Shown here: positions 1-32,979 of the stretch, one piece after another | Numbering within the stretch: the stretch's first letter is position 1 | How the letters are laid out: every line of letters starts with the position of its first letter | NCBI GenBank assembly: GCA_041477755.1 | Contig: JBGOUW010000001.1 | Location: forward strand, 1 to 32,979 | DNA from: Candidatus Binatia bacterium | GTDB lineage: Bacteria > Desulfobacterota > Binatia > HRBIN30 > JACQVA1 | Reading direction: 5' to 3' | DNA length: 32,979 nt | The notes under the pieces: model-generated | The model's input: only the letters and a program-made list of their open reading frames with translations | Databases searched by the model: none | What the model was told of the DNA's origin: nothing | Position numbers and translations under genes: made by a program

Positions 1-1
1 C

Positions 2-376
2 GCGGCGAAGGCGGCGGTGATCAACCTGACCCGTTCGGTGGCGATCGAGTTGGCGAAGGATCGGATTCGCGTCAATTGCATCTGTCCGGGTGGTATCAAT
101 ACTCCACTGATTTCGGGGCGCGTACCCGGTGGCGAAGCGGTGACCGCGCAGTTCATGGCTGCACTTCAGCCGATTCCACGGGCGGGGGTACCGGATGACA
201 TCGCGAACATGGCGCTGTATCTCGCGAGCGACGAGTCGAGTTTCGTGACCGGGGCGGCGATGGTTGTCGACGGTGGCTTCACGGCTGGCGGCAGTGCGCT
301 GCAGGGGGAAGTCCGACCGATGCCGCAGCCGAGCGGATTTGCCGGCGCCTCATTCGAATACACAAAGCCCGAGTAG
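2..376 (+). CDS. SDR-family short-chain dehydrogenase/reductase, C-terminal fragment (5' end outside the window)
   Basis: The frame is open from base 2 (AAKAAVINLTRSVAIELAKDRIRVNCICPGGINTPL...). This is the segment that follows the YxxxK of classical SDRs, including the IRVN..PG motif. Stop TAG at 374-376. The GTG at 17 is only the first in-window start-like codon. Confidence 0.8.
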   Translation, partial: AAKAAVINLTRSVAIELAKDRIRVNCICPGGINTPLISGRVPGGEAVTAQFMAALQPIPRAGVPDDIANMALYLASDESSFVTGAAMVVDGGFTAGGSALQGEVRPMPQPSGFAGASFEYTKPE

Positions 377-395
377 CGATTGAGGAGGAGCGGTG

Positions 396-1814
396 ATGCA
401 AACGTACGACAGGATCTACATCAACGGTGAGTGGGTGGCGTCAAGCGGCACGGGCAAGATCGAGGTCATCAATGCCGCGACCGAAGCGGTGATGGGGACA
501 ATCCCCGATGGTACGCCCGACGACGTGGCGAAGGCGGTTGCGGCGGCGAAGGCCGCCTTTCCCGCCTGGTCGCTAACGACGCCCGCCGAGCGCGCGGTGC
601 TGATCGAGAAGATCGCCGCGGGCTTGGCCGCGCGCAGCGAGGAGATCGCGCGCACGATTACCGGTGAAGTCGGCATGCCATTCAAGCTGTCGAAGGCGAT
701 CCAAGCCGGACTACCGGCGCTGGTGTCGGGGAGCTACGCGAAGCTGCTGGGCGAGTTCAAGTTCGAGGAACAGATCGGCAACTCGTTGGTAGTGCGAGAA
801 CCGGTTGGTGTGGTTGGCTGCATTACGCCGTGGAACTACCCGTTGCATCAAGTCATCGCCAAGGTGGCTCCAGCGCTGGCGGCCGGGTGCACGGTGGTGC
901 TCAAGCCCAGTGAAGTCGCGCCGCTGACGGCGTTCATCTTGACGGAGATCATTGACGGCGTTGGCCTACCGAAAGGCGTCTTCAATCTCGTCAGCGGCAC
1001 CGGCCCGGTGGTCGGTGAAGCCATCGCAGCGCATCCCGACATCGACATGGTTTCGTTCACCGGCTCCACGCGCGCCGGCAAACGCGTCAGCGAGCTGGCG
1101 GCGCGCACGGTGAAACGGGTTGCGCTGGAACTTGGTGGGAAGTCCGCCAATATCATTCTCGACGACGCCGATTTGCCGAAGGCCGTGACCTCCGGCGTCA
1201 GCGAGTGCTACCTCAACTCTGGCCAGACCTGCAGCGCGCTGACGCGCATGTTGGTGCCGCGGGCGCGGCACGAAGAAGCGGTCGGGCTGGCGAGGGTGGC
1301 GGCGGAGAAGTTCACCGTCGGCGATCCGCTCGGCGATACGACCAAGCTGGGTCCACTGATCTCGGCGACGCAGCGCGAGCGCGTGCGCAACTACATCCGC
1401 AAAGGCATCGAGCAAGGGGCGACGTTGGTGACCGGCGGTGCCGACGCGCCGGACGGGTTGAGCAAAGGCTACTTCGTCAAGCCGACGGTGTTTGCCAACG
1501 TGACGAACGAAATGACGATCGCGCAGGAAGAGATCTTTGGACCGGTGTTGTCGATCATTCCGTACGACACCGAAGAGGACGCCGTTCGCATCGCCAACGA
1601 CACGGTCTACGGTTTGTCGGGCGCGGTCTGGTCCGGCGACAGCGAGCGCGCGAAACGAGTCGCACGCCGTTTGCGAACAGGGCAGGTCGCTATCAACGGC
1701 GGGCGCTACAACCCGCTCGCACCGTTCGGTGGCTACAAGCAGTCCGGCCATGGCCGCGAGTTGGGCAAGTACGGGCTCGAGGAATATCTGCAGGTCAAGT
1801 CGATGCAGCTCTGA
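396..1814 (+). CDS. NAD(P)+-dependent aldehyde dehydrogenase family protein (472 aa)
   Basis: ALDH signatures [10 protein letters not shown] (catalytic Glu) and NSGQTCSA (catalytic Cys), plus [18 protein letters not shown] at 382-390 fits the ATG at 396 better than the GTG at 393. It starts 19 nt after the SDR stop, so the two are probably co-transcribed. Confidence 0.9.
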
Positions 1815-1842
1815 GAAGAGTATGCAGTAAGCGGAGGGCAGT

Positions 1843-1862
1843 AGGCAGTAACGCCCCTGCCT
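1843..1862. terminator. Weak hairpin between convergent genes (AGGCAG-8 nt-CTGCCT)
   Basis: AGGCAG at 1843-1848 pairs with CTGCCT at 1857-1862. It lies in the 47-nt gap between the ALDH stop and the LLM stop. There is no U-tract. Confidence 0.25.
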
Positions 1863-2860
1863 CACAGCAGCGTTTCAGCCAACAGCCGCAGCGCGGCGGG
1901 ATCGCGCGTGCCGGCGAGTAGCGTCGTCACGCCCGACTTCTTCCAGACTTGCAGCCGCTCGCGGATGCGCTCGACCGGGCCGCACAGCGAGATCTCATCG
2001 GCAAGCTCATTGGGGACGGCGGCGAACGCGCCGGCGCGATCGCCGGCAAAGAAGAGATCTTGCACGTTGCGGGCTTGATCGCCGAAGCCCATGCGATCCA
2101 TCAAGTTGAGATGGAAATTTTGGCTGCGCGCGCCCATGCCACCAAGATAGAAGCCCAGCATCATCTTGGTCGGCAGCAGTGCCTGTTCGAGATCATCGTT
2201 GATGTTCACGGTCACCGTGCCGGCCAGCTCAAAGCCCGGCTTCTTGTGCTTCAACGACTCGTCGAAGATGTTCATCCGGAACGGCGACACGAACAGCGGC
2301 AACCAGCCGTCGAAGATTTCGGCGGCGAGCGCGACGTTCTTCGGACCCTCGGCGCCGAGGTAGAGCGGGATGGTGTCGCGCAGCGGATGCACGATCGACT
2401 TGAGTGGTTTGCCCAAGCCGGTGCCGCCTTGAAACGGCATCTGATAGTGCTTGCCCTGAAAGTTCACCGGCGCTTCGCGGCGGACAATGGCGCGGAAGAT
2501 CTCGACCCATTCGCGGGTGCGGCCGAGCGGACGTGGAAACGGCTGGCCGTACCAGCCCTCGACGACCTGCGGGCCGGAGACGCCGATGCCAAGGATGAGT
2601 CGGCCGCCGGAAAGATGATCGATGGTCATCGCCGTCATCGCGGCGCATGCGGGTGTGCGCGCCGAGATTTGCATCACCGAAGTTCCGAGCTTGATCTTCT
2701 TGGTGCGCGCGCCGATCCAAGATAGCGGCGAGAAGCAGTCCGAGCCGTACGCTTCCGCGGTCCACACCGAGTCAAACCCCAAGCGTTCCGCTTCGAGAAC
2801 GAGATCGATGGGATCCTCCGGCCCCATCATCCAATAGCCGATTTGCAGTCCGAGCTTCAT
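1862..2860 (-). CDS. Luciferase-like monooxygenase (LLM) class oxidoreductase, probably F420-dependent (332 aa)
   Basis: N-terminus MKLGLQIGYW..., then LGFDSVWTAEAYGSD and GGRLILGIGVSGPQVVEGWYG, all typical of LLM-class F420-dependent oxidoreductases. No Shine-Dalgarno is visible before the ATG at 2860. Confidence 0.75.
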   Translation of the reverse strand: MKLGLQIGYWMMGPEDPIDLVLEAERLGFDSVWTAEAYGSDCFSPLSWIGARTKKIKLGTSVMQISARTPACAAMTAMTIDHLSGGRLILGIGVSGPQVVEGWYGQPFPRPLGRTREWVEIFRAIVRREAPVNFQGKHYQMPFQGGTGLGKPLKSIVHPLRDTIPLYLGAEGPKNVALAAEIFDGWLPLFVSPFRMNIFDESLKHKKPGFELAGTVTVNINDDLEQALLPTKMMLGFYLGGMGARSQNFHLNLMDRMGFGDQARNVQDLFFAGDRAGAFAAVPNELADEISLCGPVERIRERLQVWKKSGVTTLLAGTRDPAALRLLAETLL

Positions 2861-3266
2861 GCGCGTCGTAAATCACGCACGCTGCGGAACTTCAAATCGC
2901 GGGGCAACGGCGGCGCGGAGGGTGACGCAGTCGCGCGCGAATAGATGGAAGTGAAGACGGTCTGATGAAATGGGGAATGCCGAGCGGGGAGTCCGGAATA
3001 CGGAGTGGGAAATGAAGGAGACCGGATGACGGCCTGGTGGCGCGGATCGGGACTGCGCACTCGTCATCGTAGGGGCACAGGGCTGTGCGCCCATCCGGAC
3101 GCAATGTTGTACGCGAAAAGGGCGTACCGCCGTGCACCGCTACAGCGACAGACTGCCTAAGAGGGCGCAGTTCCCCCGAGAGGTGAGTGGAGATGAGGCG
3201 CTCCACTCTGTAGCGCGGTTAGTCCGTCGGAACCGGCGGGATCGACACACTCAGTACACCCCGCCG

Positions 3267-4037
3267 TCAGACCCTGCGCGCTTCGCGGATCGCGTTTTCA
3301 AACTCGGGGCGCTCGGAGAGGCGGGAGCCCTGGTAAAATGCGTGACTGAACGAAGGGCGCTCGCGGACGCGCTTGAGCCAGTCGGTGAAGCGCGGGCGCT
3401 CCGCCCACATTGCGCTCATCCCGATGTCGTCCATGCGGTCGACGAGCGGTGCGACGCAGCACTCAGCGAGGGTGAATTGCTCTCCCATAATCCACGGACC
3501 GTGCGCGAGCGCGCGCTCGATGCGATCGACGGTCTGTTGCAGCTGCTCGGAAGAATGTTCCAGCTCTGCGGATGTAAACCCGCTCCCGGAGTTCATCTTG
3601 CGATAGAAGCCCTTGCGAATCGGCCGTCGATCGGCGGACGAATCGAAGTCGCTTTCACTCTGCACGACCCGCAGCACCGGAAGGAAGACGCTGTGAAAGG
3701 ACGGTACGCGCGCCGCCGCGGTCGGTACCTCCTCGAAGTAGCGGAGCCAGGCCCGCATGTGGGCGCGTCCGAGCGCAGTGCGGGGCGACAGGGCCGGTTG
3801 CGGAAACACGTCGTCGAGGTACTCCATGATGCACGAGGAGTCAGTGATCGGCTGGTCGTCGTGTACCAGCGTCGGCACCACACCGTTGGGATTAAGCGCG
3901 AGGTACTCCGGGCTGAGCTGCTCTTCCGTCGCAAAGTTGATCTTGCGTGATGCGTAGTCGAGTCCCTTCTCCGCCAGGACGAGACGCACCTTCTGGCTGC
4001 AGGTAGAGTAGGGCGAGTGATAGAGGACGAGGGCCAT
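3267..4037 (-). CDS. Glutathione S-transferase family protein (256 aa)
   Basis: Thioredoxin-like N-domain motifs: YHSPYSTCSQKVRLVL, LNPNGVVPTLVHDD and ITDSSCIMEYL. Confidence 0.8.
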   Translation of the reverse strand: MALVLYHSPYSTCSQKVRLVLAEKGLDYASRKINFATEEQLSPEYLALNPNGVVPTLVHDDQPITDSSCIMEYLDDVFPQPALSPRTALGRAHMRAWLRYFEEVPTAAARVPSFHSVFLPVLRVVQSESDFDSSADRRPIRKGFYRKMNSGSGFTSAELEHSSEQLQQTVDRIERALAHGPWIMGEQFTLAECCVAPLVDRMDDIGMSAMWAERPRFTDWLKRVRERPSFSHAFYQGSRLSERPEFENAIREARRV

Positions 4038-4073
4038 CGCTAGGCTCTTCGTTCTTTCGTGCGCAATCGACGC

Positions 4074-4445
4074 CTACGCTTCGACGATGTCGGCTTTCGT
4101 GCTTTGCACGAAGGCGACAACTTGGTCGCGCTCGACCTGAGGAACGCGGAACGCATCCAACGTGGCATTGAGGTGCCCAAGGAAAGCCGTCCAGTCGCGT
4201 TCGTTGATCCGCATCCCGGCGTGGGAGGTCTTCATGTCGCGTCCCGTGTAGTACAGCGGACCGCCCGCACTCGAACACAAAAAATCGATCAGAAGCTGCT
4301 TCTCCCGCTTGACGCCATCCGCGCTGCGATGTTGCCAGAAGCGACCGAGTTGCGGATCACCTTGCAAGCGCGGCAGCAGATCGCTGGCAACTGCGGCAAT
4401 GGCGCCGTAGCCACCAAGACGATCGAACAGGCAGGCGTTGCTCAT
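4074..4445 (-). CDS. glbN: Group I truncated haemoglobin (trHbN-like, 123 aa)
   Basis: LFDRLGGYGAIAAVASDL..., FLCSSAGGPLYYTGRDMKTSHAGMRI (proximal His context) and the size are typical of 2-on-2 globins. AAGGAG precedes the ATG at 4445. Confidence 0.8.
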   Translation of the reverse strand: MSNACLFDRLGGYGAIAAVASDLLPRLQGDPQLGRFWQHRSADGVKREKQLLIDFLCSSAGGPLYYTGRDMKTSHAGMRINERDWTAFLGHLNATLDAFRVPQVERDQVVAFVQSTKADIVEA

Positions 4446-4463
4446 CGGCTCATCTCCTTCCGG

Positions 4464-5447
<984 letters not shown>

Positions 5448-5562
5448 TGAGTGTCCTCCCGCGCCGCGGACAATCGCGCATGTGCCGCCGGCTTGCAAGA
5501 TGCTTGCGGAACGGGCAGGCGCCGAGGGGCGCGTATGCAGTAACGGGATCGGTAGGTCGGAG

Positions 5563-7521
5563 TTATGGCTTCGATTCGTGCAACACGGTCTCCGCACGAA
5601 TCTTCCACCGGTCGCCGTCGCGTTGCCATTGCAACACTTTGAAGGCGTGCGACGTCGAGAGCGGGGACTGATACGACTGGTTGAAGCTCACGATGGCCGT
5701 CGTGTCGCGCGTGTCCGGCGTATTTGGCGCGTTTGGATAGACCGCCACGGTCGAACCGGCAATCTGTACGGCGATTGTCCCGCTCTGTTCGAACAACAAC
5801 GCCTTGCGGGCGCGCCACTGAGCAACGCTTCCTCCGGATTCCGGTACGAACGATGCGCTGTAGAATCCGACGTATTCATCGAGCCGGCGCTGCTCCCAGG
5901 CCTGACGCCAGCCCTCCAGCGCCTCTCGTAGTGTGTCAACATCTCGAAGAGTGGTCGGGGACGGGGCTTGGCCGACGCCGAGCCAGGCAGTTTGCCACGG
6001 CGTAATTCTGCTCGATAGGGCATCGAAGTCCGACTGCCTGAGTTGCGCGAGGTCAGGACCGAGGCCGTGTCGCTCCGGAACGATCTTGAGCCGTTTCTTC
6101 CCGGTTTCATCGACGAGACGAATACGCTCGGTTGTAGTGTCGCTGGCTACCAGCCAGCGCGGCCAGGACGATGTCTGCGCGGCGATGATCGGATAACATC
6201 CTTCTTCTACGATCTTGTCAGTGGCACGGCGATAGAGGCACACTCGCTTGTGCTCGGGTTCGACGATCGCCGTAGTTGTCCATTCTGTTCCGAGCGTGGC
6301 GATCCATCTAGACGACTCGCCAGGCGACCCGACGGCAGGCGGCACAATGGCCGGGGCCGCAACGCTCTGCTCGGTTACGGGTGGGGGCTCGGAGGGGACT
6401 GCTGGAGCCGCGGCGCTGGCAGCATCCAGGTGATCGGCACTTGGTTCGACAATCGCGGTGGGTGGCACCGGTGCTTGGGCGACAACCGCTTCGTCGGGTC
6501 GCGCTTCATTGAGCTGCGATGGGAGACGGCCAGGCTGGACCGCGCCGTCGTGCGCCGGAGCAGCGAGCGGTGCTGTAACTTCCGCTCCGCGCGGGCGCGG
6601 CTGGTCGTCGACTACACTCGAACGCGGGATCGAGGGCCGCGGTGCGTCTTGTCGCTGAACGACGGCAAGCACGGCGAACACACCAAGCGCGCCAAGTCCG
6701 GCGCCGAGAACCAGTGACTGAGTCCGCCCGTTTCGCTGCGCGGGCGAGGTCGGCTGGTTTCGCGACGCAGCTTCCGTCTGGCGTCGGAGACTACTCAGCT
6801 CGGCCTCGAGGGTGGCGAGGCGGCCATCACGTTGAGAGGACGGATCGTCGGGGACCGCCTTGACGCGATCGAGTTCGGCTTCGAGCCGCTCGTGGTGATC
6901 CGAGTACCACTCGATTGCTCCAAGCAACGCCTGCAGGTGTTCGGCCATTGTTGACCGAGATGGATGCGAACTTCCGTGCTGGTCGGGGTGCGGCATCGCG
7001 CTCTCGGCACTAGTGTGGGCCTCTGCGGCGTTCGCGGTCATGGCATCGATGCGTTCGGCAATGGTTTCAACGCGCCGCACGCCCTCCTGGAACGCGCCCA
7101 TGAGCGTGTCTTGATCGGCGACAACACAGGCGAGCAGCTCGTCGGTCTTGCTCCCGTTGTCCGAGAGGTTGCTCAGGACGCCCTCGATTCGTTGTAGCGC
7201 ATCCTCGGCGCGCGCCAACGCCTGGTCGGCCGTTGCGCGCGCCTCGGCGGTCGCATGGGTTTGGGCGTCCTGGAGCTGCGCGATCGAGTCGCGGATCTCG
7301 CTGATTGCCGGCGAAGCGATAGCCGCGCTGGCATCGACGCACGGTTGATTGTCGACCCGGGCAGCGAGCGAGTGGAGTCGGCGCTCGCAGGCTTGCACGG
7401 TGGCAATGAGCATGTCGCGGTCAGCGGTGAAGCGCGCCAACAGCCCGGCGAGAATCTTGCGCTGCGACTCCAATGTATCCCGTCCGCTCGTGGCCGATGC
7501 GCGAAGGTCGCCGTTTGGCAT
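5563..7521 (-). CDS. Bitopic membrane protein (652 aa): cytoplasmic coiled-coil region, one TM helix, Pro-rich linker, C-terminal NTF2/SnoaL-like (Cds6-type) domain
   Basis: The start is trimmed to the ATG at 7521, 41 nt after the upstream regulator's stop. The N-terminal third is heptad-like and contains an internal duplication ([25 protein letters not shown] versus [25 protein letters not shown]). The TM segment is [20 protein letters not shown]. The C-terminus ([25 protein letters not shown]...WKIRAE) resembles the NTF2-like domain of Cds6-family proteins. Confidence 0.6.
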
Positions 7522-7562
7522 TTGATGATCTCTTGAGGATTCTACGGTCGGGCAGAAGACAT

Positions 7563-8450
7563 TCAGTACGGCGGCTCCTGAGTGTGCCCGGCGGTGGCGG
7601 TCGCTCCAAAGGCACCGTCGATGAGCCGGCGAACCCGCGCGATGAAATCTTCGCGTTTGAACGGCTTGACTACATAGTCGCTGGCACCGGCCCTGCGGGC
7701 GCGATCGACGCTTTCCGGGGTCCCGTTTGCACTCAAGATCAGAACCGGCACACGCTTCGTGTGGCGGGCGCGACGCAAGCGCTGACACATGTCGTAGCCA
7801 TCGAGGCCTGGCATCGATAGGTCGAGGATGACCACGTCAGGGCGCTCGAGTTCCGTGAGCGTGAGTGCTTCGTCGGCGTCCTGGGCGGTGATGACCGTCA
7901 AGCCGAGGCCGGACCGCTCGATTGTTGCCCGAACGATCCGGCGCAAGTCGGGGTCATCGTCCACGACGAGGGCTCGGAAGCTCCGCGCCGCAGTCGGCGT
8001 CGCGAGAGAGCCACGGCCGGTGGTGGCAGGCTTCGGTTGAGAGGTCGGTTGCGGCGCGGGCTCAGCCGACGGTTGGACGGTCTGTTCGTTTGCTCCACGC
8101 GGTATCTGAGGCGTCGCGCCTTCGGCGAGCCGGGCTAGGCCGTCGTCGATCAGCATCTCGATTGCGACACGAGCCGCCGTCTCCGACAATTGACTCTGCG
8201 GACGCGAGATCGATTGCCGAAAGCGGTGCACGAGCGGCAATTGGAGCGCGTCGCCCAATAGGATGGCAAGGTTCCTCTGCGTGATCAGCCCTTCTTGCTC
8301 CAGCAGATGCTCGACCGGTTGATCGTTGGCGCTCGCCGACTGCGCGAGACGTGCGGCATCGCGGGAGCTGAGTCGCCCCACTTGTTGAAGAAACCGGAGC
8401 AACGTCTGGGTTCGATCGCGGGTGTTAGGTGAGGTCTGCATCCAGGTCAC
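7563..8450 (-). CDS. Response regulator: GspE/MshE-N-terminal-like (T2SSE_N-like) domain + CheY-like receiver (295 aa)
   Basis: The C-terminal REC has all key residues: LVVDDDPD, VILDLSMPGLDG, ILSAN, VVKPF. The N-terminus has two helical repeats of the LLxxxGLITxxxL type (VEHLLEQEGLITQRNLAILLGDALQLPLV), as in T2SSE_N domains. The start is either the GTG at 8450 or the ATG at 8441. Confidence 0.7.
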   Translation of the reverse strand: MTWMQTSPNTRDRTQTLLRFLQQVGRLSSRDAARLAQSASANDQPVEHLLEQEGLITQRNLAILLGDALQLPLVHRFRQSISRPQSQLSETAARVAIEMLIDDGLARLAEGATPQIPRGANEQTVQPSAEPAPQPTSQPKPATTGRGSLATPTAARSFRALVVDDDPDLRRIVRATIERSGLGLTVITAQDADEALTLTELERPDVVILDLSMPGLDGYDMCQRLRRARHTKRVPVLILSANGTPESVDRARRAGASDYVVKPFKREDFIARVRRLIDGAFGATATAGHTQEPPY

Positions 8451-8464
8451 GGCGCACTACAAAC

Positions 8465-8480
8465 AGCAAAGCCTACGCCA
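8465..8480 (-). promoter_or_regulatory. Candidate sigma54 -24/-12 promoter (TGGCGTAggctTTGCT) upstream of the T2SSE_N-REC regulator
   Basis: The minus strand reads TGGCGTAGGCTTTGCT, which has the GG-N10-GC spacing and a perfect TTGCT -12 box. It overlaps the 15-bp palindrome CTACGCC-A-GGCGTAG (8473-8487). The predicted TSS would leave almost no leader before 8450/8441, which lowers confidence. Confidence 0.35.
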
Positions 8481-8916
8481 GGCGTAGCTGCCTCATATAC
8501 GCACGAGTATGTCGACGCGTACGAGCCCGACGGACGGAATTTGTTCATCGGCGGCATGGGATTATCGTCTCTCTGGCTCGACGGAATGATGCGGGAGAGT
8601 GGCAGAGTTGCGTTGACGTGCATCATTGGAGCACTGACTGCCAGCGGACTCATGGGCTGCGCGGGGGCATCGTCGCCGGCGCTCCGGGTCGACCGCGACG
8701 GCCGTGCCGAGTGCGACTATGACCGCGGTGGCGACGCCGACACGCGATCCGATCACCAGTCTGCCGCTTGATGCAACCATTCAAGCCGCCGGTCTCGGCG
8801 GCACTGCCGATGTGGTAGTTCTGGATCAACGGCGAGACCTTCGCCTACCACGAGACCCGCGATGACGTCGCCGCGGACGCGGCGCGGCACTTGCGGTCTA
8901 CGCCGTGACTTGCGCG

Positions 8917-9938
<1,022 letters not shown>

Positions 9939-10047
9939 CAGCGACACTTCTGCCAATCGCAATTCGATTTCATTTTGCTTGGCGGCCGTTCGATGGCTCA
10001 GTAGGGCGCGTAGAGAACGTCGGGGATGTCGGAGGGACATTGAGAGC

Positions 10048-10674
10048 ATGCCGATGAATGACCGCAGACACTTTTTGCTGCGCCGCTTGCACAGCCTGTC
10101 GGGCATCGTACCGATCGGGTTCTACATGCTGGTGCATGTGTACGCGATCAATGTGACGATCCTGGCGGGGCCGAAGGTGTTCGATCGCGCGGCCGAGACG
10201 CTGGAGTCGACGCCGTGGTTCATTTTGCTGCTGATCGAGATTTTCCTGCTGTGGCTGCCGATCGCGTTCCATGGGATCTACGGGCTGTTCATCGTGCGAG
10301 AAGCGCAGCACAACTTCACCAGCTACGGCTACACGCGCAACGTCTACTTCTCGCTCCAGCGGATCAGTGGGATTGTGGCGTTTCTGTTCCTCGGCTTCCA
10401 CATGTTCACCACGCGCTTCTACAACTATGTCTGGAGCGTGCCGATCAGTTACGAGACCATGCACGGGTGGATCAGCAATCCCCTGTGGTTCGGCGTGTAC
10501 CTGATCGGGATTCTGGCGGCGGCGTTCCATCTGACCAACGGCGTTTCGACATTCTGCATCACCTGGGGCATTACGGTTGGCGTGCGCGCCCAACGCGCGG
10601 TGCAGAACGCGTGTACGGTGCTGTTCGTGGTGATGGGCGTGTCCGGCGTGGCGATAGTCGCGGCGTTCCGGTGA
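10048..10674 (+). CDS. sdhC: Succinate dehydrogenase/fumarate reductase cytochrome b subunit (single-subunit membrane anchor, 208 aa)
   Basis: The position is immediately upstream of sdhA. It is a multi-TM protein with the N-terminal RRLHSLSGIVPIGFYMLVH motif and conserved His residues in the helices. GGAGGG at 10031-10036 precedes the ATG at 10048. Confidence 0.8.
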   Translation: MPMNDRRHFLLRRLHSLSGIVPIGFYMLVHVYAINVTILAGPKVFDRAAETLESTPWFILLLIEIFLLWLPIAFHGIYGLFIVREAQHNFTSYGYTRNVYFSLQRISGIVAFLFLGFHMFTTRFYNYVWSVPISYETMHGWISNPLWFGVYLIGILAAAFHLTNGVSTFCITWGITVGVRAQRAVQNACTVLFVVMGVSGVAIVAAFR

Positions 10675-10720
10675 GTCCGGGCGCGTCAAACCAGTGGACC
10701 AAAGTGAAGGACGCATCGCA

Positions 10721-12466
10721 ATGGCAGACGAACGACTGATAGTCGTCGGCGGCGGCCTCGCCGGGCTGATGACCACTATCAAGATCGCCGAGATGGGCAT
10801 CCCGGTAGATCTGTTCTCGGTGGTGCCGGTCAAACGCTCGCACTCGGTGTGCGCGCAGGGTGGCATCAATGCCGCGGTGAATTGGAAGGGCGAGGGCGAC
10901 ACCCCGCAGGAGCACTTCGACGATTCAATTTACGGCGGCGACTTTCTCGCCAACCAGCCGCCGGTGAAGGCGATGTGCGAGGCGGGACCCGGCATCGTGT
11001 TTCTGCTCGACCGCATGGGCGTGCCGTTCAACCGCACACCCGAAGGCTTCCTCGACTTCCGCCGCTTCGGCGGCACCAAGCATCATCGCACCGCGTTTGC
11101 CGGCGCGACCACCGGACAGCAACTGCTCTACGCCCTCGACGAGCAAGTGCGTCGCCATGAGGCCGCCGGCTTGGTGCGGAAATTTGAGATTTGGGAGTTC
11201 CTGTCGGCGGTGCAAGACGAGAGCGGACGCTGCCGCGGCATCATTGCGATGAATGGGCGCACGATGGAGATCCAAGCCTTCGCGGCCGGGGCGGTGATGC
11301 TCGCCACTGGCGGGCCGGGGATCATCTTCGGCAAGAGTACGAACTCGATCGTCAACACCGGTGCCGCAGCGGGGATCGCCTACCAACAGGGGGCCACTTA
11401 CGCCAACGGCGAATTCATCCAGGTGCATCCGACCGCGATCCCCGGCAACGACAAGCTGCGGCTGATCTCCGAGTCGGTGCGCGGCGAAGGCGGCCGGGTT
11501 TGGACGTACAAGGACGGCCAGCCGTGGTACTTCCTTGAAGAGATGTATCCCGCGTACGGTAATCTGGTCCCGCGCGACATTGCGACCCGTGCGATCTTCA
11601 AGGTCGTCTTCGAGATGAACCTCGGCGTCAACGGCGAGCAGATGGTCTATCTCGATGTGACCAACATCGACCCTCACGTGCTCGATCGGAAATTGGGTGG
11701 CGTGCTCGAGATCTACGAGAAGTTCATGGGCGACGATCCACGCAAAGTGCCGATGAAGATTTTTCCCGGCATGCACTACTCGATGGGCGGGGTATGGGTC
11801 GACTATGCGCACATGACCAACATCCCCGGTCTGTTTGCGGCCGGCGAAGTCGACTACCAGTACCACGGCGCCAATCGACTGGGAGCGAACTCGCTGCTTT
11901 CGTGTCTCTACAGTGGCCAGATCGCGGGTCCGGCGATGGCGCACTACACGCGGGGGCAACGCGCAAATGGCGCCGAGCGCGCGCTCGACCTGGAGAAGAA
12001 GCGACAAGAGGAAGCCTTCGCCAAGATCTACCGCATGAACGGCAAGGAAAACGCCTACAGCATCGCCAAGGAACTCGGTGAGTGGATGACGGCGAACGTC
12101 ACCGTGATCCGCGACAATACGAAGCTCCGTGAGACCGATAACAAGCTTATCGAGTTGAAGGACCGCTGGGGCGACATCGGGCTCAACGACACGAGCCGAT
12201 GGGCCAATCAGGAAGTGTCGTTCATCAAGCAACTGTGGAGCATGCTCGAGTTGGCGCGCGTGATCACGCAAGGGGCACTGCGCCGCGACGAGAGCCGCGG
12301 TGCCCATTACAAACCGGCGTTTCCCGAACGTGACGATGCCAATTTCCTCAAGACGACGATGGCGCGCTGGAGTTCCGACGGGCCACAGTTGAGCTACGAG
12401 CCGGTCGACACATCGCTGATCAAGCCGCGGCCGCGCAAGTACGACGTCGACAAGCAGGCGGCGTGA
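10721..12466 (+). CDS. sdhA: Succinate dehydrogenase flavoprotein subunit (581 aa)
   Basis: FAD fold VVGGGLAGLM, covalent-FAD His context RSHSVCAQGGINAA, and HPTAIPG...SESVRGEGG. The start is set at the ATG at 10721 (GAAGGA upstream); the GTG at 10694 is an alternative. Confidence 0.93.
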   Translation: MADERLIVVGGGLAGLMTTIKIAEMGIPVDLFSVVPVKRSHSVCAQGGINAAVNWKGEGDTPQEHFDDSIYGGDFLANQPPVKAMCEAGPGIVFLLDRMGVPFNRTPEGFLDFRRFGGTKHHRTAFAGATTGQQLLYALDEQVRRHEAAGLVRKFEIWEFLSAVQDESGRCRGIIAMNGRTMEIQAFAAGAVMLATGGPGIIFGKSTNSIVNTGAAAGIAYQQGATYANGEFIQVHPTAIPGNDKLRLISESVRGEGGRVWTYKDGQPWYFLEEMYPAYGNLVPRDIATRAIFKVVFEMNLGVNGEQMVYLDVTNIDPHVLDRKLGGVLEIYEKFMGDDPRKVPMKIFPGMHYSMGGVWVDYAHMTNIPGLFAAGEVDYQYHGANRLGANSLLSCLYSGQIAGPAMAHYTRGQRANGAERALDLEKKRQEEAFAKIYRMNGKENAYSIAKELGEWMTANVTVIRDNTKLRETDNKLIELKDRWGDIGLNDTSRWANQEVSFIKQLWSMLELARVITQGALRRDESRGAHYKPAFPERDDANFLKTTMARWSSDGPQLSYEPVDTSLIKPRPRKYDVDKQAA

Positions 12467-13224
12467 GGCAGGCGATGGAAACGCGCTCGATCACGCTGCG
12501 CATCAAACGGCAGGACGGACCGACGGCCACGCCGTATTGGCAAGAGTTTGAAATCCCGTACAAGGCGCAACACAACGTGCTGTCCGTCCTGATGGAGGTC
12601 CGCCGCAACCCGGTGACCAAGGACGGCAAGCGGACGTCGCCGGTGGTGTGGGAAGCCAGCTGCCTCGAAGAAGTCTGCGGCTCGTGCACGATGGTGGTGA
12701 ACGGACGCGTGCGGCAGGCGTGTACGGCGCTCGTCGATCACCTCAACCAGCCGATCACGCTGGAGCCGATGACAAAGTTTCCGCTGGTGCGGGATCTCGT
12801 CGTCGATCGTAGCCGCATGTTCGAGTCGCTGAAGCGGGTCAATGCCTGGATTCCGATCGACGGCACGTACGACCTAGGTCCCGGACCACGCGTGCCGGCC
12901 GAGCGGCAAGAGTTCGCATACTTGCTGTCACGCTGCATGACGTGCGGCTGTTGCTTGGAAGTCTGCCCGCAGGTGAACGACTCGTCGAAGTTCATGGGGG
13001 CAGCCACAATGGCGCAGGTGGTATTATTCAACATGCACCCGACCGGCGCACTGAACAAGGATGAGCGCTTGGCCGCCGTGATGGGTGAAGGCGGGATCGC
13101 GGATTGCGGCAACGCGCAGAACTGCGTGCAGGTGTGCCCGAAGGAGATTCCGCTGACAACCGCGATCGCGGAGCTCGGTCGGCAGACCACGATCAAAGCG
13201 GTCAAGGATCTTCTCTGGGGGTGA
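12463..13224 (+). CDS. sdhB: Succinate dehydrogenase iron-sulfur subunit
   Basis: 2Fe-2S motif CLEEVCGSCTMVVNGRVRQAC and the 4Fe-4S/3Fe-4S motifs CMTCGCCLEVCP and CGNAQNCVQVCP. The GTG at 12463 overlaps the sdhA stop. The ATG at 12475 (METRS...) is an equally plausible start. Confidence 0.9.
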   Translation: MRQAMETRSITLRIKRQDGPTATPYWQEFEIPYKAQHNVLSVLMEVRRNPVTKDGKRTSPVVWEASCLEEVCGSCTMVVNGRVRQACTALVDHLNQPITLEPMTKFPLVRDLVVDRSRMFESLKRVNAWIPIDGTYDLGPGPRVPAERQEFAYLLSRCMTCGCCLEVCPQVNDSSKFMGAATMAQVVLFNMHPTGALNKDERLAAVMGEGGIADCGNAQNCVQVCPKEIPLTTAIAELGRQTTIKAVKDLLWG

Positions 13225-13233
13225 AGGAGCGGC

Positions 13234-14397
13234 ATGAACATCCACGAGTTCCAGGCGAAGGATATCCTCCGAAAGTACGGCGTCGCGGTCCCAAAGGGGA
13301 GCGCGGCTAGCAGCGGCGACGAGGCCGCAGCAATTGCGCGCGAGATCGGGGGTACCTGCGTGGTGAAAGCGCAGATTCACGCCGGTGGCCGCGGCAAGGC
13401 TGGAGGGGTGAAGGTCTGCCGCACGCCGGATGAAGTGCGCGAGTTTGCAATTGGCCTGATCGGCAAAACGCTGGTGACGCATCAAACTGGGCCGAGCGGT
13501 CGCGTGGTGCGGCGCGTACTGGTGGAGGAGGCCAGCGCGATCGCGCGTGAGCTGTATCTCGGCATGGTGATCGACCGTGCGGTAGGCCGTCCGGTCATGA
13601 TGGCGAGTACCGAAGGCGGCATGGAGATCGAGGAGGTCGCAACCAAGACGCCGGAGAAGATTTTGCGCGAGATCATCGACCCGGCGGTCGGGCTGCAAGC
13701 GTTCCAGGCGCGCAAGTTGGCATTCGCGTTAGGACTGGAATCGAGTTCGATCCGCGAAGCGGTGGCCTTGATGGACGGCGTGTATCGGGCGTTCATCGAG
13801 CACGATGCGTCGCTGATGGAGATCAATCCGCTGGTGATCACCAAAGCGGGCAACATTGTGGCGCTCGATGCCAAGATGGGCTTCGATGACAACGCGCTCT
13901 ACCGCGCCGGGGTGCGGGAGCTGCGCGATCTCAACGAGGAGGATCCGAAGGAGACGGAAGCTGCGAAACACGACCTGAGCTACATCGCACTCGACGGAAC
14001 CATCGGATGCATGGTGAATGGCGCGGGGTTGGCGATGGCGACGATGGACATCATCAAACACTGCGGTGGCTCACCGGCCAACTTCCTCGATGTCGGTGGT
14101 GGCGCGACCGCCGAGCGCGTAGCCGAAGCGTTCAAGATTCTGCTCTCCGATCGGCAGGTGCGCGCGGTGCTGATCAATATCTTCGGCGGCATCATGCGTT
14201 GCGACGTGCTCGCGAGTGGCGTGGTGGAGGCGGCGCGACAGGTGAAACTGAATGTCCCGCTCGTGGTGCGACTCGAGGGTACCAACGTCGACATCGGCCG
14301 GCGCATCTTGGCGGACTCCGGACTCAACGTCATTGCGGCTACCGACATGGCCGACGCCGCCCAAAAGGCAGTCAAAGCCGCGCAAGCGGTCCTCTGA
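13234..14397 (+). CDS. sucC: Succinate--CoA ligase (ADP-forming) beta subunit (387 aa)
   Basis: [22 protein letters not shown]..., [16 protein letters not shown] and [18 protein letters not shown] precedes the ATG. Confidence 0.93.
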
Positions 14398-14406
14398 GCA
14401 GATCAA

Positions 14407-14436
14407 GTCCACAGCTTCTGTTGATAAGCTGTGGAC
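14407..14436 (+). terminator. Perfect 10-11 bp hairpin 10 nt after the sucC stop (putative operon terminator)
   Basis: GTCCACAGCT (14407-14416) pairs with AGCTGTGGAC (14427-14436). The loop is 8-10 nt. The downstream sequence is only moderately T-rich (ctctggttcttgtt), so this is not a canonical L-shaped terminator. Confidence 0.5.
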
Positions 14437-14631
14437 GGGAATGCTCTGGTTCTTGTTAGAGAAGGGTTTGCTTCAATTGCCACAAAAGCGGTCAGCCGTG
14501 CGTCGACCAGAAAGAGTTGGATTGACGGCGGCTTACATCTGCTGAGTTAGAGTTGCATAGGCTGGGGTGTAGTTTTCCGCTGCAACCCGCGTCCGCTCCA
14601 GACGTTGTGGATAACAGTTGCCGCGAACCCT

Positions 14632-15450
14632 TCAGAATTGGAACTGGACCTTGGCGTTGCGGTCATTCGTCGTCGCGCTATCGGTGCCGCGCAGGACGCC
14701 ATCGATATAGAGATTGACGAGCACCACGTCGCCGGTATTGAGGCTCTGGTTGGCCACAAACGCGACCGCGAAACTCTGCGGGGCTTCGAGGTAGAAAATC
14801 GCGGGGGTTGCGCACGTCTGGGCCGGTCGCCCGGTGTCGCTCGTTTCGAAGAAACTACAGGCCAGGAAAGTCGCGATCTCGTCGCCAATCGAAACTGTGA
14901 ACGGGATCGGTTGTTGGTTGATCTGGTCGCGACATAGATTCGAGATCGGGTTGGTTTGATCTTGATCGCAGACCTCGACCCGGACATCGGGACCATCGGT
15001 CGGCGTGATCTCCTGGGCGGAGGTCGCGAGGGAGACCGGGCGGTCCGAATCGGGCGGGATTTCGCCGCTTCGAAAAGGTGTGCTGGTGTTGAAGCCGAAG
15101 TTGTAAAGTTGCAGTGGGACCGGGAAAGTGGTCGAGGCCGGGGCGGGGCAAAGTTCGTCGCTTTGGACTGCGCGTTGGAAGGTGCCGCGCACCGGCTGCT
15201 GCGCATTCAACAAGAAGAACGCGTAGGGGCTCGTGAAGTCACTGCGGAAGTTCTCTGGACTACACGGTTGCGCGATGGTGTGGACGGGGCCGTTCGAGGT
15301 CTTGAAGTCGACGACCTGGAATCCTTCACCGGTTGTTCCGACCACGGCGAATAGCAGTTCGTCTGGGCGGGTCGGCGTCGGAGAGCTACCACTGCAGGCG
15401 GCCAGCGTGGCGCAAGCGAACACCACGATCGGAAGGAATAATCGCTGCAT
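14632..15450 (-). CDS. Hypothetical lipoprotein (272 aa)
   Basis: The start is trimmed to the ATG at 15450. The signal peptide MQRLFLPIVVFACATLAAC carries an L-A-A-C lipobox. The mature part is rich in T/S/N/Q/F and contains several Cys. The C-terminus ...AKVQFQF alternates hydrophobic residues and ends in Phe. I recognise no family. Confidence 0.6.
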   Translation of the reverse strand: MQRLFLPIVVFACATLAACSGSSPTPTRPDELLFAVVGTTGEGFQVVDFKTSNGPVHTIAQPCSPENFRSDFTSPYAFFLLNAQQPVRGTFQRAVQSDELCPAPASTTFPVPLQLYNFGFNTSTPFRSGEIPPDSDRPVSLATSAQEITPTDGPDVRVEVCDQDQTNPISNLCRDQINQQPIPFTVSIGDEIATFLACSFFETSDTGRPAQTCATPAIFYLEAPQSFAVAFVANQSLNTGDVVLVNLYIDGVLRGTDSATTNDRNAKVQFQF

Positions 15451-15497
15451 CGGTGGGCAGCTTGTGTCAGCATTCCGCGCAGCGGTCAAGGTGGTGT

Positions 15498-15881
15498 ATG
15501 ATCCGCGCGCGTATGGATCGGCAGCGGTTCGAAGAGTTGGTGGCCGAGGCCTTGGATGAACTCCCGGAAGAGTTTGCGGAACGCCTTGATAACGTCACGG
15601 TGCTCATCGAGGATGAGCCGTCGCGCGAGTTGTTGCTGCAAATGGGCCTCGACCCGCGGCGCGATACGTTGTTCGGTCTGTACGAAGGTGTGCCGCTAAG
15701 TAAACGCAGTGCGTTGGGCACGGCGACGTTGCCGGACCGCATCACGATCTTCTACCAGCCGTTGAGGCAGGCGTGCCGCTCACCAGGGGCGATTCGACGG
15801 CAGATCGTGCGAACGGTAATTCACGAAGTCGGGCATTTCTTTGGCCTGGACGAGGACGAGATTCGCACGGCCGGGTACTAG
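15498..15881 (+). CDS. Small zincin-like metallopeptidase family protein (127 aa)
   Basis: The HExxH motif sits in IHEVGHFFGLDEDEI near the C-terminus. The N-terminal FEELVAEALDELPEEF...NVTVLIEDEPS matches minimal 'possible Zn-metallopeptidase' (DUF1025-like) proteins. Start is the ATG at 15498; the ATG at 15513 is an alternative. Confidence 0.7.
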   Translation: MIRARMDRQRFEELVAEALDELPEEFAERLDNVTVLIEDEPSRELLLQMGLDPRRDTLFGLYEGVPLSKRSALGTATLPDRITIFYQPLRQACRSPGAIRRQIVRTVIHEVGHFFGLDEDEIRTAGY

Positions 15882-15895
15882 CGAGAGGGACCGTC

Positions 15896-16168
15896 ATGGC
15901 TGAACCGCTCAGTGACGTCGAACGCGTTCTCAAACTCAGCGATCGAGTGCGCTTGCTGGTCGCGATTTCGGACGAGATTCCGATTGAGACCAAGCTGAAC
16001 GTGCAAGGTTTGCTGAAGATCTTCGAAGCCACGGTTGCCGCAGCGGAGGGGGCGGGGGATGAGGTGCGCGCCGCGGGCTACTTTCAAGCCCTCTATCGGG
16101 ATCTCGAACCCTATGCGGACATTGAGGCGTTGCTGTCGGCGATGCGCGTGTTCGCCCCATTCCTGTGA
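15896..16168 (+). CDS. Hypothetical small acidic helical protein (90 aa)
   Basis: GAGAGGGA precedes the ATG at 15896. Its stop TGA (16166-16168) overlaps the GTG start of the next gene (GTGA). No family recognised. Confidence 0.5.
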   Translation: MAEPLSDVERVLKLSDRVRLLVAISDEIPIETKLNVQGLLKIFEATVAAAEGAGDEVRAAGYFQALYRDLEPYADIEALLSAMRVFAPFL

Positions 16169-16821
16169 GCATCGCAGCAGCCATCTCGCGGGCTACTGAG
16201 GACACTCTCACCGATCTGCCAGGAGGTCCTCTATGGCTCACGCGGCTCGCCAACCTGGCCGATCACGTCGATCGCGACGCCCTGTTGCGCGACGAGCGGA
16301 CGAGCGAGCCGCCGTACTGGGCGCATCTGTGGCCGGCAGCGCTGGCGCTGGCACGACTCGTGGTGAACGCGGGCGCTCGGCTGGATGGTCGACGCGTGAT
16401 CGAAGTCGGCTGTGGCTTGGGGGTTCCGGCTCTGGTCGCGGCGCGCTGCGGTGCGGCCGTTGTCCTCACCGATCGCAACGTCGATGCGGCGCGGTTGGCA
16501 AGGCACAATCTCCGTCGCAATGGGTTGCAGGGTTCCGTGGCCGTCATGGATTGGCGGCAGCCCGCGGTCTGCGGTCCCTTCGATCTTTGTTTGGCCGCGG
16601 ATGTGACCTACGATCCGACGGCGAATGAGCGGTTGATGGATTTTCTGATCAACTCTCTGGCGTCTGATGGCGAGGTGTGGCTTGCAGAGTCGGTACGAGC
16701 GGAGGAGGCGACGCTGCCACAGTTGATGAGGCGACAGTTAACTGTCCACGAGCAGCGACTCGTCGAAGTTGAAGACGGCCATCGTGTTTGGGTGCGAGTG
16801 CTACAGGGAAGGCGGTGGTGA
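16165..16821 (+). CDS. Class I SAM-dependent methyltransferase, protein-lysine methyltransferase-like (Methyltransf_16-like, 218 aa)
   Basis: YWAHLWPAALALARLV..., motif I VIEVGCGLGVPALVAA, VVLTD and LAADVTYD, as in FAM86/METTL21-like lysine methyltransferases. The start overlaps the upstream stop. Confidence 0.65.
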   Translation: MSIAAAISRATEDTLTDLPGGPLWLTRLANLADHVDRDALLRDERTSEPPYWAHLWPAALALARLVVNAGARLDGRRVIEVGCGLGVPALVAARCGAAVVLTDRNVDAARLARHNLRRNGLQGSVAVMDWRQPAVCGPFDLCLAADVTYDPTANERLMDFLINSLASDGEVWLAESVRAEEATLPQLMRRQLTVHEQRLVEVEDGHRVWVRVLQGRRW

Positions 16822-17543
16822 TGAGCTACATGGTGTTCGACATCGAGACGCGGATCGATAAGGGGCTGGTACGCAGTATTTATCTTCCCGGCGAAGCCGT
16901 GAGCGACGACGAGGCCTTCATCCGGGTTCGACAACAGTTACTCGCCGAGCACCAGAGCGACTTCTTTCCCGTATCGTTTCACCTGCCGATTGTGATCGTC
17001 TTGGCTGCGATACGCGACGACTTGAGTTGGGAGGGTGTGCAGATTCTCAGCAGTGCCGACGGCTCAGGTCGCGATATCGCGCGGGACTTCTGGTCGCGAG
17101 TGGAAAGTTTCAGCGGTACGTTGGTGACCTTCAACGGTCGCGGCTTCGATTTGCCGGTCATGGAACTACAGGCGCTGCGCCATGGGGTGGCGGCACCACG
17201 CTACTTCAACGATCGCCACGGGCCGCGCGCCCGCTACTCTGATAAGCACTATGACCTCCACGAGTTCATCACCAATTTCGGCATGTATCGGGTGCGCGGC
17301 GGCTTGGATCTGTTGACCAAGCTGGTCGGACTGCCTGGCAAGACGTCTGTGGCGGGTGGGGATGTGCAGAAGCTGTGGGAAGCCGGCGAACTGGCGGCGA
17401 TTGAGCGGTACTGCCAGGCCGACGTGATCCAGACGTACTTGTTGCTGCTGCGGGTCGAGCAATTGCGGGGACGGATTAGCGTGGCTCGGCTCGACGAGCT
17501 GTGGCAGGCGGCCGCGCCCTTGCGTGCACTCTTAGTCGGCTGA
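16821..17543 (+). CDS. RNase H-like 3'-5' exonuclease related to the PolB exonuclease domain (240 aa)
   Basis: Exo I VFDIET, Exo II FNGRGFDLPV and Exo III YCQADVIQTY. The overall pattern matches the 'predicted 3'-5' exonuclease related to PolB exonuclease domain' family. The ATG at 16821 overlaps the upstream TGA (ATGA-type coupling). Confidence 0.7.
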   Translation: MSYMVFDIETRIDKGLVRSIYLPGEAVSDDEAFIRVRQQLLAEHQSDFFPVSFHLPIVIVLAAIRDDLSWEGVQILSSADGSGRDIARDFWSRVESFSGTLVTFNGRGFDLPVMELQALRHGVAAPRYFNDRHGPRARYSDKHYDLHEFITNFGMYRVRGGLDLLTKLVGLPGKTSVAGGDVQKLWEAGELAAIERYCQADVIQTYLLLLRVEQLRGRISVARLDELWQAAAPLRALLVG

Positions 17544-17942
17544 GGCCTGCGAGTTGGCGGTGGTGCGCGCGATGACTTGCTTGAGTTGATCGACGTCAAC
17601 CGGCAGGGATAGGCAGTTCACTCGGACCGTCTGCTCGATCACCGCTCGCAGTCGCGTGGTTTCGCATTCGGTCAGGAAAATAATCGGCAACTCCGGGCGC
17701 AAGCGTCGCACCCGGTCGAACACGGTAAGGCCGCAAATGGTGCCGGCCAGCACCACCTCGGAGATGACGGCATCATAGGACTTGGATTCGAAGAGGCGGA
17801 GGGCCGCTTCGCCAGAATCCGCCCCGTCGACCTGATACCCGCAGCGGCCGAGAATGCGCTCGAGGGTCCGCCTAAAGTTCGGATTGCACGCGACTAAGAG
17901 AAGCCGCTTCTTGTTTCCGCTACACTCACACTCGGCTGACAT
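17532..17942 (-). CDS. Degenerate (pseudo-)receiver domain protein, Cys-rich (136 aa)
   Basis: The fold is CheY-like by alignment, but the acidic pair reads VACN, the acceptor position reads AVISEVVL (Glu instead of Asp), and the KP position reads SLP. There are seven Cys, including an N-terminal CxC. Confidence 0.7.
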   Translation of the reverse strand: MSAECECSGNKKRLLLVACNPNFRRTLERILGRCGYQVDGADSGEAALRLFESKSYDAVISEVVLAGTICGLTVFDRVRRLRPELPIIFLTECETTRLRAVIEQTVRVNCLSLPVDVDQLKQVIARTTANSQASAD

Positions 17943-17971
17943 CCGGACGCACCCCGCGGGGAGACTGGTTC

Positions 17972-17987
17972 AGCAGGATCAATGCCA
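17972..17987 (-). promoter_or_regulatory. Candidate sigma54 -24/-12 promoter (TGGCATTgatcCTGCT) for the pseudo-receiver gene
   Basis: The minus strand reads TGGCATTGATCCTGCT with GG-N10-GC spacing. It lies in the 147-nt gap after the NtrC-family gene, 29 nt upstream of the ATG at 17942. It shares the CTGCT -12 box with the promoter at 21205. Confidence 0.55.
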
Positions 17988-18060
17988 CGCGCGCCGGAAG
18001 GCGGAGTGGAGCGTAGCGCCAAGTAGAAATGGCGAACGGTCACGATCTGCCCGTCCACGT

Positions 18061-18070
18061 GTGTTGAAAC
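18061..18070 (-). promoter_or_regulatory. Candidate upstream activator element GTTTCAACAC
   Basis: The minus strand reads GTTTCAACAC, immediately followed by ACGTGG (CACGTG palindrome at 18056-18061). It ends 73 nt upstream of the TGG of the 17987 promoter. Its orientation and distance match the related elements at 21109 and 24614. Confidence 0.4.
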
Positions 18071-18089
18071 GCGACGAGGGCGGCGTGGG

Positions 18090-19445
18090 CTACGCGAGAC
18101 CATACTTCCCGAGCTTGCGGTAGAGGCGCTGGCGATCGATGTGGAGCAGACGCGCCGCTTGATTTTTGTTTCCGCCGCTCTTGCGTAGCGCGGCGAGGAT
18201 GTTGAGCCGTTCGAGGTCCTCGAACGGGATCGGTTCTGCCAGCCCTTCGATGGCGGGCGTGCCGTTACCGGCCGTGAACAGCGCGGGCGGCAGATCACGT
18301 TCGGTGATTTCCGGGGCGGGCGATAGCGCAAAGGCGCGCTCGATCACGTTCTGTAACTCGCGAATATTGCCCGGCCAGCGATAGTCGAGCAGGCGTTGCG
18401 TCGCCTCCGGTGTCACCCGCTTCGGCTCGACGCCATAGGCACGGCTGAATTCGGCGATGAAGTGGGTGATCAGCGGCCCGATGTCATCCCGGCGTTCGCG
18501 CAGCGGCGGCAGATGAATCGGCACGACATTGAGACGATAGTAGAGGTCGCTGCGGAAGCTGCCTTCGGCCATCGCCATCTCGAGATTGCGGTTGGTGGCC
18601 GCGATGATCCGAACGTCCACGCGCACCGCCTTGGTCGAGCCGAGGGGCGTGACCTCCTTTTCCTGGATCGCACGCAAGAACTTCACTTGCAGCGGCAGCG
18701 GGATCTCCGCGATCTCATCGAGGAACAGCGTGCCGCCATCAGCCGCTACGAACACGCCGTCGTGATCCTCGACGGCCCCGGTGAACGCGCCTTTGCGGTG
18801 ACCGAACAGCTGGCTCTCGAGCAGGGTCTCGGCAAGCGCGCCGCAGTTGACGGCTAAGAACGGCTGCGAAGCGAGTGAGCTCTTGGCGTGGATCGTGCGC
18901 GCGACCAACTCCTTGCCGGTCCCGTTTTCGCCGAAGAGCAGCACATTGCTCTTGTTGCGACTGACCGCGTCGATGGTCGCGTAGATGTCCTGCATCGGGC
19001 GGCTCTTGCCGACGATCTCGCCGAAGCGGTCGTACTTGCGCAGTTGCTGCTTGAGCTGCGTGACCTCGCGTCGCAACTGTCGAGTTTCGAGCTGGCGCTC
19101 GACGACCATGAGCAGCTCGTCAGGATGACACGGCTTGATGAGGTAGTCGGCGGCCCCAAGCTTCATGGCATCGACGGCCGATTGAATCGTGCCATGGCCC
19201 GTCAGCACGATGGTGGTAGGCGTCAGGTTACGCTCGTGCATCATGCGCAGCAGCGTCATGCCGTCCATCACCGGCATGTTGAGGTCGGTGATGACGATGT
19301 CGGCGGGCTGTTCGCTGAGCCGCTGCAGTGCCAGCTCGCCATTGGCGGCGGTATCGACCGAGTAACCCTTGCGTTCGAGGATCTTGGCCAACGTGCGGAC
19401 CATGTTGGCCTCGTCCTCGACGAGGAGAATGCGTGGGTTCGGCAT
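18090..19445 (-). CDS. Sigma54-dependent response regulator, NtrC family (REC-AAA+-Fis-type HTH, 451 aa)
   Basis: REC motifs: LLVEDE, IVITDLNMPVMDG, KP. AAA+ Walker A GENGTGKE. The sigma54-contact loop GAFTGA is present (ESQLFGHRKGAFTGA). C-terminal HTH GNKNQAARLLHIDRQRLYRKL. The ATG lies 2 nt after the kinase stop. Confidence 0.92.
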   Translation of the reverse strand: MPNPRILLVEDEANMVRTLAKILERKGYSVDTAANGELALQRLSEQPADIVITDLNMPVMDGMTLLRMMHERNLTPTTIVLTGHGTIQSAVDAMKLGAADYLIKPCHPDELLMVVERQLETRQLRREVTQLKQQLRKYDRFGEIVGKSRPMQDIYATIDAVSRNKSNVLLFGENGTGKELVARTIHAKSSLASQPFLAVNCGALAETLLESQLFGHRKGAFTGAVEDHDGVFVAADGGTLFLDEIAEIPLPLQVKFLRAIQEKEVTPLGSTKAVRVDVRIIAATNRNLEMAMAEGSFRSDLYYRLNVVPIHLPPLRERRDDIGPLITHFIAEFSRAYGVEPKRVTPEATQRLLDYRWPGNIRELQNVIERAFALSPAPEITERDLPPALFTAGNGTPAIEGLAEPIPFEDLERLNILAALRKSGGNKNQAARLLHIDRQRLYRKLGKYGLA

Positions 19446-19447
19446 AC

Positions 19448-21082
19448 TCAGTGAACGGGAGACGCAGCGGGCGCGGCCGTGTGCAGGTGTGCGTCGATCG
19501 CCTCGGACTCAGTGCCGCACTGGCAGGGCAGCTCGATCATGAAAGTCGAGCCTTCATTCGGCTTGCTACGCACGGTGATCTCGCCTTGATAGCGCTGCAC
19601 CACCGAGTGCACGACCGACAAGCCGAGCCCGGTGCCTTGTCCAGGTGCTTTGGTGGTGAAGAACGGATTGAAAATGTCCTTGAGGCTATCCTCCGGAATG
19701 CCCACGCCGGTGTCGCTGAATTCGATCTGCACGCGTCCGTTGGGTAGCGAGGCGGTGCGCAGGCGCAGCTCGCCACCGTGCGGCATCGCTTGCACGGCGT
19801 TGGTGATCAGGTTGAGGAAGATCTGCCGCAGCGCGTTCTGATTGGCCAAGCAGGGCGCCGACAGGCCGAGGTCGGTGGTGACGCGGACGTCGGCGTTCTG
19901 CAGGCTCTTGTGAATGAGTTGCAGCGTCTTGCGGAGGAGGTCGTTGATGTCGACCGGCTCCAACTCGGCCCGCGACTCGCGTGAGAATTCGAGCAGGTTG
20001 TTGATGATCTCATGCACGCGGCCCATCTCGTCCTTGGCGATCTTGAGGTCTTCCTGAATCTCCGGATTGCTGCGGTCAACGAGCTCACTGAGATCGTAGA
20101 GCGCGTTCAAAATGATGCCGAGTGGGTTGCGAATCTCGTGGGCGATGCCGGCGGCGAGCTGGCCGATCGCCGCCATCTTCTCCGACTGGATCAACTGGCT
20201 CTCCAGGCGCTTGCGATCGGAAATATCGACACAGATGAGTTGAAAGTAGCGTTGATGGCCGTACTCGATGAGCCCCGCGTTGAAAAACACCGGCACCATC
20301 TCCCCTCGGCGAGTCTGCAGGTGGAGATCTTCGCGTTCGGAATGCCCGCGCACCTTGGTCTCTTCCAACAGCCGCTGCGCGCGTGGTCGTTCGGTGGGCG
20401 GTAGCAGGTCCCACAGACGCATGCCGGCCATCTCATCGCGACGGTAGCCCATGAGCTTCTCGGCGACGATGTTGGCGTCGAGCACAGTGCCAATGTCGTA
20501 ATCGAGTTTGAACATGACGGCGGGGGAGTTGTCGATGCGGTTACGGTAACTGGCTTCTTGTTCGCGCAACTCTTCTTCTCGTCCCTCGACGAAGAAGTCG
20601 GTGATATGCAGCAGCCGCTCCTGGAACTCTTGCTGCAGCAGAGCCGAGAGCGCGTCGAGCTTTTCGGGCTGATCGGCGTATCGCTCACGCAGGCGGTCGG
20701 CGAGCATATGGCGCAACTTCATCTGGCCGCTGAGGAAACGGGAGGCAGAGAATTGAGAAATGAATCCGCGGCGCGCATGGCTTCGCAGGTAGACGTAGGT
20801 GTCGATGTCTTCGGGGCTGACGATGTGTGTGATCCAGCGCCCGAGCGCGTCACTCATGCCTTGGTGAATCCCGGGCCATTCCCATTCGGGAATGTTGAAC
20901 GCAGTTCCGATCAGTTCCACCCAGGTGTCGAGAACGCTCGGACCGACCGTGCGGATGAAGTTCGCGAGTTCTTCGCGCAGCGGACTGTGTTCGCGCGGAT
21001 ACGTGAGCAGGTGGCAGCCACGCATGTAGCCTTCGATGCGCCGCAAGTGGGCTTCGAGCGAAGAATCGTAGACCGGCTCCAT
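19448..21082 (-). CDS. Cytoplasmic sensor histidine kinase: unassigned N-terminal helical domain - PAS - HisKA - HATPase (544 aa)
   Basis: H-box [14 protein letters not shown]-box [12 protein letters not shown]1 DTGVGI, G2 GTGLGLS. The PAS segment is [10 protein letters not shown]...ICVDISDRK. No hydrophobic TM stretch is visible. The start is trimmed to the ATG at 21082, which GAAGGAG precedes. Confidence 0.9.
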
Positions 21083-21108
21083 CGCAGCTCCTTCGGTGCT
21101 AGTGCGGT

Positions 21109-21118
21109 GTTTCAGCAC
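21109..21118 (+). promoter_or_regulatory. Candidate upstream activator element GTTTCAGCAC
   Basis: It lies in the divergent intergenic region between the kinase operon and the 65-aa ORF and ends 86 nt upstream of TGGCAC at 21205. It forms the right arm of GTGCT-N13-AGCAC (21096-21118). CACGT(G) motifs follow at 21122-21126 and 21165-21170. Confidence 0.4.
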
Positions 21119-21204
21119 TCCCACGTCTCGGAATCTATTACCAACTTGTCCGGGGTCTCGCTACCACGTGCGCGGCGGAGGTGCGTAACGACGTCCGCAC
21201 TCTG

Positions 21205-21220
21205 TGGCACGTTGACTGCT
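21205..21220 (+). promoter_or_regulatory. Sigma54 -24/-12 promoter (TGGCACGttgaCTGCT)
   Basis: TGGCACGTTGACTGCT matches 11 of 12 specified positions of the TGGCACG-N4-TTGCW consensus. It is intergenic and lies 45 nt upstream of the ATG at 21266, which has an AGGAGG Shine-Dalgarno. Confidence 0.7.
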
Positions 21221-21265
21221 CTTTCCGTGTCGCAGCGTGGGCAGATGTTCATTAGGAGGCGCGTC

Positions 21266-21463
21266 ATGATCGCAACCGGACTCGGAACACTCACGTGGGC
21301 GAAGCCGCTCACCGAACTCGTTTTCGGATACGGAGACGCCAGCACGGTCGGAATGGTGCTGGGCTTCGGTCTCTTGGTGTCGCTGCTGGGGTTGATTCTG
21401 AACAGTGAGCGAACGGCACCCAGGCCGGAGTTGGTCACCACGCGGCCTGCGTTGCAGCACTGA
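21266..21463 (+). CDS. Small single-pass membrane protein (65 aa), hypothetical
   Basis: AGGAGG (21254-21259) lies 6 nt before the ATG at 21266. The sequence is MIATGLGTLTWAKPLTELVFGYGDASTVGMVLGFGLLVSLLGLILNSERTAPRPELVTTRPALQH, with one clear TM helix. I counted 50 of 65 codons ending in G/C, similar to the neighbouring genes. In the ORF track it is hidden as the tail of the 301-aa ORF 20558-21463, which otherwise runs antisense to the kinase gene. Confidence 0.55.
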   Translation: MIATGLGTLTWAKPLTELVFGYGDASTVGMVLGFGLLVSLLGLILNSERTAPRPELVTTRPALQH

Positions 21464-21477
21464 GCGTCTGAGAGTGC

Positions 21478-21500
21478 GGCGGGGGCAAGCGGCCCCCGCC
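21478..21500. terminator. GC-rich hairpin between convergent genes (putative bidirectional terminator)
   Basis: GGCGGGGGC (21478-21486) pairs with GCCCCCGCC (21492-21500), leaving a 5-nt loop. It lies 15 nt after the small-ORF stop and 8 nt after the cupredoxin stop. There is no U-tract. Confidence 0.45.
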
Positions 21501-21508
21501 CGCGCTCA

Positions 21509-21871
21509 CTATGGTAACACGACGAGCTGACCGCCAACGTGCGCGGGGTGGAGCTGGCAAGTGATCGGGAAGATGCCTTCCTTGTCGGCAGTGAACTCGA
21601 CGGTTTTCGGTTCGCCGCGGGTGATGACTTCTTCGACATTGACGGCCGCGATCTTGAACCCGTGTTGATTAGGGTCGGCCTTCACGTTGTTGATCAGTTT
21701 CAGTTTCACCTTGTCGCCCTTGTGCACGACCAAGGTTGAGGGCAGCCACAACTTGGAACCCTCGTACTCGATGTTGACGACGGTGAATTCTTGCACCTCC
21801 GCACGCACAGTGCCAACCGCCGCCATCGTTGAAGCGGCGGCAATTGCCGCAACCGCGATCCACTTCCGCAT
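21509..21871 (-). CDS. Secreted cupredoxin-domain protein (120 aa)
   Basis: Signal peptide MRKWIAVAAIAAASTMAAVGTVRA. The cupredoxin pattern is VVHKGDKVKLKLINN...NQHGF...FTADKEGIFPITCQLHPAH. GGGAGG precedes the ATG. Confidence 0.75.
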   Translation of the reverse strand: MRKWIAVAAIAAASTMAAVGTVRAEVQEFTVVNIEYEGSKLWLPSTLVVHKGDKVKLKLINNVKADPNQHGFKIAAVNVEEVITRGEPKTVEFTADKEGIFPITCQLHPAHVGGQLVVLP

Positions 21872-21963
21872 AAGTCACCTCCCTGACGCCTAAGTAAGAT
21901 GGATCGCATCTCGCCACAAGCGGCGGATGAATTCAATCGGGCAGCTCTGCTATAGACGATCCC

Positions 21964-24021
21964 GTGGCACACGAGGGTACCTTTCGCCTGGTGGCGGACT
22001 TCACCCCGCAAGGCGATCAGCCGCAGGCAATCACCCAGCTCATCGACGGCTTGGCGCAGGGCCTGCGCAGCCAAGTGCTGCTGGGCGTCACTGGCTCCGG
22101 CAAAACATTTACGATGGCGAACGTCATCGCGCGCCTGAACAAGCCGACGCTGGTGATCGCTCCGAACAAGACCTTGGCGGCGCAGCTCTACAGCGAGTTC
22201 AGGGGGCTGTTTCCCGAAAACGCCGTGCGCTACTTCGTGAGCTACTACGACTACTACCAGCCCGAAGCGTACGTGCCGAGCACCGACACGTACATTGAGA
22301 AGGATTCCTCGATCAACGACGACATCGATAAGATGCGCCACTCCGCCACCAAGGCGTTGCTGGAACGCAACGATGCCCTGATTGTAGCCAGCGTCTCCTG
22401 CATCTACGGCTTGGGCTCGCCGGAAGCGTACTTCGAGATGTTGATCTTCCTCGAGCGCGGCAGCGGCGTCGACCGCGACGCGCTGCTGCGTAAGCTGGTC
22501 GACATTCAGTACCAGCGCAACGACTACGACTTCCACCGCGGAACGTTCCGCGTGCGGGGCGACGTGATCGAGGTGTTTCCGGCGTACGAAGAGGCGCGTG
22601 CCATCCGCATCGAACTGTTCGGCGACACCATCGACGCACTCGCCGAAATAGACCCGCTGCGCGGTCAGGTGCTGCGGCGATTGGATAAGGTTGCGATCTA
22701 TCCCGCCAGCCACTACGTGACGGCTCCGGAGCGAATGGAGAAAGCCGTCGCAGCTATTCGCGCCGAATTGAAGGCGCGCATCGCGGAGTTCCGCGCCGAG
22801 AACAAGCTGCTGGAAGCTCAGCGACTCGAGCAGCGCACGCTCTACGACCTTGAACTGCTCGCCGAGATGGGCTTCTGCCCGGGCATCGAGAACTACTCAC
22901 GGCACTTGACCGGTCGCCAGCCGGGCGAGCCACCCCCGACGCTGATCAACTACTTCCCGGAGGACTGGCTGCTCATTGTCGACGAGAGTCACGTCACCGT
23001 TCCGCAGATCGGCGGCATGTATCGTGGCGATCGCGCGCGCAAGGGAACCTTGGTCGATTTCGGCTTCCGCTTGCCCTCCGCGCTTGACAACCGACCGCTG
23101 AATTTCCAGGAGTTCGACGCGCTGATCCGCCAGATCGTCTACGTTTCCGCAACGCCGGGAAACTACGAACTCGAGCAGGCCCGCGGCGTGGTGGTCGAGC
23201 AGGTTATCCGGCCCACCGGGTTGACGGATCCGCAGCTCAGCGTGCGACCGGCGCGCAACCAGGTTGACGATCTCCTGGAGGCGATCCGCGAGCGCATCGC
23301 TCGCAACGAACGCGTGCTGGTCACAACGTTGACCAAGAAGATGGCCGAAGACCTCACTGACTACTTTCAGGAACTCGGCTTGCGGGTGCGCTATCTGCAT
23401 TCCGACATCGAGACCATCGAGCGCGTCGACATCATCCGCGACCTGCGCAAAGGGGTCTGCGATGTGCTGGTCGGCATCAACTTGCTGCGTGAGGGGCTCG
23501 ACCTGCCGGAGGTCTCGTTAGTAGCGATCCTCGACGCCGACAAGGAAGGATTTCTCCGCTCGGAGCGTTCATTGATTCAAACCATTGGCCGTGCGGCGCG
23601 CAACGTCAATGGCACCGTGATCTTGTATGCGGATCACGTGACCGATTCGATGCGTCGGGCGATCGACGAAACAGATCGAAGGCGGGCCAAGCAAGCAGCG
23701 TATAACCAGGAACACGGCATCACCCCGTTAACCATCCAAAAGGCGATTGATCCCCGGCTAGTCGAAAGTGCCGAGGCGGACTATGTCGATGTCCCGATTG
23801 TCGCCGAGGCCGATGCGGAGTACTTGTCGCTCAAGGAAATTTCCAAGCGCATCGCCGCGCTCGAAAAACAGATGCGCCAAGCTGCCGGTGACCTGGAATT
23901 CGAACGCGCGGCGGAGCTGCGCGATCAGATTCAGCGCCTGCGCGAGCGCGAGTTGGAGGCCCGCGAAGTGCGCGCCGCTAGCTCAGGCGGCGTTGCGGAC
24001 GACGTAGATCCCACCGTCTGA
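21964..24021 (+). CDS. uvrB: Excinuclease ABC subunit B (685 aa)
   Basis: [17 protein letters not shown], Walker A GVTGSGKT, the DESH box, and the C-terminal UVR motif ([16 protein letters not shown]). GTG start at 21964. Confidence 0.95.
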
Positions 24022-24447
24022 GAGATCGCCGAGCACACGCAACAGTTCGGGCACCTGAATCGGCTTCTCGAGGAAAGCGAGGGCGCCGTGCTTGTAACTG
24101 CGCAAGCGGTCGATGGTCGAGTCGCTTGAAGTCAGGACCACGATCGGCACTTCACTGAGTCGGCGATCGTTGTAGATCGCATCCAGCAGCCCGCGTCCGC
24201 CGATGCCTGGGAGATTGAGGTCGAGCAACACGAAGCTGAACGCGGCCGGGTTGTGCGGGTCGGAGTATTGCTGTCGCTGCAGCAACACTAGCGCTTGATC
24301 GGCGGTCGGCACCGTGACCAGCTGGTTGAGAATGCGGGCACGCCGCAGGGCGCGTAACGTCAGGTCGGCATCGTCCGGGTCGTCCTCAACAAGGAGGATA
24401 GGACCGCTGCTCATGGGTGGGGGTTGTTGGCCCTTGTGCGTTGCCAT
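23983..24447 (-). CDS. Single-domain CheY-like response regulator (154 aa)
   Basis: The receiver residues are canonical: [35 protein letters not shown] lies 7 nt before the ATG at 24447; the ATG at 24414 is an alternative start. The 3' end overlaps the uvrB 3' end by 39 nt. Confidence 0.85.
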
Positions 24448-24504
24448 GACTAAGCTCCATCAGTCTAAGCGAGCGAAATTGCGCGCGTCACAGGAAGTGT
24501 GCTC

Positions 24505-24520
24505 TGCGAGTTGCGTACCA
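24505..24520 (-). promoter_or_regulatory. Candidate sigma54 -24/-12 promoter (TGGTACGcaacTCGCA) for the orphan receiver
   Basis: The minus strand reads TGGTACGCAACTCGCA with GG-N10-GC spacing and 10 of 12 consensus positions. It lies 57 nt upstream of the ATG at 24447. Confidence 0.45.
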
Positions 24521-24604
24521 TCTCGCGAGCGAAGCGCCTGGCCGTGTTGTCGGCCGTGTCACGGTCCATGTGCGCCTACACGCGCGACGCTGCGAGCGCG
24601 CTCA

Positions 24605-24614
24605 GCGCTGAAAC
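24605..24614 (-). promoter_or_regulatory. Candidate upstream activator element GTTTCAGCGC
   Basis: The minus strand reads GTTTCAGCGCT and ends 84 nt upstream of the TGG at 24520. It matches the element at 21109-21118 at 9 of 10 positions (10 of 11 counting the flanking T). It is embedded in the AGCGCT/AGCGCGCT palindromes. Confidence 0.4.
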
Positions 24615-24705
24615 GTCACTCGGGTGACGGCGGCGCGGAGCATCCGCGCCTTTCCCTGCGACGGTCGCGGGTATAGTCTTCGGTGCGGCGGGTGAGGACC
24701 ATCTG

Positions 24706-26643
24706 GTGAGCAACGCGGTTGAGCAAACAGCCAGTGGCGAAGAAGAAGCGGCGGCGCCGGGGGACGTGATCCAGCACGGGTGCGAGGAAAAGCTGACAGC
24801 GTTGCCAGGTCAGCCGGGCGTCTATCTGCTCAAGGACAAGCACGCCAAGGTCATCTACGTCGGTAAGGCCAAGAACCTCCGCAATCGCGTACGCAGCTAC
24901 TTTCGCGGGGGCGACGAGCGGGTGCAGGTCCGGTTTCTGGTGCAGCGTGTGACCGACTTCGAAACCCTGGTCACCAGCAACGACAAGGAAGCCCTGATCC
25001 TCGAGAACAATCTCATCAAGCAGTACAAGCCGCGCTACAATATCCGACTCAAGGACGACAAGTCGTATGTCAGCGTGAAGGTAACCGTTCAGCAGGACTG
25101 GCCGCGGATTGTAGTCACCCGCAAGATCGTCAAGGACGGCAGCCGCTACTTCGGTCCGTTCTCGTCGGCCTCCGGTGTGCGCGAGACGCTCGATACCATT
25201 CGCAAGGTGATCCCGTTGCGTACCTGCAGCGATGGCGTATTCCGCAACCGATCGCGGCCATGCTTGGAGTATCAAATCAAGCGCTGCCTAGCCCCGTGCT
25301 GTCTCCCAGTGGATGCAGAGACCTATCAACGTCACTTGCGCGAAGCGATGCTGCTGCTCGAAGGCAAGAACCAGCAGTTGGTTCGGCAACTCCGGGATGA
25401 CATGAGCGCGGCGGCGACCGATCTGCGCTTCGAGGACGCAGCCCGCTTGCGCGATCAAATCCGCACGATTGAGAAGACGCAGGAGCCGCAGCAGGTCTTG
25501 TCGCACTGGGGCGGTGATCAGGACATCTTCGGTCTCTATCGCGAGGGCGGCTTCATTGAGGCGCAGGTGCTGTTCATCCGCAGTGGCAAGCTGACCGGCA
25601 ATCAGGCCTACCATATCGAGGACTACGAGTTCTCCACGGAAGAAGTACTCGAAGATTTGTTGACGCAGTTCTACCAAGGGGATCGCTACCTTCCGGATGA
25701 GATCCTGTTGCCGGTGGCGATCGAGGATGCCGATACGCGCGCGGAATATCTCAGCGAGCGGCGGGGGCGGCGGGTCGAGGTCTTGTGGCCGCAGCGCGGC
25801 GACAAGGTGCGTCTGGTCGCGATGGCGACGGAGAACGCGCGGCAGGGCTTCCGCGCGCGCCAGGATGGCGACTACCAGCGCGAGCGGATGCTCGACGAGT
25901 TGCGGACTAAGCTGCACCTGCGCAACGCCCCCAAGCGCATCGAGTGCTTCGATATTTCGAATATACAAGGCACGCTGGCGGTGGGATCGATGGTGACCTT
26001 CGATGAAGGCGAGCCCGACAAGAATCGCTATCGCCGCTTTCGTATTCGCACGGTGGAAGGGGCGGACGACTTTCGTATGATGTATGAGGTGCTCACGCGC
26101 CGCTATCGCCGCGCCAAGGAGACGGGGGACTTCCCAGATTTGCTCGTCGTCGACGGTGGGATCGGGCAACTCAACGTCGCGCTCGAAGTGCTCCGCGAGC
26201 TGGAGATCACGGAAGTCGACGCGGCTGGGTTGGCAAAAATGCGGGTCGAGCGCGACGCCCGCGCGCCGCAGATCGAGCGCAGCGAGGAGCGGGTGTTCCT
26301 GCCCGGGCGGAAGAACCCGGTGGTGTTGCGGCGCAATTCGAGCGCGCTGTTCTTGCTCCAGCGCGTGCGAGACGAAGCCCATCGCTTCGCCATCACCTAT
26401 CACCGCGCGCTGCGCCGCAAGGAACGACTGCGGTCGTTGCTCGATGGCATCCCCGGGATTGGTGCGACCCGGCGCAAACGATTGCTGCGCCATTTCGGCA
26501 GCGTGCGTCGCATGCGCGACGCGACGGTGGCACAACAGACCGAAGTGTCGGGCATCTCCACAGCATTGGCCGAAACCATCGAGCGGGCGCTGGCGGAACC
26601 GAATGTGGCCGCAACACCCCCGCAATCAGGAAACGAGAACTAG
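24706..26643 (+). CDS. uvrC: Excinuclease ABC subunit C (645 aa)
   Basis: GIY-YIG domain (PGVYLLKDKHAKVIYVGKAKNLRNRVRSYF), a UVR motif (LRFEDAARLRDQI) and a C-terminal (HhH)2 region. The GTG at 24706 is preceded by GGTGAGGA. Confidence 0.95.
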   Translation: MSNAVEQTASGEEEAAAPGDVIQHGCEEKLTALPGQPGVYLLKDKHAKVIYVGKAKNLRNRVRSYFRGGDERVQVRFLVQRVTDFETLVTSNDKEALILENNLIKQYKPRYNIRLKDDKSYVSVKVTVQQDWPRIVVTRKIVKDGSRYFGPFSSASGVRETLDTIRKVIPLRTCSDGVFRNRSRPCLEYQIKRCLAPCCLPVDAETYQRHLREAMLLLEGKNQQLVRQLRDDMSAAATDLRFEDAARLRDQIRTIEKTQEPQQVLSHWGGDQDIFGLYREGGFIEAQVLFIRSGKLTGNQAYHIEDYEFSTEEVLEDLLTQFYQGDRYLPDEILLPVAIEDADTRAEYLSERRGRRVEVLWPQRGDKVRLVAMATENARQGFRARQDGDYQRERMLDELRTKLHLRNAPKRIECFDISNIQGTLAVGSMVTFDEGEPDKNRYRRFRIRTVEGADDFRMMYEVLTRRYRRAKETGDFPDLLVVDGGIGQLNVALEVLRELEITEVDAAGLAKMRVERDARAPQIERSEERVFLPGRKNPVVLRRNSSALFLLQRVRDEAHRFAITYHRALRRKERLRSLLDGIPGIGATRRKRLLRHFGSVRRMRDATVAQQTEVSGISTALAETIERALAEPNVAATPPQSGNEN

Positions 26644-26684
26644 TTGGCCGCGCGGCCTGTCGCCGCACGTGGGACACCGACGGC

Positions 26685-29150
26685 ATGACCACCGAAGCGG
26701 GCTCAGCATCGACTCAGCGATCTATGCGGCCGCCGGTACCGCGGCTGGTCGCGGTGGCCCTCGCATTGATCATCGGACAACTGCTCGTCGGGCGGCAACT
26801 CATGGCGTCGGGGTGGTTGCTGGCCCTCCTGAGCCTCACGGTGATCGTCCTGGGGCTGTGGCGCCGTGGACGAATTGCCGCGCTGATGGTCGCAGCGTTC
26901 GCGTGGGGCAATTGGTCTGCGCAAGGAGTGCTCAACCCGTCATTCGATCGCGATCACATCACGCGGTGGTGCGATGGAGTGACGCGGGTGATCGAGGCGC
27001 GAGTGAGCGAAGACAGTAGCGTCGGGCCCCAGCGCGGGCGGCTGCGGTTGGAAGTGGAGCGCTTGGGGGACGAAGGCGCAATGCAGGCTGCCCAGGGTAG
27101 TGTGTTGCTGACCGTCCATGATCTCGAACGGCAATGGCTCGCGAGCGACCTGGTGCGCGTGCCGCTGCGGCTGCGCCGGCCGCGCAATTTTGGCAACCCC
27201 GGTGAATTCGACTACGAGAGTTATCTGGCGCGGCAGGGGATCTATGCGACCGCCTTCCTGGGTGATGACAGCGCCCTGGAGCTAATCGATCGGCGACCGT
27301 CAGCCGGTTGGCTCACGCGTTGGCGCCGCGGGGTCGGCTCGCTGATTGACGAGCATCTCGCCGGAGACGATCGTGCGCTGCTGCGCGCGTTGATCATTGG
27401 CGACACCGCGGGCTTGTCTCGGCCGTTGCAGCAGGAGTTCACGACCGCGGGCGTCAACCATGTCCTGTCGATCTCGGGTTTGCACGTCGGCATGGTGGCG
27501 ACCTTCGGCTATGTGGTGTGGCGTTGGCTGCTGGCGCGCAGTCGCTGGCTGTTGTTACGCGCGCACGTACCGAAGCTGGCGGTGGCAGCGTCGGTGATTC
27601 CGGTCCTGCTCTATGCTGGCATCGCGGGCAGCAGCACGGCGATGCTGCGGTCGCTGATCATGGTACTGATCTTCCTCGGCGCGGTGCTGGTCGATCGTGA
27701 GCGGGACCTGATCGTGAGCCTGGCAGCGGCCGCGTTGCTCATAGCAGTCCTGTGGCCCGGGGCGCCGCTCGACATCTCCTTTCAGCTCTCGTTCATGGCG
27801 GTGCTCAGTTTGGTGCTGGCGCTGGAGCGGTTTTGGCCGTGGTGGCGCCAGTGGGAAGAGCGGCATCTGGTGCGGCTGCGGCACGGGCCGATTCGGTTCG
27901 CGCGACCGGTCGCCGCCTATTTGGCCGTCTCCTGCGCCGCGTTCGCTGGCACCGCACCGTTGGCGGCGTTTCACTTCAATCAGGTGTCCTTGGTGGCGTT
28001 GCTAGCCAATGCAGTGGTGGTACCGCTGATCGGTACGGCGGCGGTTGCGCTCGGGCTGACGGCGGCGCTCGTGTATCCGTTGTCGCGCGGCTTGGCAGGA
28101 GTGCTGGTGTGGTTGGCGTGGCCGTTCCTGTGGCTTGGGCGGCTTGGGGTTTGGGCGTTTGCCGCGATCCCGCACGCAGCGGTGCGCGTGGTTACACCGA
28201 CGGTGCTGGAACTGGGCATTGTCTATGGGGCACTCTTCATCGTCATGTGCGCTCGCGGCCGGTGGCGCCGACTCGGACTCTGCGCCGTCGCAATCGTCGG
28301 TGGGTGCGACGCGTTATGGTGGTACGGCGCGCGCTATCATCGCACCGACTTGCAGGTCACCTTTCTCAGCGTGGGACAGGGCGACAGTGCGGTGGTCGAG
28401 TGTCCCGGGGCCAAAGTGATGGTGATCGACGGCGGCGGAATGGGCAACGGCTCCTTCGATGTCGGCGAACGCGTACTCGCCCCGTTTCTGTGGAGTCACA
28501 AAATCGCGCATGTCGACGCGCTGGTGATGAGTCACCCGCAGTGGGACCACTTCGGTGGCCTGACGTTCTTGGCGAGGCAATTTAGCCCGAACGAATTCTG
28601 GTCGACCGGTGAGACGGCATCCGGTGGCGTGCGTTTTGCCGAGTTGGAGCAGGCGCTGACGGAGGCAAGTGTCCGCCCGGTCATAGCGGTTCCCGGAATG
28701 GACTGGCTCTGTGGCGATGCGCGAGTGCGCGTGTTGGCTCCGGAGGACGGGGTCGCCTCGACGAATGATCGTTCACTCGTGGTTCAGTTGCAGCGGGGGC
28801 CGACCAGATTGTTGTTCACCGGCGACATCGAGCACGGAGCAGAGGCGGCATTGATTGCGTCAGCCGACGGGCAACTAAAGAGCACCGTGCTAAAGGTCCC
28901 GCATCACGGCAGCGCGACTTCGAGTACGCCCGCCTTTGTAGCCGCGGTTGCGCCACGACTTGCCGTAGTTTCGCTGGGGCTGGACAACCGATTCGGCTTC
29001 CCCGCCGTGCGAACTGAGGTGACGTATCGCACCGCCGGGGTGCCACTTCTGCGCACCGACCGCGATGGGGCAATCACCGTGCGAGTCGCTGCGAGTGGGG
29101 AGATGGTGACTCGAACTCAGCATTCGGCCTCCGCATTCAACGTACGTTGA
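26685..29150 (+). CDS. comEC: DNA internalization-related competence protein ComEC/Rec2 (821 aa)
   Basis: A polytopic membrane core with the Competence-domain motif GVNHVLSISGLHVG. The C-terminal metallo-beta-lactamase domain has SHPQWDHFGG and VLKVPHHGS. It starts 41 nt after uvrC. Confidence 0.88.
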   Translation: MTTEAGSASTQRSMRPPVPRLVAVALALIIGQLLVGRQLMASGWLLALLSLTVIVLGLWRRGRIAALMVAAFAWGNWSAQGVLNPSFDRDHITRWCDGVTRVIEARVSEDSSVGPQRGRLRLEVERLGDEGAMQAAQGSVLLTVHDLERQWLASDLVRVPLRLRRPRNFGNPGEFDYESYLARQGIYATAFLGDDSALELIDRRPSAGWLTRWRRGVGSLIDEHLAGDDRALLRALIIGDTAGLSRPLQQEFTTAGVNHVLSISGLHVGMVATFGYVVWRWLLARSRWLLLRAHVPKLAVAASVIPVLLYAGIAGSSTAMLRSLIMVLIFLGAVLVDRERDLIVSLAAAALLIAVLWPGAPLDISFQLSFMAVLSLVLALERFWPWWRQWEERHLVRLRHGPIRFARPVAAYLAVSCAAFAGTAPLAAFHFNQVSLVALLANAVVVPLIGTAAVALGLTAALVYPLSRGLAGVLVWLAWPFLWLGRLGVWAFAAIPHAAVRVVTPTVLELGIVYGALFIVMCARGRWRRLGLCAVAIVGGCDALWWYGARYHRTDLQVTFLSVGQGDSAVVECPGAKVMVIDGGGMGNGSFDVGERVLAPFLWSHKIAHVDALVMSHPQWDHFGGLTFLARQFSPNEFWSTGETASGGVRFAELEQALTEASVRPVIAVPGMDWLCGDARVRVLAPEDGVASTNDRSLVVQLQRGPTRLLFTGDIEHGAEAALIASADGQLKSTVLKVPHHGSATSSTPAFVAAVAPRLAVVSLGLDNRFGFPAVRTEVTYRTAGVPLLRTDRDGAITVRVAASGEMVTRTQHSASAFNVR

Positions 29151-29184
29151 CAGCGTGTGAACTGGGGTCTATGGTTTTTCCACA

Positions 29185-29211
29185 GCGGGGCCAAGCGTCC
29201 TGCTTTTTTTT
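29185..29211 (+). terminator. Possible intrinsic terminator or attenuator: short stem followed by a T8 run
   Basis: GCGGGG (29185-29190) can pair with TCCTGC (29198-29203), including two G-U pairs. TTTTTTTT follows at 29204-29211, a run that is rare in this GC-rich DNA. It lies 35 nt after the comEC stop and only 17 nt before the next ATG, so its role is ambiguous. Confidence 0.35.
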
Positions 29212-29228
29212 CAGGGGCGGCGGCGCGT

Positions 29229-30422
29229 ATGAATCCGAGCTTCAAGCAGATGATGAATGAGGTGGTGGCGTATGGGAGCTGCTGCGAGTGTGGCGCATGC
29301 GTGTTGGTCTGTCCGCACAACGTCATCGACTACATCGACGGGAAACCGAAACAGGTCGCCAAAGCGACCGCCGCCTTCGACCACTGCGGCATCAGCGAGG
29401 GCATCGGCTGCGACGTGTGCGCGCAGGTGTGTCCGCGCCTGGGTGACCGCGAGCACCACCTGACCGAGCGCGTCTTTGCCGATGAGTTGGCGGCGCAAGA
29501 CACCTATCGGGGCGCATTCGGCGCCTACCGGCGCATCGTGGCGGCGCGTTCCAAGGACCCGGAGGTTCTGGCGCGTTGCGAGGATGGCGGCGTGGTGACC
29601 ACACTCCTAGCGTGGCTACGGCGCAATGAGCGGATCGACGGCGCCATCGTCTCGGCGGTCGACAAGAACAAGCCCTGTCAACCGGTACCGACGGTGGTCA
29701 CCACCGTCGAGGAGATTATCGCCAGCGCCAGCTCGTGGTACACGTACTGCCCCAACAACTTGGCCCTCGCCGACGCCGAGAAGCTGGGCTTGACGAAAGT
29801 CGCGTTCGTGGGCGTCCCATGTCAGATCACCCCGGTGCGCAAGATGCAGGCGACCGACGAATCCTACTTGAACAATGGCCGCAAGAAGGACAAGCACATC
29901 GAGCGGCAGACCAAGTTTCTCAAGGGCTACGGGGCGCGTGTCGCGTTCAACATCGGCTTGCTGTGTAGCGAAGTGTTCAGCTTCGATGGGTTGATGATCG
30001 ATACGATTCAAAATCAGATGGGGATCGCGCTCAGCGACATCCGGCAGTTCAACGTGAAGGGCAAAGTGCAGATCTTCAAGCACGACGGTACGCTGGTGGA
30101 AATGAACCTGCGCAAGTCGCAAGAGTATGCGCGACCTGAGTGCCACCACTGCGCGGACTTTTCGGCGGAACTCGCCGACATCTCGTGCGGCGGCGTGGGA
30201 GCGAGCAACTGGACCATCACCATCATTCGTAGCCGCGAAGGTGAGGAAGTCTTCGATGCTGCGGTGCGCGACGGTGTGCTCGATGTGCAGCCGATCGAAC
30301 AGTTCGAGAATTCCATGAAAGTGTTGCTGCGGCTCAATCGCAAGCAACGCGAGCGAGTACCCACCCCGCCAGGTCGCGCGGAAACTTTCGTGCGCCCCGA
30401 CGGGTTTCGCAACCCCCACTAG
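29229..30422 (+). CDS. FrhB/FdhB-family (coenzyme F420 hydrogenase/dehydrogenase beta-like) Fe-S flavoprotein with an N-terminal ferredoxin domain (397 aa)
   Basis: CCECGACVLVCPHN (CxxCxxCxxxCP) and CDVCAQVCPR. The FrhB-type core has GGVVTTLLAWL...IDGAIV, VGVPCQI and CHHCADFSAELADISCGG. The start is trimmed to the ATG at 29229. Confidence 0.75.
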   Translation: MNPSFKQMMNEVVAYGSCCECGACVLVCPHNVIDYIDGKPKQVAKATAAFDHCGISEGIGCDVCAQVCPRLGDREHHLTERVFADELAAQDTYRGAFGAYRRIVAARSKDPEVLARCEDGGVVTTLLAWLRRNERIDGAIVSAVDKNKPCQPVPTVVTTVEEIIASASSWYTYCPNNLALADAEKLGLTKVAFVGVPCQITPVRKMQATDESYLNNGRKKDKHIERQTKFLKGYGARVAFNIGLLCSEVFSFDGLMIDTIQNQMGIALSDIRQFNVKGKVQIFKHDGTLVEMNLRKSQEYARPECHHCADFSAELADISCGGVGASNWTITIIRSREGEEVFDAAVRDGVLDVQPIEQFENSMKVLLRLNRKQRERVPTPPGRAETFVRPDGFRNPH

Positions 30423-30440
30423 GCAGCACAGTTCAACGCT

Positions 30441-31598
30441 ATGACATCTTCAGCGGCGTCCCAAAGTGGCCCGATGGCCAGTCCGACCAAACTCACGCAG
30501 TTTCCGCCTGAGTATTTTGAGCGATTGATTGAATCGTCACCCGATATCGTGGTGGCCACCGATCGGTCGGGTATCGTAATGTTCTACAACGACGGGGCCG
30601 AGAAGAACCTCGGGTACACCGCCAGCGAGATTCTCGGGCAGAATGTGCTGCGCCTGTATCCGTCGTACGAGGAAGCGCATCGCGTGATGATGGCCATGCG
30701 CAGCGGCGAGCACGGCGGGCCGGGTAAAGTGAAGAACTTCGAAACCATCTTCGTGAACCGCTGGGGCGAACACCTCCCCGTGGCGATTTCCGGCTCCATC
30801 TTGTGTAACGAGGACGGGATCGAAATTGGCTCGATCGGGTTTGCCAAAGACTTGCGTGAGATCCGCCGCAAGGATCGCCTCGCCACCCTCGGAGAGGTGA
30901 CGGTGGCGCTGTGTCACGAGATCAATAGCCCGCTCGAAGTGATTCTCAACCAGGCGCAGTTGCTCCGGCGCTTCGTTCGTGAAGTGGCGAACGACGAACA
31001 GGCGGTGGTTGAAGAAGAGCGGCTCGAAGCGATTCGCCGCGAGATCGACCAGATCCAGATCGTGATCAATCGGCTCGTCGAGATGGCCGGCGGCGGCGAG
31101 TACGACACGCGGGAGTACCTGGACGGAAAACAGATGACCGACTTGGGGGCCAAACCCGCACCGGTGAGTGCCCAGCCCCTCGCCGGCTTGCGTATTCTCG
31201 TTGTCGACGATGATCTCGGCGTGTGTCGCTCGTTGCGGGATCTACTCGCCGCAGAAGGTTGCAACGTGCTCACGGCCAACAACGGCCTCGAGGCTCTCAG
31301 TGTAATGGAACGGGCGCCGGTCGATCTTGTCGTCACCGATGTGGTGATGCCCGACCTCGACGGCTACGATCTGTTCATGGAGGTCAAACGGCGCGGGCAG
31401 ACCCCGGTGATACTGATGACGGGCTACTACTACGATCGCGACCACGTGATTAAGCGGAGCCGCCTCGAAGGGTTGGAGAGCGTTTTGTTCAAGAAGCCGG
31501 TCGATCCCGAGCGCCTCAAGGCGGCGATTCTGGAGCGCTGTCGTCCGCAGCAAGTGGTCGCGCAGTCCGTCCCCGCGAAACCCGCTGAGAAGCCGTAG
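30441..31598 (+). CDS. PAS - HisKA(DHp) - receiver protein lacking a catalytic ATP-binding domain (385 aa)
   Basis: PAS (SSPDIVVATDRSGIVMFYNDGAEKNLGY...). H-box LATLGEVTVALCHEINSPL with a second DHp helix (IRREIDQIQIVINRLVEM). After a linker of about 30 aa comes a canonical REC (ILVVDDD, LVVTDVVMPDLDG, LMTGY, FKKP). No N/G1/F/G2 boxes are present anywhere. It starts 18 nt after the FrhB-like stop. Confidence 0.8.
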   Translation: MTSSAASQSGPMASPTKLTQFPPEYFERLIESSPDIVVATDRSGIVMFYNDGAEKNLGYTASEILGQNVLRLYPSYEEAHRVMMAMRSGEHGGPGKVKNFETIFVNRWGEHLPVAISGSILCNEDGIEIGSIGFAKDLREIRRKDRLATLGEVTVALCHEINSPLEVILNQAQLLRRFVREVANDEQAVVEEERLEAIRREIDQIQIVINRLVEMAGGGEYDTREYLDGKQMTDLGAKPAPVSAQPLAGLRILVVDDDLGVCRSLRDLLAAEGCNVLTANNGLEALSVMERAPVDLVVTDVVMPDLDGYDLFMEVKRRGQTPVILMTGYYYDRDHVIKRSRLEGLESVLFKKPVDPERLKAAILERCRPQQVVAQSVPAKPAEKP

Positions 31599-32046
31599 GC
31601 TCGGCGGCCGTGGGCCGCGCCGTGGCGGGTGCCGGGGTTTTGGTGGGCGCAGGTTGCACCCGCAGGGTCAGCGGCCCGCTCTCCGTGCTGAGTAGAACTT
31701 CCTGTGGGGTGATGCCCACGACGCGACCGAGCCCGGTCACTTCATCTCCGACTCGATACAACGCACTCACCCCGTTGGGATCTTCGATGGCGGCGTAGGC
31801 GTTGGCCCCGCCAGAGGCTACCCCCGCGAGGCGGAATCGTGGCGGCGACGACGGTGCTGACTGGGTTGCGGCGGCTAGCGCAACAGTCGCCGTCGGCAGG
31901 GCCGGCGCGGGGGCCGGTGGCGCGGGCTGCAGCAACCACAGCGCGAGGGCCGCGGCAAGTGCGATGCCGAGCACCACGAGCGCGAGGCGAGCCATGAGGG
32001 CTGCTCTTAGTGCCTTTGGTGAGAGAAGTCGACTTGCGTGTGTCAT
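31516..32046 (-). CDS. Membrane-anchored GspC-N/PilP-like protein (176 aa)
   Basis: TM helix LALVVLGIALAAALALWLL. This is followed by FRLAGVASGGANAYAAIEDPNGVSALYRVGDEVTGLGRVVGITPQEVLLSTESGPLTLRV, which resembles the T2SS protein C N-terminal domain. The start is either the ATG at 32046 or the one at 31995. The disordered Pro/Ala tail overlaps the 3' end of the convergent gene by 83 nt. Confidence 0.5.
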   Translation of the reverse strand: MTHASRLLSPKALRAALMARLALVVLGIALAAALALWLLQPAPPAPAPALPTATVALAAATQSAPSSPPRFRLAGVASGGANAYAAIEDPNGVSALYRVGDEVTGLGRVVGITPQEVLLSTESGPLTLRVQPAPTKTPAPATARPTAAEPTASQRVSRGRTARPLAADDSAPESPP

Positions 32047-32095
32047 GCACGGCTTGCAGGCCTGGGCGCCCGTCAGTACAAGCGCAGGCAGTGCG

Positions 32096-32614
32096 ATGAG
32101 TGACGAACCGGTTTCCATGCGCGCGCCGAGCGCCGCAGCGCCCGCAGCGCGGCAACCGCTATGGCTGGCGTTGCTCTTGTACTGGGGCACGGTGGCCGCG
32201 TGGATGGCGGTGATCTCGTTGCTGTCGACCGACGCGTTCTCGGCGACGAATACCAACCGCTATATCGATCCCCTCCTGCGCTGGCTGTTCCCGGGATGGG
32301 CGACCAGCGACATCTTGGCGGCGCACACCGCGGTGCGCAAAGCCGCACACTTCAGCGAATTCTTCGTGCTCGGCGGGCTGGTGTTCTGGGCTTCGCGGCG
32401 TGGCCGGGTAGGGCAGTGGCATGGACGCTGGATGCTGCAGTCGCTCATCATTGCCGGCGGCTACGCCCTGCTCGACGAGGCGCACCAAGCATTCGTGCCT
32501 AGCCGTACGCCCTCGCTCGCAGATAGCGGCGTCGACTTCTTCGGAGCGGTCGTCAGCCAACTCGCTGTCTATCGTCACCATCGCCGGCTTCGCCGGCGCG
32601 GCGTGATCGGATAG
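32096..32614 (+). CDS. VanZ-family membrane protein (172 aa)
   Basis: RKAAHFSEFFVLGGLV and LLDEAHQAFVPSRTPSLADSGVDFFGAVV are VanZ-like motifs. The start is trimmed to the ATG at 32096; 32117 is an alternative. Confidence 0.7.
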   Translation: MSDEPVSMRAPSAAAPAARQPLWLALLLYWGTVAAWMAVISLLSTDAFSATNTNRYIDPLLRWLFPGWATSDILAAHTAVRKAAHFSEFFVLGGLVFWASRRGRVGQWHGRWMLQSLIIAGGYALLDEAHQAFVPSRTPSLADSGVDFFGAVVSQLAVYRHHRRLRRRGVIG

Positions 32615-32662
32615 TTGACGACCGTGCGCGCCGGGTCGTATGAAGCGGGCGCGGAGGTGGCG

Positions 32663-32979
32663 GTGAATCGGCGGCGACAAGCGGCACGGATGGGGGTGCT
32701 CCTGCGACCAGAACGTCAGCTCTGGCAGTTGGGCTATCAGCGCATCGCCGGGGTGGATGAAGTAGGCGTCGGGCCCCTCGCCGGTCCGGTGGTGGCGGCG
32801 GCGGTCGTCTTCCCGGCCACAGCCCGCATTCGCGGCGTTGATGATTCGAAGACCGTTCGCCGGGCGGCGCGTGAGCAACTAGTGGAAGCGATCTACGCCC
32901 AAGCGAGCGCGGTGGGAATCGGCGTCGTGAGCGTCGAAGACATCGATCGGCTCAACATCTATCACGCCGCGCTCGAGGC
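32663..32979 (+). CDS. rnhB: Ribonuclease HII, N-terminal part (3' end outside the window)
   Basis: The frame is open from the VanZ stop to the window end, so it is absent from the ORF track because it has no stop. It reads ...LWQLGYQRIAGVDEVGVGPLAGPVVAAAVVFP...GVDDSKTV...VSVEDIDRLNIYHAALE, with the DE..G.GP..GPV and DSK motifs. The start is uncertain: the GTG at 32663 follows GGAGG, and the ATG at 32690 is an alternative. Confidence 0.8.
   Translation, partial: MNRRRQAARMGVLLRPERQLWQLGYQRIAGVDEVGVGPLAGPVVAAAVVFPATARIRGVDDSKTVRRAAREQLVEAIYAQASAVGIGVVSVEDIDRLNIYHAALE

Follow-up and report, generated by a model that had tools for sequence, protein, structure and literature searches.

The window analysed here is an entire contig of 32,979 nt from an uncultured Candidatus Binatia bacterium. 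It encodes a sensor histidine kinase and an adjoining NtrC-family activator, together with three small genes for a pseudo-receiver (REC1), a membrane protein, and a single-domain receiver (REC2) (Table 1). The N-terminal ~175 aa of the kinase have no match in Pfam; its start codon is preceded by GGAG, and full-length orthologs in Binatia loci show 50–83% identity. The activator is the sole protein with a Sigma54_activat domain among the main ORFs of the contig that were tested, and its GAFTGA loop is intact (HRKGAFTGA). The domain search of these ORFs and the translation both bear out the original prediction of a single enhancer-binding protein with an intact loop. Its best NCBIfam matches are AtoC, NtrC and ZraR, all under the equivalog cut-offs, and comparison with the PDB identified an NtrC-family chain (4l4u, 2e-104). 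In REC1, the acceptor Asp is replaced by Glu62, and the acidic pair and the conserved Lys are both missing. Cys34, Cys70, and Cys110 are invariant in an alignment of 14 homologs, and over the alpha-1 region REC1 is 40% identical to the receiver domain of the activator. The 65-aa protein belongs to no family in Pfam or NCBIfam; orthologs of 65–67 aa are located downstream of P1 in six related loci (L161, L001, L083, L081, L165, and L166). The hairpin that follows this ORF (fold energy −33.3 kcal/mol, z = −4.7) is probably a bidirectional terminator, leaving the small ORF monocistronic. REC2 starts at the second ATG in database records (143 aa), and its orthologs show 53–99% identity.

Table 1 Features of the window. 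Promoter scores (bits) are from an approximate sigma-54 matrix.
Feature	Coordinates	Strand	Description
REC1, pseudo-receiver	17532..17942	−	136 aa; Response_reg (Pfam)
P2, sigma-54 promoter	17987-17972	−	TGGCATTGATCCTGCT; score 14.5; REC1 ATG (17942) 29 nt further
P2 upstream site	18053..18075	−	GTCGCGTTTCAACACACGTGGAC; decamer 18070-18061 within
Activator	18090..19445	−	Enhancer-binding protein of the NtrC family; Pfam domains: receiver (Asp acceptor), AAA+ sigma-54 interaction, HTH_8
Kinase	19448..21082	−	Cytoplasmic sensor histidine kinase; PAS, HisKA, HATPase_c after ~175-aa N-terminal domain (Pfam); ATG at 21082
P1 upstream island	21104..21118	+	GCGGTGTTTCAGCAC; decamer 21109-21118 within; 27-36 nt from kinase ATG
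Direct repeat	21137..21166		ATTACCA-N16-GCTACCA; fixed distance from kinase start
P1, sigma-54 promoter	21205-21220	+	TGGCACGTTGACTGCT; score 16.4, best of window; divergent from kinase; small-ORF ATG (21266) 45 nt further
Small membrane protein	21266..21463	+	65 aa; strong AGGAGG ribosome-binding site; conserved C-terminus TTRPALQH
Hairpin	21472..21507		GC-rich; between convergent small ORF and cupredoxin gene
REC2, canonical single-domain receiver	23983..24447	−	154 aa (Pfam)
P4, sigma-54 promoter	24520-24505	−	TGGTACGCAACTCGCA; score 13.8; REC2 ATG (24447) 57 nt further
P4 upstream dyad	24614..24629		CGTCACCCGAGTGACG (CGTCAC-N4-GTGACG); last G (24614) common with decamer 24614-24605

P1, P2, and P4 are the three best-scoring sigma-54 matches of the window, as judged with an approximate matrix after the Barrios et al. 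1999 compilation, and each points at a start codon. Re-reading of the window confirmed every sequence, coordinate, and distance of the original prediction for these promoters and their upstream decamers, which end 86 (P1), 73 (P2), and 84 nt (P4) before the TGG, as well as the intergenic location and correct orientation of the promoters. P1 is kept in all relatives with a kinase identity of at least 78% (L161, L001/L082, L083, L081, L165, and L166). Of 60 distinct Binatia loci that include the 3′ end of the activator gene, 31 have a sigma-54 match in the interval from the activator stop codon to the start of the pseudo-receiver gene, and the other loci have none there. Several of the P2-less loci are also without a downstream receiver (tblastn maps, L001–L031 only), and wherever P2 exists, REC1 is always the next gene after that of the activator. 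P4 recurs in front of the receiver ortholog in four more lineages, one of them non-syntenic, with the match located 61–73 nt before the REC2 orthologs of L161, L165, L166, L170, and the non-syntenic L163. Because the matches are kept in orthologous loci, we regard all three as real predicted sigma-54 promoters, not as chance matches. A search for an RpoN box in the contig and in 2 Mb of related loci gave no match, which is uninformative as to rpoN in the genome.

Upstream of P2, the block GTYnCGTTTCRACACAYGTRGRA is kept in 8 lineages in which the flanks have diverged, and the midpoint of its 15-mer core (18075–18061) precedes the predicted start site by ~106 nt. More distant relatives carry a positional homologue, the dyad-like TGTCAYGnTTTGCSAY (dyad GTCRC-N5-GYGAC). 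The predicted functional site is longer than the decamer, spanning 15–23 bp with GTCRCG as its left part. Most close relatives have a second site 22–23 bp upstream (counted by eye on the sequences), giving two sites per locus in relatives versus one in the window. This separation, about two helical turns, resembles that of classical tandem activator sites.

At P1, the island consensus TGnnnyTGTTTCRnnACC is kept in 7 lineages and is without the GTCRC left half seen in the P2 site. The GTTTC core is present in every P1-bearing lineage (as ATTTC in L165) and altered in P1-less lineages (CTGTCGGGACACC in L084 and CTGTTCCTACGTC in L086). When a matrix built from 7 P2 sites of other genomes, window excluded, was applied to 6 lineages, its best match fell on the P1 island in every one, at p values of 0.002–0.03 in 5 of them; combined p values are inflated, since orthologous sites are non-independent. 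The decamer originally proposed as the shared element thus stands as the core of conserved islands at P1 and P2, cross-validated by the other-genome matrix, although the conserved unit is longer; at P4 it matches the P2 matrix, but the conserved footprint there is the adjacent dyad.

The same P2-derived matrix gave p ~0.004 on the P4 site of the window, which scored 10.1–10.4 bits (matrices from the 7 non-window P2 sites and from non-window P2 plus P1 sites). Among 41 sigma-54-like matches in related loci, site scores of at least 7 occurred only at P1 and P2 orthologs, at P4 of the window and L161, and once, weakly and at a different position, in L170; the other matches scored at most 5.6. The P4 site is also oriented like those of P1 and P2 and lies about as far from its promoter, and the dyad beside it uses the half-site GTCAC/GTGAC that is found in the P2 dyad of distant relatives. 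These observations count against a competing reading, to which we give a little less than an even chance, that P4 is under a different activator encoded elsewhere, with the dyad CGTCAC-N4-GTGACG as its enhancer and the adjacent decamer coincidental or neutral. In that case, the local regulon would have two members, not three. In favor of a different activator, the footprint conserved in the window, L161, L166, and L170 is the dyad (degenerate in L165), whereas the decamer positions are not conserved. Only the window and L161, a relative 97% identical to it, have the decamer; it is missing from the orthologs in L165, L166, L170, and L163, where the P2-derived matrix has no significant match at the corresponding position, its one nominal match in L170 (p = 0.03) being at another site. 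REC2 orthologs also keep a sigma-54 promoter without the kinase/activator pair nearby in L163 and in L170 (L170 and L174 are separate contigs of one MAG), and in other genomes REC2 orthologs are followed by genes for other histidine kinases. Since the decamer is missing from these four orthologs, assignment of P4 to the local activator is plausible, not firm; P4 itself is predicted to be sigma-54 dependent, with an uncertain activator. Of the three-promoter regulon proposed originally, P1 and P2 are supported, as they share a conserved site beside the only activator gene, while P4 is a plausible member.

It is also conceivable, but unlikely, that the P1 island acts in cis on the kinase/activator operon (as an operator or 5′-UTR element) and is no enhancer for P1, which would be activated from other sites; its likeness to the P2 site would then reflect autoregulation only. 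The distance between the island and the kinase ATG is constant among relatives (27–50 nt), whereas that to P1 varies by ~55 nt (91–146 nt from the 15-mer 5′ end, 84–139 nt from the decamer end), although variable distance is tolerated by enhancer sites. The island is located downstream of the direct repeat, which is probably the promoter or operator of the kinase operon itself. The ATTACCA/GCTACCA blocks of the repeat are largely invariant in the alignment (columns TACCA plus G, C, and ACC; L166 has one substitution in each), and related TACCA/AACCA repeats remain even in the P1-less loci L084, L086, and L002. P1-less loci also keep partly similar sequence at the place of the island; however, the GTTTC core tracks P1, and a single bound site can do both jobs. 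At glnA/glnL, one bound NtrC site serves both functions. Being fixed relative to the kinase start codon, the P1 island may serve the kinase operon also, or instead.

Within the window alone, enrichment of sigma-54 matches is weak (3 with a score of at least 13.5 versus 0.8 expected, p ~0.04). The hexamer GTTTCA is not enriched, with 16 copies, rather than the "about a dozen" first reported, versus 10.6 expected. GTTTCARCRC is present in 4 copies versus 0.42 expected (at least 4 in 0 of 100 shuffles), and the fourth copy, at 7064, lies within a CDS. When three 100-nt stretches of the window were drawn at random, 4.8% of trials gave a common 10-mer having 8 or more invariant columns if offsets were ignored, and 0.5% did so if offsets had to agree within 15 nt. 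Nevertheless, that chance alone produced the promoters and decamers in this GC-rich contig is extremely improbable, as had been argued originally for the upstream elements, because all three promoters, like the islands at P1 and P2, are kept over many lineages with diverged flanking intergenic DNA, in orthologous loci that are not near-identical strains, as the kinase identities show.

Based on the observed gene content, the conservation of promoters and sites, and the cross-matching of sites, we infer which protein binds the sites, which way regulation runs, and a feedback role, and propose a mechanism that we consider reasonably likely as a whole, in which P1 and P2 are under the control of the kinase/activator pair via the GTTTC-core site, with P4 perhaps recruited. 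The cytoplasmic PAS kinase would phosphorylate the adjoining activator, which would bind the conserved GTTTC-core site ~105–120 bp upstream of P1 and P2 and activate them by DNA looping. P2, directly downstream of the activator gene, would drive the monocistronic, cysteine-rich pseudo-receiver with its Asp-to-Glu change, and P1, divergent from the kinase gene, would drive the 65-aa membrane protein. The activator bound at the P1 site may also autoregulate the kinase/activator operon, which is possible because the site lies between the kinase's presumed promoter and ribosome-binding site. In this lineage, P4 carries an older conserved dyad to which a P2-like site (GTGACGTTTCAGCGC) is fused, and it may have been recruited to the same regulon. 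REC1 would be the ancestral and most conserved target and would most likely dock on the kinase to exert feedback on signalling, in the manner of FixT and Osp.

The original prediction held that a receiver circuit of this kind was undescribed. This was too strong; receiver-like feedback proteins induced by two-component systems are already described. FixT and Osp are single-domain, receiver-like, pathway-induced proteins that inhibit a kinase and thereby provide negative feedback (PMC7078487, PMC9430884); Caulobacter FixT has a functional 4-Cys motif (PMC7078487), and Osp inhibits CckA directly (PMC9430884). Like FixT (FixLJ) and Osp (CckA–ChpT–CtrA), REC1 is small, receiver-like, and apparently pathway-controlled, with invariant cysteines. 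Unlike them, it has Glu at the acceptor position, its feedback is putative, and its expression would depend on sigma-54 with an enhancer-binding protein, where theirs uses a sigma-70-type promoter with FixK or CtrA. The likeness is one of kind, and no orthology is claimed. The activators of comparative-genomic sigma-54 regulons in Desulfovibrio vulgaris (PMC4641369) and Clostridiales (PMC6615313) likewise adjoin their target promoters. Judging by how locus tags adjoin in Table 1 of PMC4641369, an activator with nearby sigma-54 targets is the norm, and promoters directly downstream of the activator gene are among the targets in Desulfovibrio vulgaris (DVU0653 and DVU0679; PMC4641369). Those regulons have non-coding RNAs, or operons for metabolism and transport, as downstream targets (PMC4641369, PMC6615313), whereas the conserved downstream target here is a pseudo-receiver protein.

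The pair itself resembles NtrB/NtrC with glnAp2, AtoSC, ZraSR, DctBD, and GlrKR in combining a kinase with a receiver–AAA+–HTH_8 activator bearing GAFTGA, in its −24/−12 promoters, in activator sites ~100–150 bp upstream that are often paired and dyad-like, and in possible autoregulation of the operon through a site within its control region. It differs in that the activator is an equivalog of none of the named NtrC-type families, its NCBIfam scores all lying below cut-off, in that the kinase N-terminal domain is without a Pfam match, and in having three single small genes, not metabolic operons, as its targets. To our knowledge, the site core GTCRCGTTTC is unlike known activator motifs. Overall, the predicted local regulon is of an ordinary type, and its one unusual target is the cysteine-rich receiver, a putative decoy.

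Rereading of positions 17000-25500 of the window bore out every string, coordinate and distance originally reported for three sigma-54 promoter matches, P1, P2 and P4. Direct reading gives exact GG-N10-GC spacing and a TGGCACG-N4-TTGCW-like context for each. All three are intergenic and point at an open reading frame (ORF) that is Pfam-supported or conserved, with 45, 29 and 57 nt, respectively, between the 3' end of the match and the start codon. When scored with an approximate sigma-54 matrix after the Barrios et al. compilation, P1, P2 and P4 occupied ranks 1-3 of 65,930 positions (16.4, 14.5 and 13.8). The resulting enrichment in the window is modest (3 matches vs 0.8 expected, p ~0.04). 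The decamer GTTTCARCRC, found upstream of each promoter, has four copies in the window vs 0.42 expected, the fourth, at 7064, lying inside a coding sequence; the bare hexamer is unenriched (16 copies vs 10.6 expected). Three random 100-nt stretches shared a 10-mer in 4.8% of trials, and in 0.5% when offsets also agreed to within 15 nt. Judged on the window by itself, the original observation holds, with only moderate significance.

Positions in the window of the genes (layout from Pfam, NCBIfam and PDB searches), promoter matches and upstream elements considered
Feature	Positions	Strand	Remarks
PAS histidine kinase	19448-21082	-	175-aa N-terminal domain without assignment
Receiver-AAA+-HTH_8 activator, GAFTGA	18090-19445	-	no equivalog cut-off reached
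REC1, receiver-like, 136 aa	17532-17942	-	PF00072, 1.2e-13
65-aa ORF	21266-21463	+	
Cupredoxin	21509-21871	-	
uvrB	21964-24021	+	
REC2, canonical receiver, 154 aa	23983-24447	-	
uvrC	24706-26643	+	
P1	21205-21220	+	sigma-54 match ahead of the 65-aa ORF
P2	17987-17972	-	sigma-54 match ahead of REC1
P4	24520-24505	-	sigma-54 match ahead of REC2
P1 island	21104-21118		upstream element of P1
P2 site	18053-18075		upstream element of P2
P4 dyad	24614-24629		upstream element of P4
Direct repeat ATTACCA-N16-GCTACCA	21137-21166		
GC-only hairpin	21472-21507		

Kinase scans identified about 90 orthologous loci in related Binatia (kinase identity 50-83%), across which synteny is conserved by tblastn mapping; by these relatives, the window belongs to Candidatus Binatia. 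A strong P2 match between the activator stop and the REC1 start is present in 31/60 distinct loci carrying the activator's 3' end, the remainder being without a match, and P2 was additionally confirmed in four more close relatives. P1, a divergent match upstream of the kinase, occurs in all relatives with kinase identity of at least 78% and in none below, and is conserved in six further lineages. A P4-type match lies 61-73 nt before the REC2 start in the related loci L165, L166, L170 and L163, the last of which is non-syntenic; the REC2 orthologs bearing it are 53-65% identical. Apart from these, 555 kb of related DNA yielded only about a dozen sigma-54 matches of at least 13 bits. Because each match recurs in orthologous loci, we regard P1, P2 and P4 all as genuine conserved features, predicted by this comparison to be promoters. 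In distant P2 orthologs (L005 13093-13108, L007, L009 and L013), only ~16 nt separate the 3' end of the match from the pseudo-receiver ATG, and the P2 mRNA would therefore be nearly leaderless; distant orthologs such as these also carry another conserved block, CTTCCGAGnGCTTGGCG, placed ~25-45 nt ahead of the TGG.

Other sigma-54-like strings are present in the window. The weak string TGGCGTAGGCTTTGCT (8465-8480, minus strand, 12.4 bits) lies just before a response-regulator gene (7563-8450, minus strand) whose product has a ~150-aa N-terminal domain without a Pfam match and a canonical receiver; it has no upstream site match, is probably non-functional and was not counted as a promoter. Antisense inside the kinase gene, TGGAACTCTTGCTGCA (20622-20637, plus strand, 13.2 bits) recurs at the same place in L001, L083, L087 and L088, which most simply reflects the conserved coding sequence of the kinase. 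Scans of 17300-24800 for sigma-70 promoters and terminators returned sites no more common than in shuffled sequence. A search for the RpoN box over the contig and 2 Mb of related loci found none, a result uninformative on rpoN.

The activator matches PF00158 (1.7e-68) and PF02954 (5.4e-11) in Pfam, its receiver matches PF00072 (1.6e-30) with the Asp within ...VITDLNMP..., and its translation contains HRKGAFTGA and GENGTGKE. Only 2 nt separate the kinase stop from the activator start, in the same operon. Judged by its domains, the GAFTGA motif and a receiver with a cognate kinase, the protein is an NtrC-family enhancer-binding protein. As originally noted, it is the only one here and its GAFTGA is intact: no second sigma-54 activator was found in the contig. 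None of the named equivalogs (AtoC, NtrC, ZraR, GlrR and NtrX) scored above its NCBIfam cut-off, the best match being AtoC (429 bits vs a cut-off of 714), and the N-terminal domain of the kinase matched no Pfam family at E up to 1.

The upstream elements of P1 and P2 are conserved in orthologs at an enhancer-type distance (~80-150 bp); in the window, the 15-mers start 88 (P2), 101 (P1) and 99 (P4) nt upstream of the TGG. Seven lineages align over the P1 island as TGnnnyTGTTTCRnnACC, with diverged DNA around it, and eight close lineages have in common the P2 block GTYnCGTTTCRACACAYGTRGRA. The decamer thus covers the right-hand two-thirds of a longer site. A second P2 site, TGTCsGsTTTTs, lies 22-23 bp (counted by eye) further upstream in most of the eight lineages and is absent from the window. 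This distal site is positionally homologous to TGTCAYGnTTTGCSAY, located just past the activator stop in distant relatives, whose P2 site is often a clean dyad, GTCRC-N5-GYGAC. The P1 and P2 sites of the window are weakly symmetric; clear dyads occur at P4 and at the distant P2 sites. The original prediction of a shared upstream decamer thus stands insofar as the decamer lies inside conserved elements at P1 and P2, but it forms part of a longer site and is found at P4 only in the window and in its 97%-identical relative L161 (GCA_016178705.1).

A cross-check matrix for the GTCRCGTTTCRACAC-type site was built from seven non-window P2 sites only. Within the 120 nt preceding P1, the P1 island is this matrix's best match in 6/6 lineages, with p values of 0.002-0.03 in five of the six. 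Among 41 sigma-54-like matches from related loci, site scores of at least 7 bits belong to P1 and P2 orthologs, to P4 of the window and L161, and to one further weak site at another position in L170; the remaining matches score at most 5.6. Matrices from the P2 sites of distant relatives alone recovered the P1 and P4 sites poorly. The recognition helix IDRQRLYRKL is unchanged among the sequences compared, though the site cores differ.

The P1 island keeps a distance of 27-50 nt to the kinase ATG, and its distance to P1, from the 5' end of the 15-mer, is variable (91-146 nt). The island lies just downstream of the direct repeat ATTACCA-N16-GCTACCA, whose sequence is largely the same across seven lineages (one substitution in each half in L166) and whose spacing to the kinase start is fixed. 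This repeat resembles neither a sigma-70 nor a sigma-54 promoter, related TACCA/AACCA repeats are retained in loci without P1, and it probably serves the kinase operon itself as promoter or operator. Given the conserved spacing to the kinase ATG and the adjoining repeat, the P1 island may act in autoregulation, whether alongside P1 activation or in its place.

At P4, the conserved footprint is the dyad CGTCAC-N4-GTGACG, shared by the window, L161, L166 and L170 and, in degenerate form, by L165; its last G is the first base of the decamer. The P2 matrix gives a good score to the P4 15-mer of the window, GTGACGTTTCAGCGC (p = 0.004), but not to its orthologs. The half-site GTCAC of the P4 dyad is identical to that of the distant P2 dyads. 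On these sequence comparisons, we give roughly even odds to the local activator and to another one acting at P4. Other readings of the elements were rejected. Base pairing between the 5' UTR of the kinase mRNA (the P1-island complement) and its 3' UTR (the P2 block) shows no compensatory changes across lineages and leaves P4 unexplained. The decamer as an IHF site fits poorly, since the YAA-N4-TTGATW register does not match and -105 to -120 is an enhancer position, and the P2 block as a terminator or hairpin has a stem of only 4 bp.

The REC1, REC2 and small ORF genes each appear monocistronic, and convergent genes follow both REC1 and REC2. In the convergent gap between the small ORF and the cupredoxin gene, the GC-only hairpin (-33.3 kcal/mol, z = -4.7) is a likely terminator for both directions and has no T tract. 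Downstream of P1 lies the gene for a conserved membrane protein of 65-67 aa with the C-terminus TTRPALQH. A 61-aa ORF (consensus M.R.EL.IGD.VFTVYG..GEGWS...RPVP.G.RY.S..EIYFALANLS) intervenes between P1 and the 65-aa ORF in L083, L081 and L166, as a frameshifted copy in L165, and is absent from the window, L161 and L001; neither ORF matched a Pfam family at E up to 1. One or two histidine kinase genes directly follow the REC2 orthologs of L168 (266-1479) and L169 (5001-8867), ahead of which no strong sigma-54 match was found. Elsewhere in the window, a 385-aa protein (30441-31598, plus strand) combines PAS, HisKA and receiver domains, with HATPase_c not detected.

REC1 has an invariant Glu62 at the position of the acceptor Asp; in multiple and pairwise alignments, (A/V)-x-N stands in for the acidic pair and L-x-L-P occupies the Lys position. 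Lacking these phosphotransfer residues, REC1 is a pseudo-receiver. Cys34, Cys70 and Cys110 are invariant in 14 homologs, which also frequently carry Cys32 and an N-terminal Cys. Residues 1-63 are 40% identical to the activator's receiver, alpha-1 included, and it is the alpha-1 helix of receivers that usually sets kinase specificity. We infer from the promoter and site architecture that REC1 is induced by the pathway, and our best guess, by analogy, is that it would act as a pathway-induced kinase modulator. Precedents are FixT, which is induced by FixLJ and inhibits FixL autophosphorylation, with a 4-Cys Fe-S motif in Caulobacter FixT (PMC7078487), and Osp, a CtrA-induced inhibitor of CckA (PMC9430884). 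The cysteines of REC1 recall the Fe-S-binding receiver FixT. Tentatively, and with more doubt than confidence, we propose that for a large part of the class Binatia the principal conserved output of the pair is not a metabolic operon but a sigma-54-driven, Cys-rich, Asp-to-Glu pseudo-receiver derived from the activator's receiver. Docked on either the kinase or the activator's receiver, this protein would complete a feedback loop, and its invariant cysteines would give redox or metal sensitivity. If true, a self-contained feedback module based on sigma-54 would result, and modules of this type have yet to be described for enhancer-binding proteins.

Going by the locus tags in Table 1 of a Desulfovibrio study, activators with neighboring sigma-54 targets are the rule in that genus, and examples there include promoters immediately downstream of the activator gene (PMC4641369). 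The general picture of sigma-54 regulation is unchanged by our finding. Because a literature search found no paper naming both Binatia and sigma-54, this may be the first concrete proposal of regulatory wiring in this uncultured class. It offers the class a sigma-54 promoter consensus, TGGCAYG-N4-CTGCT, a candidate activator-binding motif, and a conserved module of three genes, for the kinase, the activator and the pseudo-receiver. The most interesting aspect is the class-wide combination of kinase, activator, sigma-54 promoter and pseudo-receiver. A recent review calls the mode of action of bacterial pseudo-receivers unresolved (PMC12632262), and the kinase/activator/pseudo-receiver module is a tractable candidate for studying it.
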